This document shows, one piece after another, positions 1-64,000 of a DNA stretch of 64,000 nt. The position numbers were made by a program, and so were the translations under genes. The notes below the pieces were generated by a model. The model saw only the letters and a list, made by a program, of their open reading frames with translations, was not told the DNA's origin and made no database searches. Positions within the stretch are counted from its first letter, which is position 1, and every line of letters begins with the position of its first letter. The stretch is from Armatimonadota bacterium (GTDB taxonomy: Bacteria > Armatimonadota > HRBIN16), in the NCBI GenBank assembly GCA_963677485.1, contig OY781964.1, positions 1,024,001 to 1,088,000 of the forward strand, read 5' to 3'.

Positions 1-684
1 GTCCGAACACCACTCCATCACGTTACTCGCCATGTCCATACAGCCATATGGGCTGACATCGGAAGCAAAGCTGCCAACCGGTTTGGGACTCTTGAGCTTC
101 CCATTCACGCCATTAGCACACTTCGAAGCATCCCACTCGTTACCCCATGGGTATTTACGGCCGTCTGTACCCCTGGCAGCCTTCTCCCACTGAGCTTCAG
201 TGGGTAGAACAGCTTCTGCCCATTTACTATAGTCAAATGCATCCTGCCAGCTTACATTCACGATTGGATGATTCTCCTTCCACCCCCACTCTGGAGCCTT
301 TGGCATCTCTCTCTTCGTTGCCTTGCAGAATCTACGATATTGTGCGACCGTTACCTCATTTTTATACATCCAGTAGCCATCTAGATAAACTCTGCGTTGA
401 GGTTTCTCTTCATCTAGACCGAACGCAGTAATTGGTGCACCATCTAACTCCCTCACTTCGGCAGCAACTTGCTCGTCCGTGCTGCCCATGATAAACTCGC
501 CTGCAGGAACCCACACCATTTCAGCTCCATCTATGGGGTTAATCTTCATCCCGCTGGATTTCGAAGCCGCGTTATTGGGATATAGAGCCGCGTTGCTTGT
601 TCCTTTACATCCAGCCAACAAGAACAATATGCACAATACCGCCATTAGTATAAGGATAACTTTGTTGCGTGTTGCTGGCTTCAT
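1..684 (-). CDS. Formylglycine-generating-enzyme (FGE-sulfatase/SUMF1) domain lipoprotein, truncated by window edge
   Basis: Not in the ORF track. Hand translation from ATG 684 (RBS GAGGAGG) gives MKPATRNKVILILMAVLCILFLLAGC (lipobox LAGC), MVWVPAGEFIMGS, NEVTVAQY, HPIVNVSWQDA, LPTEAQWEKAARG, YPWG, SPYGCMDMASNVMEWC. Confidence 0.88.
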   Translation of the reverse strand, partial: MKPATRNKVILILMAVLCILFLLAGCKGTSNAALYPNNAASKSSGMKINPIDGAEMVWVPAGEFIMGSTDEQVAAEVRELDGAPITAFGLDEEKPQRRVYLDGYWMYKNEVTVAQYRRFCKATKREMPKAPEWGWKENHPIVNVSWQDAFDYSKWAEAVLPTEAQWEKAARGTDGRKYPWGNEWDASKCANGVNGKLKSPKPVGSFASDVSPYGCMDMASNVMEWCSD

Positions 685-867
685 TGATACATCCTCCTCA
701 GTTCTTTAGTGTTACAGATAAGTAAAGACATGCCTTCCTTTTCTGCTGTGAATAGTTTACACCATTTAGTTAAAGTTGGCAATAAAGTGAAACGTCTCGA
801 CATTGCTCCTTACCACCCTCCCCTGCGCCGGTCGGAGCGGAGCGACGCCGGCCGTTAATGATCAGCC

Positions 868-1176
868 GCGCGGTGCAGGAACCCGCAACGGCGAAGCCCC
901 GGAGCGTCATCTCCGCGGGTCGTAGCGGTGTGGGTGACTAAACCCGCGGCAGGGTGGCTGGTAGCCTGCGATATGGGCGACCATCAGGCGCGGTGAGGGA
1001 ACCCCGTTAAGGGACGCCAGTCCCGTGGGGTGACTAAACCCGCGGCACTGAGGCTGGTAGCCTGCGATATCAGCGACCAGCGTATTGCTACATGATCGGC
1101 TATCCGCCAGACCGGCGCGGTCTTGAGCCTTCTGTCATCGCTAGCGTACTGACAGACCGCCTCGGACATAGCAATT
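868..1176. repeat. Intergenic repeat cluster: two copies of hairpin family A (868-951, 988-1047) and one of family B (1109-1176)
   Basis: A (GCGCGGTG..GAACCC..GGGTGACTAAACCCGCGGCA) recurs at 4564-4623. B (AGACCGGCGCGGTCT..AGACCGCC.CGGACATAGC) recurs at 28048, 32573 and 42093. Confidence 0.85.
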
Positions 1177-1190
1177 CACGATGGCCTCCA

Positions 1191-2636
1191 TCAAACAGCC
1201 TTCCCGGTGCAGATGGCCCAGATCAATAGTCCCCCGGCGAGGGACATGATAAGAACCGTCAGCCATCCAAGCGTATTGGACAGCCAGCCATTACGATTTT
1301 TGCCCACGATCTTGCGGTTGTTGCAGATGAACAGTAACACCACAACCAAAGGTGGCGCGACCAATCCGTTGAGAACGGCCGAATAGAGAAGCGCCTTCAC
1401 GGGGCTGATCACACCCACGAAATTCAGCAGGTAGCCCACGATGATGACCAGCGCAATCGTAACATAAAATCCCTTCGCCCGATGGAACCGCCGATACAGG
1501 CCAAACCGCCATCCTGCGGTTTCGGCCACAGCATACGCAGCCGATCCGGCCAAGGTCGGCACCGCTAGCAGACCAACTCCAAGGATGCCTAGTGTGAACA
1601 GCCAGTATGCGGAGGCGCCAAGCGGCAACAGCGCACGTGCGGCATCGGTGGCGGTGTTGATATCTGTCTTTCCAGATGCGTGCAGCGTGGCCGCCGTGGA
1701 GACGATGATGAAGACGGTGATGATCTGTGAATAGATCATCCCGACGGCCGTATCAGCCCTGACAGACCTGATCTCCGAGCGTTTGACCTTGCTGGCGCGG
1801 TGGCCAGCATCGTCGGTGAAGCCTTCGGCAATATCCTCCTCAACCTGCTCTTCCGCCTGCCAGAAGAACAGGTAGGGAGATATCGTGGTGCCCAGAAAGC
1901 CGACTACAGTCAATATGTATAGCGGATTTGAGCTCCAATGCACGACCGTCATATGGTGAATGACCATAAGCCAGTTCACATGCACACTCGGCATCACGGC
2001 AATCACCATATATGTAAACAGCGACAAGCAGGCATACTTCAGAAACTTGACGTAGTGCTTGTAAGGAATGGCGATTACCGCCGCCACCATGCCTATGGTC
2101 AGCAGCAGAGCCCATAACTCAAAGGGCAATCCAAACAGCATCTTCATCGAGTCCGCCATGATGTTGATGTCTGCGTAGACATTAATCGTATTCGCCAACA
2201 CCAGCAGGATCAGCACACTGTACAACAGCCATTTCGAATAGTGCTGCTTGATGATGGCGGATAATCCCTTACTTGTGACAAGGCCTACCCGCCCGCACAT
2301 CTCCTGCACGGCAATCATCAGGGGCACACACACGGGAGCTAGCCATAGAAGCTGGTATCCGAACATCGCTCCTGCGACCGAATAGGTGCCGATACCGGAA
2401 GGGTCGTCATCTGCGGCACCGGTAACTAAACCAGGCCCAATTTTTAGAAACCACGGTCGAGAAGTTGGCGCGGCCTTTCTGCTCTCTTCCTGAGCTTCAT
2501 AGATGTCAGAATGGTCATCCGCAACCCCTTCTGCGAGTGATACCGGATCAGTCGCCTCTGTCACGTCACCAGGCCTCTTAACGGGCTTATTCTTCTTAGC
2601 CAAATACCACTCGCAATCTTGTGATGGGCATGTCAC
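1191..2636 (-). CDS. NRAMP-family divalent metal (Mn2+/Fe2+) transporter
   Basis: IGPGLVTGAADDDPSGIGTYS, QEMCGRVG, GTTISPYLFFWQA and about 11 hydrophobic segments. Start codon uncertain. Confidence 0.85.
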   Translation of the reverse strand: MTCPSQDCEWYLAKKNKPVKRPGDVTEATDPVSLAEGVADDHSDIYEAQEESRKAAPTSRPWFLKIGPGLVTGAADDDPSGIGTYSVAGAMFGYQLLWLAPVCVPLMIAVQEMCGRVGLVTSKGLSAIIKQHYSKWLLYSVLILLVLANTINVYADINIMADSMKMLFGLPFELWALLLTIGMVAAVIAIPYKHYVKFLKYACLSLFTYMVIAVMPSVHVNWLMVIHHMTVVHWSSNPLYILTVVGFLGTTISPYLFFWQAEEQVEEDIAEGFTDDAGHRASKVKRSEIRSVRADTAVGMIYSQIITVFIIVSTAATLHASGKTDINTATDAARALLPLGASAYWLFTLGILGVGLLAVPTLAGSAAYAVAETAGWRFGLYRRFHRAKGFYVTIALVIIVGYLLNFVGVISPVKALLYSAVLNGLVAPPLVVVLLFICNNRKIVGKNRNGWLSNTLGWLTVLIMSLAGGLLIWAICTGKAV

Positions 2637-2666
2637 CTGACATGCTTATTGGGCGCCGGTTACCGA

Positions 2667-3053
2667 CTAGTGCTTCGGTTGATAATGCTGTCGCACTATG
2701 GCCGCAATTTGGCGATCAGTCATCTTGTCCGCAGTTTCGACGCCTACGATACACGCTCCAAGCCCTTCCTTCTTCAACTTTTTGGCGAATTCGCCTTTCG
2801 CTTCGCCCGGACCGAGTATCAGTATGCTCATGGCATCACGAATATGAGATATCACCTCATCGTAGTATTTACTGAGATGATCCATAAAACGCCTGTCTTG
2901 TTGGTCTTCTGGAGCGACATCCAGTGATGCAGGTATATCACGATCGTTCCGCTCCACGTTTGATGCGAGGTTTGTGATCAGCTCGGTATCACCCGAGATC
3001 GTCACGATGACGGCCTTCTTGTGATCAATCCAGAGACCCACTTCTTTTTTCAT
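2667..3053 (-). CDS. Small eRF1-domain-2-like / host-attachment-like protein
   Basis: MKKEVGLWIDHKKAVIV...ILILGPGEAKGEF...ETADKMTDRQI. ATG 3053 has RBS AAGGGG. Confidence 0.65.
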   Translation of the reverse strand: MKKEVGLWIDHKKAVIVTISGDTELITNLASNVERNDRDIPASLDVAPEDQQDRRFMDHLSKYYDEVISHIRDAMSILILGPGEAKGEFAKKLKKEGLGACIVGVETADKMTDRQIAAIVRQHYQPKH

Positions 3054-3322
3054 TTTGATATCCCCTTTTCGTGTAATGGTCCGATTCATCATCCGCTGGT
3101 TGGTGACGGATCCTGTGCTCACATGCACTAGACAGTCAGAGTTTACCTTTTAATACGACCCAATTGTACGGCCTGACTATTCCGCTATCTGCGGACTGTC
3201 ATTCCCCTCCGTGTCCTCCGCGTCTCCGCGTGAGATTGTTACCCACTAACCCCCAAGAAGGATATCCGCTGCCCTGCACCTAATATCACAGCAGCATACT
3301 ACATATCTCATGAGGTGATACC

Positions 3323-4372
3323 ATGGAGCCACGTAACCTGAGCCCGCTGCAGATGTTCACAAAACTTGCCCAAGAGCACACCCCGTTGTGCCAGTTCCAC
3401 GGCACGAACAAGCCTGAATTTGAGAGCTGGAAAGCCGACACCTACCCCAAAGTCAAGGCCACCCTGGGTGACTGGCCTGAGCGCGTTGACCTCAACCCCG
3501 AGCTGATGGTGGAATGGGAGCAAGACGGTCTGCGAAAACAGCGCTGGCTGATCGATGTCGGGTGCCACATCTCCGCAAGCCTCATCGTCTGCTACCCCAC
3601 CGACATCAAGAAAGGCGAGAAACGCCCGGCAATTCTGGCCTGGCACGGCCATGGTCAGTATGGCAAAGCGCCCGTGATGGGCAACGACTCCAGCCCGGCC
3701 CTGCGTGCCGACATTCAGAACATGAACTACAACTACGGCCATGTGATGGCGTTGAATGGCTATATCACCTTCGGCATCGACTGGATCGGGGCTGGCGAGC
3801 GCAATGACGCGAATAAACCTCACTTCCTTAGCCATGCCGGCGGCCGTGACTGGTGCAACCTCTACTACCTCCACGCCACCATGCTGGGCATGACCTCCCT
3901 CTCCATCAACATCACCCACGGTATAGCCGCCACAGACTTCGTGAGCAGCCTGCCCGAGGTCGACGCCGATCGGATGGGTGTGATGGGCCTTTCGGGCGGG
4001 GGCACCATGACGCTGTGGTCCGCGTTGATGGATGATCGGCTGAAGGCGGCGGAGGTGATGTGCTACAGCGATCTGTGGGAGGTATTCCTGTTCCACGATC
4101 TGAATGCATGCGGCATGCAAGTGGCTCCCGGCTTGTATAAACAGGTCGATCTGCCAGACCTGCAGGGGCTGCTCGCACCGAAGCCGCTGTTGGTTGACAT
4201 CGGTGTATATGACACCTGCTTCAACATCGATTCGTCGATGAAGTGCTTCCATAAACTAGAAAAAATCTATGATGCCGCGGAGGCACGCCATCTACTGGAA
4301 CTCGATCTGTTCGCAGGTGAGCACGGCTGGGGCACCAACAAGAGCGTGGAGTTCTTCGGTAAATACCTGTAG
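3323..4372 (+). CDS. Alpha/beta hydrolase (dienelactone hydrolase / esterase-like)
   Basis: PAILAWHGHG, nucleophile GLSGGG, C-terminal GEHGW; RBS GAGGTG. Confidence 0.85.
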   Translation: MEPRNLSPLQMFTKLAQEHTPLCQFHGTNKPEFESWKADTYPKVKATLGDWPERVDLNPELMVEWEQDGLRKQRWLIDVGCHISASLIVCYPTDIKKGEKRPAILAWHGHGQYGKAPVMGNDSSPALRADIQNMNYNYGHVMALNGYITFGIDWIGAGERNDANKPHFLSHAGGRDWCNLYYLHATMLGMTSLSINITHGIAATDFVSSLPEVDADRMGVMGLSGGGTMTLWSALMDDRLKAAEVMCYSDLWEVFLFHDLNACGMQVAPGLYKQVDLPDLQGLLAPKPLLVDIGVYDTCFNIDSSMKCFHKLEKIYDAAEARHLLELDLFAGEHGWGTNKSVEFFGKYL

Positions 4373-4692
4373 GGTGGTGGCTGCTGGCGGGTTGGGTGGC
4401 TGGTAGCCTGCGACGTGGGCAACCGGCACCGTGTCGACGGGTTCCATCGCCCCAAGGGGCTTCATCACCCGTCGCTGATCATATGGCTGCCCGCGTCGCT
4501 TCGATCCTGCGGGCGTTGGCGGAAGGCTCCCTGCGCCCGCTTGCGGGCTGCGACTCATTAGACGCGCGGTGAGGGAACCCCGTTTAGGGACGCCAGTCCC
4601 GTGGGGTGACTAAACCCGCGGCAGCGTGGCTGATCATTTACGATAAACACCATCTCCCCCTTTGCGCCTTTGCCCCCTTGCGTCTTTGCGTT
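4373..4692. repeat. Intergenic repeat cluster (GGCTGGTAGCCTGCGA motif, family A 4564-4623, tandem 8-mer CTTTGCG family 4657-4692)
   Basis: Direct matches to 957-975, 988-1047 and 16757-16783. Confidence 0.8.
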
Positions 4693-4819
4693 GGATACCC
4701 TCTTCGGACCAACCGCCCATCTGTTGTGAATCCTAAAACCGGCATGACACTTAAGGCCGACACCTGCCAGCATGTTATAATATCTGCGAGTACACATACC
4801 CCTTAAGGATACATATAAT

Positions 4820-7072
4820 ATGGACAGCCCCTTCTTCGAAACATATTTTCCTAATACCCCTGCCGACCAACTGGCCAAATGGCTGTGGGCAGGGCAAACC
4901 AGCTCACGCATCTGCAAGAGCTTCGAACTGACTGAGCAGCCCGTCAGCGCGCACCTCTTCTTCAGCAGCTTCACGTTGGGTGGCAGCGGCAGCTCCGACT
5001 ACGGTCTGAAAGCGGTCTGCAACGGCAGCGAATATGAGCCACTCTCTCCCCGCTTGTTCTGGCACATCAACCGGCCGATCATGTTCGTGCAGGATGTGGC
5101 CGCCATCTTAACGGTCGGTGCAAACAGCATCGAGTTGTTTGGTGAAGAGCGTCCACCCATCCACGGTCAGAAGCCCGGCAGCCATGGCCTGATGGCGGTG
5201 TTGATGATGGTGATGGCCGACGGCCGAACGGTCTGCATACAGACCGATGAGAGCTGGAGCGCAGAGCAGCCCCTGGAAATCCTCGGTGATGCCTGCAACG
5301 CCACGCCTGGCCCCGCCAAGGTGTTCCCCGGCCTCACCGTAGACGGCCCTGGTCTGCCGGAGCTCTACCCGGCCACCGTACCCGGCACCCCCGAGCAGCG
5401 GCTGGCACACGACTGGAACCCTCCCACCCGCATCGTGACCACCAACAACGGCGGCGGCGTGATCGCCGTGCAGAGTGCCTGCTGCGATGAGCAACCCACC
5501 GTCGACATCCTGCCCTCTAAAACGGATGAGAAGCCATGGGTGATCTACGATGCTGGTCAGGAGATCTGCGGCGGCATCCTACTGAACACCCTGGAGGGTA
5601 GTTCCGCTAAGTTCTATGTCCACCTGGCCGAATCCGTGGCGGAAAGCCTGGCCCCGGCCATCAACAGCCACTCGCTGACCGAGTTTATCGTAGAGATGGG
5701 CCCCAACAACCAGGTTTTGCTTGGTGAGGTGGGCTTCCGGTTCGCTCGTGTGGAACTGTTGAGTGCCGATGGCGCGGTTCGTATCGGGCCGATCATGTTC
5801 CGAAGCACCTACCTGCCGTTGGAGCAGCGCGGCAACTTCGAATGCAACGACCAGAAGCTGAACGACATCTGGAAGACCTCCGTTCGCACCGCACACCTCT
5901 GTCTGCAGACCGGCTTATGGGATGGTATCAAGCGCGACCGTCTGGAGTGGGCGGGCGACCTTCACGTTGAGACAGAAGTGATCTACACCACCTTTGGCGA
6001 CGCCACCGTGATCAAGGAGTCGCTGGACCATCTGCGCCTGGCGGGTGTCTGGCCCCGCAACGTGCAGGGCATCCCCGGCTACACCGCTTATTGGGCGATG
6101 GCATATGAGCTGGTGCTGCGCTTTGAGGACGACCGCGAGATCATCACCCGCAACCTTGAGCACATTATCTCCGCTGCACACTGGTTCGTCGATCAGTTTG
6201 GCGTGGACGGCCTTTGGGACCCCAAGGGCCAGGATCGTCCATTGATTGACTGGGCATGGTTGGAGCATGATGACTGCGTAAAGGGCACGCACTTCCAGTG
6301 GATCGAATCGCTGGATTGTGTCAGCAAGGTGCTGGCCTCCGTCGGTGAAATTGAAGTCGCCGCCAAATGCATCGCCGCGGCCGAAGCCGCCCGCGAGGCT
6401 GCCCGTAAAGCCTGGCTCGACCCAGAGACAGGGCTGTTCAGCAAACGGCAGCAGGTCAATGCCTGGGCCGTGGTGTGCGGTGCTCTGCCCGAAAGCAGCT
6501 TCGCAGCCGCTTCAGAAGATCTGAAGGAGACCCACAAGCGATGGGTCAGTCCCTTCCAGAACTTCTATGTGCTGCAGGCCCTGGCCTGTTTGAACCAGCA
6601 CCAAAGCGCGCTGGATATCATCCGCAACTACTGGGGCGCCATGCTTGACGCCGGTGCCACCACCTTCTGGGAAGTGTTCGATCCCCGCTGGGTCACCAGC
6701 CCTGCAGGTATCGAAGAGATGCCAGATCCGGCAGGTGACACCCACAAGAACCTCTGGACAGACGCTTACGGCGAATACCGCATCAGCCTCTGCCACGGCT
6801 GGGCCTCCGGACCTGCCACCTTCATGCTGGAGCAGATTTTGGGTGCTCAACCCGCTGCGCCAGGCTGGAAGAAGCTGTTGGTAGCTCCGCATCCAGGCGA
6901 CCTCACCAAGGCTAACGGCTCTGTGCCCACGCCGATGGGTGATGTCAAACTGGCATGGACAGTCAACGCCGGTGTGATCAACATCAGCGTCGTTTGCCCC
7001 GCCGGTATGGAGGTTCAAGTGCAGATACCCGATGGCCTTCAAAAGGGTGATGTAACGATCAGCCAAGCCTAA
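4820..7072 (+). CDS. Alpha-L-rhamnosidase, GH78 family
   Basis: DGIKRDRLEWAGD, GATTFWE, SLCHGWASGP, GSVPTPMG motifs. Confidence 0.88.
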   Translation: MDSPFFETYFPNTPADQLAKWLWAGQTSSRICKSFELTEQPVSAHLFFSSFTLGGSGSSDYGLKAVCNGSEYEPLSPRLFWHINRPIMFVQDVAAILTVGANSIELFGEERPPIHGQKPGSHGLMAVLMMVMADGRTVCIQTDESWSAEQPLEILGDACNATPGPAKVFPGLTVDGPGLPELYPATVPGTPEQRLAHDWNPPTRIVTTNNGGGVIAVQSACCDEQPTVDILPSKTDEKPWVIYDAGQEICGGILLNTLEGSSAKFYVHLAESVAESLAPAINSHSLTEFIVEMGPNNQVLLGEVGFRFARVELLSADGAVRIGPIMFRSTYLPLEQRGNFECNDQKLNDIWKTSVRTAHLCLQTGLWDGIKRDRLEWAGDLHVETEVIYTTFGDATVIKESLDHLRLAGVWPRNVQGIPGYTAYWAMAYELVLRFEDDREIITRNLEHIISAAHWFVDQFGVDGLWDPKGQDRPLIDWAWLEHDDCVKGTHFQWIESLDCVSKVLASVGEIEVAAKCIAAAEAAREAARKAWLDPETGLFSKRQQVNAWAVVCGALPESSFAAASEDLKETHKRWVSPFQNFYVLQALACLNQHQSALDIIRNYWGAMLDAGATTFWEVFDPRWVTSPAGIEEMPDPAGDTHKNLWTDAYGEYRISLCHGWASGPATFMLEQILGAQPAAPGWKKLLVAPHPGDLTKANGSVPTPMGDVKLAWTVNAGVINISVVCPAGMEVQVQIPDGLQKGDVTISQA

Positions 7073-7171
7073 GGGTAAGATATAGATAGCCGCACTGTGG
7101 CACGCAGAGGGATTTAGGTCCTTCTGCGTGCTTCAGTCATACTGTAAGGCCTTTAGGAGTACCGCTTCAAC

Positions 7172-10100
7172 ATGAAATACTCTGCTGTTCTTGCCATGAT
7201 AACCGCCGTGATATCTTGCCAATACCCACTGCAGGCGGATGTCATCAATACCAATCAAACTCCCCATGGCCTGGTCAATTTCCGCGGCTCCAGTGCCGAT
7301 TCATGGAACCTCATCGGTGTGGATGACCCACGCTGCATCGGCGTGGACCTTTACCTGACATGGAGCGAGATAGAGCCGACAGAGGGCAAGTTCAACTGGG
7401 CTGACTTGGATGCGCAGATGGCGCCGTGGATCAACGCTGGCAAGAAGGTGGCCTTACGCTTCAGCACCGGTGGTCACCGCGTGCAGGAGACTCCCGAGTG
7501 GGTATTTCAGAGCGGTGTGCGGCGCATCGTCTGCCGAGAAGCGCCTTTCTATGACTTTGAAACTGATGGCGAAATGCAGTTATCGCCTGGTACGTTGATC
7601 AGTGCCAATAAGGGCGATGTGATCAGCGGCAAGAACAGCCTGGTACTCACCGATGCTTCTGCCACACTTAGCACCAAACCGGAGCTCAAGCTGCCTCTTT
7701 CGGAGGGGATGATTGTTGCATTCGATGCCAAAATGGAGGCTGCCGGCAGCATCACTCTACAGTGCATCAGCGGAGACGGCACAAAGACCTATAACGAGAA
7801 AACATTTGACCTGAAGGCTGGTGAGACCCGTCCGCTGGAGTGGAACTTCACCACTCCGAATGCAGAGGGTAGCCGTTTGCTCTGGCGCACGAGTGCGCCG
7901 GTCAGCATCGACAACGTGCTGGTCGTCCGACGCTCCCTGCGCCAGTATACCTACCCGGTCTATTGGCAGCCAGAGTTCCGCCAAAAGCTCACCGACTTCA
8001 TCGGTGCCGTCGCCAGCCGATATGGGAACAACCCCAACATCCTCTATTTCAATATCAACGGAATCGGTCGCTGGGAAGAGGCGATGATCGACACCGGTGA
8101 TGACTGGCAGGACAAATCGGCCAAACGCCAATGGCTGGCTCAGGGCTATACCCAAAAGAGCTACCTTGAGCAAGTGAAGTGGTCGATGGACACCTGGCGC
8201 AAGGCTCTTCCGAAGGGCCCGCTCTGCCTGATGGTGGCCTATGCGATGAAGGACACGGGGGACGAATCCTGGAACTGGATTCGTCTGGCGGATGAAGCGG
8301 CTAAACGCGGTGTGATAGTGAAACAAAACGGCTGGAGCGGCAAGTTCAGCGAGTGGCACGACACCAACCAGTTTGGCTGGGTCGCTCAGCGCATGCGAAA
8401 CCAGGTTCCTCTGGTATATGAACCAGGCGGCGGCCCCAACGCTGGCGGATTGGGCACCAGTATGACCTACATGAACCAGGCGCTGCTGGACAGTCCAGCC
8501 ATGCTCACCTGGTATAGCTACAACTGGATTGATGAGCCTAACCAGGCTTCGCTGGATTTCGCAGCGGCGGCTTTAGGTAAGGGCGAAATTAGCACTTTTT
8601 ATAACCTGCTTCAGCCCATGGAAGACAGTTACGAGCGTAAAGGCAACTCAAAGCCTGTCAGCAACCGAAACCAGCAGTTCGGACTGATCCAGTGGGATGA
8701 CCCAGACTGGCTCAACCGCAGCTTCGGCGGCGGAGGGGGCAAGACGGTTTATGATGTGAAGGCGGGACAGCCCTGCATCCGCACCGATCAAGCCAGCAAA
8801 AACCCATATATTAACTTTGATATCGACGACCGCACGACACACCGTGGTATGAACGGCATTGTGTTGATGTTGAACTACTTTGACGAAGGTACCGACAGCT
8901 TCCGCGTAGAGTTATTCAACCGTCAGAGCGGCAAATACGAGCCCATCAAGACCGTCAAGAAGACGAACACAAGTGCCTGGACACGGGCCTATGTGACACT
9001 CCCCTGGTATGACGCGTTTGCACCAATGAATCCGCGCAACAACACCTGGAAGGATGTCAGAATCAACTGCATGGGTGACGGTGATGACGCATTCGCTAAT
9101 CTGCAACTGAACTTCGCACCCGTTCAAGGATGGGCCACGACATCGGAGCCGACCACTTTACAGAACACCGCTCCAAACGAATGGGTCTTGCGCACTAAAA
9201 TACCAGCCGATTTGGTGCATATCCCCGTTTCTACCCCGGACAACGGAGCCAACGCCGCCACACTTAGCATCTATACTGACGGTGTGCTGGTCCAACAGAA
9301 AAGCTTCAGCTACGTGGACAATGGGGATGTCTGGACACTGCCATTACCCCCATCCAACAGCACCGAATACACACTCAACCTGAAGGTGACGTCGGGTAGT
9401 ATCAGCCTGCCCAGCAGCTTGAGCGAGCCAGCTAAGGCCACCTTACTGAGGTATACCTCCGACGATCAAGGCTTGGTTCTGGATGATAAGCGCGATGGTC
9501 GTTTCAGAGCACGCAAACCCTGGCATGAGTTAGATCTACCACACAATGCTAGCGGTAGATATCAGCTGCAGCGGCTGTGCGGCGACGAGTGGCTCACTGT
9601 GGCTGCGTTCAACCTGCGCAAGCAAAAGCTGGTGAACTCTGCTCCAATGCCTGCTGGCCAGTACCGTTTGTTCCCGGCACTAAAGCCGGAGCAGATCAGC
9701 TATTTGGTGCCCCAGGTTCCAGCACCTGACACCGCAATACCCGAGCCGATTCCCGGCATCGTGCTGGCGAAGTGGAAGGGTCCCGAGCTGCCCTCATTAA
9801 GCGCGATCAGTCTCGAATCGCCAAGAGGTTTGAATGTCACAGCGGCAGACCGGCAGTATGTCCGACTGTCCATCCGCAATAACAGTGCCAACACGCTGGG
9901 TAAAGTCTATTGGCGGAGCGCAGACCAGGAGTTCGGTGAAGAGCGGTGCATGCCCTTCCAGTTGCTGCCTAACGACAGAGAGGTGCGCACCATCCGCCTG
10001 TTTGTGTCTGACAGTAAAGCATGGTCTGGCCAGATCGATCAGATTCGCGTCAGCCTGGGTGGCGATTGGCCAGACACGGGCATCATCAGCATCAAACAGA

Positions 10101-11398
10101 TCGCGCTGTGTGACAGCAGCCCTTTGAATGTGACCTGGACCAACACCGAAACATTTAATGCAGCCCCATTCGGCACCGATTATGCCGTGCGGAGTGGGCG
10201 CATAGAAGAGGACGACAAAAAGGCCGAGCGTTGGACGGCTGTGTTTACCGGCGATATGGCGCCGGGGCACTACGCAGCCGCTGAGCAGGAGTATCCCGAG
10301 CATCTCTTCACGGCTCCCTCACTTCCTGTAGAGCCTTCACATGACCAACTCATCAAACTGCGAATGTGGAATGGCACCAGCTGCCGTTATGCAGAGCTGA
10401 TGCTCTGGCCTAAAACCGGCGGAACCAACTGGATTGGCAGCCGCTTTGCACTGCCATCAGACGCTAAAATCTGGATGAACCTGTATGTGCCGGTCGGTCA
10501 GAACAGCGTGTGGCAATCGGGCGTGACAGGTATACGTGTGAGCTTCATCGATGATCGTGTGGGCACCGATCTGCTGGGTGAACAGCGTATCGGTGTGCAG
10601 CAACTCGCGGTGGTCTCTACCAAGCCGGTGATCAGTTGGAAGAATCTGAAGCCTCTCCAGAGCCCCATTAGGCTGCTGGGGCAAATCACCGCCACTGCGC
10701 AGCAGGTGCTTCAAGTCAGCATGACCAACACCACGGAACGCCAGAACCTGGTGGTGAGCTGGGGTAAGCAGAGCATCAACTGGCCGCTTTTGCCCGGAAA
10801 TCAGCCACAGACCGTCGTCATCCCCATCGGTGAACATCCGGCCTGGACCGGGGTTATCAATGACCTGAGCATCGGGCTGGAACAGGCCACCCTGCCATCC
10901 CAAGGGCTATCTATCGAGTTAAGCGAAGTCACACAGCAAGCTGAACACAAGGTGTACATGGGCGGCGACACCGCAGGATGGCTGCCAAACGAAAGCTTTG
11001 GAGAGCTGGTGGTCAACCGCAGCGGCGAGTTTAACATGAAGCTTCTAGCCGCCGGTGGTTCCATCAGCAGAGAGCTGGCCAAGGATGAAACCATCGAAGC
11101 CAAAACCGGGCAAGTGATGCGCATCAGACTGCGTAACGGCACCGCCGCCATGCAGTTGAAACTCTCATGGTACCCCGCTGATGCACGCCTTGCGGGCAGT
11201 ATTCCCGGCATCACGGTGCCCATTCTACCCAACAGCAAAAGCACCGACTATCTGCTGCCGCTGGGCGGTCTGGCCGACTGGAAGGGCAAAATCGCCGGAT
11301 TCAAATTGGAACCCTGCCTGGGTGCCAGCAAAGGCGACATCGGTTTGTCGATGATCCGCATTGAGGGAACCGCACAACCCGCCGATGAGAATGAATAG
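7172..11398 (+). CDS. Large secreted glycoside hydrolase-like protein (GH42/GH-A-like TIM barrel plus multiple CBM-like beta-sandwich modules)
   Basis: Signal peptide; TWSEIEPTEGKFNWADLD, TPEWV, YPVYWQPEF, GRWEE; four C-terminal repeats ending W-x-G-x-[IV]. Confidence 0.65.
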   Translation: MKYSAVLAMITAVISCQYPLQADVINTNQTPHGLVNFRGSSADSWNLIGVDDPRCIGVDLYLTWSEIEPTEGKFNWADLDAQMAPWINAGKKVALRFSTGGHRVQETPEWVFQSGVRRIVCREAPFYDFETDGEMQLSPGTLISANKGDVISGKNSLVLTDASATLSTKPELKLPLSEGMIVAFDAKMEAAGSITLQCISGDGTKTYNEKTFDLKAGETRPLEWNFTTPNAEGSRLLWRTSAPVSIDNVLVVRRSLRQYTYPVYWQPEFRQKLTDFIGAVASRYGNNPNILYFNINGIGRWEEAMIDTGDDWQDKSAKRQWLAQGYTQKSYLEQVKWSMDTWRKALPKGPLCLMVAYAMKDTGDESWNWIRLADEAAKRGVIVKQNGWSGKFSEWHDTNQFGWVAQRMRNQVPLVYEPGGGPNAGGLGTSMTYMNQALLDSPAMLTWYSYNWIDEPNQASLDFAAAALGKGEISTFYNLLQPMEDSYERKGNSKPVSNRNQQFGLIQWDDPDWLNRSFGGGGGKTVYDVKAGQPCIRTDQASKNPYINFDIDDRTTHRGMNGIVLMLNYFDEGTDSFRVELFNRQSGKYEPIKTVKKTNTSAWTRAYVTLPWYDAFAPMNPRNNTWKDVRINCMGDGDDAFANLQLNFAPVQGWATTSEPTTLQNTAPNEWVLRTKIPADLVHIPVSTPDNGANAATLSIYTDGVLVQQKSFSYVDNGDVWTLPLPPSNSTEYTLNLKVTSGSISLPSSLSEPAKATLLRYTSDDQGLVLDDKRDGRFRARKPWHELDLPHNASGRYQLQRLCGDEWLTVAAFNLRKQKLVNSAPMPAGQYRLFPALKPEQISYLVPQVPAPDTAIPEPIPGIVLAKWKGPELPSLSAISLESPRGLNVTAADRQYVRLSIRNNSANTLGKVYWRSADQEFGEERCMPFQLLPNDREVRTIRLFVSDSKAWSGQIDQIRVSLGGDWPDTGIISIKQIALCDSSPLNVTWTNTETFNAAPFGTDYAVRSGRIEEDDKKAERWTAVFTGDMAPGHYAAAEQEYPEHLFTAPSLPVEPSHDQLIKLRMWNGTSCRYAELMLWPKTGGTNWIGSRFALPSDAKIWMNLYVPVGQNSVWQSGVTGIRVSFIDDRVGTDLLGEQRIGVQQLAVVSTKPVISWKNLKPLQSPIRLLGQITATAQQVLQVSMTNTTERQNLVVSWGKQSINWPLLPGNQPQTVVIPIGEHPAWTGVINDLSIGLEQATLPSQGLSIELSEVTQQAEHKVYMGGDTAGWLPNESFGELVVNRSGEFNMKLLAAGGSISRELAKDETIEAKTGQVMRIRLRNGTAAMQLKLSWYPADARLAGSIPGITVPILPNSKSTDYLLPLGGLADWKGKIAGFKLEPCLGASKGDIGLSMIRIEGTAQPADENE

Positions 11399-11416
11399 TT
11401 GAGGAGATTGACCCAT

Positions 11417-13465
11417 ATGAAGCTGCTGATCAAAGCCTTGTTAGTCTGCACCGTAATGACGGTCTCCGTCTCCGCCTTCCCGCAGCGCGACATCAGCTCT
11501 GAGGTGCTGGTTAACAGCAAAAAGAGCGACACCAAGCCAGCACTGACCAAACAGCAGTTGGCGGCGCAGCAGATGTGGCGGATGCGCACCCGTAAATGGT
11601 ACATCGGCAGCAAGGACAGCGGCGCACTGCATGTGATGGGCAACGGCAAGATGGTCGCCTTCGGACGCGGTGCCGACCTCGCGGCGCTTCATGCGCCGCC
11701 CATCAGCTCCCCTTCGATGCTCAGCATCATCACTAAAACCAACGGTGTCACTCAGGATGATGCAATGCGGATTGATGGCAGCGCCATCTGGTCGCATGAC
11801 GTGACTTCAGGCACCAAGGGATTACTGAAGTATACGGAGTTCGTCAGCAGCGAGTTTTCGGCCTATGTGCGCATCTTTGAGTGCGCAAACGAAGGGGTGA
11901 AGTGGCAAATCATACCCGCCGAGAAGGCCAAAGTAACCAACATCACCCGCATCGCGAATTCCTGGCTGATCACCCTGAACGCGGGGCAGAAAATGGCCGA
12001 TGGCTTCACCCCCCTCACCAGCTACGCCTGGGTGATCCCGAACGGCTCCTGCCTGATTGAGATGACGCCGGAGGGCGAGCTCACTGTCACGCCCAAAACG
12101 GGCACGGGCTCGCTGGCGATCGTAGCCGATTCGGACTACCCCAGCGGCGTGCAGGCAGCAGAACGCATCGCCACCTACAGCGTGGCGCCGTTGATGCCCG
12201 CCACAGGCCGATACTGGGACCAGTTTACGCAGCGGCGGCTGGCGAAGATGGACAGCGTGAACCTGGACAAAGACGCCGCCAGTGTGCTGGACAGTGTGGC
12301 GGTAACCCTGAAGTGCATGCAGGGCGATGACGGCGGCGTGGCTGCCAGTGAGAAGTGGATGATGGCCGACACCCGCCAGCAGTACGCCATCACCCGCACG
12401 ATGCTGCTGCTGGGGATGATCGATGAAGCCCGCAGCATGGTCCGTTACCGAATAGACAAGTTTGCCAAATTCGGCGATCTGCGCAGCGGAGAGAGCATCA
12501 ACACCAGCTTGTACCGATGGCGGCACGAGAACGAGGACACGGATACCACCGCCTCAATCATCCTCCAACTGCGTGATTACTACCGCGCGACTCAAGACCG
12601 TGAGATGCTGCGCTCCGCCTGGCCGCTTCTGAAACAGTGCTGGGACGCGCAGATCGAGCAGGTCTCGCAGGGGCAACTGCCCTTCAACGGCGGAGAGCCG
12701 TTCATCCAGGACGGGTTCTACCCCCGAACCGGCCTGAACCAGGGCAGCAGCGATGCCACCTTGATGTTTGTGGAAGCGGGCAAGTGGCTGTGCGACTGGG
12801 CGGTGAGTGAAGGTTTTTGGACCGCCATGAAGAGCTCACAAAACATGGCGGTGGTCGAGCAGTGCCGCTTCCAGTGGCGCCTCTCGATGCTCAGTAGCAA
12901 CGTGATCTACGCCAACAGCGGAGAGCGTGAGGCCAATGTGGGCACACCGCGCTTCCGATGGGGTGCCTGCGATACCGACTGCGGCTTCGTGGGCTGGTGT
13001 GAGCGGGCGAGCAACAACCGGCACCTTTGCCCCGAGTGTATGCAGCGTCTGCTGCCTGCCGCCGAAAAGCCGCCCCGCACGGAGATCATGACGTGCTCAC
13101 TGCTGCCTATCTACCTGGGTAGCGATATATTGTTGGAAGAGGACGCGAAGAAGGTGCTGGAGCACATCTCTACCCTCAGGCTGAGCAACGGGCATCTGCC
13201 CACCGCCAGTAATAAGCAGGACTGTCTGAGTGCCGATGCCGGTCTGCTGCTGTTCAACTATTTGTATACCAACGACGCCCGCAGCACGGGGGCGTTCCAC
13301 CAGATGATGAGCCAGATGGATAACTCGCGCAACTGGCCTGAAGTGCTAAACAGCAGCCAGAACCCCCGGCCCGACACCGCGCGTCTGAGCAGCTGGAGCG
13401 ACGCCGTGTGCGCTGAGGCGATGCTGCGTTACATGCGCAGCCCCGCCAGCCGCCAAGCGGAGTAG
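11417..13465 (+). CDS. Secreted six-hairpin (alpha/alpha)6 glycosidase-like protein
   Basis: ATG 11417 after GAGGAG; signal peptide; QLRDYYRATQDREML..WP, LPFNGGE; Cys-rich insert. Confidence 0.55.
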   Translation: MKLLIKALLVCTVMTVSVSAFPQRDISSEVLVNSKKSDTKPALTKQQLAAQQMWRMRTRKWYIGSKDSGALHVMGNGKMVAFGRGADLAALHAPPISSPSMLSIITKTNGVTQDDAMRIDGSAIWSHDVTSGTKGLLKYTEFVSSEFSAYVRIFECANEGVKWQIIPAEKAKVTNITRIANSWLITLNAGQKMADGFTPLTSYAWVIPNGSCLIEMTPEGELTVTPKTGTGSLAIVADSDYPSGVQAAERIATYSVAPLMPATGRYWDQFTQRRLAKMDSVNLDKDAASVLDSVAVTLKCMQGDDGGVAASEKWMMADTRQQYAITRTMLLLGMIDEARSMVRYRIDKFAKFGDLRSGESINTSLYRWRHENEDTDTTASIILQLRDYYRATQDREMLRSAWPLLKQCWDAQIEQVSQGQLPFNGGEPFIQDGFYPRTGLNQGSSDATLMFVEAGKWLCDWAVSEGFWTAMKSSQNMAVVEQCRFQWRLSMLSSNVIYANSGEREANVGTPRFRWGACDTDCGFVGWCERASNNRHLCPECMQRLLPAAEKPPRTEIMTCSLLPIYLGSDILLEEDAKKVLEHISTLRLSNGHLPTASNKQDCLSADAGLLLFNYLYTNDARSTGAFHQMMSQMDNSRNWPEVLNSSQNPRPDTARLSSWSDAVCAEAMLRYMRSPASRQAE

Positions 13466-13470
13466 GGACT

Positions 13471-13945
13471 TTACCCACAGATTACGCAGATTACGCCGAT
13501 TTGGGAACAGGCGTAGGGGCAATCCCCCTGTGGTTGCCCCAATCGGTGGTTGCCCAGAGTGATTGTCTGAACCGCGGATGAACGCGGATTTTGGGATATG
13601 CCAATCGGGAGATTGGCGTGCCCAGGCAGCCGGTTTCAACCGGCTTGTAAGTAACTGGTCGTAGGGGCGTCCCTTGTGGGCTTCCTAAACATAGTCATCG
13701 AGTAAACAACGATTAGGGCGCCCACAAGGGACGCCCCTACGACCGTATCCGTTACAGGATAGGCTGCCGGGTAGGCACGGGCGGGTGCTTTTCGGTTAAT
13801 GAGCCGCGTCCTTTAGGGCGCGGGGACACACGACCGCGGGGGTGGGCGCATGGCGTCCGGTCCCATCCTCTCCATTCGTGTCATCCGCGTAATCCGTGGT
13901 TCAGACACTCCGGGCATCGGACGAATGAGATGGATCGGACCGATT
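13471..13945. repeat. Large mosaic intergenic repeat cluster containing a REP-like doublet (13657-13744)
   Basis: CCACAGATTACGCAGATT; GTAGGGGCAATCCCCCTGTGGTTGCCC; TGTCTGAACC..GGTTCAGACA pair (13564 / 13875-13907); GCCAATCGGGAGATTGGC; GTAGGGGCGTCCCTTGTGGG..CCCACAAGGGACGCCCCTAC. Confidence 0.9.
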
Positions 13946-13991
13946 CCTATGGCGGGGCAACCAACAAAAACAATCGAGGCACAAAACATAT

Positions 13992-16603
13992 ATGGCACCC
14001 AGTAAAAAATCGCAGATCCCGATGTCCTTCTTCGGATGGCCGCTGTATCAACCCGACCGAGCTCCGGTGGACAACACCTGGCGCAAGGAGCAGTTCCGCT
14101 TCATCGCACAGGAGGACAACCCGAATGGCGGCTTCCTGTTCATCCTGAATGAATGGAGCTTCGCGTTCATCGCTGTGCCAGGCGGTGATCTGCCCGGCAA
14201 CATATGGCTCAGCGGGCTCAGGTTCTATGAAAGCAACTTCGGCAAGCGGTCGCGAGAGAGATGATCCCGGCATCGGCCATTGACGGCGCGGCGAACAAGA
14301 TACCGGAGAACTGGGTCATCAAGTCCGAGCCGGGTAGCAAAGCCAAAGCAAGCTGGGTCTACGACCCCAAGTCCGGCTATGACCGAAGGGGCTCGCTCAA
14401 CCTCACAGTGGACGCGAATCCGCGAGAGGCCTGGCTGCGGCTGGAGGTCACAGGTTACCCGCTCAAGAAGGGCCACGAATACACCGTCGAACTGGCACTG
14501 AAAGCTTCGATCTCAGGCTACATGAAGTTCTTCCCGCTGCTCTTTCCTGGCCGCACATTCCTGGGTGATGAGAACTTCATCTTCAGTTACCCTGCGCGCT
14601 CTAACTTCGCACGTCAGTTGCGGATGGCCTCGGACGTGGGTGTTCACGACTATCAAATAGTGTTCACCGTGCCACCGCTGGACGACCCCTCTTATGAAGA
14701 GTATTTCAAGGGGTTGGACCGCTCAATGGAGCTGATCACCCAAGCGGATAAGCAGGCGCAGGTCAACATCCGCATCGGCTGCCAGCCTCCGTTGTGGTGG
14801 TTCGGGAAATACCCTCAAGAGCTGGAGACGATCAGCAACGGGGTGACCAGATACCCGGCGCCGTCCTCGCTGCTCTGGCAGGAGTATGTGCGAACGGGGC
14901 TCGCGGCGGCCGTAAAGCGGATCGAACGAGACTGGGGATCGGTGGTCTCCACCTATTTCCCCAGTGCCATGGAGACCGGCGAGTGGTTCTACCCCGTATG
15001 GAACTGGGATGGCGCCATGCCGGGCAGCGGTGAGGTCACGCGCAAGGGCTTCATCCGATGGCTGCAGGCGAAATACCAAAGTCTGCAAGCGCTATCGGCG
15101 GCTTGGGGTTTTGGTGTCACCAGTTTCGACACTATTCAGCTTCCGACGGCCGCTCAACGGCGTGAGAGCCAGTTGGGTGAGTTTTATCATCCCACTAAAG
15201 AACAAAACAAAATCGACTTCGTGGAGTTCTACAATGACGCCATGGCGGATGGTGTGATCTTGTGCGCGAAAGTGATCAAGGAGGCCTGCAACCGCAAGAA
15301 GAAGGTGATGGCGTTCCACGGTTATCTGCATGAGCTCTCGGGTGCTCCATCTGGGTTGAACCACAGCGGACATCTTAATGTAAGCAGGCTGCTGAACTGC
15401 CCTGATCTGGATATCATCGCCTCGCCGTATGGGTATGGTGACAGGGAGTTGGGCGGGATCGGTGCCTTCCATGGCCCGGTGGACGCTTATCAAGCCTATG
15501 GTAAGCAGTATTACGGCGAGGATGACACCACCACCCACCGGTGCCCGGCCGCACCCCCGAACTACCGATGGTGCAACGACATCAAGCAGACCCAGAGCAT
15601 GCACACCCGCAACTTTGGGCAGAATTACTCCCGCGGCTTCGGCAGTTGGTATATGGACTTGATCGACGCCGGCTGGCTGCTTGACACCGACATCTGGGAG
15701 AACGTCGGTAAGCTGCACCGTTACTGGCAGGAGCACCCGGTGGAACAGAACCAATACAAGCCCGAGATCGTGATGCTCGTAGATGAGCGTAGTCCGCTGT
15801 ATATGCGGCCAGACTCCAAGGTACTCGGTCACCTGCATGGGCGAGAAATCAAGAATCCAGTGGCGTCTATCGGTGCTCCTGTGGGCTGGTCAACACTCCA
15901 GGCATTCCTGGACGGCAAGGTTCCTGCGGCCAAAATGTATGTTTTCGCCAGCGTCTTCGCTCTGTCAAAACGCGAGCGTGCGAAAATCCAGGCGACTCTA
16001 GCCAACCAAAAAGCCACCGCCGTTTGGCTGTATGCGCCAGGTTATATCGACATCGAGGACAGGCTAGCCAGCGAAGAGAACATGAAGGCACTGACGGGGT
16101 TTGACTTCACTGCGGAGCCTGCCTGTACGGACAAACTCATGCCCTCGGGCAACTCGCAGTTAGCCGCAGGCTATACCAAGGAGTTTGGATCCATGGAGCC
16201 GTCTTTAGCCCAGCATTGGCATGTGGATGCCAGCGGCATGATCCCCATGGCGCAATATCCGGCATCTGGACACACCGGCATGGCGGCGTTGGATGCGTCG
16301 CCGGATCGTCCCTGGAGGTCGGTGTATGTCGGCTCTCTGAATGTGCCGGCCACACTGCTGCGGAATATCGCAAAATGGTCAGGCGTTCATATCTACGATG
16401 ACACGGATGACATCATCATCGGCAGCGGGGATTTCCTGTGTCTGCACGCCGCATCGGACGGCAACAAGACCATCACGCTGAAGCACAAGGCGATGGTGTA
16501 TGACTGCATCAGCGGCAAACCCATGGGCCACGCCGCTTCGGCCAAGTTCGAGGTCAAGATCAAAAAGGGCGAAACGAGGCTGTTCCACCTTAGCAGCAAG
16601 TAA
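13992..16603 (+). pseudogene. Beta-galactosidase-like (GH42-like) glycoside hydrolase, apparently split by a frameshift into ORFs 13992-14264 and 14261-16603
   Basis: The downstream ORF has ETGEWFY, FIRWLQAKY, EDDTTT and a trimerisation-like C-terminus. Removing one GA from (GA)4 at 14254-14261 fuses both ORFs in frame. The downstream 780-aa ORF may still be expressed alone. Confidence 0.55.
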
Positions 16604-16610
16604 ACGACGT

Positions 16611-16783
16611 GTAGGGGCGGGGTCACGCCGCCCTGAGGAATGTATACCGCCCCAGGGCGGGGTGACCCCGCCCCTACAACGGTTCAATGTCGATCACAGA
16701 TGACGCCGATATTAATACATAATCTGCGTCATCTGTGTCATCTGTGGATCAATAATCCCTTTGCACACTTGCGCCTTTGCGTT
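16611..16783. repeat. REP-like doublet (16611-16677) plus 9-mer and 8-mer tandem repeats between convergent genes
   Basis: GTAGGGGCGGGGTCACGCCGCCCT...AGGGCGGGGTGACCCCGCCCCTAC; AATCTGCGTCATCTGTGTCATCTGTGGAT is identical to the copy at about 32719. Confidence 0.9.
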
Positions 16784-16791
16784 GGAAATAT

Positions 16792-18477
16792 TCACCGGCT
16801 CTCGATCGCAATCCGCGCCCAGTAGCCGGCTTCGCAAAACCATTCGGTGGGCTGGTTCAACAGCGACAGCTTGATGGTCTTCCCAGCAAATGGGGTGAGG
16901 TCTACCGCTACCTCCATCCAGCCGTCGTTCGTGGTCTCTTTGCTGACGGCCTTCTTGAGCAATTCTTGCTCACCCGCTTTCACGATCAGCTCCCAGTCCC
17001 CGCCAGGATGGTTGGCGACTAATAGCTTCAGTGTAGTAGTCTTACCGGCCGGTATCTTCACCGACTTGCTGAGGATGCAGGGAACCGCGCGATCCATCGG
17101 ATGCGTCACCATCACGTTGGTCTGACCGCGCTCCTGTGCACGAAGCCCTGGGTTCATGTCAGGCCCACACTGCGATATCTTCCAGCCGGGTGCAAACACG
17201 GCCATGCCCTTCTTGGCCGCCTCAGGAGCACCCAACACGGTGATTTTGGCCATCTCGGCATCGCCGAACCGGCTGTTGGCGATCGCCCCGGGTGCCCAAC
17301 TGAGCTCCAGTGCTGAGGGTTTAGCCGCTTTGATGGGTATCAGCATGATCTCTTCACCGTTCTGATCGGTCGTGATGCGTCCGCCCTGCTTTCGCAGCCA
17401 CTTTCTGGCGAGGCTGTCGCAGACCTTCACAAGCCCTGGCACGTTGTAGCTGGTGTAGCTGAAGTTGGTCTTGTTATCAAGCTCGCGTTTGTATTCGTCG
17501 GGCAGCTTGGAGAAGCCAATGGAGGCGCACAGCACACCTGCCGCACTGGATGGGTTGCAGTCGGAATCGAGCCCGCAGCGGCAGGATATCTCGATGGTTT
17601 TCGCGATATCGCCCTGTCCATACAGCAAGCCCATCAGCACATAGGCCCCGTTGATCTTGCAGTCGATACCGCCATTCGAGGATTTCTGGAACTCCGGGTC
17701 CTGGCGGTATTTCTGCTGGCATTGTTGCCAGGTAACCTGCCAGTCGGCGTTCTGCTTTGACCACAGCAGCATATCCCTGGCCATCTGCGCGTATTGGCTC
17801 TCGGCTGGGATGCACTGCAACCCAGCCTCCACGATCTTGCGTATGTCGGTCTCAAAGAACGCAGCCGAATACATGCCTCCCATGAACTGCCCGGCGTAGA
17901 CGCCGTCGCCGTAGTTCATGAGATGGCCGAACTTTTCGCCTAATTGGATCGGCACATTGGGCATGCCAGGGCCGATCAGCCCGGAGTAATCGGCCTCAAT
18001 CTGGTAGTCGATGTCATTCGGGCACTTGTTGAACTTGGGGTGACCCGAATCGGGAGGCGCGATACCGCTGCGCAGATTCGTCCGGCCTGCATTATTAGCA
18101 CACCACAGACCATACTGGCTGTTGGCGAAGTCGATGCCTGCCTGACGCATGGACACGTTCAAGCCATGCTGCTCCAGAGTTCGCAGGAAAGTCATTTCCA
18201 CATACAGATCATCCTGACCAAACGCATCGTTGATCATCTTGGGTGACCACTTCGGCATCTCGGCTTCCGGCATGATCCTGTCGGCATACTTGAACTCAGT
18301 GGGAGCGCCCTGGGATACGCCGGCGATCTGCCCGATCCAGCCGCCCATCATCTTGTCGCGATACTCCGATACGGGTAGGCGCAGATACTGTGGGGCCGCA
18401 GATAAGGCATCAGCCAACGCGAGCATGAGTGCGATACCAATGAGCGTTGCATTTAATGTTTTGTTATTTAATACCAT
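16792..18477 (-). CDS. Secreted ADP-ribosylglycohydrolase-family protein with C-terminal beta-sandwich domain
   Basis: GGWIGQIAGVSQGAPTE, QDDLYVE, DIDYQIEAD, GLDSDCNPS; signal peptide. Confidence 0.82.
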   Translation of the reverse strand: MVLNNKTLNATLIGIALMLALADALSAAPQYLRLPVSEYRDKMMGGWIGQIAGVSQGAPTEFKYADRIMPEAEMPKWSPKMINDAFGQDDLYVEMTFLRTLEQHGLNVSMRQAGIDFANSQYGLWCANNAGRTNLRSGIAPPDSGHPKFNKCPNDIDYQIEADYSGLIGPGMPNVPIQLGEKFGHLMNYGDGVYAGQFMGGMYSAAFFETDIRKIVEAGLQCIPAESQYAQMARDMLLWSKQNADWQVTWQQCQQKYRQDPEFQKSSNGGIDCKINGAYVLMGLLYGQGDIAKTIEISCRCGLDSDCNPSSAAGVLCASIGFSKLPDEYKRELDNKTNFSYTSYNVPGLVKVCDSLARKWLRKQGGRITTDQNGEEIMLIPIKAAKPSALELSWAPGAIANSRFGDAEMAKITVLGAPEAAKKGMAVFAPGWKISQCGPDMNPGLRAQERGQTNVMVTHPMDRAVPCILSKSVKIPAGKTTTLKLLVANHPGGDWELIVKAGEQELLKKAVSKETTNDGWMEVAVDLTPFAGKTIKLSLLNQPTEWFCEAGYWARIAIESR

Positions 18478-18916
18478 GATCGTTTACTGCCCCCTTGTCT
18501 TCTACACTGTATTGATCGTGTGTCCGCATATACTCGGCGGGTGTGAGTATAGTAACGCCTTCAACTACCTTGCCAAACAGCAGACCGAAATGCTGTTTAT
18601 CACCGGTGAGTAATACCGTACACGTGGCAGCTATGGCCGCAGAAAGTATAGGTGCGTCCTTATCCGCCAGTACGATGTGGCTCGGCAGCCGTGACATGGG
18701 TAAGGTACCAGCCACAATCTCCATATGCTCGAGCAGACACTCTAGCACTGAGAGATTTAACGGCCGATGAACCTGCAGGTTTCTCCTGGCTTCTTCTACA
18801 GCACACATTGACGAAACGAGCGTCACACCAGGCAGCTCCCACAAACGCCGTATACCAGATTCCGGTCGGTAAGCCGCTGAGAACATGATGTTGGCGTCCA
18901 AAAACACCTGGTCCAA
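18464..18916 (-). CDS. PIN-domain (VapC-like) toxin
   Basis: VFLDANIMFSAA, EEARRNL, KDAPILSAA, LLTGDKQHF. Confidence 0.85.
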   Translation of the reverse strand: MDQVFLDANIMFSAAYRPESGIRRLWELPGVTLVSSMCAVEEARRNLQVHRPLNLSVLECLLEHMEIVAGTLPMSRLPSHIVLADKDAPILSAAIAATCTVLLTGDKQHFGLLFGKVVEGVTILTPAEYMRTHDQYSVEDKGAVNDHGIK

Positions 18917-19228
18917 CTATGAATCCTGCCAAGATTTGGAGTGTGGAATGGCGTCAGGATCGAGACCCAATGCCCTTACCTCAGCTTTGGCATCATCGTA
19001 GTCCTGCGCATCCACAGCATTACTAAGCAAAAACTCCGCCACTCTCTCAGGTGAATACACCTCGACGGGGACTGCTACTGCGGGACGGATGAAAATGCCG
19101 TCACCTAGTTCCTCGGCAATGATCAGCGTCCCTTCGTGGATGCCAAATCGCTTTCTGAGTCGGGCCGGTATCACCATCGACCCTCGCTTCCCCACTTTAC
19201 TCGTCTCGATATTGGGAGTGTTATCCAT
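18917..19228 (-). CDS. AbrB/MazE/SpoVT-family antitoxin
   Basis: SKVGKRGSMVIPARLRKRFGIHEG; directly upstream of the PIN gene. Confidence 0.88.
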   Translation of the reverse strand: MDNTPNIETSKVGKRGSMVIPARLRKRFGIHEGTLIIAEELGDGIFIRPAVAVPVEVYSPERVAEFLLSNAVDAQDYDDAKAEVRALGLDPDAIPHSKSWQDS

Positions 19229-19474
19229 TCTTTACCTGCCTGAATGTTTGATTATCGGGCACATATTCATTATGATCTACATGCTGATATGGGGTCAAGC
19301 CTTCTGGGAGCTGGAAGCGGTACATGACTTTGCAACCAGTATTAATAGTGGGAGCTGGATATGGTGAGAACCTCTTTACCTGGCGTAACACAACCATCGA
19401 ATCTCGACCAAAACATGGTATACAGTATGTTAGGTAGCAATTGATGCTGAACCCACCCAAACACCGGAGGCCAT

Positions 19475-20827
19475 ATGAAGCGAAGTAACTGGACCGAGCA
19501 AGCCTGGATGACCATATCCCTAGGCAGCCTGCTGATTGAGCAGATGCAAAACCGCGACGAGGGTAAACAAATCCCCATCGAGGTGCAAAATCAAATAGAA
19601 GAGCTGCTTAAGGCGGACTGGTCCGTTGACGGTAAAGTGGAGGCTGGAGAAGCTCTTCTCGATCGTATCTCGGAACTGCCCATTCGTCCAGACTTCCCAT
19701 ACCATGAGCCCAGTGACCGTGAAGGCATCGCCGCAGCCGCAGCTCACAACCCTGAGATGGCGGTATCCGATAATCTGGCCTTCCTGGAGGACCGCGTATA
19801 CGGCGGCTGGCTGGGACGCGCAGCCGGATGCCTGCTGGGTAAGCCGGTGGAGGGTTGGAGCAGCCAGATGATACGTAAATATCTGGAAAGCCAGGGAGAA
19901 TGGCCGCTATGCGACTACTTCAGCATGACGGTCAGCGATGAGATCGCCGCGGAGTGCAATCTCAAGCAGTTAAGTCCACGCCTATTCCGCGAACATATGA
20001 GCGGAATGGTGGAGGACGACGACACCAACTACACCACGGTGGGGCTTGCCGTGCTCACGCAATATGGCCGAGGCTTTACCCCCCAGCAGATGGGCATTTT
20101 CTGGATGCAGAACATCCCCCTACTGCACCTCTGCACAGCGGAGCGAATCGCTTTTCTGAACATGGTCGCGGGGATTGAACCGCCGGAATCCGCCAGTTAT
20201 CGCAACGTCTGCCGCGAGTGGATCGGCGCACAGATCCGCGCAGACGCCTTCGGTTACGTCAACCCTGGTAAACCGGCCGAAGCAGCCGATATGGCCTGGC
20301 GTGACGCCTCCATCAGCCATGTCAAGAACGGCATCTACGGCGAGATGTGGGTGGCCGCGATGATCGCCTCCGCTTTCGTCCACGATCAGCCCGAGCAGGT
20401 CATCCTAGCCGGCTTGAACGAGATACCGGCCGAATGCCGGTTGAGTGCGGCGGTACGGCACATTATCGAACTCCATCATGCAGGAGTGACATATGATGAG
20501 GCCATTGCCGACATCCGCACCCGCTGGAATGAGCGCATCGGCCACCACTGGTGCCACACCATCAGCAATGCCGAGATCGTGTGTGTCGGGCTGCTGTGGG
20601 GCGGTCTCGACTTCGAGAAGAGCCTCTGCTACGCCGTAATGCCCGGTCTGGACACCGACTGCAACGGCGCCACGGTCGGCAGCGTACTGGGCGTGATGCT
20701 GGGAGCGAAGGCACTGCCGGACAAGTGGACCAATCCGCTGAATGACAGCCTCGAAACCGGAGTGGCAGGGTATCACCACTTGAGGTTATCCGAGATGGCC
20801 GCGCACACCGTGAAGTGCATAGGATAA
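19475..20827 (+). CDS. ADP-ribosylglycohydrolase-family protein (cytoplasmic)
   Basis: YGGWLGRAAGCLLGKPVEG, EDDDTNYT, EWIGAQIRAD, GLDTDCNGAT. Confidence 0.88.
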   Translation: MKRSNWTEQAWMTISLGSLLIEQMQNRDEGKQIPIEVQNQIEELLKADWSVDGKVEAGEALLDRISELPIRPDFPYHEPSDREGIAAAAAHNPEMAVSDNLAFLEDRVYGGWLGRAAGCLLGKPVEGWSSQMIRKYLESQGEWPLCDYFSMTVSDEIAAECNLKQLSPRLFREHMSGMVEDDDTNYTTVGLAVLTQYGRGFTPQQMGIFWMQNIPLLHLCTAERIAFLNMVAGIEPPESASYRNVCREWIGAQIRADAFGYVNPGKPAEAADMAWRDASISHVKNGIYGEMWVAAMIASAFVHDQPEQVILAGLNEIPAECRLSAAVRHIIELHHAGVTYDEAIADIRTRWNERIGHHWCHTISNAEIVCVGLLWGGLDFEKSLCYAVMPGLDTDCNGATVGSVLGVMLGAKALPDKWTNPLNDSLETGVAGYHHLRLSEMAAHTVKCIG

Positions 20828-20902
20828 CGTTCCCGTCCTGGGGCGTCCTCTGGACGCCCAAAGCCACAGCACCACACGAGTTTCGCTGTTGAACTGGAGC
20901 AA

Positions 20903-21502
20903 TTGGTGATGAATAATCCGATCATAAAGTGTCTTCGCCTTTACCAGCTATTCATCGTGTTTCTATTGTTGCCGGCTAAAGCACATGCTGATATCGGCGT
21001 ACCGATGATATTTATCACTGCACCTGGAATGCTTGCAGCTCTCATTCCGATCATCTTAATCGAAGGTGTTGTGATGTCAAAACAACTGGCGATCACACTT
21101 ACACAATCCCTTAAAGCTGCTTTCTATGGAAACATCGTATCAACAATTGTAGGCATTCCCGTGACCTGGGTGGCGCTGGTTGCCATTCAACTCTGCACTG
21201 GCGGAGGAGGTGCATATGGCCTTGACAGCCCTCTTAAACAGTTTCTTGCTGTCACTTGGCAGGCTCCATGGCTAATCCCCTATGAACCTGAATTGAAATG
21301 GATGATTCCTTCGGCAACTTTTTTCTTATTAGTGCCGTTTTTCTTTGTTTCTTGGAGGATAGAATACAAAGTTGCGAATAGACTACTGAAGGAAATAGAC
21401 CAAACGCAACTCAATGCTGCTGTCCGAAACGCAAATCTCGTCAGTTATGGTCTGCTTGCATTGATTGTGCTGGGATTCTTGTATATGGCGATCACAACAT
21501 AA
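20903..21502 (+). CDS. Hypothetical multi-pass membrane protein (AT-rich)
   Basis: Several hydrophobic segments; visibly lower GC than neighbours; start may be 20906 or 20909. Confidence 0.7.
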   Translation: MVMNNPIIKCLRLYQLFIVFLLLPAKAHADIGVPMIFITAPGMLAALIPIILIEGVVMSKQLAITLTQSLKAAFYGNIVSTIVGIPVTWVALVAIQLCTGGGGAYGLDSPLKQFLAVTWQAPWLIPYEPELKWMIPSATFFLLVPFFFVSWRIEYKVANRLLKEIDQTQLNAAVRNANLVSYGLLALIVLGFLYMAITT

Positions 21503-21539
21503 TGAAGCCGCACACCAAAGTGTCATCTGGAGGGTGAAT

Positions 21540-22823
21540 ATGTTGAAATTATCGTTACTAATCCTGGTGCTGCTTCTCGCGGCCAACTGCTGCCTCGCGG
21601 TCACCATCAACCCTCGCGAATACGGCGCGGTGGGGGATGGCAAGACCGATGACACCGCCGCTTTTCAAAAGGCGATTGACGAAGCTGCCAAGGGTGGCGG
21701 AACCGTGGTCTTCGCTCCGAAAGGCGAATACCTGATCGCAGGCACCATTGTGGTGCGTCCCAACACTACGCTGAAAGGTGAGTATTCAGGGCCAGGGGGC
21801 AACCGTGGGACGATCCTGCTGGCAACCGGCGGAAAAGGCCGCATTGACGGAAAAGGCTGCATCTATATGCAAGGCGGGAGCAGTGTCACCAACATCTCCA
21901 TCCGCTACCCCGAACAGGTCACCGACGCCGACCGTCCCATCCCGTATCCCTACGCCATCACGATGGACGGTTACACGCGTTTGGAGGAGATATTCCTGCT
22001 CAATCCTTACCTTGGCATTAACACCGACGGAGCACATGCCAACATGATCCGCAATGTGTGGGGTGAACCACTTAAAACAGGCATCAATGCCAACCACATC
22101 CACGACATCAGCCGCATCGAGAACGTACACTTCTGGCCGTACTACACCAACGATAAGCCGAAGCTGCGAGAGTGGGTGCAGCAGAACGGCATCGCCTTCC
22201 AGTTCGGACGCTCCGACTGGCAGTATGTGGTCAACACATTTTGTTATGGATACCATACCGGCTACAGGTTCTACCATACGGATGCCGTCAAGGATACACC
22301 GCTGCTGGGCGGCACCACCAACGGCAACTTCGTGGGGATAGGTGCCGACCGATGTATTATCGGGATCGATGTGGAGGACAGCTTCAACATAGGCATCAGC
22401 ATCGTCAACGGTGAGTTCGCGCCTTTCGGTGCCAGTGACTCGCAGGGGATATGGCTGCGCAAAGGCAATACCGGTAACCTGACGCTGGTGAACTGCAACT
22501 TCTGGGCGATTCCCAATGTGGTGGCTCAAATGGAGGACGGTTCACTGAACATGTCGGCGTGCAACATCCAAGAGTGGGCTCTGCACAGACCTAAACAGCC
22601 GGCGTTCGTGCTGACTGGCGGCCGGCTCAACGTCAACGGATGCACCTTCAACCAAAACGGCTACCTGGCCAGCCTTGATGGCAAACAAAGCAAAGCGCTA
22701 TTCACTGCCAATATAGGTCAGAACAAACTGACCGTGCTCAACAAAATCGGCAACCGCGCGGTCTTTGGCGCGAACAACCCTTCAGTGACGCTTTTGAAAG
22801 CTTCGCCAGAAACGGGGGAGTAG
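21540..22823 (+). CDS. Secreted right-handed beta-helix protein (Pectate_lyase_3 / GH28-related)
   Basis: ATG 21540 after GGAGG; signal peptide; NPREYGAVGDGKTDDTAAFQKAID; RIENVHFWP. Confidence 0.82.
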   Translation: MLKLSLLILVLLLAANCCLAVTINPREYGAVGDGKTDDTAAFQKAIDEAAKGGGTVVFAPKGEYLIAGTIVVRPNTTLKGEYSGPGGNRGTILLATGGKGRIDGKGCIYMQGGSSVTNISIRYPEQVTDADRPIPYPYAITMDGYTRLEEIFLLNPYLGINTDGAHANMIRNVWGEPLKTGINANHIHDISRIENVHFWPYYTNDKPKLREWVQQNGIAFQFGRSDWQYVVNTFCYGYHTGYRFYHTDAVKDTPLLGGTTNGNFVGIGADRCIIGIDVEDSFNIGISIVNGEFAPFGASDSQGIWLRKGNTGNLTLVNCNFWAIPNVVAQMEDGSLNMSACNIQEWALHRPKQPAFVLTGGRLNVNGCTFNQNGYLASLDGKQSKALFTANIGQNKLTVLNKIGNRAVFGANNPSVTLLKASPETGE

Positions 22824-22877
22824 AAGGTCGGTCATGTGGGCGAGGTGACCCCGCCCTGGGCACGGCACGCCATGCCC

Positions 22878-24149
22878 CTACCCGCCATCCTGCACACGTT
22901 TGGCTGCACCTTCGGCGGCCACCCAGCCGGTGCTCCAGGCGGCCATCAGGTTGTACCCGCCGGTGATGGCGTCGACATCGATCACTTCCCCACACAGGAA
23001 CAGCCCATCGACCAGTTTGCTCATCATGGTGCGCGGGTCGATCTCCTTGATATTTACCCCGCCGGAGGTGACTATCGCCTCATCGGCCGGGCGAAGCGCC
23101 TTCACGTGCAGCGTCATCTGCTTCAAGTGCGCGATCATCTGACGGCGCTGGCCCAGGGTGATTCGGCTCATCGGGGTGTCATGCGGGATGCCGTTCAGCA
23201 GCAAAAACGGCTGGATCAAGCTGCGCGGCAGCAGCTCGGGAAGGTAGTTCACAATCCACTTCGCTCCCACCAGTTCGCGGATCAGACGGGCATCGATCGT
23301 CGCCTCATCCAGTGCGGGTTTGAGGTCGATGGTCAGCATCACCTTGCCCTGTTCCAGCAGCGCAGGCACCTGCCGTGAGAGCGTCAAGATCACCGGTCCG
23401 CTCACGCCGAAGTGCGTGAACAACAGCTCACCGAACTCCTGCGCCACGCGGTGACGGTTGCCCTCTTCATCTAAACTATACAACCGTGCTTTCACGTTCT
23501 TAAGCGTCAACCCCTGAGCCATGGCTGGCCAGCTTTCCACGGTCACCATGCCGGTCAGGCTGGGGTAGATTGGCTCAATGGTGTGGCCTGCCTGCTCCGC
23601 CATCCCGTAACCATCGCCCGTGCTGCCGGTCAGCGGGTAACTCACGCCGCCCGTGCAGATCGCCACACAGGGTGCAGTGACCACGCGGTTTCCCAGCTTC
23701 ACCCCCGCGATGCGGCCATCTGCGATCTGCAGACCGCCCACACGCGTGTCGGTGACGATCTGCGCTTTCGCCTTGCGGACGAAACGCTCCAGAGCGTAGA
23801 CCACGTCTTCGGCCTCGTCGCTTTCGGGGAACACACGCCCGCCGCGCTCCACTTTAGTGGGCACACCGAGTTTGAGCAGCAGCTCGCGGATGTGGCTGCC
23901 TCCGAATTTGGTCAAGGGCCCATATAAGAACCGGCCGTTCGTGCCAAACGCCGCGATGGTGGTAGGCATGTCGGAGTCGCTGCACACGTTGCATCGGCCT
24001 TTACCGGCGATGGCGAGTTTCCGCCCCACCCTAGGGCCGCGCTCCAGCAGCAGCACCTTCAACCCCAGTTCGGCGGCGTGCCCGGCGCAAATTAGCCCCG
24101 AAGCACCCCCGCCGATGACGATCAGATCAGCATCATATTTGTTTTCCAT
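22878..24149 (-). CDS. HI0933/YhiN-family flavoprotein
   Basis: IGGGASG, GRKLAIAGKGRCN, GRVFP, TGGVSYP.TGSTGDG, LFTHFGVSGP, TGGYNL. Confidence 0.92.
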   Translation of the reverse strand: MENKYDADLIVIGGGASGLICAGHAAELGLKVLLLERGPRVGRKLAIAGKGRCNVCSDSDMPTTIAAFGTNGRFLYGPLTKFGGSHIRELLLKLGVPTKVERGGRVFPESDEAEDVVYALERFVRKAKAQIVTDTRVGGLQIADGRIAGVKLGNRVVTAPCVAICTGGVSYPLTGSTGDGYGMAEQAGHTIEPIYPSLTGMVTVESWPAMAQGLTLKNVKARLYSLDEEGNRHRVAQEFGELLFTHFGVSGPVILTLSRQVPALLEQGKVMLTIDLKPALDEATIDARLIRELVGAKWIVNYLPELLPRSLIQPFLLLNGIPHDTPMSRITLGQRRQMIAHLKQMTLHVKALRPADEAIVTSGGVNIKEIDPRTMMSKLVDGLFLCGEVIDVDAITGGYNLMAAWSTGWVAAEGAAKRVQDGG

Positions 24150-24175
24150 TACTTACAGTGTACTGTACCGTGGTA

Positions 24176-24403
24176 GGAGACTGGCGGAGGAGACAGGAGA
24201 TAGGAGGGGAGGAGTCAGGAGGAGAGGAGTCAGGAGACAGGACGGGAGTAATCGGAACGTCTTACTCGTCATTTTAAGGTTCATTAATACCACGAACATC
24301 GGACGGATGGGACGGACCGGACCGATGACAATGTGGGATACTCCTACTCTGCTGTCTCCTTCCTCCCGTCTCCTGACTCCTCTTCTCCTTCCTCCTCCCT
24401 CCC
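24176..24403. repeat. Inverted 7-mer tandem arrays (AGGAGWC / complement) enclosing a 9-mer array
   Basis: AGGAGAC/AGGAGTC run at 24176-24249 is mirrored by the CTCCT run at 24341-24403; CATCGGACGGATGGGACGGACCGGACCGAT lies inside. Confidence 0.8.
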
Positions 24404-24410
24404 CCGCGTG

Positions 24411-24439
24411 TTGACACATCACCGCACAATTGGTACAAT
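24411..24439 (+). promoter_or_regulatory. Sigma70-type promoter of tig-clpP-clpX
   Basis: TTGACA-17 bp-TACAAT with an extended TG. Confidence 0.75.
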
Positions 24440-24574
24440 GTTCACTTGGCAACATACGTCGCTTGGCATCATTTTGAAGCCGAGCTGCGGCAAGGGTGAA
24501 CCAAGTTCGTGGCGTTTTCCAACGGCACATCCCACTAAACCCAAGACTAAATTTTCGCTTGAGGATAAACAGCT

Positions 24575-25960
24575 ATGCAGGTATCAAAGGAAGTTCTTGA
24601 CGACAAGACAGTGCGTCTGCACGTGGAAGTGGACGCCGAGCGCGTCGCTAAGACGTACGAAAAGGTCTACCGTGAACTCAGCAAATATGTAAGGGTGAAG
24701 GGCTTCCGCCCCGGTAAAGCCCCCATCAGCTTCGTAAAACAAGAACTCAAACCTGAGTTTGTTTTCGAAGAGGTGGCGAAAAAGCTGATCAACCCCACGG
24801 CAACCGAAGCGATGCAGCAAGAAGGCATTGAGCCCTTTATGGTCACGCCGGACGTTGAGGCCCTGAAGCTGGAAGAGGGCGAGCCCATGAGCTACGACCT
24901 CGACATCCCCACCAAGCCCGAGGCCACCCTGGGCACCTACAAGGGTTTGAAGCTGACCAAATGTACCGTTGAAGTCACCGACGAGCAGGTTGAAGAAGAA
25001 ATCACCTCACGCCGCCGACAGGCTGGCACCAACCAGCGCGTGGATGAAGCAGCAGACATGGGACACACCGTGTTTGCGACCATCACCCCTCATGTAGAAG
25101 GCGAGCCAAACGCCCGCGGCGCCCTGCGCAAGTTCGTAGTGATAAACGAGGAAGCGCAAGCTGATGTTCTTGAAGGTCTGCTGTTTGGCATGAAAGCCTC
25201 CGAGACCAAGGAAGAGACCGTCACCTTCCCCGAGGATTACAAAGAGGCCGAATACGCTGGATTGACCGCGACTGTTGCAGTGCAGGTTCATGGCGTCAGT
25301 AAGATCATCGAGCCCACCGAAGAGCAGTTCCTGGAAAAATCCGGGGCCGCCAGCATGGAAGAGCTGACTACGCAGACCCGTGAGCGGATGGTCTCCTATC
25401 TGACAGAATCAGCCGAATCCACCAGCCGCCGCAACCTGGAAACCGCCTTGATGGAGAACAACCAGGTCAGCATTTCCCGCGTGCTGGTGATGGGCTTAGC
25501 TCAGCGCGAACTGGAGAACCAGGCTGAAACTCTCCGCCACCGCGGTTATTCACTAAAGCAGTTCCTAGAGCAGCGCAACATGACCCCCGAGCAGTACTTG
25601 CAGCAGCAGGCCGCCGAAGTCTACTACAACCTGTTTGTCTCGTCTGTTCTTGAGGCCATCGTAGAGGCTGAAGGCATCACCGCCACCGATGAAGAGCTGG
25701 AAGCACGCCTTGAAAAGCTGATCGCTGAAGCAGGCGAAGAGGCCGAACAGGCACGCGAAGCCGCTCAGCGTGACGATGTGAAGGCTAATGTCCGCCAGGC
25801 CCTCGCGACCGAGAAGGCAATTGAATGGCTGTGGTCCGAATCTGAAGTCACCGAGCAGGACCTGCGCGAGTTCATGGCGGAGCAGACCGCCAAGCGAATC
25901 GCCGAGCAGACCGCTGCCCAGGCTGAGGTCGCTGAAATCGAGGCGGCTCCAGAGGCTTAA
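24575..25960 (+). CDS. tig: Trigger factor
   Basis: GFRPGKAP signature, TFPEDY; synteny with clpPX. Confidence 0.92.
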   Translation: MQVSKEVLDDKTVRLHVEVDAERVAKTYEKVYRELSKYVRVKGFRPGKAPISFVKQELKPEFVFEEVAKKLINPTATEAMQQEGIEPFMVTPDVEALKLEEGEPMSYDLDIPTKPEATLGTYKGLKLTKCTVEVTDEQVEEEITSRRRQAGTNQRVDEAADMGHTVFATITPHVEGEPNARGALRKFVVINEEAQADVLEGLLFGMKASETKEETVTFPEDYKEAEYAGLTATVAVQVHGVSKIIEPTEEQFLEKSGAASMEELTTQTRERMVSYLTESAESTSRRNLETALMENNQVSISRVLVMGLAQRELENQAETLRHRGYSLKQFLEQRNMTPEQYLQQQAAEVYYNLFVSSVLEAIVEAEGITATDEELEARLEKLIAEAGEEAEQAREAAQRDDVKANVRQALATEKAIEWLWSESEVTEQDLREFMAEQTAKRIAEQTAAQAEVAEIEAAPEA

Positions 25961-26044
25961 GTCCAACCGGACAACCGTATCGGCGGCGCAGGACGAGGCA
26001 TCCAACAACCTCGCCCTGCGCCTTCTCAATTAGGAGGATATCCC

Positions 26045-26662
26045 ATGTCAGACAGACCTGAGAACTATTACATTCCCTACGTTCTGGAGCAGAGCGGAGG
26101 CATGCAGCACTCGTATGACCTGTGGTCACGGCTGTTAAAGGACCGCATCATTTTCCTGGGGGACGCCATCGATGACCATGTGGCGAATGTGGTCGTCGCG
26201 CAGATGCTCTTCCTTGAGAAGGAGAGCAACGATAAGGACATCGAGCTCTACATCAACAGCCCGGGCGGATCGGTGACCGATGGTCTGGCCATCTACGACA
26301 CCATGCAGATGCTGAAGTGCGATGTCGCGACCATCTGTGTGGGGCAAGCCGCCTCTATGGGTGCAGTCCTGCTTGCGGCCGGAGCTCCGGGTAAGCGTGT
26401 GTGCCTTGAGCACTCCCGCGTGATGATCCACCAGGTGAGTGCAGGCTTCCAGGGAACCGCCATTGATATCAACATCCAAGCCCAGGAGATTCTTCGCACC
26501 AACCAGATCCTTCATGACATCATTGCGCAGCACACCGGCAAGCCTGTGGATGAAGTGCTGCAAGCCACTTCGCGCGACAACTTCATGACCGCCGAAGAAG
26601 CCAAACAGTTCGGCATCGTGGATGTCGTGCTGGGCAAAAAGTCACGCTCCGACCTGAAATAA
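26045..26662 (+). CDS. clpP: ATP-dependent Clp protease proteolytic subunit
   Basis: [26 protein letters not shown]. Confidence 0.97.
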
Positions 26663-26680
26663 CTAAGGAATACAGCCTGA

Positions 26681-27928
26681 ATGCGTAGAAAAACCAACAG
26701 CGAGGTATGTACCCTCTGCGGCGAGTCCGTAGATGCGTATGTGCCCGGACGAATGGGCGTAGTGTGCATCAACTGCGTCGAGTACGCGCACACGCTCATC
26801 GAGGATGCCAAATCTGAAGGCAAAAAGAAGCCTGCGGTTTCGACAACTAAGCTGGACGAGCCGTTCATCAATCCGCCCAAGCCGCACCAGATATTCGCAG
26901 AGCTGAACAACTATGTGATCGGTCAGACCCAGGCGAAGCGGATGCTCAGTGTGGCGGTGTATAACCACTATAAGCGCATCAAAAGCCTGAGCTCCTCCGC
27001 CAATGAGGTGGAGCTGCAGAAGTCCAATGTGCTGATGATCGGCCCCACCGGCTGCGGCAAGACCCTACTGGCGCAGACCCTGGCCCGATACCTGAATGTG
27101 CCCTTTGCCATCGCCGATGCCACCACCCTGACCGAGGCCGGCTATGTGGGCGAGGATGTGGAAAACATCCTACTGCGACTGCTGCAGAGTGCCATGGTGG
27201 ACAACAACATGGACACCACGGTCGCCCGCGCTCAGCGGGGCATCATCTACATCGATGAGATCGACAAGATCGCCCGGAAGAGCGAGCACTCCAGCATCAC
27301 CCGTGACGTCTCCGGCGAGGGTGTGCAGCAGGCTCTACTGAAGATCATCGAGGGCACCGTATCCAATGTACCGCCAGTGGGGGGGCGAAAGCACCCCGAG
27401 CAGGCCTACATCGCCGTGGATACCAGCAACATCCTGTTCATCTGCGGAGGCGCCTTCCAGGGTCTGGAAGAGATCGTGCGCAAACGGCTGGGCGACCGCA
27501 GCCTGGGCTTTCGCGCCGCTCAGAAGCGCAGCGGGACGGACCTGACCCGCGGCGAGGTGCTAGCCGATGTCAGCCCGGATGACCTGATGAAGTTCGGACT
27601 GATCCCCGAGTTCATTGGCCGTCTGCCCAACATCACCGCCATCGACCCGTTGAGCGTGGACGACCTGGTGCGCATCATGACCGAGCCCAAAAACGCGCTG
27701 GTCAAGCAATACAAGGCGCTGGTGGGTATGGACGACATGGAGCTCAATTTCGAGCCTGAGGCCATCACTGAGATCGCCAAGCGGGCGGAAGCCCGCGGCA
27801 CCGGCGCACGCGCCTTGCGGGGCATCGTGGAGGGCATTATGATGGATGTGATGTTCGACGCGCCCAGCGACGACAGCATCAAGGCCATCACCATCGACGC
27901 AGAACTCAAGGCGAACATCGGCCGGTAA
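26681..27928 (+). CDS. clpX: ATP-dependent Clp protease ATP-binding subunit
   Basis: CxxC..Cxx[36 protein letters not shown] loop, GARALR. Confidence 0.97.
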
Positions 27929-28006
27929 CGCTGGTTTGAGCCGCGATCCTGACGGGCAGCCGGCCACGGCTGCCCGTTTGCGTTTTAGTGGGGGGCAGCG
28001 GATAGC

Positions 28007-28466
28007 CTCACGCGGAGACGCGGAGGGGGATGGTGGCCCGAGCTTTATGGCCATGTCCGGGGCGGTCTGGCGGTTATCTCGCGGTGACGGACGCTCAAAG
28101 ACCGTGCCGGTCTATTTGAGTGCAGGCGGCACTTGGCCCGGAGGGGAGATTAATCCACAGATTGCGGCGGATTCCTAAGACAGCGCCGCCCCTGCCGCGA
28201 CATCAATGTCTCGGCTATTGACCAATATGACTGCTGAAGCAGCCTATGGTGCATTTACCCCAATCGGCACGGAGTGCCGCAGTCCGTTTCAACGGACTTG
28301 ATGATCAATAGCCGAGACATTTATGTCGCGGCGTCAGTCGCATACATGCCTTCTTATTCACGAGTGCCCTCCGCCTCCCCCATCTGTGTCATCCGCGTAA
28401 TCCGTGGTTCAGACAATACACATCTCCCCTCCGCGCCCTCCACGCCCTCAACGCCTCCGCGTGAGG
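28007..28466. repeat. Nested mosaic repeat cluster
   Basis: CTCACGCGGAGACGCGGAG (28007) and its inverse CTCCGCGTGAG (28465) enclose family B, the GCCGCGACAT.AATGTCTCGGCTA inverted pair (28194 / 28308) and a GGTTCAGACAA-ended array. Confidence 0.85.
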
Positions 28467-28469
28467 CCA

Positions 28470-28498
28470 TTGCGAAATTCTGTAACCGATGCTATACT
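28470..28498 (+). promoter_or_regulatory. Putative sigma70 promoter
   Basis: TTGCGA-17 bp-TATACT with an extended TG. Confidence 0.5.
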
Positions 28499-28555
28499 CT
28501 TGGTAATAACTCCGCCCCTTCAGACGTGTTCACCAATGCTGGAGGCCGGCTAAAA

Positions 28556-29203
28556 ATGGGTAACATGGTTCACTACACAAAAGACCCGGCACGCCTCACC
28601 AAGGCACTCATATCATGGATCATCGCATCAATCATCATAGCGGTGGCCACGATCTATAGCAACACCATGCATATTGGCGAGCTTGCAGCAGCGCCAACCG
28701 ACGCCCCTGCAGTCCCCAATGCCGCCGGTGCGCTTCTCATGCTGCTTGACTTTATCGTTGAGCTGACCGCCGGAATCATCTTCCTTCGCTGGGTATACAT
28801 CACCACCATCAACTGCCGAGGGTTCGGCGCGCGGGGTATGTCCTATAATCCCGGGCAGGCGGTCGGCACCTATTTCCTTCCGTTGTATTGTCTGTACAAG
28901 CCATACTACGCGCTAAAAGAGGTATGGCAGTGCAGCCAAAACCCCCTCCACTGGAAGGGCATGAAGGGCAGCCCGGCCATCATCAGTTGGTGGGTTTTGT
29001 GGCTTCTGTCCAGTTTCTACAGCAACATCGATCAAAACACGCCTTCCGCGGCCAATGATAGCTCAGTACTGGTAAGCTCAATGTACACCCAAATCATACA
29101 TATCATCATGTGCCTACTGGCGATTTATCTGGTCGCATCTATACGTAAAATGCAGGAAGCGTGGATCCACCAGAACACCGAAGAACCGCCGCAAGCCGAC
29201 TAA
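28556..29203 (+). CDS. DUF4328-like membrane protein
   Basis: ATG 28556 after GGAGG; FLRWVY, PGQAVGTYFLP..LYKPY..LKEVW, WWVLW. The longer ORF start runs through repeats. Confidence 0.7.
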   Translation: MGNMVHYTKDPARLTKALISWIIASIIIAVATIYSNTMHIGELAAAPTDAPAVPNAAGALLMLLDFIVELTAGIIFLRWVYITTINCRGFGARGMSYNPGQAVGTYFLPLYCLYKPYYALKEVWQCSQNPLHWKGMKGSPAIISWWVLWLLSSFYSNIDQNTPSAANDSSVLVSSMYTQIIHIIMCLLAIYLVASIRKMQEAWIHQNTEEPPQAD

Positions 29204-29222
29204 TCCTGAGGAAGGGGCGCCG

Positions 29223-30281
29223 ATGTCTCGACTACACAGCATACGCGATCTGGTCAACCGGATGATCTCAGGGTTCGACCCTGAGCTGCAGCCTTACGCC
29301 TACAATCACCTGCATGGCATAGCGCAGGCATCGTCACTGCTGGCGCTGAAGCGTGGTCTGGATGCGGAGTTGGCGGCGGTGGCGGGACTGATGCACGACC
29401 TCTACTCCTACACCACCGGCCTCACCAAGTTCCACGATCAGAACGGGGCCGAGATGATACGCCCCATTCTGCGCGACACGAAGCTGTTCAGCAGCTCTGA
29501 GCAGCAGTGCATCATCTCTGCGGTATTCCATCACTGCGACAAGCAGAACCAGCACGGTGCGTATGAGGAGCTTCTGAAGGACGCTGACGTGTTGGGGTAC
29601 TATCTGAACGACCCCGATTCGCCCGTGAATCTGGAGCGGACCGACCGGCTGAGCAGCCTGTTTACGGATCTTCAGATGTCCGCCCAACTGCCGGATTACT
29701 ACGACGCCCTGCCCGAGCCCAAACCGAAAAAGCACAAAGACCTGCGCAAGAAGCTGGCCGATATCGCCGAAACTCTAGCCAGCCAGGGCATCACCGGGAT
29801 ACCCTCCGACCCGTATTATCAGCAGATTTGCCAGTATTGGACGGGCGAGAATGTGATGAAGGAGATTTCCTGCAACTGGTGTGCGGCGTTTGTATACCAT
29901 TGCTGTTATGAGCATGGGTTCATACTGCCGATGCGTCATCCGCTGGTCTCCTGCCGATTCGCCTGCGTCGGGGCCTGGTTGGAGTGGGCGCAACTGCCCG
30001 AAAACGGCTACTGGCAAAGCAGTGATTCGAAGCACCAGCCCGAACGCGGTGACATCGTCATCTTCGACCAACTACTATCGAAAAGTCCCCACGACCACAT
30101 CGGGGTGCTTCTTCATGCCGACGCACAGAGAATCACAGTCGCCGAGGGCAACTCCGCTCACAACCGGTCGGCGGTGATCCAGCGGGATCGTGACCAGCAC
30201 GTGGCGGGATACATCCGTATGGACGATGTGTGTAAATATAACTCCAATGGCCGGTGCTACGACCCATCGGTGTTGGGGTGA
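29223..30281 (+). CDS. HD-domain / CHAP-domain fusion protein
   Basis: HD half: H..AGLMHD..HH..LKDAD. CHAP half: NWCAAFVYHC, PERGDIVIFD, HIGV, AEGN. Confidence 0.75.
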   Translation: MSRLHSIRDLVNRMISGFDPELQPYAYNHLHGIAQASSLLALKRGLDAELAAVAGLMHDLYSYTTGLTKFHDQNGAEMIRPILRDTKLFSSSEQQCIISAVFHHCDKQNQHGAYEELLKDADVLGYYLNDPDSPVNLERTDRLSSLFTDLQMSAQLPDYYDALPEPKPKKHKDLRKKLADIAETLASQGITGIPSDPYYQQICQYWTGENVMKEISCNWCAAFVYHCCYEHGFILPMRHPLVSCRFACVGAWLEWAQLPENGYWQSSDSKHQPERGDIVIFDQLLSKSPHDHIGVLLHADAQRITVAEGNSAHNRSAVIQRDRDQHVAGYIRMDDVCKYNSNGRCYDPSVLG

Positions 30282-30436
30282 CATCGCCCACGTGGTGATC
30301 CGGTACCACTGAGCTGTTGCCCCATCCTGACGATCACCATTGTTCCCATACCAAAAAACATCCGAATTGATTGTAATACAGAACCCAAATCTGCCTATTG
30401 ACGCTTGAATGACCGTGAAGATCATCATATTTTAGA

Positions 30437-30485
30437 ACTTTTCAACGAAAAGTAGATTGTGCCCATGGCGGGCTAAGCATAGAAT
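30437..30485 (+). promoter_or_regulatory. Putative promoter with adjacent palindromic operator
   Basis: ACTTTTC-AAC-GAAAAGT (30437-30453), then TTGTGC-17 bp-TAGAAT. Confidence 0.35.
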
Positions 30486-30524
30486 GCAGATAGATATCTC
30501 ACACATACCCAGGGAGGCCATGAC

Positions 30525-31514
30525 ATGGCAAAAAGAATCGTGTTTCCATCAGCGGGTGAGGTCACCTGCGAGTGCTTTGAGGCGCAGAAGCCAGGCGAAC
30601 ATGAGGTGTGTTTTCAGACCGACTGCAGCTTGATGAGCACAGGCACCGAGACGATAGTGTATAACTACCAGTTTGATCCCGGCACCAACTGGGCCAACTG
30701 GGTCAAGCACCCCTTCTATCCTGGCTACTCCGCCGTGGGGCACATCACCGCCATTGGGGCCGGTGTCAGCCGCTGGTCCGTGGGCGATCGTGTGGTGTGC
30801 CGTGCGGGCCACGCCTCTGAGCATGTGAAACACGAATCCGAACTGTATGCCGTACCGGATGATGTGGAGAACCAACAGGCAGCCTGGTTTGCTCTGGCCA
30901 AAATCGCCGCGATGGGTGCCCATGTAGCCGAATACCGCCTCATCGACAGCGTGCTGGTAATTGGGGCCGGCCCAATTGGCCAGATGACGGTTCGCTGGGC
31001 GTTTGCAGCGGGAGCGACCAACATCATCGTGGTGGATTCCATCGCGGAACGGCTGCAGATGGCTATGAATGGCGGCGCCACTCACACCATCTCCAGCCCT
31101 GTTGAGGATTCGTTTGAGGCCATTCGAGCTTTGAATAACGGCCAGTTGACAAGAGTGGTGGTCGACACCACAGGCCATGCGGCCGTCTTTGCTCACGCGC
31201 TAGCCGCAGCCGCCCCAGGGGGACGTGTGGTGTTGCTGGGTGACACTGGGCGTCCGACGCAGCAGCACCTGACCTCTGACCTGATGGGTAAAGGGTTGAC
31301 CGTCATCGGCGCGCACGATTCCAATGAGAAGGAAGGCTGGAACTCAGCCATCATCATCCCCGCCATCTTCGAGCTGGCACGGAGTGGCAGGTTCTCATTG
31401 TCGGGCTTGAATACACACGTGTTTCAACCTGAGCAGTGCCTGGAGGCCTATACCCTGGCATCCACGCGGCGCGGCGAGTCGATGGGCATCCTGTTCGACT
31501 GGAGCCAGTCATGA
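30525..31514 (+). CDS. MDR-family (zinc-binding type) alcohol/sugar dehydrogenase
   Basis: STGTE, PGYSAVG, GDRV, IGAGPIG, VVDTTG. Confidence 0.88.
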   Translation: MAKRIVFPSAGEVTCECFEAQKPGEHEVCFQTDCSLMSTGTETIVYNYQFDPGTNWANWVKHPFYPGYSAVGHITAIGAGVSRWSVGDRVVCRAGHASEHVKHESELYAVPDDVENQQAAWFALAKIAAMGAHVAEYRLIDSVLVIGAGPIGQMTVRWAFAAGATNIIVVDSIAERLQMAMNGGATHTISSPVEDSFEAIRALNNGQLTRVVVDTTGHAAVFAHALAAAAPGGRVVLLGDTGRPTQQHLTSDLMGKGLTVIGAHDSNEKEGWNSAIIIPAIFELARSGRFSLSGLNTHVFQPEQCLEAYTLASTRRGESMGILFDWSQS

Positions 31515-32278
31515 ACACCCATGTGAAAGTCAGCGCCCCCGATTGGTGCTTCTACACGGAAGGTATGGAGCCAGGAGACTATTACCGTCAACTGAAAGAG
31601 TGCGGCGTGACGGCAGCCGAGATGGTGCCGCCAGAACGACGCCAAGCCGTGCGTGACGCCGGTCTGATATTGCTGAACCACTCCGGTCCTGGAATGCAGA
31701 AGGGATTGAACCGGCTGGAGCACCACGCAGAGCTTCTCCCGCAGATATGCCGGGCGATTGACGAAGCTCAGGCTGATGGCATCCCGCATCTCATCGTGTT
31801 CAGCGGGAATGGCGAGGGGCTGCCTGTGGCGGATGGGATATCGAACTGCATCACCGGACTGACCGCCGTGGCTCCATATGCGGAGCAGGCGGGCATCACG
31901 TTGGTATTCGAGATGCTGAACAGCTATGACCATGCCGATTTCCACGCCTGCCACGGCAGTTATGGGTTTGAGGTGGGGCGTGGTGTCGGCTCCGCCTCCG
32001 TAGGGGTGATATATGACATCTATCACATGTTGAGGATGGGTGATGACGTGCTTCGGGATATCGATGAGAACATGGATGTGATCAAGCACTTCCATCTGGC
32101 GGAACCGCCTGGCCGGACGCTGCCGTGCAACCATCGCAATGTGGACTACGCGGAGATCATCAGCCTGGCCGTTGAATCTGGTTACGACGGATATTGGGGG
32201 TTGGAGTTCGTGCCCGGAGAGCACCGTTTTGATGAGATCGCGGCATCTGTGCGGATGCTCAACGGCCAGGAAGCATGA
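31511..32278 (+). CDS. Hydroxypyruvate-isomerase-like sugar phosphate isomerase/epimerase (TIM barrel)
   Basis: ATGA overlap with the upstream gene; VFSGN, FEMLN, YDIYHM, HFHLA..PGR, GLEF. Confidence 0.82.
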   Translation: MNTHVKVSAPDWCFYTEGMEPGDYYRQLKECGVTAAEMVPPERRQAVRDAGLILLNHSGPGMQKGLNRLEHHAELLPQICRAIDEAQADGIPHLIVFSGNGEGLPVADGISNCITGLTAVAPYAEQAGITLVFEMLNSYDHADFHACHGSYGFEVGRGVGSASVGVIYDIYHMLRMGDDVLRDIDENMDVIKHFHLAEPPGRTLPCNHRNVDYAEIISLAVESGYDGYWGLEFVPGEHRFDEIAASVRMLNGQEA

Positions 32279-32317
32279 GTAGCCTCACCCGGCACCGCAG
32301 GTGACGGCGTAGCGAGG

Positions 32318-32747
32318 CTTCGCGTGAGACCCTTCCCCATACGTGTCCATTTGTGTCCATTCGTGGTTAAGGAATTGTCTGAACCACGGATTACACGGAT
32401 GGCACGGATAGGTTCGGATGGGAAGGGAGGCCAATCGGGAGATTGGCGTTCCCAGGAGAAATCCCCTTTGCGTCTTCGCGTCTTCGCGTGAGACCCTTCC
32501 CTATTCGCGTTCATTCGTGTTCATCCGTGGTTAAGGAATTCCCTCGTGTCGATATCCGTCCGCCTTGGAGAAAGACCGGCGCGGTCTTAAGCCTTGAGCT
32601 GCCGCTAGCGTACTGTCAGACCGCCCCCGGACATAGCCAATTAGGCTGCTCGCCCTTCGCGTCTTCGCGTGAGACATCTCCCTATTCGTGTCTATTTGTG
32701 TCCATTCGTGGTTCAGACAATCTGCGTCATCTGTGTCATCTGTGGAT
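32318..32747. repeat. Mosaic repeat cluster between convergent genes
   Basis: The unit CTTCGCGTGAGAC..CATTYGTGTYCAT.CGTGGTT occurs three times, with GCCAATCGGGAGATTGGC, family B (32573-32642) and AATCTGCGTCATCTGTG. Confidence 0.9.
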
Positions 32748-32763
32748 GATCCAACCCAAACAG

Positions 32764-35520
32764 CTACTCGGCCAGGCTAAACGCCATGCGGGCGATCAGC
32801 TCGCACAGTCTGCGCAGCGACTCCACAGCCACACGCTCATCGGGACCGTGGTAGGGGCCATCTCCCGCGAAATGGCTGCCCACCGCCACCAGGTTGGGTG
32901 CCACACGGGCGTAAGTGCCTCCGCCGATCGCCTGCGGCGGTGTCTGGTCACCGGTGACCTCGCGATAGGCCTGCAGCAGCTTCTGCACGAATTCGATTTC
33001 CTGGGGCACGTAAAGCGGCGGCTGAATGGTGTAGCTGGAGAGCGTCAACCCCAGCTTCTCCAGCAGCTCCTGCTGAGTCTGCACCGTCTGTTCACAGTCG
33101 ATGGTCACCGGGCAGCGCTGGTTGATGCTGGCGTTCATCTCGCAGCCATCGAAGGCGAACACCCCCATGTTGCTGGTCAGGTGGCCGCTGACTTCATCGC
33201 TGAGGGACACGCCGTAGGCACCTCCGTCCAGCGACTCCGCCAACTCCGTCACGGGCGACAGCCAGGGATAGTTTTCCTTGAAACCGGCGTCCGCCAGTGT
33301 CCTAAGCAATAGTGCCACGGCGTTGGTGCCCAGCTCAGGTGTAGCGCCGTGCGACGAGGCCCCCTTGATGCTGACCAGCAACCCATCGGTCTGCTTCTCG
33401 ATGCTCAGCCGGTCGGTATCCGGACAGGCCTTGGTGATCTCGTCTGTCGTGACCCCGCTGAGCAGTGCCTGCGCCAGGTCGGGAACCATGTTGGCGCGCT
33501 GACCACCCTCCGCCCATCGGATGATAGCACCTGAGGCGGGTTCCGACTGCTTCGCGTTGACGTGCAGGTTGATGATGCCCTTCTCGGCGAAAATCAGCGG
33601 CCAGTCACCATCCGGGCTAAAGCCGCAGACCGGCCGCTCGGTCTCGTGCTGCAGGTAGTGCTTCATGCATTCCCAGCCCGACTCCTCATCGCCGCCGATG
33701 ATCATGCGGATGCGGTGCTTGATGGGCAACCCCAGTTCCTTGATGACGCGCATGGCAAACAGACCGGCTATCACCGCCCCTTTGTCGTCCACAGTACCGC
33801 GTCCATACAGGTAGCCGTCGATCAACACTCCCCCAAACGGCTGCTTCGTCCAGGCATCACCGGGCGGGACCACGTCCACATGCGCCAGTATCGCCACGCT
33901 ATCAGCGGCATCACCCATGTCCATGTGCGCGGCATATCCATCAAACCTCTTGGCCGAAAACCCAAAGCTCTCCGCCAATGTGCAGGCGTATTCCATCGCT
34001 TTGCCAATCTCTGTGCCGAAAGGTGCTCCCGGTTGAGCTGCCGATTTTACTGAGGGTATGCTGACGAACTGCTGTAGATGCTGAACGAGTTCCTCGAGAT
34101 GCGTGTCGATCCATTCGGACAATTTTGGTTGCGACATGATGGGCTGATGCTCCTCTATTTGCGGTGTTGCGATGATTTCGGGTGTCGGCGCCGTCGGTGG
34201 ATGTACGGGACTGAGTGCCTGCATCCGTTCCGCGATTTTGGCCTCCCAACCCTGGTTTGTGGGCTCGTAGTAAGGTGTCTGCCAGTTTCCGTCCGGCAGG
34301 TATTGCTGAGCCACCCAGTGGCCAGGACAGTCGTGAGGGTAGACATAATCGCGGCCGTGGCCCATCTTTTTGGCGCCACTGTATCCGGTGCTCTTCAGAT
34401 GCAGAGGCACCGCGGCGGCTGGTTGAGCATCCAGGTCGGCCATGGCCTTATCGATGGCCAGATAGGCCGCGTTGCTTTTTGGCGCGGTAGCCAGGTAGGT
34501 GACGGCCTGCGCCAGGATGATCCGCCCCTCGGGCATCCCGATCATCTCCACAGCCTGCATTGCGGCGACCGCCACAGAGATGCCGCGCGGGTCAGCGTTG
34601 CCGATGTCCTCCGAGGCCAAAATGATCAAACGGCGGGCAATGAACCGCGGGTCTTCCCCCGCTTTCAACATCCGCGCGAGGTAGTGCAGCGCGGCATCGG
34701 GGTCGGAGCCCCTTACGGACTTAATGAACGCCGAGATGGTGTGGTAGTGCTCATCACCCTCGCGGTCATACCGGATATTGCGCTGCTGCAGCACGCTCTG
34801 CATCTCGTCGATACCTAGATGGCGGACGCCGTCGGCTTGGGGTTTCGTGAGCGTGACGGCCGACTCCAGCGTGTTCAGCATCGCGCGGGCATCGCCCGCT
34901 GCAAACCGGATCAGCAGCTCCTCCGCCTTGGGGTCGATGGTCGCAGGGATGTTGCCCAGACCATGCTGAGTGTCAGTCAGTGCCCGGTGCATCAGAGTGC
35001 TGAGGTGCTCCACCGTCAGCTCCTCGAACTGCACCACTCGGCTGCGGCTGAGCAGCGGCGAGATGACCGAAAAATAGGGGTTCTCGGTGGTGGCACCCAG
35101 CAGCGTGATAGTGCCCTCCTCCACATGCGGCAGGAAGGCGTCTTGCTGAGCTTTATTAAACCGGTGGATTTCATCGATGAATAGGATGGTCCGCTTACCG
35201 TAGAACTGCTGGTCCTGCCTGGCCTCCTCCATCGCCTTCCGTACTTCCACGATGCCGCTGGTGACGGCACTGAACTCCACGAAGCGGCTTTGGGTTCGTG
35301 CGGCAATGATGCGGGCGAGGGTGCTCTTACCGCAGCCGGGCGGTCCCCAGAAGATGACCGAACCCAGCCGGTCGGCTTCCAGCTCTTTACGCAGCACAGA
35401 CTTCGGACCCAGAATCTGCTCCTGCCCCACAAACTCGTCCAAGTTCGTAGGCCGCATCCGGGCTGCCAGCGGCGCGTTGGCTGATATCTCCTGCGAGGAG
35501 GCGGAGTCAAATAGTCCCAT
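32764..35520 (-). CDS. rarA: RarA/MgsA recombination ATPase fused in frame to an M20 dipeptidase (PepV-like)
   Basis: N half: PLAARMRP, GPPGCGKST, DEIHRFNKAQQD, ATTENP, SAFIKSVRGSD, ASEDIGNADP. C half: HVDVVP, GRGTVDDKG, DEESG, GGGTYAR, HGPDE. Confidence 0.88.
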   Translation of the reverse strand: MGLFDSASSQEISANAPLAARMRPTNLDEFVGQEQILGPKSVLRKELEADRLGSVIFWGPPGCGKSTLARIIAARTQSRFVEFSAVTSGIVEVRKAMEEARQDQQFYGKRTILFIDEIHRFNKAQQDAFLPHVEEGTITLLGATTENPYFSVISPLLSRSRVVQFEELTVEHLSTLMHRALTDTQHGLGNIPATIDPKAEELLIRFAAGDARAMLNTLESAVTLTKPQADGVRHLGIDEMQSVLQQRNIRYDREGDEHYHTISAFIKSVRGSDPDAALHYLARMLKAGEDPRFIARRLIILASEDIGNADPRGISVAVAAMQAVEMIGMPEGRIILAQAVTYLATAPKSNAAYLAIDKAMADLDAQPAAAVPLHLKSTGYSGAKKMGHGRDYVYPHDCPGHWVAQQYLPDGNWQTPYYEPTNQGWEAKIAERMQALSPVHPPTAPTPEIIATPQIEEHQPIMSQPKLSEWIDTHLEELVQHLQQFVSIPSVKSAAQPGAPFGTEIGKAMEYACTLAESFGFSAKRFDGYAAHMDMGDAADSVAILAHVDVVPPGDAWTKQPFGGVLIDGYLYGRGTVDDKGAVIAGLFAMRVIKELGLPIKHRIRMIIGGDEESGWECMKHYLQHETERPVCGFSPDGDWPLIFAEKGIINLHVNAKQSEPASGAIIRWAEGGQRANMVPDLAQALLSGVTTDEITKACPDTDRLSIEKQTDGLLVSIKGASSHGATPELGTNAVALLLRTLADAGFKENYPWLSPVTELAESLDGGAYGVSLSDEVSGHLTSNMGVFAFDGCEMNASINQRCPVTIDCEQTVQTQQELLEKLGLTLSSYTIQPPLYVPQEIEFVQKLLQAYREVTGDQTPPQAIGGGTYARVAPNLVAVGSHFAGDGPYHGPDERVAVESLRRLCELIARMAFSLAE

Positions 35521-35559
35521 CAGGCGTCGACCTTTGACAATTTGACCGGCAGAAGTAAC

Positions 35560-36444
35560 TTATTCATGAGATACAGGATAGACCTTCATAGAGGGCAGTG
35601 TGAAACATGCCTGAACGCCACCTAGTGGGCTGTCCTCAAACCACACCTGGCCATTATGAATGTTCACGATCTTCTTCACAATAGTCAAACCAACACCAGA
35701 GCTTGATGGATCCTGCTTAGTACGCACCGTCTGAAAAAGGTCAAACACCAGGTCACGGTCGTTCGACGGGATCCCCACCCCATTATCATACACGCAGAAT
35801 ACCCAACCGTCATCTCTTTCTTTCACGCAGACATGCGCCTCCGGATACTCGCTTTGGTTGTATCTCATTGAGTTATCCAGCAGGCACGACAGAATGTGAG
35901 ATAGGTGGCTAGGTTCGCCATCAATCAGCGGAAGGGGCTCATCGGCGATGATCTGCGCCTTCTCATTGTGGCTCACATCCTCTGCAACCTGCCGGATCAT
36001 CGGCTCCAGCGTGATAAGCCCGCATTGCCCCTTGCCTCTACCTGCGCGCCAGAAGCGTAATGCGCCGTCTATCAACGAGTTCATCCGCAAGACCCGGTCG
36101 TTCAGCATCGCCAGTTTATCACAGCCGGCTTTATCAAGTGAGTTGCTGTAGTCGGAGACGATCCACTGAGATAACGAGGATATCCCTCGTAACGGGGTTT
36201 TTAAGTCATGCGCGACCACATAAGCGAAAGCATCGAGCTCCGTGCGTAAGGATGCTTGCTTTTCAAGTGACTGCTCCAGTTGTGACTGGGTGGCGCCCAA
36301 CCGACTGACAAGTGTGTTGATGCGTTGAATGACCGCAGTCCATTCGTCATCCATTCCATCGGTGCTGAGCTCAACGGATGTTTCAGGCTTGTCGATGGAT
36401 GCTATGATCTGGTCCAGTTGCAGTAATAGCTCTTGTGGCAGCAT
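35560..36444 (-). CDS. Histidine kinase (HisKA + HATPase), no evident sensor domain
   Basis: AHDLKTPLRGI, DNGVGI, GVGLTIVKKIV..HNG. Confidence 0.88.
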   Translation of the reverse strand: MLPQELLLQLDQIIASIDKPETSVELSTDGMDDEWTAVIQRINTLVSRLGATQSQLEQSLEKQASLRTELDAFAYVVAHDLKTPLRGISSLSQWIVSDYSNSLDKAGCDKLAMLNDRVLRMNSLIDGALRFWRAGRGKGQCGLITLEPMIRQVAEDVSHNEKAQIIADEPLPLIDGEPSHLSHILSCLLDNSMRYNQSEYPEAHVCVKERDDGWVFCVYDNGVGIPSNDRDLVFDLFQTVRTKQDPSSSGVGLTIVKKIVNIHNGQVWFEDSPLGGVQACFTLPSMKVYPVSHE

Positions 36445-36464
36445 GGGTTGCCCTTTCAGGCGGG

Positions 36465-37325
36465 TTAATGAGATGAGTATATCACGATATTATCTATGAG
36501 CCGAGTCTTTCCCACTCGGCAAGCCACACAGATCACCGCCCCTTGTGAGAAGCTGTCTATCGGTGTCAGCATCTCAGGATGGCAGATGGTGACATAATCG
36601 ATGCTGACGACCCCAGGTTCGCTTTTAATCACATTCTGCACGTCTGCACGAAGCTGTTCAGGATCGGTCTCTGGATTAGCTTCTGCTCGATCTTTCGCTT
36701 GAGCCAATGCCCAGGAGATCACTAATGCGGTCTCTTTCTGCTCATCGCTCAGATAGGTGTTCCGGGAGCTCATCGCCAGCCCCTGCTGTTCCCTGACGGT
36801 TGGGCAAGCTACCACATCCACCTGCATGTTGAGGTCGGCGACCATCCGCTGAATCACTTTCAACTGCTGGTAGTCTTTCATGCCAAAGAAGGCTTTATCG
36901 GGCTGCACGATGTTGAACAACTTGCACACGACTGACGCCACTCCTGAAAAATGCGAGGGTCGGAATATCCCTTCCATCGGCATGCTGACCGTGTCGACTG
37001 TGACGGTGGTTTGGTAGCCCGCAGGGTATATCTCAGCCGCAGCGGGGGCAAACATCAAGTCCACGCCCACGCCTTCCGCCATCTGGCAGTCGTGGTCGAA
37101 GTCACGCGGATAGGCCGTGAGATCCTCTGAGGGAGCAAACTGTGTGGGGTTGACAAACAGCGAGACCACCACCAGATCGCACTGCTCACCTGCCTGACGC
37201 ATCAGCGAGAGGTGCCCCTCGTGGAAGTAGCCCATGGTGGGCACAAACCCGACGGTGAGTGACTTACTGCGGGCATCGCGCACAAACGCGCGTACCTCCT
37301 CTATGGTTCTGGCGATCTGCATCAT
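36465..37325 (-). CDS. panC: Pantoate-beta-alanine ligase
   Basis: PTMGYFHEGH, FVNPTQF, FGMKDYQQ, AMSSRN, TRLIDN. Confidence 0.96.
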   Translation of the reverse strand: MMQIARTIEEVRAFVRDARSKSLTVGFVPTMGYFHEGHLSLMRQAGEQCDLVVVSLFVNPTQFAPSEDLTAYPRDFDHDCQMAEGVGVDLMFAPAAAEIYPAGYQTTVTVDTVSMPMEGIFRPSHFSGVASVVCKLFNIVQPDKAFFGMKDYQQLKVIQRMVADLNMQVDVVACPTVREQQGLAMSSRNTYLSDEQKETALVISWALAQAKDRAEANPETDPEQLRADVQNVIKSEPGVVSIDYVTICHPEMLTPIDSFSQGAVICVACRVGKTRLIDNIVIYSSH

Positions 37326-38143
37326 TAGAACTCATTCTCCTCGGTAGGAAACTCGCCGGTTGTGACTTCCTGCACATATCGACCGATAGCTTCAACCATC
37401 AAGCTGCGGCCCTCGATATAGCGTTTGGCATGTTTGCGCGTTTTGGCGGGGCCAAAGCCAAGCATATCGTGAAGCACCTGCACCTGACCATCGCAGCCGC
37501 GTCCGGCACCGATGCCGATGGTGGGGATGCTCAAGCTGGCGGTGATTTCGGCAGCGAGTGCGGCCGGGATCAGCTCCAGCACCACCGCGAAGGCACCCGC
37601 TTGCTGCACCGCCAGGGCATCCTGTCGGAGCTGCTCCGCTTGCTGATCGGGAACCCCCTGCACGCGGTTGCCGCCGAAGCTATTGACGCTTTGAGGAGTC
37701 ATGCCGATATGGGCACACACAGGGATCCCCGCCTGAGTGATCTTGTATATGGCCTCGGCGCAGCGAACCCCGCCCTCCAGCTTCACGGTTTCGCAGCCGC
37801 TTTGCTGTATCAACAAGCCGGCGTTGGTGAGTGCCTGCTCCGCACTGAGCTGATAGCTCATGAAGGGCATGTCCAAGATGGTCAGTGCCTTTGGTTTGGC
37901 GCGGGCCACGGCTGCACCGTGCCTGACCATATCTTCCAGCGTCACCGGAATGGTGGTGCGATGTCCTAAAACCACCATGCCCAGAGAATCACCGATCAGA
38001 ATCGAGTCAACACCCGCCTCATCGGCCCAGCGAGCCGCTTCGAAGTCGTAGGCTGTGAGCATGGCGATGGGACGTTGGCCCTTTAGTGCCATGAACTCCG
38101 GCACGCGGATCAGTTTACGTGGTGGAAGCTGGTTGCCCATCAT
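37325..38143 (-). CDS. panB: 3-methyl-2-oxobutanoate hydroxymethyltransferase
   Basis: MLTAYD, IGDSLGM, DMPFMSY, KLEGG, HIGMTPQS, DGQVQV; start trimmed to ATG 38143. Confidence 0.95.
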   Translation of the reverse strand: MMGNQLPPRKLIRVPEFMALKGQRPIAMLTAYDFEAARWADEAGVDSILIGDSLGMVVLGHRTTIPVTLEDMVRHGAAVARAKPKALTILDMPFMSYQLSAEQALTNAGLLIQQSGCETVKLEGGVRCAEAIYKITQAGIPVCAHIGMTPQSVNSFGGNRVQGVPDQQAEQLRQDALAVQQAGAFAVVLELIPAALAAEITASLSIPTIGIGAGRGCDGQVQVLHDMLGFGPAKTRKHAKRYIEGRSLMVEAIGRYVQEVTTGEFPTEENEF

Positions 38144-39581
38144 TAACCTCATTTCCAGGGCTGAGCCCGATGAAAGCGCCGATTCGACCGGCTTGAGTGC
38201 GCCCCTGCGTGATGCAGTCAGGGACACCGATGCCGCGATACGCCGCTCCCGCCAGGAATAACCCTTCCAGCTTGGATAACTCTTGATCTATACAGTCCAT
38301 TTTATCAAGGTGACCCACATCGTATTGCGGTGTGGCTTGAATCCAGCGATGGCATCGTCCGAAAATAGGTTCTGCATTGATGCCCATTAGCATGCGGGCC
38401 TCCTGGTGGGTCATGCCCATCAAGCTCGCTTCGTCCTCTTCGCGCACGAGGTGGTCTTGTTTGGCATACCCAATGAAGAAGCGGAACAGGGCGACGTCAT
38501 CGGGTGCGCGGTTTGGCCACTTGGAATGGCTGTAGGTGCAGCCGGTGATGAATGTGCTTTCGGAGTGCGGTACGAGATATCCGCTCGCATTTTCGGCAAA
38601 AGCGGCGGCCTCACGAGGGTAAGCGAGGGAGACCACTGCGGTGGAGGCGTAGTTGATGCCGTTCAACTGCGAGGCCAGACACTCAGAGCTCGAGTGCAGC
38701 AGGGCGGCGGCCACATAAGCCGGTGTGCAGAGCAGCACAGCATCCGCTGCAATCTCCGTCGACGGTTGTGTTTCCGATGGTTCTGTGCCGATCAGCCACT
38801 TGTGGCCTTCGTGCTTGATTGCGATCACTTTCGCGCGAGTGAATAGCTCCACACCGGTGAGCTTTTCCTGCAGCGTGCTGATCAGACTGCCCATGCCGTT
38901 GCGAAAAGTCTGGAATGGGGCCATCGGTTTATGCGCGCTCGTTGCCATCTTGACACGCCGCTGCATGATGGCGCGGGTCATGCTGCCCTGCTCGGTGACC
39001 ATCTTCCAGTAGGTGGGGTAGATAGCAGCCACGCTCATATTGTGAGGGTCGCCATTATGCACCCCGGCCATCATGGGGGCCGCGAACCGCTGGGTGAACT
39101 CATCGCCGAACCGGCTTGAGAGGAAGTCATACAGCGACTGGTCCTTCAGTGTGGCATCATGCTTGACTGTGCCCTCAACGCTGGCGCGAAATTTGCCTTT
39201 GAAGCTCAGGAAACTGGCTTTCCACAGAGCCTCCGGCTTTGTGGGCACTAGCGTAACCAGCTCATATGGCACTTCATGCAGTTTGGATTTCAACATCATA
39301 TAAAATCGGCGCACCAGAGGCGCGGTCAGATCGGGTTCCAGCCCCAGTTCGCGGGCCAGGTTGATGCAGCCAGGCTTTTGGGCCATGAAGCTGTCGGGGC
39401 CAGTTTCAATCAGGCAGCCGTTCGTGTGTTCCGTGCCCACTTTGCCGCCGAACCGTTCGGAACGTTCTAGCAGCACGATGCGCAGCGGGTTTCCTGTTTG
39501 CTCTGACAGCTTCTGCAGCTCGTAGGCCGCACTTAAGCCGGTGATGCCTCCGCCCACGATGGCGACTGTTCGTTTCTCCAT
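38115..39581 (-). CDS. hemY: Protoporphyrinogen/coproporphyrinogen III oxidase (HemY type)
   Basis: VGGGITGLSAA, ETGPDSF, PQYDVGH, GIGVPDCI; follows hemE. Confidence 0.92.
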   Translation of the reverse strand: MEKRTVAIVGGGITGLSAAYELQKLSEQTGNPLRIVLLERSERFGGKVGTEHTNGCLIETGPDSFMAQKPGCINLARELGLEPDLTAPLVRRFYMMLKSKLHEVPYELVTLVPTKPEALWKASFLSFKGKFRASVEGTVKHDATLKDQSLYDFLSSRFGDEFTQRFAAPMMAGVHNGDPHNMSVAAIYPTYWKMVTEQGSMTRAIMQRRVKMATSAHKPMAPFQTFRNGMGSLISTLQEKLTGVELFTRAKVIAIKHEGHKWLIGTEPSETQPSTEIAADAVLLCTPAYVAAALLHSSSECLASQLNGINYASTAVVSLAYPREAAAFAENASGYLVPHSESTFITGCTYSHSKWPNRAPDDVALFRFFIGYAKQDHLVREEDEASLMGMTHQEARMLMGINAEPIFGRCHRWIQATPQYDVGHLDKMDCIDQELSKLEGLFLAGAAYRGIGVPDCITQGRTQAGRIGAFIGLSPGNEVNDGQPASTT

Positions 39582-40616
39582 CTAGCGGCGGCTCCGATCA
39601 TGAACGAAATCCACCAGGCTGGTCAGCACGTCTGGGTCCGTAGAAGGCATGATGCCGTGCCCGAGGTTGAAGATGTGACCGGGTAACTCAGAGGCTTCGT
39701 CCAGCACGATCTGTGCCTGCTGCAGGCAGACATCCGTTCCCGCCAACAGCGCGGTGGGGTCGAGGTTGCCTTGCAGCGCGAACTCTGGGCCCAACTGCTG
39801 ATGCGCCTGAGAGAGCGGTATCCGCCAGTCCACGCCCAGCACATCCGCGCCGATCTCGCGCAGGCAGGGATATAGGTGCGAGGCCCCCACGGCGAAATAG
39901 ATTACCGGCACACCGGTTTGCTTCAAGCACTTCACGATTCGCTGCAGCCAGGGTAGAGCGTGTTGCCGGTAAGTGGCTACGCTGAGCGCACCTGCCCAAC
40001 TGTCAAACAACTGAACCGCGGAGGCACCTGCTTTGATCTGCGCCAGCAAGCAACTGCAGATGCTCCGCTCGAGGTAGTCCATCAGCGTAGCCCATAACTC
40101 AGGATCGGCTTGTATCATCGTGCGAGTTTTCGCATAGTCGCGGCTAGACTTGCCCTCTATCATGTAACTCGCCATGGTGAACGGTGCCCCGCAGAAGCCG
40201 ATGAGCGGAACCTCCAACTGCTTAGTGAGCCGCTGGACACTCTCGGTGACAAACGGCAGTGCCTGCTCTGCTTCGAACGGGATCAACCGCTCCACGTCCG
40301 TGCGGTTGGAGATCGGCTGAGTAATGACCGGCCCCACGCCCTCTTTGAACTCAAATTCCACACCTATCGCCAGATAAGGAACCGTGAGGTCGCTGAACAG
40401 AATGGCTGCGTCCATGTCAAACCGGCGGACCGGCATCAGCGTAATCTCAGTCGCCAGCTCGGGGGTGGTGCAGCATTCTACCATCGTGTGGCCCTTGCGC
40501 AGCTCGCGATACTCCGGCAGGAAGCGGCCCGCCTGGCGCATCACCCAGATAGGGGTGCAGTCCACGGGCTGTTTTCGGCAGGCATTCAAGAAGCGTTCTC
40601 GGACAGGGGCCATCAA
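39582..40616 (-). CDS. hemE: Uroporphyrinogen decarboxylase
   Basis: WVMRQAGRFLPEY, AAILFSD, GAPFT, QLFDSW, QGNLDP, FNLGHG. Confidence 0.96.
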   Translation of the reverse strand: MMAPVRERFLNACRKQPVDCTPIWVMRQAGRFLPEYRELRKGHTMVECCTTPELATEITLMPVRRFDMDAAILFSDLTVPYLAIGVEFEFKEGVGPVITQPISNRTDVERLIPFEAEQALPFVTESVQRLTKQLEVPLIGFCGAPFTMASYMIEGKSSRDYAKTRTMIQADPELWATLMDYLERSICSCLLAQIKAGASAVQLFDSWAGALSVATYRQHALPWLQRIVKCLKQTGVPVIYFAVGASHLYPCLREIGADVLGVDWRIPLSQAHQQLGPEFALQGNLDPTALLAGTDVCLQQAQIVLDEASELPGHIFNLGHGIMPSTDPDVLTSLVDFVHDRSRR

Positions 40617-41899
40617 GCTACCGCCTCTTGAAGTGAGATTCGGAAGGCCTCGATCGTCTTCTGTATGTCATCTGGGGTGTGCGCAGCGCTCACGAACCAG
40701 GATTCCAACGCCGATGGCGGTAGATACACTCCCCGATCAAGCATCCCGTTGAACAGTTTGGCGAATAGTTCGCGGTTGGTGCTCATCGCGCTGTCGGTGT
40801 CGGTGACCGGATTTGGGGTGAAGAAGCAACAAAGCATCGCACCGACCCGGTTGAGCTGCATCGGCACGTTGAGTTCCGCTGCGGCCGCCTTCAGCCCCAC
40901 CTCCAGCATCTGGCAGTTGGCTTCCAGTTGGATATAAAGCTCGGGGGTCAGCAGATTCAACGTGGCCAATCCCGCGGCCATGCCCAGCGGATTTCCTGAG
41001 AGTGTGCCAGCCTGGTAGACCGCGCCGAGTGGTGCTATGTTTTGCATCAAGTCGCGACGACCGCCGTAAGCAGCCACGGGCAGTCCCCCACCCACGATCT
41101 TACCAAGGCAGACGATGTCCGGGGTCACGCCGGTGAGCTCCGTAGCACCGCCTCGCGCCACGCGGAAGCAGTTCATCACTTCGTCAAAAATCAACAGGGC
41201 GCCATATTGTGTACACAGACGGCGCAAGCCCTCAAGGAAGCCAGATGCCGGTGGCACCACGCCCATGTTACCTGCGATGGGCTCCACGATGACTCCCGCA
41301 CTCTGTGCGCCGTGCTTCATGAAGAGCTGCTCCACCTCATACAGGTGGTTGTATCCGGCAAGCAGCGTATTCGCGGTCATCTCAGGCGGTATGCCCGCGC
41401 ATTCCGGCAGGCTGAAGGTGGCGACCCCGCTGCCGGCTTTCGCCAGAAGACTATCCACATGGCCGTGATAACAGCCCTCGAATTTTATGATGTAGGGACG
41501 GTTGGTGGCTCCACGGGCCAGACGCACCGCACTCATCGTGGCCTCCGTGCCGGAGCAGACAAAGCGCATCATTTCAATGTGGGGCATCATCTCTGTGATC
41601 TTCTGCGCCAGCAACAACTCGCCTTCATGAGGTGCGCCGAAGCTCATCGCCTTCTTCGCCATCTCCGTGACAGCCTCAACAACCGCGGGGTGACTATGGC
41701 CCAAAATCATCGGCCCCCAGCTCCCCACATAATCGATATAGCGGTTGCCGTCCACATCGGTGAGGGTGGCACCCGATGCGCTTTCGAACACCACTGGGTC
41801 ACCGCCCACGGCTCGGAACGCGCGCACGGGGCTGTTGACCCCTGCGGGCATGAGCTGCTGAGCGAGTTGGTTGATTACAGTTGATCGGCTGTGATCCAT
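40613..41899 (-). CDS. hemL: Glutamate-1-semialdehyde 2,1-aminomutase
   Basis: GVNSPVRAF, DYVGSWGP, SGTEATM, GKIVGGGLP, YQAGTLSGNP. Confidence 0.97.
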   Translation of the reverse strand: MDHSRSTVINQLAQQLMPAGVNSPVRAFRAVGGDPVVFESASGATLTDVDGNRYIDYVGSWGPMILGHSHPAVVEAVTEMAKKAMSFGAPHEGELLLAQKITEMMPHIEMMRFVCSGTEATMSAVRLARGATNRPYIIKFEGCYHGHVDSLLAKAGSGVATFSLPECAGIPPEMTANTLLAGYNHLYEVEQLFMKHGAQSAGVIVEPIAGNMGVVPPASGFLEGLRRLCTQYGALLIFDEVMNCFRVARGGATELTGVTPDIVCLGKIVGGGLPVAAYGGRRDLMQNIAPLGAVYQAGTLSGNPLGMAAGLATLNLLTPELYIQLEANCQMLEVGLKAAAAELNVPMQLNRVGAMLCCFFTPNPVTDTDSAMSTNRELFAKLFNGMLDRGVYLPPSALESWFVSAAHTPDDIQKTIEAFRISLQEAVA

Positions 41900-41992
41900 G
41901 TGGCCTCCAGCGGTTTGACGCTTGTGGTGATGTTTATACCTATCTGTATTCTACCGCTTTTGGCTGTGACGGCGTTTTAACGCTGGTCTGTA

Positions 41993-42290
41993 CTCACGCG
42001 AAGACGCGAATGGGAAGACTTCATCCACAGATGACGCAGATGGCACAGATTAGGCGGTTGGATGCGCGAGGATTCGGTATGGTAGCGATCCTAATTGGCT
42101 ATGTCCGGGGCGGTCTTTCAGTACGCTGGCGATGACAGAAGGCTATAGACCGCGCCGGTCTGGTTCGAAGGCGGGTGGCTATCGGCACGAAGGATTAAGG
42201 GATTCATTTCTGAACCACGAATGAACACGAAGGAACACGAATGGAGAGGATGCATCCACAGATTACGCAGATGGCACAGATTAGGCGGTT
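41993..42290. repeat. Mosaic repeat cluster next to the IS110 insertion
   Basis: TCACGCGAAGACGCGAA; ATCCACAGAT.ACGCAGATGGCACAGATTAGGCGGTT twice; family B (42093-42161); TCTGAACCACGAATGAACACGAAGGAACACGAAT. Confidence 0.88.
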
Positions 42291-42596
42291 AACGACACGG
42301 GTTTGTCTGCAGATATCCAGCGTAGATACTGTGGCTTTTGTCAAGTCCCCAGGGGCAAATCTGGGGATTTGGACCTGAATATCAGACACTGGCTCTAGAC
42401 CACGTAGAATAACGTTAATGTGATGTTTGTGGCATATAGACCAAACCTGGATCCGCGTCAGAAACAGGCTCAGATGGCATCAGTTGGTCCGTAGCACCTC
42501 ACATGACGCTCGGAGTCGCGAACGGACGTGCGACATCTTCGTGGCTTCGAAAGATATCGTTATGCTTCGATGCGTGCTATCGGCAGACTGCCGCAG

Positions 42597-43889
42597 CTAG
42601 GATACTGGTGTCAGAACCCTCGGTTTGTTGCCCACCCGACTGCGCGATGGCCGGTTTCGGGATGCGGGCCGACCACCGCCGGCAGGAGTGGGCTCATTGG
42701 TGGGATTTCCATCCACGCATCCCCGTCTTGGAACGCTCACGTCCAGCCCAGGATCATTGCCTACACCGGCTATATCATGGGCCGCTCCGGCACGATCCTG
42801 GACATGTCCGTTCGCGTCGGTCAGCGGTTGCTGGTTGGCCGCATTTGAAGCTTGTTCGATGCCGAAGTTTGGATCATATGGCTGACGGCTGATTAATACC
42901 GACCACATGAGCACCAGCTGCTTGCGCATGATTGCGCACCGGACAACTCGCTTGGACTTCGGTTTCTTATTGGGATTCTTTACCAAATTCGGATGCTGCA
43001 GTTCCTTCACGAAGTCGTGCATGCTCTGGCCAAGCTTTTTCGACTTACCGTTGACCATCTTCACCACAGTGCTCGATCCACAGTAGAGTAATGTCCGCAT
43101 ATATCGGTCACCCATCTTGGATATGGAGCCGTCGTATGTCTTGCAGCTTCCTGACCGTTGCGGGCAGGGGTTCATTCCGAAATAGCGCGCGACCGCTTTC
43201 GATGTTTCAAATCGTTTAGCATCACCGATTTTCGCAAGGAAATAGCTTGCTGTGACGTCGCCGATACCCGGAATGCTCTTCAGCAGAGCCATATCTTCGG
43301 TCATCTGCGGTGAACTCATCACAAGCTCTTTGATCTGAACATCAAGCTTTTTGATGCCCATGTCATGAAAAGCGATCATCTCGTCCAGCACTGTGCTCCG
43401 CGTAAGCCGACAGCTTTGGCGCTGGGCGATCGCCTGTCTGTGTTGCACCAGCATACGGCGGTCATTGGTGTAACCAATAAGCGCATCATAGCATGCTAGA
43501 CGAGGGACATAGAGTGAGACATTGTGACTTTTCACATAGTCAGCGATTAGCACGCTGTCAGAGCAGTCCGTCTTTTGTTCCCAGCCTTTGGCTTTGCGGT
43601 GATAGAGAACCCGTTTTGGCTCCAGTTGGACAGCATCGTGCTGGTGCTCGTAGAGGTAATCAAGCAGCGGTCGGCTGTAAGGCCCGGTGGCTTCAGCCGC
43701 ATACAAGGCGGGAGTTCGGGTAAGCTTCTTCACCCATGACAACAACTCCTTGTATCCGGCCTTGTTGTTCTTGAACTCCTTATGGTCTATCGGCTTGTGC
43801 GATGAACCTAATACAGACGCGTCAAACGTCAATTTCGAGATGTCGATCCCGACATAATGGATGTAGATTTTGTCTTCAACTTCGTGCAT
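42597..43889 (-). CDS. IS110-family DEDD transposase / bridge recombinase
   Basis: VGIDISK, EATGPY, KTDCSD (DEDD), SIPGIG, PQRSG (catalytic Ser), ISKMGD..MRTLLY, AIMRK; ATG 43889 after GGAG. Confidence 0.95.
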   Translation of the reverse strand: MHEVEDKIYIHYVGIDISKLTFDASVLGSSHKPIDHKEFKNNKAGYKELLSWVKKLTRTPALYAAEATGPYSRPLLDYLYEHQHDAVQLEPKRVLYHRKAKGWEQKTDCSDSVLIADYVKSHNVSLYVPRLACYDALIGYTNDRRMLVQHRQAIAQRQSCRLTRSTVLDEMIAFHDMGIKKLDVQIKELVMSSPQMTEDMALLKSIPGIGDVTASYFLAKIGDAKRFETSKAVARYFGMNPCPQRSGSCKTYDGSISKMGDRYMRTLLYCGSSTVVKMVNGKSKKLGQSMHDFVKELQHPNLVKNPNKKPKSKRVVRCAIMRKQLVLMWSVLISRQPYDPNFGIEQASNAANQQPLTDANGHVQDRAGAAHDIAGVGNDPGLDVSVPRRGCVDGNPTNEPTPAGGGRPASRNRPSRSRVGNKPRVLTPVS

Positions 43890-43924
43890 GTGGTAATCTC
43901 CAGTTGGTAGTGATTGATGGTGCA

Positions 43925-44120
43925 ATCAACCAAATCAGCCTAGCGAACACGGGGTTTTCTCCCAAGATACTGTTCGATATGGGTTGATTGGGAGAAGGAT
44001 GCCTATCTACGTCACGGTGTTTTCCACCAGGGGCGGTTCCGGCATCCAATCCTTCTCCTTCACCCCCAGCTAAGGGGTGAGATTAGCTCCCCGACTGCTT
44101 TTGGTGTCCGGGGAGCTCAC
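43925..44120 (-). ncRNA. Predicted IS110 bridge RNA
   Basis: 5' hairpins, then target loop ACCGCCCCT (44037-44029) / GACGTAG (44013-44007) and donor loop ACAGTATCT (43973-43965) / CTAG (43943-43940), which match the element's own target and ends. Transcript ends are approximate. Confidence 0.85.
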
Positions 44121-44276
44121 CATATATAGCGTACTAGGGGCGATTCGCGAATCGCCCTTCTAGCGTCGGTGGTGTGCTGTGTATCTACGAATAGACACGA
44201 ACGTCGGAACGTAAAAGGCATCTGCTGCCTCCGGTATTCGGACCTCAACACGTTCACGTGAATTGTAAATGCCATC

Positions 44277-46070
44277 CTACCTGCCCGCATCCTTCAACAA
44301 CCCGTATTTCGCGGCAGGAACCATGATCGAACGGTCATACAGTTTCATGGCTTCCCTATCGGCCGGTGATACCACCTCGGTGGGTGAGAACAACAGCGTG
44401 TCCCGTGACCACGCCGCGGCGTCTTTTGCGGTGAACAGAGGGTAGGCCACGAAGCTCAGCGTCAGCCAGAGCACTGCCATCGACACAGCCAGTCCGCGAG
44501 TCCATTCGAACAACCACTCCTTGCGGGCCAACGGTTTGGTTGCAAGAAGCAACACCACTGCGATTGCCAGAGCAAACAGAGCGGAGTAGCACGCCAGACC
44601 ACCCAATGCCAGCAACACCACCAACAGACCCACGAACACCATGAAGTGAGGTCGTTTGGTCAGCGCGCCCATCCTGCGAGACAGCCACCAGACAGGCAGT
44701 ATCAGGCAAAGAACGGTCGTAACCGCCAGTTGCACCACAAACGACATTTGCGCCACACCTGGGCCGTACTGCCGCGACATCAAGCTGGGCACGAGCAGCA
44801 GCAGACCATATACCGCCCATGGCATCAAAGCCAAAGCCGCCGCAATACTCAAATCCTTACGCGAATACTGCCATTCAGAGCCTGCCAGAAACGCACAGCA
44901 CAGCAGCAATACCACCAGTATACCGCCTACGAAGACACTGAGTGTGTTGGCCACTACCCGTTCGAATACCGCTTGCTCCGCTGTGCGTAAGGGTTCGATG
45001 TTTTTAAGGGTAATGTTCGCATTTCGGTCCAGGCAGATGGCACTCAACACGCTGCCGTGCTGTGAGATGATGTTGTCACTCTCAGAATTGTCATGTGGCT
45101 TGTTCATCTTCTTGACTTCTTGAACATAACCACTGTAACGCTGAGCTCTAGTTGCGTCACCAGCGATTTTAGCTACCTCTGCGGTGGCATTAGCCAGCAT
45201 TGATATACAGGCTTTGTATAACATCACATCGATCACAGCATATAGCTTACCCTGTTTGAACTTGAATATCGGCTGTTGCCAACGTCGTGACATCTGGTCG
45301 GCCTGCTTCACCTGACCATTCCGCGCCAGGTAGACCATCATGGCACCATAGTTTCTTGCGAACGTCCTTTGATAGGACAGCATTGGATGCAGACTTTCGG
45401 AACTCACCTCAATTCGGGCCAACTGGTGTTCCGTGAGATATGGCGGTTTGATGTTGCGCATACGGTGGCGTTCATATTCGGTGGTGTAGTCCGACAATAT
45501 CGGCGATGAGAGCGCCTTCTGCGCGTAAGCTAGTGCTTGGGGCAGTGCCGTCGGACGGGTAATGGTAATGCCCGACCAGGTTTTCGTCTTGATTTTATCG
45601 GTGTCCAAGCCTGCTTCACGGAACGCCTCGTTGGCCAGCATCATAGGGTAGAGCGCGTTGGCGGGATCATCTGCCATATATGTGGTCAGCAGCGCAATCC
45701 GCGGTTGGGGTTCCTTCGGCAGCCTATATAGAAATCGCGCGTGCGTCCAGTTCCGCAGCTCAATCGGTTTGTTTCGGGAATCGCGCAGCAGCTTATCAGG
45801 TGAGCGGTCAGCCTCCAGGGAGAAGGCTACATCACGCCAGTTCTGATCTGTCACTAACAGTCCGGAGAGAACTGGTGGGATTTTGACTCCGAAGCCAAAA
45901 CTCGAATCGTCGTCGTGAACGTAAAACTGTCTGTACCACTCCATCACGCCCATCAGCGGGACCCCACGATGGCCAAGCCATGCATTCGTGGCCAGCACCA
46001 GCACGGCGGCCAACAACGGCCACCAGCGGATTCGGCGGGATGGTTTTGATGCTACGATGGTGTCTGACAT
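44277..46070 (-). CDS. Hypothetical membrane protein (paralog 1)
   Basis: N-terminal TM, large helical domain, C-terminal TM bundle; shares motifs with the next gene. Confidence 0.75.
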   Translation of the reverse strand: MSDTIVASKPSRRIRWWPLLAAVLVLATNAWLGHRGVPLMGVMEWYRQFYVHDDDSSFGFGVKIPPVLSGLLVTDQNWRDVAFSLEADRSPDKLLRDSRNKPIELRNWTHARFLYRLPKEPQPRIALLTTYMADDPANALYPMMLANEAFREAGLDTDKIKTKTWSGITITRPTALPQALAYAQKALSSPILSDYTTEYERHRMRNIKPPYLTEHQLARIEVSSESLHPMLSYQRTFARNYGAMMVYLARNGQVKQADQMSRRWQQPIFKFKQGKLYAVIDVMLYKACISMLANATAEVAKIAGDATRAQRYSGYVQEVKKMNKPHDNSESDNIISQHGSVLSAICLDRNANITLKNIEPLRTAEQAVFERVVANTLSVFVGGILVVLLLCCAFLAGSEWQYSRKDLSIAAALALMPWAVYGLLLLVPSLMSRQYGPGVAQMSFVVQLAVTTVLCLILPVWWLSRRMGALTKRPHFMVFVGLLVVLLALGGLACYSALFALAIAVVLLLATKPLARKEWLFEWTRGLAVSMAVLWLTLSFVAYPLFTAKDAAAWSRDTLLFSPTEVVSPADREAMKLYDRSIMVPAAKYGLLKDAGR

Positions 46071-46078
46071 AGTTTCTC

Positions 46079-47782
46079 CTATTTTGCCGGCTTTGTAGCG
46101 ATCTCTCGAAGTAGTTCTACGATGGGACGATTGTTTATCCTCACACTGAGCTGTTCGGCTGGTGAAGGGGTGCCATCTCTGGAGATCACGAAGTTCTCAC
46201 GTGCCCAGGCGGATTGCTCTTTATGCACAAACATCGGGTAGATCAATCCTATCTGAATTATCCAGAGCAAGAACCAGGCGACGGGCACATCGGGCAGTGC
46301 GAACAACGCCTTCAGCGATACCTGCCGACGCTGTTTCAGCACGAACACCGGCAGCACGAAGCTAAAAAGTGCCGAAAGGCCTACGCCCCACACGATCTGA
46401 CCGCCCATTACCGCTACGCTCTGTGCTCGCGGCCAGAATGCGGCATATAATCCGTACAACACCCATGGAATCATCGCATAGCATAGCGACCACAAGGTTT
46501 CTTTCCAACTAAAGGCATATAATTCGGTCTTGCCGCCACCATTCGATAGCTTTGTGGCTATCAGCATGACGATCAACGCCAGGCCTAATACCACGCCAAG
46601 CAGCAGGCTGGTTTTGACAACCATGTAGCGTTCCAGAAAGCTCTGCTCTGCGCTGCGGATGGGCTCATATCGGGCGGCGGGTAACGGGTTGTAGGCATAC
46701 AGCATCGTCACCACATGGGCGGTATAACCGCCATATCTTAACGTGTGATCCACATTAAAGCCGTCCCTGTCCTTGAATACCTTGCGTATCTTCTTGGCGA
46801 GGTTGTTGTATTTCGCTGCGCCTTCGCGATCACCTAAAAGCGCGGCCGTCTCCGCATTCGCTCGCATCAGCACCGAAGTGCTGGATGTTAGGCCCGTGTT
46901 GCCGAGATATGATTGGGTGGTCTCCAGACGATGCAGCAAGGTTTCTGGCCAGGCAGCCATCATCCGTTTGGCTTGTTCTCGTTGGCCTGTGCGTGCCAGA
47001 TATCGCATCGCATGAGCATATTGCCGGCAAAACCACTTATCGGTGGTGACGGGACCATATGTAAATGTCTGTAACTCCGATTGTGCCACCACTTCTTCAG
47101 ACAGAGTCACCGGCTCAATACCCTTTTGATAAGGCCACAGCACCTTGGAGCTGTAGGTGTTGATCTCCTTCAACCGCATCGCTTCAGCCGCATACCCCAA
47201 CGCTGTTTGGAACTGCACTGCACTTTTCAACGATGTGAGCTGCACTTTAGACGAATCAGGCACCCCGGCAGCGGTGAACGCCAGGTTGGCCAGGCAGATC
47301 GGGTAGATTGCATTCTGCGGATCCTGCTTCATGGCTCCCAACAGAAACTGCTGGCGTTTCTCCGGTTGGCGGCTATAGATGCGGTCAGTGACGGCTGCTG
47401 CGAAGTATTTACGCATCGGCTCGGGGTTCGAGTCGATCATCTTCTGGGTGACATGATACACATCTGGAACCCGATTTTGCGATATCTTCCGCCACCGCGG
47501 GTCGGTCTTTGCGAGTGCCTCCAGGGGAAACGAAGGCGTGCTACTCGGGGTGAGTCTATCTACGACATCCTGCACCTGACGCGATAGTCCATACTTGGAC
47601 CACTGAGGATATTGGCTCCTAATCCTGTGAATTTCTACAATGTCGTTGACCGTAGAATCCAGAGGCTGAGTCTTGCGGATCAACGCCGCTTCACCCGCCA
47701 TCAACAGCACCAGCAGCATGAGCAGCAGTGCCCATCTGCGGTCTGGGCGGGTGGTTTTCGGTGTTTTCTCGCTGTCCGTCAT
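46079..47782 (-). CDS. Hypothetical membrane protein (paralog 2)
   Basis: ATG 47782 after GAAGGAG; the longer ORF start is repeat-derived. Confidence 0.75.
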   Translation of the reverse strand: MTDSEKTPKTTRPDRRWALLLMLLVLLMAGEAALIRKTQPLDSTVNDIVEIHRIRSQYPQWSKYGLSRQVQDVVDRLTPSSTPSFPLEALAKTDPRWRKISQNRVPDVYHVTQKMIDSNPEPMRKYFAAAVTDRIYSRQPEKRQQFLLGAMKQDPQNAIYPICLANLAFTAAGVPDSSKVQLTSLKSAVQFQTALGYAAEAMRLKEINTYSSKVLWPYQKGIEPVTLSEEVVAQSELQTFTYGPVTTDKWFCRQYAHAMRYLARTGQREQAKRMMAAWPETLLHRLETTQSYLGNTGLTSSTSVLMRANAETAALLGDREGAAKYNNLAKKIRKVFKDRDGFNVDHTLRYGGYTAHVVTMLYAYNPLPAARYEPIRSAEQSFLERYMVVKTSLLLGVVLGLALIVMLIATKLSNGGGKTELYAFSWKETLWSLCYAMIPWVLYGLYAAFWPRAQSVAVMGGQIVWGVGLSALFSFVLPVFVLKQRRQVSLKALFALPDVPVAWFLLWIIQIGLIYPMFVHKEQSAWARENFVISRDGTPSPAEQLSVRINNRPIVELLREIATKPAK

Positions 47783-47874
47783 TTTCGCTCCTTCGTGGCT
47801 TGTGGCATGTTGTACCAAACCCTTGGCACGGCACAAGGTTGATTCGTGAATCGCACCGTACCTTACCGGAATAC

Positions 47875-47937
47875 CCTTCGCGTCTTCGCGTGAGACCGTT
47901 CCGAACAATAGAAGGGCGATTCGCGAATCGCCCCTAC
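47875..47937. repeat. 8-mer tandem repeat plus intact REP-like palindrome
   Basis: CCCTTCGCGTCTTCGCGTGAGAC; AGGGCGATTCGCGAATCGCCCCTAC. Confidence 0.85.
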
Positions 47938-48099
47938 CCACCAGATCGCGCTGTGTGTCTCGTTTTTCGATATATGCATTAGTATACAACCGTTGAGACG
48001 GCTTGAATTAGGCTGACATGGGTGGAACGCGGTATCATGTGAAAAACAACAACAGATTCAAAGCACATTACACTGGTGACCCAATGCAGGAGGCACCCG

Positions 48100-50634
48100 A
48101 TGACGATACTACCAGTTCCACAGCAGTTGCAGCATGTAAACGACGAGATGCCGATCACTCTTCTTCGCGAAATGACGCTGATGGTACCCAACGACAGTCA
48201 GGAGAGCCTCCGCCGCCATATCAAGGAGTTGTGCGATGAAGCCCGCATCAAGTACAAGCTGAGCATCAGCGCACTAAATGGTTTTATGCTGAGTGCGGGC
48301 GCGGCGAAGACAGGCGGCAAGGGATCTGCCTTTAGCGAGCAGGCGAAGCAGCAGGGGTATCGGCTGGATATCCGCCCAGAAGGACTTACGCTGACCGCCG
48401 AAACCGAGCAGGGGCTGTTCTACGGCTTGATGACGCTGCGCCAGATTCTGCTGGAAGCGAAGAGCGAACGCCGACGCGGCATCGCCGCTGTCAGCATTGT
48501 GGACTGGCCAGCCATCGAGATGCGGGGTTATCAAGAGGACTACGGCCGTGACCAGCTCTCCACCATGGAAGACCTGAAACGCACCGTCCTGCGTCTGGCT
48601 CAGTATAAAATGAACACCTTCTTGATGTATATCGAACCCGATCATTTTGTTTACAAGTTTGATCCCAATATCAGCACCGACTATGACCGGTTCACGATGG
48701 CTGAAATCCGCGATCTCGTCGCCTATGCCAAGCGATACTATGTGCAGATTATCCCCGTGGTGGAGCTGCTGGGCCATACGGAGATGCTGCTGCGTCACGA
48801 ACGGTATAAACGCATTGCCGAGATGCCCACCGGAGGTGGTGACCTCTGCCCCACCAGCGAAGAGACCTGGGAGGTGGTGGCTAAAATCGTCAACGAGTTG
48901 GCACCCGCTTTCAACGGCAAGTATTTCCACACGGGCCTCGATGAAAGCATGGCCATCGGTCAAGGCCGCAGCAAAGAGGCAGTGGATAAGTACGGCATCG
49001 CGAAGGTCTACGCGGATTATTACAACAGGCTGAACCGGCTGATCCGCAAGCACGGTCAGACGATGATGATGTACGGCGATATCGTGATGAACCACCCCGA
49101 CATCTTAACCATGCTGGACAAAGACATCGTGCTGATGAGCTGGGACTATATCCCGCAAGAACGATACGGTTCGCTGGACAGGTTCTCACAGTTGGGCTTC
49201 AAGACCACATCCTTAAGCGGCCTGTGGGACTGGAGGCAGGCCTACCCGTTGGGCGGGGCGACCTTCAAGAACATCGACACCTACACCAAACAGATCGTTG
49301 AGGTAGGCGCTTTAGGGCACTTCGTGAGTGACTGGGGCGATGGGTACCACGGGGCCAACGGCAAAAACTTGAGCGAAAACAACGACATGAGCGCTGTCTA
49401 CTGCGGCTGTTCGGGTTGGAGTGCGCGCCCTATACCCATCCGCGAGTTTGTTCCGATGTATTGCCAGACCTACTATGGCAGCTCGGACCCGCAGCTTTCC
49501 GGAGCACTGACGAACCTGGCCCTGGCTCAAGGTGAGGGGGTTGAGCGCAGCTATCAGGCGCTCATCATGCAGTGGGGGGATTTCCGTCCGAAGATATTCA
49601 GCATGTTCGAGGTGTCAGATGAGGAGATGCGCTTCTGGAGGCATATGGGGGAGACGGCTGAACAGGCGATTCAGGTTCTACACCGCCAGCGCCTGCCTCG
49701 CAACGGTGACCGACTGGATGCCGTGATTGTGGCGGCCCGCCATCTGGTCATGGCTTCGCAGATGGCCATGGGTGCCTCGCAGATCGTAAAATTGGTAGAC
49801 CAGCCCACGCCTGACAAATTATCTACCGAGGCCATACTAAGGCTACTCATCAAAAATCAAACCAGCCTGGGCAAGGATTACCGCACGGTCTACCTGCGGC
49901 GAAACCGGCCACTCAATATGAACCACATTCAGAAGGTATGGGAATACACCATCGGTTGCCTAAAATCTGTTCTAGCTGACCTGAAGGCAGGACGGCTGAC
50001 TTTCAGCACCCCCAAGGCGATGGTGGCCATGTGGCGGTTTGATCATAAAGCTCCCTGGGAGAGCCTGCCCAAGGGCCTCACGCTCACACCAAAAACGTCA
50101 GATGCCACCATCGGCGCACTCTCTAGTGGAGAAGGGTATGTGATGCTGCGCAACGGCGTCTACTTGAGTGCGATTGACAGTAAACGGCTATTGGACTTCG
50201 GTCAGCGCTCCTTTACGGTGGAGCTTTGGACGCGGCATCATGGCCAGAAGCCGCAGCAGTTCGGCAGCACCTTCTTTAGCGATGGCGTGGGCTGGCGGGT
50301 GGGTGTGAACAACAGCCATCAGATCACGTTCACGCTGTATGGTGTGTCCGACATACTCTGTCCCAGCGCGGTGCTGCCGCCAGATGGTCAGTGGCATCAT
50401 GTGGCCATCAGCTTCAGCTATTACCACAAGGTTCATTTCTACGTGGACGGCGTGCTGAAGCAGCAGATGGAGCTGGCGGGCAGACCGAACAGCACCGAGA
50501 ATCCTATGCTGCTTGTGGGCAACGAATCTGGGCTTGCGACGCCCTATGTGGGTGACATCACCAGACTGCGGGTTCACTCCGGCGCATTAACCGCTGATGA
50601 GCTGGACAGCAAGTTAAGCCCAGTGCAGTTGTAG
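48100..50634 (+). CDS. GH20 beta-N-acetylhexosaminidase-like protein with C-terminal LamG domain (copy 1)
   Basis: QGYRL, GLFYGLMTL, DWPAIEMRG, LLGH, catalytic HTGLDE; WHHVA..FYVDG. Confidence 0.88.
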   Translation: MTILPVPQQLQHVNDEMPITLLREMTLMVPNDSQESLRRHIKELCDEARIKYKLSISALNGFMLSAGAAKTGGKGSAFSEQAKQQGYRLDIRPEGLTLTAETEQGLFYGLMTLRQILLEAKSERRRGIAAVSIVDWPAIEMRGYQEDYGRDQLSTMEDLKRTVLRLAQYKMNTFLMYIEPDHFVYKFDPNISTDYDRFTMAEIRDLVAYAKRYYVQIIPVVELLGHTEMLLRHERYKRIAEMPTGGGDLCPTSEETWEVVAKIVNELAPAFNGKYFHTGLDESMAIGQGRSKEAVDKYGIAKVYADYYNRLNRLIRKHGQTMMMYGDIVMNHPDILTMLDKDIVLMSWDYIPQERYGSLDRFSQLGFKTTSLSGLWDWRQAYPLGGATFKNIDTYTKQIVEVGALGHFVSDWGDGYHGANGKNLSENNDMSAVYCGCSGWSARPIPIREFVPMYCQTYYGSSDPQLSGALTNLALAQGEGVERSYQALIMQWGDFRPKIFSMFEVSDEEMRFWRHMGETAEQAIQVLHRQRLPRNGDRLDAVIVAARHLVMASQMAMGASQIVKLVDQPTPDKLSTEAILRLLIKNQTSLGKDYRTVYLRRNRPLNMNHIQKVWEYTIGCLKSVLADLKAGRLTFSTPKAMVAMWRFDHKAPWESLPKGLTLTPKTSDATIGALSSGEGYVMLRNGVYLSAIDSKRLLDFGQRSFTVELWTRHHGQKPQQFGSTFFSDGVGWRVGVNNSHQITFTLYGVSDILCPSAVLPPDGQWHHVAISFSYYHKVHFYVDGVLKQQMELAGRPNSTENPMLLVGNESGLATPYVGDITRLRVHSGALTADELDSKLSPVQL

Positions 50635-50734
50635 GCAAAAGGATGGGCGGATGGCCGCCGTCCCTGTACAATACAAATACAAAGATACCTATACCATTGC
50701 CCATTACACCGTGACCTAATGCAGGAGGCACCCG

Positions 50735-53290
50735 ATGACGATACTACCAGTTCCACAGCAGATGCAGCAGTTAAGTGGCGAGATGCCGCTCACTCTTCTT
50801 CGCGAAATGACGCTTTTGGTGCCCGGCAACAGCCAGGAGAGCCTACGCGGGCACATCAAGGAGTTGTGCGATGAGGCAGGGCTTAGATGCAAACTGGATG
50901 TCAGAGCCGCTAATGGCAATGGCTACCTGCTGAGTGCGGGTGCCATAAAGGGCCGAAGCACCCCTTTATACGATTTAATCAATCCGGCTGGCTCCACCAG
51001 TTCCCAACAGGGGTATCGGCTTGAAATCCGCCCAGAGGGGCTGGCGCTGGCCTCCGAAACTGAGCAAGGGCTGTTCTACGGTCTGATGACACTGCGCCTA
51101 ATTCTACTGGAAGCGCAAAGCGAACGTCGCCGAGGCATCGCCGCAACCAGCATCGTGGACTGGCCAGCCATCGAGATGCGCGGTTACGAAGAGGACTACG
51201 GCCGCGACCAGGTCTCCACTATGGAGGACCTGAGGCGCACCATCCTCCGCCTGGCACAGTATAAAATGAACAGCTTCTTGATGTATATTGAGCCCGATCA
51301 TTTTGTATACAAGTTTGACCCCAACATCAGCACCGACTATGACCGCTTCACCATGGCGGAAATCCGCGAACTCGTCGCGTATGCCAAGCGATACTATGTG
51401 CAGATCATCCCCGTGATCGAGCTGCTGGGCCATACGGAGATGCTGCTGCGTCACGAACGGTATAAACGGATCGCCGAGATGCCCACTGGCGGCGGTGACC
51501 TCTGCCCCACCAGCGAAGAAACCTGGGAGGTGGTCGCCAACATCATCAATGAGCTGGCACCCGCTTTCAACGGCAAGTATTTCCACACGGGCCTCGATGA
51601 AAGCATGGCCATCGGCCAAGGCCGCAGCAAAGAGGCCGTGGAGAAATACGGCATCGCTAAAGTCTACGCTGACTATTACAACAGGCTGAACCGGCTGATC
51701 CGAAAGAACGGTCAGACCATGATGATGTATGGCGATATCGTGATGAATCACCCCGATATCCTCACGATGCTGGACAAGGACATCGTGCTGGTAAGCTGGG
51801 ATTATATCCCGCGAGACCGGTATGAATCGCTCTACCGGTTTGCGGAGCTGGGTTTCAAGACGGTCACCTTAAGCGGAATGTGGGACTGGAGCCAGGCTTA
51901 CCCGCTGAGCGGAGCCGCCTTCAAAAACATCGATGCCTTCACCAAACAAGGCCTTGAAAAGGGCACCATGGGACACTTTGTAAGTGACTGGGGCGATGGA
52001 TACCGCGGGGCAAACGGCATGAACCTCAGCGAGAACACCGACATGAGCGTGGTCTATTGCGGTTGTTCGGGCTGGAGTGCGCGCCCGATACCCATCCGTG
52101 AGTTCATACCGATGTTCTGCCAGACCAACTTCGGCAGTCCAGACCCGCAGCTTGCGGAAGCATTTACCAGCCTGGCACTGGCGCAAGGTGAGGGGCTGGA
52201 GCGCAGCACTCAAGCGCTTAACATGCAGCGCGGCGATATCCTGGCGAAGATATTCACCATGCTGGACGCGTCAGATGAGGAGCTTCGCTTCTGGCAGAAT
52301 CTGGGAGAGACGGCAGACAAGGCGATACAGGTTCTCAGCCGTGAACGCCTCCCGCGCAACGGTGACCGGCTGGACGCGGTGATTATTGCGGCCCGCCATC
52401 TGCTGATGGCTTCCCAAATGGCCACCGGTGCCGCTCAAATTGTAAAGATGATGAACCAGCCTAAGCCCGACGCGTCCGCAGCCGAGGCGATACTGGTAAG
52501 GCTTATCAAACAGCAGACCAGCCTTGGTAAGGACTACCGAACGGTCTACCTGCGGCGTAACCGGCCGATCAACATGAACTACATTCAGAAGGTGTGGGAA
52601 TACACCATCGGATGCTTGAATGCGGCTTTGACTGACCTGCGGGCGGGCCGGCTGAGCTTCAGCACCCCCAAAGCGATGGTCGCCGTGTGGCGGTTTGATC
52701 CCAAAGCTCCCTGGGAGAGCCTGCCCAAGGGTCTCACGCTCACGCCAAAAACGCCAGATGCGACCATCGGCACCCTCTCCAATGGCGAGGGGTATGTGAT
52801 GCTGCGCAACGGGGTCTACCTGAGTGCGGTAGACAGCAAAAAGTTGATGGACTTCGGCCAGCACTCCTTCACAGTAGAGCTCTGGACGCGGCACCATGGC
52901 CAGAAGCAGCAGCAGTTTGGCAGCACCTTCTTCAGCGATGGAGTGGGCTGGCGGGTCGGGGTGAACAGCGACCACCAGATCATGTTCACGCTGTATGGTG
53001 TCTCCGACATGCTCTGTCCCAGCGCGGTGCTGCCGCCAGATGGCGAATGGCATCATGTGGCGATCAGCTTCAGCTTATGCCACAAGGTGCATTTCTACGT
53101 GGATGGCGTGCTTAAGCAGCAGATGGAGCTGGCGGGCAGACCGAACAGCATCCAAAACCCAATGCTGCTGGTGGGCAATGAGATCGGATTGGTGACCCCG
53201 TATGTGGGTGATATCACCCGGCTGCGGGTTCACTCTGGCGCATTGACAGCCGATGAACTGGATAGCAAGATTAGCCCGGTGCAGTCGTAG
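50735..53290 (+). CDS. GH20 beta-N-acetylhexosaminidase-like protein with C-terminal LamG domain (copy 2)
   Basis: Same motifs; collinear near-duplicate of copy 1. Confidence 0.88.
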   Translation: MTILPVPQQMQQLSGEMPLTLLREMTLLVPGNSQESLRGHIKELCDEAGLRCKLDVRAANGNGYLLSAGAIKGRSTPLYDLINPAGSTSSQQGYRLEIRPEGLALASETEQGLFYGLMTLRLILLEAQSERRRGIAATSIVDWPAIEMRGYEEDYGRDQVSTMEDLRRTILRLAQYKMNSFLMYIEPDHFVYKFDPNISTDYDRFTMAEIRELVAYAKRYYVQIIPVIELLGHTEMLLRHERYKRIAEMPTGGGDLCPTSEETWEVVANIINELAPAFNGKYFHTGLDESMAIGQGRSKEAVEKYGIAKVYADYYNRLNRLIRKNGQTMMMYGDIVMNHPDILTMLDKDIVLVSWDYIPRDRYESLYRFAELGFKTVTLSGMWDWSQAYPLSGAAFKNIDAFTKQGLEKGTMGHFVSDWGDGYRGANGMNLSENTDMSVVYCGCSGWSARPIPIREFIPMFCQTNFGSPDPQLAEAFTSLALAQGEGLERSTQALNMQRGDILAKIFTMLDASDEELRFWQNLGETADKAIQVLSRERLPRNGDRLDAVIIAARHLLMASQMATGAAQIVKMMNQPKPDASAAEAILVRLIKQQTSLGKDYRTVYLRRNRPINMNYIQKVWEYTIGCLNAALTDLRAGRLSFSTPKAMVAVWRFDPKAPWESLPKGLTLTPKTPDATIGTLSNGEGYVMLRNGVYLSAVDSKKLMDFGQHSFTVELWTRHHGQKQQQFGSTFFSDGVGWRVGVNSDHQIMFTLYGVSDMLCPSAVLPPDGEWHHVAISFSLCHKVHFYVDGVLKQQMELAGRPNSIQNPMLLVGNEIGLVTPYVGDITRLRVHSGALTADELDSKISPVQS

Positions 53291-53296
53291 GGAACG

Positions 53297-53468
53297 GGGA
53301 CATGGCGGTGGAACCACACCGCCCCGGTTAAGCGAAAACCGACGCAGAGGTTCCGTGTAGGGCAACCCCCAGTGGTTGCCCTCATGACGAACCGCCATTC
53401 TGATCGGTCCAATCCGTCCCTCCGATGCCCGAAACGTGTTCGGATGGCCACAAAGGCCATCCGAACAA
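53297..53468. repeat. Small repeat/hairpin cluster
   Basis: GTAGGGCAACCCCCAGTGGTTGCCCT (53357-53382); ATCGGTCCAATCCGTCCCTCCGATGCCCG; TGTTCGGATGGCC-ACAAA-GGCCATCCGAACA. Confidence 0.75.
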
Positions 53469-53485
53469 ACAGGCAATAACACGAA

Positions 53486-54346
53486 TTGTCAGTGAGGTAT
53501 ACCAGCATGGATATGATGCAGGAACTACTGAAAATGCCGTTTCGGTTTGTATCGGGGCACCGCCACGAGGCACCTATGATCTGTGCCACGCACAGCCACA
53601 GCTCGTTCGAGATCGTGTATCACCCATCTGGCCGTGGCTCCACCCAGCTACAGTCATCACGCACAGTGGAGTTCTGTCAAGGCAGTGTGGTAATCTACGC
53701 TCCCAATACCGCCCACGACCAAACGATGGTCGAAACCGGCATGGATGTCATCTTGCAGATTGATGTGGAAGCCCCCCTCCCACCGGACATGCCCGACTGC
53801 TGGTACATCACGGAGGCACTTGATTCCCATCTGCTGCAGGAACTGTATCTGCTCTCGGATGTCCACCCCTCACGCTCACCCCTGCAGCAAAAGATTCTGG
53901 ACCACCGGGCTGCCGCGGTGATCCTTGCCTTGTTCCAGCTAGATTCCATGCGCTGCATGAGAATCCACAACCCGCTGGATTATTATGCGGAACGCGCTGA
54001 CCAGTACCTGCGCACCAACTACAGGACCATCGATCATTTTGAGGAGATCAGCAAGCACTTGTGCATCAGCTCGTCGCACTTGCGCCATTTATTCAAGCGG
54101 CGGTTTGGCACTAATATCTCGCATACTCTGACCATGCTGCGCATTGAGCGGTCGCTTGACCTGTTGCGTAACCCCGAGATGACGCTGGCCACCATCGCCC
54201 ATGAGTGCGGCATCGCGAATGAGCGGTATTTCATCACCATATTCAAAGAGGTCATGGGATGTACTCCTGGGCAATACCGTAACAAGCTTCTCATAGCCTA
54301 TACCAGCCAGATGACTGCCATAACACCGCCCTCCAGTCCGGAGTAG
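53486..54346 (+). CDS. AraC-family transcriptional regulator
   Basis: Cupin HSHSSFEIVY; HTH SHLRHLFKR...IAHECG..NERYF..FKEVMGCTPGQYR. Start may be 53507. Confidence 0.92.
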   Translation: MSVRYTSMDMMQELLKMPFRFVSGHRHEAPMICATHSHSSFEIVYHPSGRGSTQLQSSRTVEFCQGSVVIYAPNTAHDQTMVETGMDVILQIDVEAPLPPDMPDCWYITEALDSHLLQELYLLSDVHPSRSPLQQKILDHRAAAVILALFQLDSMRCMRIHNPLDYYAERADQYLRTNYRTIDHFEEISKHLCISSSHLRHLFKRRFGTNISHTLTMLRIERSLDLLRNPEMTLATIAHECGIANERYFITIFKEVMGCTPGQYRNKLLIAYTSQMTAITPPSSPE

Positions 54347-54488
54347 CCGTAACAATCTCATATCCAGTTTGAGGCGAACTCAGAAATTGCCATTTCAGAG
54401 GAAAAGTATACACGGTTGCCGAATACTAAACCATCAGGGCGGTGGTTATCACGCCCCTTCCATGTCAACCAGTGGAGGCTTTATACAT

Positions 54489-56021
54489 ATGAAAACACAG
54501 ATGCCCATAGGTGTAGATGATGCGGGAGCCCGCAAGCCTATATACGCCGATCCCGCCATGCAGCAAGCCTACCGTGAAATTGGGTTTGATTTCTTTAGCT
54601 GGCATATCTGGGGTTCTACCGAACTGTCGGAATATGTCGCTATGCGCGACTGGGCGGACCGCAATAAAACAGGCTTTATCGTCAACCAGGAGGGCGGTCC
54701 GAGGCAGCCCGGTGATCCGACCGTCTATCACCACCCCGGCTTTTTCTACCAGCCCAGTCGAGAGATAGTCAAGGCGTTATGCAAGAGCCGGAACTTCCTG
54801 GGCATTACGTATGACGAAGCGGAACACTGGCAGATGAACGGCATCAACGTGACCGGCGGAGCAAAGGAGTTTGCACCTCACTTCGTCAACGCCGATGGAC
54901 TGAGCCTGAACGAGACTTACCAGGCGATGATAGTCAACCTGCGGCAACTGATGAGCCACTGTTACCCGGGATTGGCGGACAACGCCTTCCGCACCACCAA
55001 AACACCCATCGTGATGCTGGAAAATGTGTTCCCCGTGATGATGCATCTGTTCGCCCGAGCAGGCTTTGGCATGTCGATGAAGCTACTGAAGGAGAGCATC
55101 ACGCCGGTCCAACTGGGGATGGCACTAGGAGCATGTGCGCAGTATCATGTGCCGTTATGGCCATGCATCGACATGTGGGGACTGGGCGGTTACCAGGTCA
55201 ATCACAAACCGAACAACGTGCTCTCCGCCTTACGCATGAGCTTCTACACAGGCGCGCAGCGCTGCTACATAGAGAACTTCAACTACGAAAACAGCCTGTA
55301 TAAGGTTGAGAATGAACATCCTGTGTTGAATGCCTATGCGGACACCATCAAGAAATTTCGGAATGAAGAGCTGCCTACTCTGAAGCGAAGCTGGCAGCCG
55401 CATGACTTCCGGCCCGAAATCGCAATCATCCGGTTTGAGGACAGCGACTGGGGTCAGATGCCGGCTGGCACATGGATCACGGGCAACCTGTATGGCAATC
55501 CGAAACTGATGCCTGATGATCACACCCGCTACTGGCACCGCATCTGGAGCCTGCTGATGCACCAGAAGGTGGCTCCGCTGGGTGTAAACTTCAACCAGCG
55601 CGTGGGTGGTGTCACACCGTATAACATCTTCTTCCCATGCAATAACGCCGGCGTGTTTGACCACACCGTCTCTGACCCTAAGCTGTTCGTCAACACGAAG
55701 CTCACGTTCCTGACGGGCACGCAAATCAGCCCCGACACCATGCGGGTGCTGCACACTCTAGTCAAAGAGGGTATGGTGGTCGTCACACCGTCGCATCTGG
55801 CGGTACACGGCATGGATGCCACCCCTGGAAAAGCATACACCGAGCTCAGCTCCGGTAAAGGCAGTTGGATTGTGTGTGATGATGTGCTGCATCCCGAAAT
55901 GGTGCAGCGTCTTGCACCCATGCTGGGAACAGACGATGAGTTCCGACTGGGTTTTGGAAAGCACAAAGTATGCTTCAAGCAGGATGACCAGAAGCAGCCG
56001 CTTTCAGTGTCCGTAAGCTGA
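54489..56021 (+). CDS. Hypothetical protein, possibly glycoside-hydrolase-like
   Basis: ATG 54489 after TGGAGG; long ORF with host-like codon usage; YDEAEHWQ; PEIAIIRF. Confidence 0.6.
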   Translation: MKTQMPIGVDDAGARKPIYADPAMQQAYREIGFDFFSWHIWGSTELSEYVAMRDWADRNKTGFIVNQEGGPRQPGDPTVYHHPGFFYQPSREIVKALCKSRNFLGITYDEAEHWQMNGINVTGGAKEFAPHFVNADGLSLNETYQAMIVNLRQLMSHCYPGLADNAFRTTKTPIVMLENVFPVMMHLFARAGFGMSMKLLKESITPVQLGMALGACAQYHVPLWPCIDMWGLGGYQVNHKPNNVLSALRMSFYTGAQRCYIENFNYENSLYKVENEHPVLNAYADTIKKFRNEELPTLKRSWQPHDFRPEIAIIRFEDSDWGQMPAGTWITGNLYGNPKLMPDDHTRYWHRIWSLLMHQKVAPLGVNFNQRVGGVTPYNIFFPCNNAGVFDHTVSDPKLFVNTKLTFLTGTQISPDTMRVLHTLVKEGMVVVTPSHLAVHGMDATPGKAYTELSSGKGSWIVCDDVLHPEMVQRLAPMLGTDDEFRLGFGKHKVCFKQDDQKQPLSVSVS

Positions 56022-56099
56022 TCCCTCTCGATGAACGAACCAATCCGTCAGGCTGGGCAGTGGCCCAGCCTGACATATTCATACTAAGGAGACATCTGA

Positions 56100-57059
56100 A
56101 TGCCATTGATCGACATGCCCCTGGAGGAGTTATACCAATATCAGGGACGCAACCCACGGCCAGCCAACTTCGACAGCTACTGGGACTCCGCACTTGCCGA
56201 GATGCGTGCGATTGACCCCCAAATCGAACTAAAGCCCCTGCCCAGCCATAGTACGCAGGTAGAGGCGTTTGAGCTCACCTTCACCGGTGTGGGTGGGGCC
56301 CGTGTGTATGCGAAGTACATGCGCCCAAAGAACTTCACAGGAACCCGCCCCGTTGTGATGAACTTCCATGGTTATACTGGCAGCAGCGGTGACTGGTTTG
56401 GATACCGAGGCTGGTTAAGTGAGGGGTTCTGCATAGCGGCACTGGACTGCCGCGGTCAAGGCGGTTACAGCGAAGATGCAGGCGGTGTGAAGGGCAATAC
56501 CTTCAACGGCCATATCATCCGAGGTTTGGATGACGTGCCTGAGAAACTCATGTATCGCGGCCTATACCTCGATACCGCCCAACTCACGGACATCGTGATG
56601 GGCTTCCCTGAGGTGGATGCCGGCCGTGTGGTGGCCACCGGCGGCTCACAGGGCGGCGGACTGACCCTGGCTTGTGCGGCACTTCACTCCGGCATCAAGA
56701 AGGCCGCTCCCGCATTCCCCTTCCTGTGCGACTATAAGCGAGTGTGGGAGATGGATCAAGCGGCAGGTGCTTATGCGGAACTACGCACGCATTTCCGCAC
56801 CTACGACCCTCTGCACGAGCGTGAAGAGGAGATATGGACCAAGCTGGGCTACATCGATGTGCAGCACCTCGCCCCACGCATCAACGGGGAAGTGATGATG
56901 TTTACCGGCTTGATGGACAACATCTGCCCCCCCAGCACGCAGTTTGCGGCCTACAACAAGATCACCTCGCCAAAGCAGGTCGTGATCTACCCAGACTACG
57001 GCCATGAAGGTCTGCCCGGCGCCTCGGATATGATTTTCGAGTGGCTGATTCAGATATAA
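56100..57059 (+). CDS. Acetyl xylan esterase / cephalosporin-C deacetylase (CE7)
   Basis: FHGY, DCRGQGG, GGSQGG, D.ICPPSTQFAAYN, YGHE. Confidence 0.93.
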   Translation: MPLIDMPLEELYQYQGRNPRPANFDSYWDSALAEMRAIDPQIELKPLPSHSTQVEAFELTFTGVGGARVYAKYMRPKNFTGTRPVVMNFHGYTGSSGDWFGYRGWLSEGFCIAALDCRGQGGYSEDAGGVKGNTFNGHIIRGLDDVPEKLMYRGLYLDTAQLTDIVMGFPEVDAGRVVATGGSQGGGLTLACAALHSGIKKAAPAFPFLCDYKRVWEMDQAAGAYAELRTHFRTYDPLHEREEEIWTKLGYIDVQHLAPRINGEVMMFTGLMDNICPPSTQFAAYNKITSPKQVVIYPDYGHEGLPGASDMIFEWLIQI

Positions 57060-57086
57060 ACGGGCGCTGCCTGAGGCGTGAAGTCA

Positions 57087-57126
57087 CGGGATGCATGTAG
57101 CAGCGGGGACATGCATCCCGTTTGTT
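57087..57126 (+). terminator. Probable intrinsic terminator
   Basis: CGGGATGCATGT / ACATGCATCCCG 12-bp stem followed by TTTGTT. Confidence 0.6.
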
Positions 57127-57187
57127 CTCGTGTATTGGGTGGTAAAATGAGCCTGTTGCACGTTTATATGTTCTGAGGTTGTGAGTG

Positions 57188-59719
57188 ATGCCCGAAAAAG
57201 AAGCGAAGGCGCGGATTAAGATCAACCAGTTGCTGGAAGAGGCCGGCTGGCGGCTTGTTGACTCGAAACTGGGCAGGGCGAACGTGCTGCTAGAAGCCAC
57301 CACCCACATCACAAAGCACAAACTGGATGAACTGGGCGATGACTTTGAGCACACCGCCAACGGTTACGTCGATTTCCTGCTGCACGATGATAACGGCTAC
57401 CCGGCAGTGGTGCTGGAGGCCAAGGCGGAAAACCGCAACCCGCTAGTGGGCAAGGAGCAGGCACGGCGGTACGCGCTGGCGAACAAATGCCGTTTCGTGA
57501 TTCTCTCCAACGGCAACTGCCACTATTTCTGGGATACCGAGGGCTGCAACCCTACCATGGTGACGCAGTTCCCCTCCCCGGCGGCGATCACCTCGCGGCG
57601 GCAGCACCACCCCGATGTCACAGCGCTGGCGCATGAGCCGGTGGAGCCAGACTACATCGCCATCACCAAGATGCCTGGATACCAGCGCAACCCAGATTGG
57701 CTGAACCCTCAGACGCGTGACGAGTTCCTGTTCAAAAACAAGCTGCGGCTGCTGCGCCCATACCAGTTGGATGCGGTGAAGGCGCTGCAAAAGGCCGCAG
57801 ATGCAGGGCAACAGCGGTTCTTGTTTGAGATGGCCACCGGAACGGGCAAAACACTGGTCGCAGCCGCGGTGATCAAGCTGTTCCTGCGAACGCGAAATGC
57901 CCGGCGCGTGCTGTTCCTGGTGGACCGGCTTGAGCTGGAGGACCAGGCGTTCAAGTCATTCAAGATGCTGCTGTCCGCTGATTTTGACACGATGATTTAC
58001 AAACAAAATGTGGACAACTGGCGTGGTGCCGAGATTGTGGTCTCGACCGTGCAGACGCTGATGGTCAACAACAAATATCGCAGGGTGTTTTCGCCCGATG
58101 ATTTCGACCTGGTGATTTCGGATGAGGCGCACCGCAGCATCTCCGGAAACAGCCGAGCGGTGTTTGACTTCTTTCTGGGCTACAAACTTGGGCTGACCGC
58201 CACCCCGCGCGACTACCTGAAGCACATCGACCAGGCGAAGCTGAGCGAGAACGACCCGCGGGAGCTGGAACGCCGGATGCTGATGGACAGCTACAAGACC
58301 TTCGGCTGTGAAGACGGCGAACCCACCTTCCGATACTCGCTGCTAGACGGAGTGAAAGAGGGACATCTGGTGAACCCCGAGGTGCTGGATGCCCGCACCG
58401 AGATCACCACGCAACTGCTTTCCGATGAGGGCTACGCAGCGATACTGCCTGCCGACGAGGGCGAAGAGAGCCAGGAGCAGATCTACAAATATCAAGACTT
58501 TGAACGCCGCTTCTTCAACGAACAGACCAACCGCGTGTTCTGCACGGCGTTTATGCAGAACGCGCTGCGAGACCCCATCACTGGAGAAATCGGCAAGAGC
58601 ATCGTCTTCTGCGTGTCGCAGAACCATGCGGCCAAAATCACGCAGATGCTGAACGAAATCGCCCACGCGATGTTCCCAGGCCGATACCAGTCGGATTTCG
58701 CGGTACAGGTAACCTCGCAGATCACCGATGCCCAGCAGATGAGCATCAACTTCGCGAACGATAAACTGGGTGGGCGGTCCAAGTTCGACGAAAACTACAA
58801 GACCAGTAAGACGCGTGTGTGCGTGACGGTGGGAATGATGACCACCGGCTACGACTGCCCCGACCTGTTGAACCTGGGGCTGATGCGGCCGATCTTCAGC
58901 CCGACCGCCTTCATACAGATCAAAGGGCGCGGCACACGCATCCATGAGTTCAGTAAGATGATCCTTGACGAGACGCTGCGTAAGCAGGTTGGCTCGAAGC
59001 CCAAGAGCTGTTTCCGGCTGTTCGACTTCTTCGCGAACTGCGAGTATTTTGAGGAGAAGTTTGACTACGACCAGGTGCTGGTTCTGCCGCGTGTGGGTAA
59101 TGGGGAACCAATAGACCCTCGTGCCTCGGTTGGGGAACCAAAGGGTATCTATCAAGCGGACAAAGCCGATGGAATCTCCACACTCTCCACCACGATGGTG
59201 GGCGAGGACGGTATGCGCATCGACCGCATGTATTTCCAGAAGTTTGAGGAACAGATTACCGCCGACCCCACCTGTGTTGAGAAGGCGGACAACGCGCAGT
59301 GGGATGAGCTGCTGGACTATGTTGAGAAGAACCTAATGGACCGCCCAGAGCAGTTCTTCACATTGCAAAAGCTGCGAGCCGCGCTGCAGGTGGACCGGCG
59401 GATTGACCTGATGGAGATCATCAAGAAGATATTTGGTCTGATTCCCGAATTCAAAACGCGCAGACAGATGATTGATGAGGCGTTTGACCGCTTCGACAGC
59501 CGATACCGGCCGGATGAGGGCTATTTTGAGGCCGCGAAGCAGGTGTTTTGCGCCTACATACAGGACGCGAAGTTCCGGCAAATCGTGGAATCCAGGCAAT
59601 ACGCTACTATGAATATGACGCCCTACGCGCAGGCCTGGCGGTCGCTATCACCCGATCTGCGCAAGCATATCCCGGAATTTGTGAAAGACAACCTGTCCCT
59701 TAACCAGTTTATGGATTGA
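57188..59719 (+). CDS. hsdR: Type I-like restriction endonuclease R subunit (EcoEI-like)
   Basis: VD..VLEAK nuclease motif, LRPYQ, MATGTGKT, DEAHRS, LTATP, MMTTGYD, QIKGRGTR. Confidence 0.9.
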   Translation: MPEKEAKARIKINQLLEEAGWRLVDSKLGRANVLLEATTHITKHKLDELGDDFEHTANGYVDFLLHDDNGYPAVVLEAKAENRNPLVGKEQARRYALANKCRFVILSNGNCHYFWDTEGCNPTMVTQFPSPAAITSRRQHHPDVTALAHEPVEPDYIAITKMPGYQRNPDWLNPQTRDEFLFKNKLRLLRPYQLDAVKALQKAADAGQQRFLFEMATGTGKTLVAAAVIKLFLRTRNARRVLFLVDRLELEDQAFKSFKMLLSADFDTMIYKQNVDNWRGAEIVVSTVQTLMVNNKYRRVFSPDDFDLVISDEAHRSISGNSRAVFDFFLGYKLGLTATPRDYLKHIDQAKLSENDPRELERRMLMDSYKTFGCEDGEPTFRYSLLDGVKEGHLVNPEVLDARTEITTQLLSDEGYAAILPADEGEESQEQIYKYQDFERRFFNEQTNRVFCTAFMQNALRDPITGEIGKSIVFCVSQNHAAKITQMLNEIAHAMFPGRYQSDFAVQVTSQITDAQQMSINFANDKLGGRSKFDENYKTSKTRVCVTVGMMTTGYDCPDLLNLGLMRPIFSPTAFIQIKGRGTRIHEFSKMILDETLRKQVGSKPKSCFRLFDFFANCEYFEEKFDYDQVLVLPRVGNGEPIDPRASVGEPKGIYQADKADGISTLSTTMVGEDGMRIDRMYFQKFEEQITADPTCVEKADNAQWDELLDYVEKNLMDRPEQFFTLQKLRAALQVDRRIDLMEIIKKIFGLIPEFKTRRQMIDEAFDRFDSRYRPDEGYFEAAKQVFCAYIQDAKFRQIVESRQYATMNMTPYAQAWRSLSPDLRKHIPEFVKDNLSLNQFMD

Positions 59720-59746
59720 TACCCGCGGGCATACAAGGGGCACGGC

Positions 59747-59960
59747 GTAGGGGCAATCCCCCCGTGGTTGCCCCCGGTGGTGGACGTTGGTAGGGGCATG
59801 GCGTGCCGTGCCCAAACCCTGTCAGGCACAAACGCGATTTCGGGCATGGCGTGCCGTGCCCAACGGGTTGTCACACACACAGGGCACGGCACGCCATGCC
59901 CCTACGGTATTACGGACGCCATTGGTCCCAGATAGGGCAGCCACGGGGGGCTTCCCCTAC
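59747..59960. repeat. Nested REP-like doublets inside the RM operon
   Basis: D (59747), G (59790), G (59842), inverted G (59882-59905), inverted D (59934-59960). Confidence 0.9.
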
Positions 59961-60000
59961 GATAACCATGCGACAATATGAACAAACACAGAGGAACGAA

Positions 60001-62511
60001 TTGGACTACGCCGAGAGCAAACGACTGATCGATACCGCACGCGACGTTCTGGTGGGCAAAGTGCCCGACCCCAAGAGCCAGATTGAGCAGATCACCATCG
60101 CGCTGATCTACAAATTCATGGACGACATGGACAACCAGAGCGTGGAGATGGGCGGTACGCGCAGCTTCTTTGATGGCGAGTTCCGAAGATTTGCCTGGCA
60201 GGAGCTGCTCTCTCCGCAAAACGGCGGTCAGGAGATGCTGAACATCTATTCTGAGGCGATTTCTAAGATGCCCGAAAACCCCGGCATCCCCACGCTGTTC
60301 CGCGATATCTTTAAGAACGCCTACCTACCCTACCGTGACCCGGAGACGCTGCGGCTGTTTTTGAAGACCATCGACCAGTTTGAGTATGACCACAGCGAGA
60401 ACCTGGGCGACGCGTTTGAATACCTGCTGAGCGTGATGAGCAGCCAGGGCGATGCCGGGCAGTTCCGCACCCCGCGGCATATCATCGACTTCATGGTGGC
60501 GGTGATGAACCCGCAGAAGCACGAGCAGGTAATGGACCCCGCGTGCGGCACCGCGGGCTTTTTGATATCCGCCTACAAGCACATCAGCCAGCAGAACAGC
60601 CGCAGCTTCCCGCTGGACATGCTCAGCCCAGAGGAGCACCACCGGCTGATGCAGGGCTTTACCGGCTATGACATCTCGCCCGATATGGTGCGGCTGTCGC
60701 TGGTGAATATGTATCTGCACGGTTTTACCGACCCGCATATCTACGAGTATGACACGCTGACCAGCGAAGAGCGCTGGGATAGGTATGCGGATGTAATACT
60801 GGCCAACCCGCCTTTTATGTCACCCAAAGGCGGCATCCGGCCGCACAACCGGTTCTCGGTAAAGAGCAACCGCAGCGAGGTGCTGTTTGTGGACTACATC
60901 GCGGAGCACCTGACCGCCAACGGCCGGGCCGCGGTGATTGTGCCGGAGGGCATCATCTTCCAAAGCCAAAACGCCTACAAGCAGTTGCGGCAGATGCTGG
61001 TGGAGAACAGCCTGTATGCGGTGGTGTCGCTGCCCTCCGGTGTGTTTGCTCCCTATTCGGGCGTAAAAACCTCCGTTTTATTGATGGACAAGCAACTGGC
61101 GAAGCGGTGTGACTCGGTGCTGTTTTTGAAGATCAGCAGTGACGGCTTCAGCATCGGGGCACAGCGCCGCGAAACCGAAAAGAACGACCTGCCTGATTCG
61201 GTGAAGCTGATACACGAATATCAGGGGGCGGTGGACGCGGGCAATACCGAGCGGTTCCAGGCTTTGGACCTGCCCTGCGAGGCGTTGCTGGTCAGCAAGG
61301 CGCGTCTTGCCGAGAATGGGGATTACGGGCTGAGCATGGAGCGCTACCGCGCGGTGCTTGGGAAGGTGCAGCACAAGTGGCCCATGGTCAAGTTGGGGGA
61401 TGTGTGTGAGATTAACCCTGAGACGATAGGCGATGCCAGCTTCAATCCAGATGATGAAATACGGTATGTTGATATATCATGTGTTAGTGCCGAATCTGGT
61501 AAGATTGACTTCTCTAATAAGGTGAAATGGAGCGATGCACCAAGTCGTGCCAGACGGCTTGTTAAGCCAGATGATGTACTATTGTCGACGGTTCGACCTA
61601 ATCTTCGAGCTTTTGCCCGTATATGTTCGTTACCCGATCACGTTGTAGTCTCAACAGGATTCGCTGTCCTTCGGCCACACAGTTCATTACTACCAAGTTA
61701 CTTATATACCGTCATTTGCCAGGACGTTGTTGTGAGACAAATGGTAAATATGATGGGCAAAGGAGCATATCCTAGTATCAATACGTCTGATGTCAATCGA
61801 ATTCAAATCCCCCTGCCACCTCTTGAGGTCCAGCGGGAGATTGTGGAGGAGATCGAGGGTTACCAGCGGATCATCGACGGCGCGCGTCAGGTGGTGGATA
61901 ACTGGAAGCCGCGGATCGACATCGACCCTGCCTGGCCGCTGGTCAAGCTGGGGGAGGTTTGTGAACGCATAATGGATGGTACCCACTATTCCCCTGAAAA
62001 TGGTGAAGCAGGTGCCAAGCTCTATGTCACCGCCAAGAACATTAAAGAGAATGGCATTGACTTATCCAGTGTTACATACATTACAGAAGATGCTCATCGC
62101 TCCATATATGGCAAGTGCCCAGTTCAATATGGTGATGTTCTATACATTAAAGATGGTGCAACAGCCGGTGTCGCGACGATCAATACCCTTGACGAAGAGT
62201 TTTCCTTATTATCAAGCGTCGCTGTAATGCGGGGACGAAAAACACAACTGAGCAACAACTACCTGTATTACTATCTGAACAGTGATTCAGGAAAGCGGAA
62301 TATGTTGCAGTATGTCGGTGGTGTTGCCATTACAAGACTGACACTGACGAAACTTAATAATGTCGTCATTCCGCTGCCGCCAATTGATTTACAACAACAG
62401 ATAGCAGGGCAGCTTGATGCAGAACGAATGCAAGTTCAGGGTTGCCGGGAGCTGATTACCGCCTTTGAGGCCCGAATCAAGCAAGTGATTGACCGGGTGT
62501 GGGAGAGGTAG
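60001..62511 (+). CDS. N6-adenine methyltransferase fused to a two-TRD specificity subunit (HsdM-HsdS fusion)
   Basis: GQFRTPRH, DPACGTAGFL, NPPF; WPMVKLGDVC and WPLVKLGEVC, IPLPP..Q twice. Start probably TTG 60001 (AGAGG upstream) or ATG 59968. Confidence 0.9.
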   Translation: MDYAESKRLIDTARDVLVGKVPDPKSQIEQITIALIYKFMDDMDNQSVEMGGTRSFFDGEFRRFAWQELLSPQNGGQEMLNIYSEAISKMPENPGIPTLFRDIFKNAYLPYRDPETLRLFLKTIDQFEYDHSENLGDAFEYLLSVMSSQGDAGQFRTPRHIIDFMVAVMNPQKHEQVMDPACGTAGFLISAYKHISQQNSRSFPLDMLSPEEHHRLMQGFTGYDISPDMVRLSLVNMYLHGFTDPHIYEYDTLTSEERWDRYADVILANPPFMSPKGGIRPHNRFSVKSNRSEVLFVDYIAEHLTANGRAAVIVPEGIIFQSQNAYKQLRQMLVENSLYAVVSLPSGVFAPYSGVKTSVLLMDKQLAKRCDSVLFLKISSDGFSIGAQRRETEKNDLPDSVKLIHEYQGAVDAGNTERFQALDLPCEALLVSKARLAENGDYGLSMERYRAVLGKVQHKWPMVKLGDVCEINPETIGDASFNPDDEIRYVDISCVSAESGKIDFSNKVKWSDAPSRARRLVKPDDVLLSTVRPNLRAFARICSLPDHVVVSTGFAVLRPHSSLLPSYLYTVICQDVVVRQMVNMMGKGAYPSINTSDVNRIQIPLPPLEVQREIVEEIEGYQRIIDGARQVVDNWKPRIDIDPAWPLVKLGEVCERIMDGTHYSPENGEAGAKLYVTAKNIKENGIDLSSVTYITEDAHRSIYGKCPVQYGDVLYIKDGATAGVATINTLDEEFSLLSSVAVMRGRKTQLSNNYLYYYLNSDSGKRNMLQYVGGVAITRLTLTKLNNVVIPLPPIDLQQQIAGQLDAERMQVQGCRELITAFEARIKQVIDRVWER

Positions 62512-62601
62512 ACGGAAGTGAGATACTGCAAAGTCAAGTTAGATTACTACTCAGTGAACTAAAATGAAACTAGTGTAACGACTGCCAATAGGGGGCTAAA
62601 A

Positions 62602-63843
62602 ATGTCATCCGAAATACTCGATAAAATGGTAGTTCGACTGAAACCTGAAGACACAGTGAAGATGAAAAGACCTGTAAATGGCCAAGGAGGGCATCAAACA
62701 CTCTTTAGACGGCTGAAGAAAGGCATCAGGCAGAATGATATCGTTATCACGTATGATGATGCTGTGACGATATTGAAATATGCATTCCAATATGGGCAGG
62801 GCGGATTTCAATCGCGGTTCCCAGACGATCTTTTGGACGCGTGTTCCACGATGATCACCCGCAAGCGGATGCTTGACAAAAGTATTGAATCGTATATCTT
62901 AGCACTTGAGACAATTAATAGATTATCGATCCAGTACCGGTTTGAAGCATTTAGCATATTCATATGCAACGCATGGGAGTTACTTCTCAAAGTAAAATTA
63001 CTAGTAGATAATCCTCACATAGCCATAATCCAGGATGGAGCTGCAAGTGACCACACGATAGGTATCAAGTTATGCATTAATAAACTATTTTCCAAATCCG
63101 ATGATCCCATTCGATTGAATCTAGAAGATGTAGAAGACTACCGGAACAACGCCATACACTACATCGTGCCATTTCTACCGAAGGAGGTGCTTGGATTATT
63201 CCAGTCATGTGTCATGAATTATCATTCGTTTCTTCAAACGTGGATGGGTATTCACCTAAGGGATAGGGTCACGGCAGGTATGATGACCATCGTATATGAC
63301 TTCGATCCTGAAAATTTCGACATTAATTCTGCCAGAATGAAGACGCAGTTGTCTCCACGATCTGTAATTTACCTAACAGCTCTCAAGAAAAAAATCCTTG
63401 AACGACATGGCTCTATGCCAGACTCCAACCAATATATGATTGATATCAACTACAAACTTGGGTTAATAAAAAACAAAAACAAAGGCGATATCATCTTAAC
63501 TACTGGCAATAGTAGCCAAACAGTCGGACTTATTCCAGTACCTACAGATCCTGGTAAAACACATCCATACCTGCATCGAAGTTTATGCAGTGAGATCAGT
63601 AATGCGCTAAAACGAAATATAAGGCTTAGCACATATGATATGATCTGTATAATCGCCTTCTTTAAGTGGCAAAGTGGCGACATCTATTACTACCGAGGAT
63701 CAATCGATGGAAGTAGTAAACAATACTCGCAAGAGTGTGCTCAATTGTTAGCCCAAAGTATCTTAGAAGACCCTGAGTTCGTGTTGAAGTGCAAAGACGC
63801 ATACAGGAAAAGTCGTTCGGAGGTAAAAATAGATGAAGCGTGA
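62602..63843 (+). CDS. DUF3644-like (HEPN-like) protein with an extra N-terminal domain
   Basis: KSIESYILALETIN..YRFEAF..ICNAWELLLK; RNNAIH (Rx4H); AT-rich. Confidence 0.7.
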   Translation: MSSEILDKMVVRLKPEDTVKMKRPVNGQGGHQTLFRRLKKGIRQNDIVITYDDAVTILKYAFQYGQGGFQSRFPDDLLDACSTMITRKRMLDKSIESYILALETINRLSIQYRFEAFSIFICNAWELLLKVKLLVDNPHIAIIQDGAASDHTIGIKLCINKLFSKSDDPIRLNLEDVEDYRNNAIHYIVPFLPKEVLGLFQSCVMNYHSFLQTWMGIHLRDRVTAGMMTIVYDFDPENFDINSARMKTQLSPRSVIYLTALKKKILERHGSMPDSNQYMIDINYKLGLIKNKNKGDIILTTGNSSQTVGLIPVPTDPGKTHPYLHRSLCSEISNALKRNIRLSTYDMICIIAFFKWQSGDIYYYRGSIDGSSKQYSQECAQLLAQSILEDPEFVLKCKDAYRKSRSEVKIDEA

Positions 63844-64000
63844 TATGGAGTTGATACGGAAGCTGCTGTTGTATGTTGAGGAGCATGGGAAGTATACGGG
63901 ACTGCGTGATAATGACATCGTGATTGATGGATATACGCCAGAACAGATTGGGTATAACCTATGGCTTCTACATGATGGTAGATACATAGGGATCATAGAC
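63833..64000 (+). CDS. DUF2513-like winged-helix protein, truncated by window edge
   Basis: Not in the ORF track. GGAGG then MKRDMELIRKLLLYVEE...IDGYTPEQIGYNLWLLHDGRYI. Confidence 0.75.
   Translation, partial: MKRDMELIRKLLLYVEEHGKYTGLRDNDIVIDGYTPEQIGYNLWLLHDGRYIGIID

Follow-up and report, generated by a model that had tools for sequence, protein, structure and literature searches.

A probable IS621-type bridge-recombination system in an IS110-subgroup insertion sequence of an Armatimonadota bacterium

Introduction

Does the non-coding left end of an IS110-type insertion sequence from an Armatimonadota bacterium encode a bridge RNA that would guide its recombinase to target and donor DNA? The mechanism was described in 2024 and thousands of natural orthologues have been published (PMC11208160). 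The element examined here lies on the minus strand of the window, a stretch of 64,000 nucleotides from contig OY781964.1 (positions 1,024,001 to 1,088,000; assembly GCA_963677485.1), whose numbering is used throughout. A preliminary description made from the letters alone had proposed an intact natural orthologue of IS621, and all the strings it quoted are present on the minus strand at the positions given for them. Our reading, with a probability of about 0.88, is that 44137..42324 (minus) is an autonomous, recently active IS110-subgroup insertion sequence working as an IS621-type bridge-recombination system.

Ends, copies and integrity of the element

42324..44137, minus strand: whole insertion sequence, 1,814 bp including the CT core at each end
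44136..44137, minus strand: left CT core, joining the left target and right donor half-sites
42324..42325, minus strand: right CT core, where left donor half-site and right target meet
44137-43890, minus strand: left end, 248 nt, non-coding, upstream of the recombinase gene
42597..43889, minus strand: recombinase gene, 430 aa plus stop, with GGAG 7 nt before the ATG
42326..42596, minus strand: right non-coding end, 271 nt

The ends of the element were established by aligning its copies in the genome. All 12 copies start with CT-AGTACGC and finish with ACAGTAT-CT, none ends elsewhere, and the flanks differ beyond both points; by this comparison the boundaries first proposed, 44137 and 42324, are both correct. 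The short CT core at both junctions and the site-specific insertion (CT stands at each junction in 12/12 copies, and the flanks fit one 11-bp motif) are features of the IS110 family, IS110 subgroup. The guide-RNA end lies upstream of the recombinase gene, as in that subgroup; in the IS1111 subgroup this non-coding end lies downstream of the gene.

Ten copies are 1,814 bp long and two are 1,798 bp. Across the 1,814 alignment columns there are 6 single-base variant columns and one 16-bp deletion, and the first 248 nt are free of variants in all 12 copies. The description of the element as intact holds for 10/12 copies, which keep the full recombinase open frame; the 16-bp deletion shifts the frame in the other two. 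The same deletion occurs at two loci, which implies transfer of a defective copy, either through enzyme provided in trans or through conversion. These frameshifted copies would also suit a history in which the system has ceased to work and all its copies are relics without activity that duplication or gene conversion has spread. Against such a history stand the full frame in ten copies, the mere six variable single-base columns, and the placement of each copy at its own locus, precisely flanked by target half-sites, which marks the copies as products of site-specific insertion and not of segmental duplication. We regard inactive relics as highly improbable.

The recombinase and its C-terminal tail

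The 430-residue protein, whose start Met is shared by the relatives P0001-P0003, contains the N-terminal DEDD, RuvC-like domain PF01548 (E 1.8e-21, 77 bits against a cut-off of 29) and the C-terminal transposase domain PF02371 (E 4.4e-22, 78.7 bits against a cut-off of 21.3). The same two domains make up the E. coli IS621 recombinase (PMC11208160; PMC11208158; PDB 8wt6), which is also the best PDB match, significant at E 2.5e-28 but distant; the ISCro4 transposase (IS622/ISCro4, Citrobacter rodentium; PDB 9t56), which has the IS621 architecture, follows at E 5e-26, and these matches span residues 10-277 at most. D16, E66, D108, D111 and S246 face D11, E60, D102, D105 and S241 of IS621, all identical; the IS621 numbers were counted along the printed alignment, in which PDB chain numbers are 2 higher than the native ones. 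The sequence match to these structures settles the predicted fold of the recombinase. ISCro4 is 88% identical to IS621 and is active in human cells (10.1101/2025.05.14.653916); at 326 residues and, as described there, without a C-terminal tail, it is as far from the present protein as IS621 is.

42597..42866, minus strand: region coding for the C-terminal extension, about residues 342-430, about 90 aa, clade-specific

The difference in length from IS621, 430 aa against 326 aa (10.1101/2025.05.14.653916), is due to this extra tail. In eight aligned sequences it has 17 invariant columns from N352 to G406, with the motif VQ.RA.AA...AG.GN ... C..G, and a Pfam search with the tail alone gave no match below E 0.1. 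AlphaFold2, run on the 8-row alignment, returned a poor model with a mean pLDDT of 59.9 and residues 342-430 below 50. Among 5.8 billion proteins the clade accounts for seven clusters at 90% identity, and other proteins are at most 32% identical.

A predicted structured RNA in the left end

43927..44121, minus strand: predicted bridge RNA of about 195 nt, both ends of which we infer, the 5' end from the junction promoter and the 3' end from the base of the donor-binding stem
44085..44117, minus strand: 5' stem-loop 1, from the minimum-free-energy fold
44060..44080, minus strand: 5' stem-loop 2, from the minimum-free-energy fold
43991..44058, minus strand: target-binding loop module, with outer stem, internal loop and terminal hairpin, from the fold and the consensus structure
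44047-44041 and 44003-43997, minus strand: GGATGCC and its partner GGCATCC, by sequence
43927..43986, minus strand: donor-binding loop module, from the consensus structure

When the left-end region was folded, its stability corresponded to z = -3.8, none of 200 shuffles was equally stable, and two internal-loop modules with the IS621 layout appeared. IS621 likewise carries its RNA in the left end, with the target-binding loop followed by the donor-binding loop (PMC11208160; PMC11208158). A consensus structure was built from five RNAs, those of the present element, an element in genome G001, the loci L051 and L052, and a second element of this genome. Its 27 proposed pairs show standard pairing in 135/135 cells and 7/27 are changed on both sides, a score obtained on the same five sequences from which the structure was derived. 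Four of the five RNAs are close kin, so the covariation rests on about two lineages. None of 500 shuffles reached the observed level, and slid controls were 38-44% paired. All cells are paired in helices 1-3 of the target-binding module (17 pairs, 4 compensatory) and in helices 4-6 of the donor-binding module (10 pairs, 3 compensatory). In 5' stem-loop 1, four pairs are compensatory with respect to the B-type relatives described below (columns 17/59, 23/53, 27/49 and 29/47). A metatranscriptome contig from run X5, a single contig of low depth, shows two changes in the hairpin of the target loop, neither of them compensated.

A covariance model of the five RNAs found matches at E < 1e-3 in 6/98 distant IS110 recombinase loci (22-27% identity), each on the strand of the gene and with its end 2-38 nt ahead of the protein match. 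Within this genome, the model matched only the 12 copies and two copies of the second element, and in the window it matched the left end alone; the 271-nt right end gave no match. A scan of 41900-44400 against Rfam 15, with E up to 10, found no bridge-RNA family. The two hits obtained, to snR39 and GadY, had E values of 9.2 and 9.8 (above 9 in both cases) and were dismissed as noise. Metatranscriptome contigs of relatives span 43918-44160 at 95-98% identity in 4/4 runs examined (4 studies), which lends weak support to an RNA, as RNA runs may contain DNA and assembled contigs cannot show transcription; parts of the element that the contigs leave uncovered carry no evidential weight.

Guides of the target-binding loop

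44029..44037, minus strand: left target guide ACCGCCCCU (DNA ACCGCCCCT), identical to left flank plus core, 9/9 at best
44007..44010, minus strand: right target guide GUAG, complementary to the CTAC that follows the element in 11/12 copies
44013-44007, minus strand: GACGTAG, followed by AT at 44006-44005, its GAC (44013-44011) being a possible guide extension
44005..44006, minus strand: target-loop handshake guide AU, by reading
42322..42323, minus strand: right target half-site AC, in the flank outside the element; AC follows the CT in 11/12 copies and AT in 1

The left flank and core of the window copy, ATCGCCC+CT (44144-44136), match the left target guide at 8/9, as had been noted. This figure understates the fit, since the consensus target matches at 9/9 (6/12 copies); five further copies match at 8/9 and one at 6/9. 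The match first seen between the right target guide and the right flank is also right: the flank of the window copy begins ACGCT, and CTACGTC, the reverse complement of GACGTAG, matches CTACG. Extension of the guide by GAC finds no support in the 12 flanks, as it would need GTC at target positions 12-14, of which only position 12 is G, in 4/12 copies. With one copy at 6/9 identity and one that has CTAT, guide matching is not absolute. The specificity of its own claimed for the element is confirmed by comparison of the targets, ACCGCCC-CT-AC here and ATCAGGC-CT-AC for IS621 (PMC11208160), and the left target guide ACCGCCCCU stands against ATCAGGCCT in the natural IS621 target (PMC11208160). The two systems share the 9-nt left target guide, the GUAG that reads CTAC, the CT core and an 11-bp natural target ending CT-AC (PMC11208160; PMC11208158).

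Guides of the donor-binding loop

43965..43973, minus strand: left donor guide ACAGUAUC(U) (DNA ACAGTATCT), identical to the right end
43940..43948, minus strand: right donor guide GUUCGCUAG, discontiguous, as read with the scheme of IS621
43938..43939, minus strand: donor-loop handshake guide GC, by reading

The left donor guide equals the right end of the element, ACAGTATCT (42332-42324), at 9/9, just as the preliminary description stated. The right donor guide had been given as CTAG, and CTAG does lie at 43943-43940, but the guide is longer, its 9 nt (GUUCGCUAG) covering all seven left-end bases. Its pairing with CTAGTAC of the left end (44137-44131) is 7/7, including one G.T, if two bases of the guide loop out: G:C14, U:A13, [U, C looped out], G.T12, C:G11, U:A10, A:T9 and G:C8. 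The right donor guide of IS621 is discontiguous too, with 9 RNA bases for 7 DNA bases (PMC11208160; PMC11208158); the G.T at donor position 12 and the bases A, T, C, T at donor positions 6-9 are common to both systems. The right donor half-site is AGTAC here and T, G, T, A, T at positions 10-14 in IS621 (PMC11208158).

The handshake guide complements bases of the other DNA and not of its own (PMC11208158). By this rule, AU in the target loop complements donor positions 6-7 (AT) and not target positions 6-7 (CC), and in the donor loop the G fits C at target position 7, and the base after it finds no partner in position 6 (C). The AU has its counterpart in A81/U82 of wild-type IS621, and the G in G166. 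Across the elements compared, the first handshake base is A in the target loop and G in the donor loop (5/5), and all five have T at donor position 7 and C at target position 7, so the first bases fit position 7 of the non-cognate and not the cognate DNA in 5/5 elements. The second base fits in 1/5 elements for the target loop and in 0/5 for the donor loop.

Chance matches were gauged with mononucleotide shuffles of the left end (248 nt), of which 18/20,000 contained the right-end 9-mer, 17/20,000 the target 9-mer and 0/20,000 both. A structured region directly upstream of a gene would belong to its mRNA, and the left end could be merely a 5' leader that controls transposase expression, its matches to flank and end being remnants of end definition; for ISPpu9, another IS110 member, a role of small RNAs in tuning recombinase expression has been proposed (PMC11208160). 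Such a leader has no need of 9-mers identical to a target that differs from element to element and changes with the RNA, nor would it recreate the 9-for-7 discontiguous pairing and the handshake positions of IS621. It is, in our judgement, a very poor candidate beside a bridge RNA.

Related elements and guide-target covariation

A search of genome contigs with the single protein found no related locus. Repeated with alignment A1, it returned distant IS110 loci and a set of relatives termed B-type, with the close relatives P0001-P0005 (61-95% identity) absent. B-type elements occur in this genome and in genome G001 (loci L014, L032, L051 and L052). Their recombinases are 42-45% identical to the present protein, carry the same conserved C-terminal tail motif and are about 25 residues shorter at the C-terminal end. 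The RNA scaffold can be aligned with the one described here, and the left donor half-site ACAGTAT-CT and the position of TTGACA are the same, whereas left target guides and targets differ. The B-type right donor half-site is TGTAT (as at the IS621 positions in PMC11208158) instead of AGTAC, and the right flank reads CTACG in 9/10 B-type copies examined, compared with 4/12 here.

The left target guides of the five elements are ACCGCCCCU in this element, GUCAUCCCU in G001, GUGGCCCCU in L051, CGUGCCCCU in L052 and CGCGCCCCU in the second element of this genome. Against their own flanks they score 9, 9, 8, 8 and 9 of 9, respectively, and against the targets of other elements 4-8, the sole tie with an own-flank score being the L052 guide against the ISB target. 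The donor side covaries as well: donor positions 10 and 14 differ between the B type and this element (T to A and T to C), and guide changes restore pairing (A to U and A to G).

Insertion sites and their occupancy

44138..44157, minus strand: flanking 20-bp palindrome GGGCGATTCGCGAATCGCCC, outside the element, its last 7 bases (44144-44138) being the left target half-site

As its preferred site the element uses the 3' arm of a repeated 20-bp extragenic palindrome, and insertions therefore land between genes. The palindrome family has 78 strand-hits in the genome; ten of the 12 copies stand at the 3' end of a member, and the other two also follow hairpin-forming sequences. All five related elements sit after palindromes. 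IS621 also inserts into extragenic palindromes (PMC11208160), and in ISPpu10 of Pseudomonas putida the left target half-site is likewise the 3' arm of a hairpin within an intergenic repeat (10.64898/2026.03.19.712850). In run X7, a short contig joins the left end of the element to a B-type palindrome.

This setting suggests another means of site choice, in which the recombinase would find its site mainly through the DNA hairpin of the palindrome and the identity of RNA and flank would be a by-product or of minor effect. Consistent with a role for the hairpin, its disruption in the left flank of ISPpu10, with guide pairing kept, lowered efficiency from 55.8% to 24.4% (10.64898/2026.03.19.712850). 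Within the one palindrome family, however, sites with the exact 11-mer are occupied in six cases and empty in three (6/9), and sites with a mismatch at position 2 are occupied in four and empty in 29 (4/33); the Fisher p of 0.0025 for this bias is post hoc and concerns sites of one repeat family, which are non-independent. The five elements differ in guide, each lying at a matching sequence of its own, and the ISPpu10 preprint names sequence complementarity as the primary determinant (10.64898/2026.03.19.712850). Choice mainly by the hairpin is thus improbable; added efficiency from the hairpin may well occur and is compatible with guide-directed choice.

The circle junction and a proposed mechanism

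42339..42344, minus strand: -35 hexamer TTGACA, in the right end and separated from the core by 13 nt
44128..44133, minus strand: -10-like hexamer TACGCT, the left-end half of a candidate promoter that is complete only across the circular junction

A scan of the joined right-end and left-end sequence gave one site, TTGACA-17-TACGCT, which matches at 9/12 with a weak -10 (3/6 against TATAAT), as judged by sequence match only. At the same threshold the integrated left junction gave no promoter site, and a promoter and terminator scan of the integrated copy found none on the strand of the element. In the five aligned right ends, blocks are kept in the B-type relatives and the block CTTGACAAA is invariant; the B-type relatives have TTGACA at the same distance from the core, with TATGCT, and the spacing is conserved. 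In IS621 a promoter is formed across the circle junction (PMC11208160), and ISPpu10 is described with a junction promoter as well (10.64898/2026.03.19.712850).

The bridge-recombination reading would run as follows. The element would leave its site as a circle, in which TTGACA of the right end and TACGCT of the left end, 17 nt apart, would form a promoter absent from the integrated copy. From this promoter, and from a transcription start that we infer, the left-end RNA of about 195 nt would be made, and probably also the message of the recombinase gene behind it. The RNA is predicted to fold as two 5' hairpins and two internal-loop modules and would be bound by the recombinase. In the target loop, GUAG would pair with CTAC of the top strand, the target guides jointly specifying the 11-bp ACCGCCC-CT-AC. 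In the donor loop, ACAGUAUC would pair with the right end, and GUUCGCUAG with CTAGTAC of the left end, two bases being looped out. A44006 and G43939, which fit position 7 of the partner DNA and not of their own, would favour strand exchange, carried out at the CT core by a tetramer of the 430-aa recombinase.

Discussion

The layout recognised at the outset as that of IS621 is borne out by the two guide loops, the CT core, the matches of guides to flanks and ends, the handshake positions, and the DEDD and Ser residues. IS621 positions were taken from the published text; a search of E. coli for IS621 with a Pectobacterium IS110 locus had as its best match a truncated pseudogene adjoining an IS3 fragment, which was set aside. 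Several details differ. The donor-loop hairpin has 13 nt here (43963-43951) and 22 nt in IS621 (nucleotides 133-154; PMC11208158), and the linker after the handshake guide has 1 nt here and 4 in IS621. Two 5' hairpins precede the target-binding loop, which in IS621 starts at nucleotide 34 (PMC11208158), and the ISPpu10 bridge RNA, compared by its description in the preprint, is reported without a 5' stem-loop (10.64898/2026.03.19.712850).

What sets the element apart is membership of a small clade in which the recombinase bears a conserved, disordered tail (about 90 aa) and the hairpin of the donor loop is short. These two features might alter the assembly or regulation of the synaptic complex, the tail, for example, replacing the contact between hairpin and RuvC domain in IS621 or recruiting a host factor. 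The target guides of the two elements in this genome are orthogonal, yet both elements use the same left donor half-site, which could allow half-matched cross-reactions between them. Both ideas are tentative and, on present evidence, doubtful.

As the mechanism was described in 2024 and thousands of systems are catalogued, the element is a good new example and not a new kind of system. It or its clade may already be listed in the orthologue catalogue of PMC11208160 (Supplementary Data 2, tables). For general biology the finding is an expected one, IS110 elements with bridge RNAs being common and already catalogued. Its value lies in how much can be read directly from the sequence, namely the ends, the target, the four guides and the handshake bases, and in the natural experiment provided by the 12 copies, where most sites of the exact-match target variant are filled and most of those with one mismatch are empty. 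As field evidence, this pattern points to a choice of site directed by the guide and to tolerance at target position 2. The element adds a natural orthologue, far from IS621 in protein, to a family that is being developed for genome writing. It may fairly be considered a candidate programmable recombinase, as first suggested, and with the related element of different target guide in the same genome it would offer a ready orthogonal pair.

Genomic copies, boundaries and surroundings

Every defining feature of an IS621-type system that can be tested at sequence level was found in this element, which supports its earlier identification as an IS110 bridge-recombination element. Searching the genome that contains the window (G000; 5.22 Mb, one contig) at DNA level returned 12 full-length places at 99-100% identity. 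Anchored on their inner ends, all 12 copies start CT-AGTACGC and finish ACAGTAT-CT, with unrelated sequence outside, so that the boundaries 44137 and 42324 of the preliminary description, for which an alignment of other copies had been proposed, hold.

44137-42324, minus strand: whole element, 1,814 bp, discrete
43889-42597, minus strand: recombinase gene from ATG to stop, 430 aa; GGAG 7 nt before the ATG
44277-46070, minus strand: neighbouring open frame, 597 aa, long hydrophobic stretches
40613-41899, minus strand: neighbouring open frame, 428 aa

Ten copies measure 1,814 bp and two 1,798 bp, and the only differences in the 12-copy alignment are six single-base columns and one 16-bp deletion; the first 248 nt hold no variant column. 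The window copy keeps its full open frame; the one base that it alone carries is at 42458, within the right non-coding end. This end (271 nt) has hairpin-forming blocks in common with B-type elements, related IS110 elements at 42-45% protein identity, when the right ends are aligned. The deletion, equivalent to window 43451-43436, shifts the frame and is common to copies at G000:C1:1369194 (+) and 1872956 (-), which lie at different target sites, both perfect. The same deletion at two sites suggests either gene conversion or mobilisation of a defective copy by recombinase acting in trans. One of these two copies has a base change in common with an intact copy.

The element interrupts neither of the neighbouring genes but sits between the 428-aa and 597-aa frames, which share its strand. 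By eye the 428-aa product resembles glutamate-1-semialdehyde aminomutase, which we take to be a putative HemL. Between putative hemL and the element lie two copies, 88% alike, of a short repeat family separate from the palindrome family at the target sites (window 42004-42059 and 42235-42290, plus strand; also 42206-42285). This stretch has dozens of partial matches in the genome (DNA search, 77-97% identity) and includes three tandem 10-mers, CACGAA.G.A, at 42216-42245.

Predicted bridge RNA: fold and guides

Folding of the left end, as proposed earlier, recovered two loop modules; the 248 nt that separate the left core (the CT at each junction) from the start codon give z = -3.8, and none of 200 shuffles is equally stable. 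Loops were assigned by reading against the IS621 scheme as given in excerpts of PMC11208160 and PMC11208158.

44117-44085, minus strand: 5' hairpin 1
44080-44060, minus strand: 5' hairpin 2
44058-43991, minus strand: module 1 (stem, internal loop, terminal hairpin)
44037-44029, minus strand: left target guide ACCGCCCCU, same sense as left flank plus core
44010-44007, minus strand: right target guide GUAG, complementary to CTAC; preceded by a hairpin, a GU linker and GAC
44006-44005, minus strand: target-loop handshake AU, complementary to donor positions 6-7 (AT), not target positions 6-7 (CC)
43986-43927, minus strand: module 2 (stem, internal loop, terminal hairpin)
43973-43965, minus strand: left donor guide ACAGUAUC(U)
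43948-43940, minus strand: right donor guide GUUCGCUAG, after a hairpin and a second GU linker; pairs with left end CTAGTAC
43939-43938, minus strand: donor-loop handshake GC, its G facing target position 7 (C)

As first noticed, the left donor guide is identical to the right end at 42332-42324. The right donor guide had been read as CTAG only; that match stands, but its extent was understated, the full 9-nt match of GUUCGCUAG being stronger. Its register is G:C14, U:A13, two bases looped out, G.T12, C:G11, U:A10, A:T9, G:C8. In IS621, nine RNA nucleotides pair with seven donor bases (PMC11208160, excerpt) in the geometry A157-U158, U159-U160 flipped, G161.T12, C162-G165 (PMC11208158, excerpt), so the element has the same 9-for-7 pattern and looped-out geometry. 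Its target-loop AU is the same two bases as wild-type IS621 A81/U82, and the donor-loop G is placed as G166. The donor-loop hairpin, which contacts RuvC.1 in IS621 (PMC11208158, excerpt), has 13 nt here against 22 nt there in that paper's numbering.

In a five-sequence alignment of the two modules, all 135 of 135 cells of a 27-pair structure are paired, the structure having been derived from those same sequences, four of them close kin. Seven pairs are altered on both sides, a result reached by 0 of 500 shuffles; pairing in slid controls is 38-44%. A search with bridge-RNA covariance models had been proposed earlier; one derived from this alignment matched one place in the window and 14 in the genome, namely the 12 copies and two B-type copies, and found no orphan RNAs there. 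Applied to 98 of 104 distant loci, it matched eight at E <=1 and six below 1e-3 (L060, L073, L101, L098, L099, L061). All six share the strand of the gene and stop 2-38 nt ahead of the protein match, in elements with recombinases just 22-27% identical. The other 90 of the 98 gave no match, as expected of so narrow a model.

Target sites and occupancy

Left flank plus core matches the left target guide at 9/9 in six copies, 8/9 in five and 6/9 in one, and the right core is followed by AC in 11 copies and by AT in the twelfth. These sites give ACCGCCC-CT-AC, an 11-mer, as the natural target. An extension of the right target guide by GAC was rejected: target position 12 is G in just 4/12 sites, so the extension appears unused in nature. 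A single palindrome family, GGGCG.TTC.CGAA.CGCCC (78 strand-hits in the genome, each palindrome counted on both strands), supplies ten of the 12 sites with its 3' end, and the remaining two come after other hairpin-like sequences. The window copy lies at an ATCGCCC variant, its palindrome at 44157-44138.

Unoccupied exact 11-mers occur three times, and 32 times with any base at position 2 (about 21 in the palindrome family by eye), leaving 29 empty one-mismatch sites. Exact sites are occupied in 6/9 cases and position-2 variants in 4/33 (Fisher p = 0.0025; 3/32 without the one occupied variant with CTAT), a bias that, coming from a post hoc test on related sites, is supportive of the guide reading, not decisive. 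One empty one-mismatch site, ATCGCCCCTAC, ends a palindrome of this family at window 47927-47937 (+), 3.8 kb from the element.

Relatives and guide-target covariation

A protein search (E up to 1e-20) found the recombinase in 5 of 41 genomes including its own, with nine places at 42% identity in a same-genus genome (G001) and a second element at 45% in its own. Among 6,778 candidates from a 5.8-billion-protein collection, 52 pass E 1e-20; just seven (P0001-P0007) are 41-95% identical, with 400-433 aa, and the other 45 are 25-32% identical, with 272-375 aa and 55-80% query cover.

B-type ends were read in G001 (7 copies), at loci L051 and L052, and at L014 in the own genome. All finish ACAGTAT-CT and start CT-TGTATGC. 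Their right donor guide is AUAUACAAG or AUUUACAAG; either one pairs with CTTGTAT at 7/7 and keeps the looped-out register. Between the element and the B type, donor positions 10 and 14 vary jointly with their guide partners.

Left target guides of B-type elements and their flanks
G001: guide GUCAUCCCU; flank GTCATCCCT in 6/7 copies, GCCATCCCT in 1
L051: guide GUGGCCCCU; flank GTTGCCCCT
L052: guide CGUGCCCCU; flank CATGCCCCT
L014: guide CGCGCCCCU; flank CGCGCCCCT

In a 5 x 5 guide/flank table the own scores are 9, 9, 8, 8 and 9 and the cross scores 4-8, the sole cross score equal to an own one being the L052 guide against the target of a B-type element. The L052 mismatch is a G opposite bottom-strand T, a wobble as given for IS621 G53 (PMC11208158, excerpt). 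The own-genome B-type element, whose bridge RNA bears the L014 guide, lies at G000:C1:1296594-1298400 (L014) and 2667700-2671719 (L013), one copy at a 9/9 site and the other at 7/9; the second copy's protein match falls in two distant pieces.

Predicted junction promoter

Right and left ends were joined in silico by script with one core copy and scanned for sigma-70-like sites. One site appeared, TTGACA (42344-42339), 17 nt and TACGCT (44133-44128), at 9 of 12. With an equal threshold, no such site shows up in the integrated left junction. In B-type elements TTGACA is retained 13 nt ahead of the core, and TATGCT lies two bases past it. This predicted promoter across the circle junction agrees with published work (PMC11208160, excerpt), according to which a promoter spanning the core is rebuilt upon excision.

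Recombinase and its C-terminal tail

The recombinase matches PF01548 (E 1.8e-21) and PF02371 (E 4.4e-22) in Pfam, and its start methionine is identical in close relatives P0001-P0003. Its only PDB relatives are the transposases of IS621 (8wt6, E 2.5e-28, query residues 10-274) and ISCro4 (9t56, E 5e-26). Counted along the printed alignment, with PDB IS621 chain numbering taken as native + 2, D16, E66, D108, D111 and S246 face D11, E60, D102, D105 and S241, the catalytic residues of IS621 (PMC11208158, excerpt).

IS621, with 326 residues, has no counterpart to residues ~342-430. This tail, like the short donor-loop hairpin a trait particular to this clade, is conserved in its seven clusters (17 invariant columns, N352 to G406), has no Pfam match, and is predicted disordered (pLDDT <50) by structure prediction from a shallow alignment. 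A B-type gene (L032) ends ~25 codons sooner, and DNA beyond its stop still aligns with the element's last coding stretch (window 42597-42640). In this element, the Arg-rich end of the tail looks like former 3' non-coding sequence drawn into frame.

Metatranscriptome contigs

Four metatranscriptomes from four studies were compared at 90% likeness, the contigs stemming from relatives, not the host. In each, a contig aligns to the left-end RNA region (X1 43770-44159, X3 43961-44160, X5 43918-44093, X7 43930-44136), with 4-21 differences from the element. These contigs weakly hint at expression and may stem from DNA. Differences within the gene in X1 are nearly all spaced in steps of three bases, as expected of a coding region under selection. 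In X7 (records 17 and 18; window 43930-44139) the element's left-end start is joined to a palindrome of the G001-element target type, and another left-end contig has U at target-guide position 2; further guide variants possibly exist in nature.

Earlier publications describe the bridge mechanism and thousands of orthologues, to which this element adds one more, of moderate practical value and low surprise.

Follow-up and report, generated by a model that had tools for sequence, protein, structure and literature searches.

An IS110-family element interrupts a REP-like palindrome

Within the window analysed here, a 64,000-nt stretch of an Armatimonadota genome, an insertion sequence that we call IS1 occupies the minus strand and splits a palindromic repeat, an intact inverted copy of which lies nearby. 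The features at the locus are:

42322..42325, plus strand: GTAG head detached from the interrupted palindrome
42324..42325, minus strand: core dinucleotide CT, 3' copy (2-bp duplication), AG on the plus strand
42326..44135, minus strand: IS1, IS110-family insertion sequence, 1810 bp, without terminal inverted repeats
42597..43889, minus strand: recombinase/transposase gene, 430 aa, DEDD RuvC-like and Transposase_20 domains
44136..44137, minus strand: core dinucleotide CT, 5' copy in element orientation; the plus-strand AG belongs to the GTAG head of the palindrome
44136..44162, plus strand: most of the interrupted REP-like palindrome, which belongs to the AT subfamily within the TTCGCGAA-centred family
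47909..47937, plus strand: intact inverted palindrome of the same subfamily, which as a target has one mismatch (ATCGCCC-CT-AC) and is unoccupied

IS1 is present in the genome in 12 copies, all of which align from element position 1 to 1810 with 99.0-100% identity and share identical ends (AGTACGCTATAT...AAGCCACAGTAT, 12/12); the two termini, AGTACGC... and ...CACAGTAT, do not form an inverted repeat. CT stands on both sides of every copy in element orientation (12/12), and in two of the 12 the recombinase frame is split by a 16-nt deletion. The contigs of sequencing runs X1, X3 and X5 break at 42323/44142, and in these runs the depth over the element was about 9-11 times that of its flanks (in X5 it ranged between about 9 and 22 times over the element's length), which fits some 10-12 copies.

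Both PF01548 (E = 1.8e-21) and PF02371 (E = 4.4e-22) matched the recombinase, which scores 180.6 bits (cut-off 140) against the NCBIfam model NF033542, 'IS110 family RNA-guided transposase', and whose best solved relative is the IS621 transposase (8wt6_A, E = 2.5e-28, residues 10-274). It ends in a clade-specific C-terminal tail of about 90 aa that is absent from typical IS110 proteins; the relatives found by protein search are 25-32% identical, 306-375 aa long and cover only about 55-80% of the query.

The first-pass annotation had held that excision of the element restores the palindrome, and indeed joining 42322-42325 to 44138-44162 gives a sequence that matches the reverse complement of 47909-47937 at 29/29 positions. 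The empty site that it proposed to look for exists in a genome of the same genus that lacks IS1 (G001; best match to the IS1 recombinase 42% identical), where the uninterrupted palindrome, together with the GCGT that comes after it, occupies the orthologous position beside the orthologous gene. We could not detect a clean empty site for the window locus in the contigs of four sequencing runs. The same kind of palindrome adjoins every copy of IS1, as would be expected if the palindrome halves were part of the mobile unit, or if the copies were duplications of the element plus its flanks, the apparent specificity then being an artefact. Against this, the element-adjacent arm varies between copies (ACC, ATC, AAC, CCC, CCGCCCC), the sequence past the palindrome is unique at each of the 12 sites, and 22-24 members of the subfamily are unoccupied. 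The variable flanks and the empty orthologous site refute such a cargo or segment-duplication origin, to which we assign practically no weight.

The left end is predicted to encode a bridge RNA

Upstream of the recombinase gene lies a non-coding left end of 246 nt (element positions 1-246), which folds into a putative bridge RNA. The predicted features of this end, and one at the right end, are:

43918..44123 (extent approximate), minus strand: predicted bridge RNA (minimum free energy fold), comprising a 5' stem-loop and two loops, one to bind the target and one to bind the donor
44029..44037, minus strand: left target guide (LTG) ACCGCCCCU, made up of seven target bases followed by the CT core
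44007..44012, minus strand: right target guide (RTG) ACGUAG, complement of CT-ACGT
43965..43973, minus strand: left donor guide (LDG) ACAGUAUCU, matching (9/9) the right end of the element, ACAGTAT, together with the CT core
43940..43943, minus strand: contiguous part of the right donor guide (RDG), CUAG, complement of CT-AG at the left end
42339..42344, minus strand: TTGACA, candidate -35 box picked out by eye, 13 nt from the element's last base

In a consensus fold of five homologous left ends, 14 of the 80 pairs show compensatory changes, and the guide segments remain unpaired within internal loops. No Rfam family matched within 42000-48300, so it is the folds, and the co-variation with the flanks, that support the assignment as a bridge RNA. 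The target previously ascribed to the guides, ACCGCCC-CT-ACG, can be read directly from the LTG and RTG in this 5' non-coding end. The LTG is identical to the left flank plus core in 6/12 copies and differs at 1-3 positions in the others; the right flank starts with AC in 11/12 copies and with ACG in 4/12, and the RTG is invariant across the five aligned elements. The right donor guide pairs contiguously over 4 nt only, its further pairing not being contiguous; discontiguous pairing between this guide and its donor has been described in IS110 elements (Durrant et al.).

The TTGACA at the right end may be the -35 box of a promoter rebuilt across the junction of a circular form, junction promoters having been described for IS110 elements. 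No sigma-70-like promoter was found in the linear element (43800-44300 searched), and no circle junction was seen in the contigs, as distinct from the raw reads, of four sequencing runs.

IS1 thus combines several features of the IS110 group: the protein domains, the lack of terminal inverted repeats, a flanking core dinucleotide, a folded left end and loop complementarity (contiguous over 4 nt for the RDG). With IS621, as that element is described in its published accounts, it shares both protein domains, a bridge RNA (predicted in IS1) that precedes the gene in the left end, the CT core and an 11-bp target of the layout 7+CT+2 that takes in the foot and 3' arm of a hairpin of the REP kind. 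The natural target of IS621 is given there as ATCAGGCCTAC, read by a 9-base LTG and a 4-base RTG, with 144/173 insertion sites in REPs; its ATCAGGC-CT-AC and the ACCGCCC-CT-AC of IS1 lie in the same register, CT complementing the AG of the GTAG head. The IS621 guide likewise discriminates between REP classes that share a foot, and natural one-mismatch sites are used. The two differ in the protein (a 328-residue chain in IS621, as against 430 aa with a clade-specific tail, the alignment spanning residues 10-274 only), in guide sequence, host lineage and repeat family, and in that the 1810-bp IS1 is known here from sequence alone. We put the probability that the window element is an active or recently active IS110-family element working like IS621 at roughly 85%.

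Families of REP-like hairpins share a foot

All ten window positions that had been listed as ends of host palindromes (13661, 13740, 16611, 16677, 47937, 13513, 22881, 59747, 59790 and 59905) do carry CGCCCCTAC or GCCCCTAC or their complement. Genome-wide, CGCCCCTAC occurs 228 times, compared with about 60 expected from base composition. After IS copies had been removed from the genome by script, as for all repeat and occupancy counts, 650 GCCCCTA sites fell into 306 clusters, 27 of them with at least three members. Most of these 27 are GC-rich hairpins with differing upper stems and loops, the largest having 114, 31 and 28 members and predicted folding energies of -10 to -21 kcal/mol. The description of the families as 'otherwise unrelated' is probably wrong, since the stem base and foot are common to them; E. 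coli REP classes likewise share stem base and foot.

In REP sequences, one palindrome end is a conserved GTAG head. The repeats of this genome are short, GC-rich, imperfect and multicopy palindromes, as REPs are, and all of the listed families end in CCCTAC, which is GTAGGG on the other strand. The genome has three PF01797 genes, all scoring best as IS200-type (two above the cut-off, one at 52.2 against 55 bits) and far under the cut-off for REP_Tyr_transpos; each is flanked by other inverted repeats, and the foot motif does not occur within 700 bp of any of them. Because no cognate RAYT is present among the PF01797 genes, we term the palindromes 'REP-like'. By a crude check limited to the insertion sites, 7/12 IS1 sites have no stop-to-stop frame of at least 150 aa running across them, 3/12 further sites lie 0-22 codons from the upstream stop of such a frame, and 2/12 are ambiguous.

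Distal guide bases dominate target choice

All 12 genomic insertions are at the CT within a hairpin foot of the form ...CCC-CT-A(C/T), as the first-pass annotation had predicted, and none lies outside one. The occupied hairpins end in GCCCCTAC in ten cases, and in GCCCCTAT and CCCCCTAC in one case each. In the IS-removed genome, occupancy relative to ACCGCCC-CT-AC fell from 6/9 at perfect sites to 4/166 with one mismatch, 1/935 with two, 1/5299 with three and 0/~585,000 with at least four. One-mismatch sites were occupied only where the mismatch is at position -7 or -6 (2/24 of the ATCGCCCCTAC sites, to which the palindrome at 47909-47937 belongs). The insertion at genome position 2863787, with three left-target mismatches, is poorly explained by base pairing alone.

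The first-pass annotation had inferred from the shared foot that one guide gives access to several repeat families as intergenic safe harbours. Were the guide effectively aimed at the CGCCC-CT-AC foot, several unrelated families should be open at comparable rates, and the foot is indeed common to many hairpin families. Moreover, two of the 12 insertions lie in hairpins of other families (one CCCGCCC, one CCCGCCCCC), and one of the two copies of a sister element in the same genome (see below) occupies a family two mismatches from its guide. Nevertheless, the 238 sites that carry this 9-mer are used very unequally according to the two preceding bases: AC 6/9, AT 2/24, AA 1/7, CC 1/45 and GA, the commonest class, 0/93. 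With uniform use of the foot, at least six insertions in the AC class would have a probability of 7e-8 and none in the GA class one of 0.006, taking one genome and treating its sites as exchangeable. Ten of the 12 insertions fall in one 34-member family, GGGCG-N-TTCGCGAA-N-CGCCCCTAC (10/34; Fisher p = 4e-13), whereas the two largest foot-sharing families have none (0/114 and 0/31). We consider comparable access through the foot unlikely: what stands of the claim is the occasional spill into other families, and what falls is their general accessibility. The two distal bases of the guide (-7 and -6), by which it extends past the shared foot into the family-specific stem, dominate the outcome, and cross-family insertions are rare mismatched events.

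Structure may act alongside sequence. A GC-rich stem-loop lies 5' of the core at 12/12 insertions, and perfect 11-mers are occupied in 6/7 cases within an intact hairpin with an 8-bp stem and in 0/2 cases without one, as if the stem-loop of the target were a second required determinant besides bridge-RNA pairing. Such logic is reported from experiments for ISPpu10 in a preprint, where the left target is, as for IS1, the 3' arm of a GC-rich stem-loop; for IS1 the requirement is only hinted at, 6/7 versus 0/2 corresponding to a Fisher p of 0.083. One occupied one-mismatch site was, however, scored as having no hairpin in the stem test, and sequence and structure are confounded, nearly all good matches lying in hairpins. 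Dual recognition is thus possible, though a little short of probable.

Guides are retuned in a sister lineage

A sister element, IS2, is present in nine copies in G001, in two decayed copies in G000, the genome of IS1 itself, and on metagenome contigs L024-L026. Its recombinase is 42-45% identical to that of IS1 and shares its long C-terminal tail; the two elements also agree in right end (CACAGTAT-CT), RTG (ACGUAG) and bridge-RNA architecture, and IS2 insertion occurs at the CT of CCC-CT-ACG feet of REP-like hairpins. IS2 differs in its left end (TGTATGC, versus AGTACGC in IS1) and in its left guides, each of which fits another hairpin family:

IS1: guide ACCGCCC; flank ACCGCCC
G001 element: guide GTCATCC; flank GTCATCC in 5/6 copies read, GCCATCC in 1/6
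L026: guide GTCATCC; flank GTCATCC
L024: guide GTGGCCC; flank GTTGCCC
L025: guide CGTGCCC; flank CATGCCC
Sister element in G000: guide CGCGCCC; flanks CGCGCCC and CCTGCCC

Across these elements the RTG is constant and the LTG segment changes in step with the flanks. Five loop 7-mers thus co-vary with five flank 7-mers among recombinases 42-45% identical to that of IS1, which speaks against recognition of the GTAG/CTAC foot by the protein only, with a coincidental loop match. A conserved protein surface could in principle read the constant part of the target, CC-CT-AC, and co-variation cannot separate a constant RTG from a protein contact; but occupancy tracks bases -7 and -6, beyond the shared foot, and the homologue IS621 is, in its published description, RNA-guided. 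We regard protein-only recognition as highly improbable.

Access to multiple families is therefore gained mostly via retuned guides rather than through a single one. Perfect IS1 targets number 60 in the IS1-free congener G001, compared with nine in the IS1 genome, six of them filled, so that IS and repeat populations may be in mutual pursuit. We tentatively suggest, at somewhat less than an even chance, that this IS110 lineage spread across sibling REP-like families within one genus by altering only the distal 3-5 LTG bases, the RTG and proximal bases staying anchored on CC-CT-ACG. The shared foot would then be a constant half-site that makes family jumps cheap in mutations, with mismatched spill-over as the first step and host repeats turning over quickly.

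Discussion

The data suggest the following model. The left non-coding end would be expressed as a bridge RNA, whose target loop would specify the 11-bp ACCGCCC-CT-AC through a 9-nt left guide (ACCGCCC plus CU) and the right guide ACGUAG, of which CU and AC would matter most, while the donor-loop guides would read the joined ends of the element, ACAGTAT-CT-AG..., in a presumed circular intermediate that would carry a promoter at the junction. Recombination, presumably catalysed by the encoded recombinase, would take place at the CT core, inserting the element and duplicating CT. The site corresponds to the 3' arm and foot of one REP-like hairpin subfamily, GGGCGGTTCGCGAACCGCCC-CT-AC, its CT being complementary to the AG of the GTAG head, the register that IS621 uses in E. 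coli REPs. The element has nearly filled the perfectly matching hairpins (6/7), with later spill-over, at much lower rates, to sites mismatched at the two distal guide positions (such as the window copy, ATCGCCC, with one mismatch) and rare entry into hairpins of other families with a CCC-CT-AC foot.

That IS110 elements target REPs, and do so by means of a bridge RNA, is already established (IS621, ISPpu10), and our core finding is confirmatory. Tobes & Pareja (2006) list further IS110/IS1111 elements that occupy REPs, with all copies at one fixed REP position: ISPpu10 and ISPpu9 of Pseudomonas putida, ISPa11 of P. aeruginosa and ISRm19, with reported association ratios of 7/7, 7/7, 6/6 and 4/4. 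These differ from IS1 in hosts and REP sequences, and ISPa11, which is of the IS1111 group, also in that its RNA follows the gene on the downstream side.

What IS1 adds is a natural genome-wide specificity profile, in which perfect sites are near saturation and tolerance is confined to two distal guide positions; this profile is in line with mismatch screens done on IS621 in the laboratory, and models of off-target activity for bridge recombinases could draw on it. A shared repeat foot alone does not render many families equally accessible. A small natural retuning series, in which five left guides go with one unchanging right guide and point to sibling hairpin families of related genomes, is a useful comparative set for the natural reprogramming of bridge RNAs.

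An IS110-family element with a predicted bridge RNA

The insertion sequence occupies 42326-44135 of the window on the minus strand (1810 bp), and 12 copies of it occur in the host genome, all aligning over positions 1-1810 at 99.0-100% identity (BLAST against the whole genome, one 5.22 Mb contig). In element orientation, each of the 12 copies reads ...CGCCC-CT, then AGTACGCTATAT...AAGCCACAGTAT, then CT-A(C/T)..., with the CT dinucleotide at both ends (12/12) and no terminal inverted repeats. Their genomic range, 0.72-3.30 Mb, surrounds the minimum of cumulative GC skew at ~2.14 Mb, and the copies show no orientation bias relative to the replichore.

Features of the element in the window (LTG and RTG, left and right target guides; LDG and RDG, left and right donor guides)
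42597-43889, minus strand: recombinase gene, the only long gene of the element (430 aa; domains PF01548 and PF02371)
44029-44037, minus strand: LTG ACCGCCCCU, 5' side of the first loop
44007-44012, minus strand: RTG ACGUAG, 3' side of the first loop; a small hairpin lies between LTG and RTG
43965-43973, minus strand: LDG ACAGUAUCU, second loop; identical to the right end of the element plus the core
second loop: RDG CUAG, complementary to the core and the two bases that open the left end

The recombinase scored 180.6 bits (cut-off 140) in the NCBIfam 'IS110 family RNA-guided transposase' model, and its best relative of solved structure is the IS621 transposase (8wt6, E = 2.5e-28, residues 10-274); a 16-nt deletion splits the gene in 2/12 copies. 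Judged from its sequence, the element is an IS110 member with every family feature testable in this analysis. A C-terminal tail of ~90 aa (residues about 340-430, window 42597-42870) is conserved in the eight closest proteins (42-95% identity) and missing from IS110 relatives of 306-375 aa, whose matches extend over just 55-80% or so of the query.

The predicted fold of the 246-nt left end comprises a 5' stem-loop and then two stems, each enclosing an internal loop. Aligning it with four sister elements supported this fold, since in 14 of the 80 consensus pairs both partners change while pairing is retained, and the guides are left unpaired. An Rfam scan of 42000-48300 by E-value matched no family, and a promoter scan of the linear left end gave 0 sigma-70-like sites; the bridge RNA is presumably expressed, and a TTGACA located 13 nt from the right end, read by eye only, is a candidate junction promoter.

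According to Durrant et al., the left guides of IS621 have the same sequence as the top strand, core included, and the right guides are its complement, with an LTG of nine bases, an RTG of four, a target of 11 bp and discontiguous RDG pairing. The left-end loops of our element follow the layout described there, and the register is also the same, CT being the complement of AG in the GTAG head. Read in this way, the guides encode the target ACCGCCC-CT-AC(G), as the first-pass annotation had stated. What sets the element apart from known members is its sequence, its host, its guide and the C-terminal tail, which is common only to its closest relatives.

Insertions concentrate in one family of REP-like hairpins

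It had been proposed that the guide addresses a foot (the ...CCC-CT-AC end of REP-like hairpins) common to several otherwise unrelated palindrome families, so that a single guide would give access to several of them. The shared foot itself is real: all ten window positions listed in that proposal carry the motif, and the foot CGCCCCTAC is over-represented in the genome (228 occurrences versus about 60 expected). After the IS copies were removed by script, 650 GCCCCTA sites formed 306 clusters, of which 27 have at least three members (the largest with 114, 31 and 28), and most of these 27 are GC-rich hairpins that differ in the upper stem and loop.

If the shared 9-mer CGCCC-CT-AC alone were read, insertions should track family size, and they do not. 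Ten of the 238 sites with this 9-mer are occupied, distributed by the two preceding bases as AC 6/9, AT 2/24, AA 1/7, CC 1/45 and GA 0/93. The probability of six or more insertions in the AC class is 7e-8, and that of none in GA, the commonest class and the foot of the 114-member family, is 0.006. By family, 10 of the 12 insertions fall within the 34 members of one TTCGCGAA-centred family (Fisher p = 4e-13), which comprises three subfamilies differing by a compensated stem pair. Of the remaining two, one interrupts a degenerate GGGGTGACCCCGCCCC hairpin with one mismatch and the other a GGGAAACCCGCCCCC hairpin with three. Access to other families through this one guide thus holds for rare off-target events (2/12).

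Scoring every genomic CT against ACCGCCC-CT-AC, with the 12 copies and one core each removed by script, gave the following occupancies, which describe one genome.

Occupancy of genomic sites by number of mismatches to the encoded target
0 mismatches: 6/9
1 mismatch: 4/166
2 mismatches: 1/935
3 mismatches: 1/5299
4 or more mismatches: 0 of about 585,000

Among one-mismatch sites, those filled have C at -7 (1/45), T at -6 (2/24) or A at -6 (1/7), and none is filled that departs from the target between -5 and -1 or at either of the two bases right of the core. The window's own copy is such a one-mismatch event (ATCGCCC). IS621 inserts at ATCAGGC-CT-AC in E. coli REPs (144/173 mapped sites in REPs), and its commonest natural target is one base off the loop-encoded target.

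The target hairpin could be a further determinant beside base pairing, the 'sequence plus stem-loop' logic that a preprint reports for ISPpu10. The intact hairpin GGGCGGTTC(G/T)CGAACCGCCC contains seven of the nine perfect 11-mers, of which six are filled compared with 0/2 of those outside such a hairpin; this fits that logic, although with p = 0.083 only. The one perfect hairpin still empty lies at about 3,624,470 of the genome. Tobes and Pareja describe ISPa11, ISPpu9, ISPpu10 and ISRm19 as having every copy at one REP position. Overall, we consider it probable, at roughly 85%, that the element targets one REP-like subfamily through a bridge RNA, as IS621 does, with spill-over to mismatched sites. 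The observation of the first-pass annotation is confirmed and its interpretation partly supported.

The interrupted palindrome and its empty counterpart

The first-pass annotation had noted that excision restores the palindrome, and when 42322-42325 is joined to 44138-44162, the resulting 29-mer indeed matches the reverse complement of 47909-47937 at every position. The suggested search for the empty site in related genomes was also successful: the IS is absent from G001, whose genus is the same, and there an uninterrupted palindrome followed by the same GCGT occupies the orthologous position, immediately in front of the orthologous gene, among neighbouring genes that are 87-90% identical. In contigs of sequencing runs X1, X3 and X5 the site is occupied by the IS, whose depth is ~9-11x that of the flanks. 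Run X6, from a relative ~92-95% alike, gave no depth on the IS and one contig with 2101 unrelated letters between 41981 and 44274. Neither a clean empty site at this locus nor a circle junction between the right and left element ends was found in the four runs, all of which consist of contigs.

Between the interrupted and the intact palindromes lie two adjacent minus-strand ORFs, 44277-46070 and 46079-47782 (597 and 567 aa), which have no Pfam match at E <= 0.001 and by eye have a membrane-protein look with repeat-like N-terminal halves.

The first 7 nt of the left end also follow hairpin feet that carry no IS, as CT-AGTACGC, at 5 sites in the host genome with its IS copies removed by script (~264919, 1981809, 2001678, 2368488 and 3414988) and 8 in G001 (645909 and seven other places), versus 3 for a reversed control pattern. 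They span at least three hairpin families, and the next base is G in 4/5 sites and T in the IS. Possible origins are footprints, half-site products and an unrelated extension of the repeat.

Turnover and surroundings of the host repeats

The perfect target ACCGCCCCTAC occurs 60 times in G001, as 3 intact and 6 filled sites in the host genome, and not at all in the further comparison genome G002; for the whole TTCGCGAA family the counts are 82, 29 and 0. We sampled 40 of the 60 perfect G001 sites, 17 of which have collinear flanks in the host, where there is no such repeat (11), another foot (3), the AT subfamily (2) or the AC subfamily (1). The repeats therefore turn over quickly, in a comparison where gain is not separable from loss. 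The TTCGCGAA family spans 0.57-4.21 Mb with a modest orientation bias by replichore (8+/3- versus 5+/12-), switching near the GC-skew minimum at ~2.14 Mb.

We rejected the idea that a REP-associated Y1 transposase (RAYT) gave rise to the shared foot: unrelated repeats flank all three Y1 transposase genes in the genome, and by score these genes are IS200-type; with no cognate RAYT found among them, we term the palindromes 'REP-like'. Two of these genes have their own 58-60-nt inverted hairpin units (locus L001, repeats 1277-1462 and 1978-2349; locus L002, 1147-1381 and 1968-2123), two or more units flanking each gene in a RAYT-like arrangement, yet their NCBIfam scores are IS200-type. Left of the IS, a repeat of CACGAA/CACGGAT-like short units and ...CATCCACAGAT(G/T)ACGCAGATGGCACAGATTAGGCGG occurs twice (window 42020-42058 and 42253-42291). 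Related units flank the third, IS200-like Y1 gene in inverted orientation (locus L003, 1119-1307 and 2152-2190), and this gene may thus mobilise the repeat family. Just left of the IS, at 42093-42164, lies a ~70-nt repeat with palindromic GACCGCGCC...GGCGCGGTC-like arms, which has 77-96% identity matches in G001 (at least 40 of the 48 hits listed) and a word depth in run X1 ~58x that of the flank, a separate and very abundant MITE-like family.

A sister lineage with retuned guides

A single-protein search of genome and metagenome contigs found no related loci; repeated with a protein alignment, it returned loci at <=43% identity. For five metagenomic proteins 61-95% identical to the recombinase (P0001-P0005), contig searches found no DNA locus. 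There is a sister IS whose recombinase is 42-45% identical; its left end is TGTATGC, and it shares the right end CACAGTAT with our element. G001 contains nine copies, the host genome two decayed ones, and three metagenome contigs carry it as well. The architecture of its RNA and the right guide ACGUAG are also shared, but the left guides differ, each matching the hairpin family occupied.

Left guides of the sister IS and the sites occupied
GTCATCC (in GGATGACCACAAGGGTCATCC): 5/6 G001 copies read perfect, one with a -6 mismatch; metagenome contig L026 perfect
GTGGCCC (metagenome contig L024): flank GTTGCCC
CGTGCCC (metagenome contig L025): flank CATGCCC
CGCGCCC (host genome): of the two copies, one sits in a perfect CGCGCCC hairpin and one in a CCTGCCC hairpin from a different family

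Of the two host copies, the second (locus L153, 2667677-2672300) has ~2.5 kb of inserted DNA splitting its recombinase gene between matches to residues 5-134 and 125-414, and the other carries an internal TAG. An apparent in-frame TGA in the sister recombinase was rejected, as it proved to be the gene's own stop, which follows residue 400 and past which there is little similarity.

Durrant et al. already describe guides that co-vary with their targets among IS110 orthologues. Literature searches gave no paper on guide retuning across REP families within a genus, and the natural targets tabulated by Durrant et al. may include relatives. In every target CC-CT-ACG is constant and the distal guide is the variable part. 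On this comparison, many hairpin families are therefore reached mainly through retuned guides.
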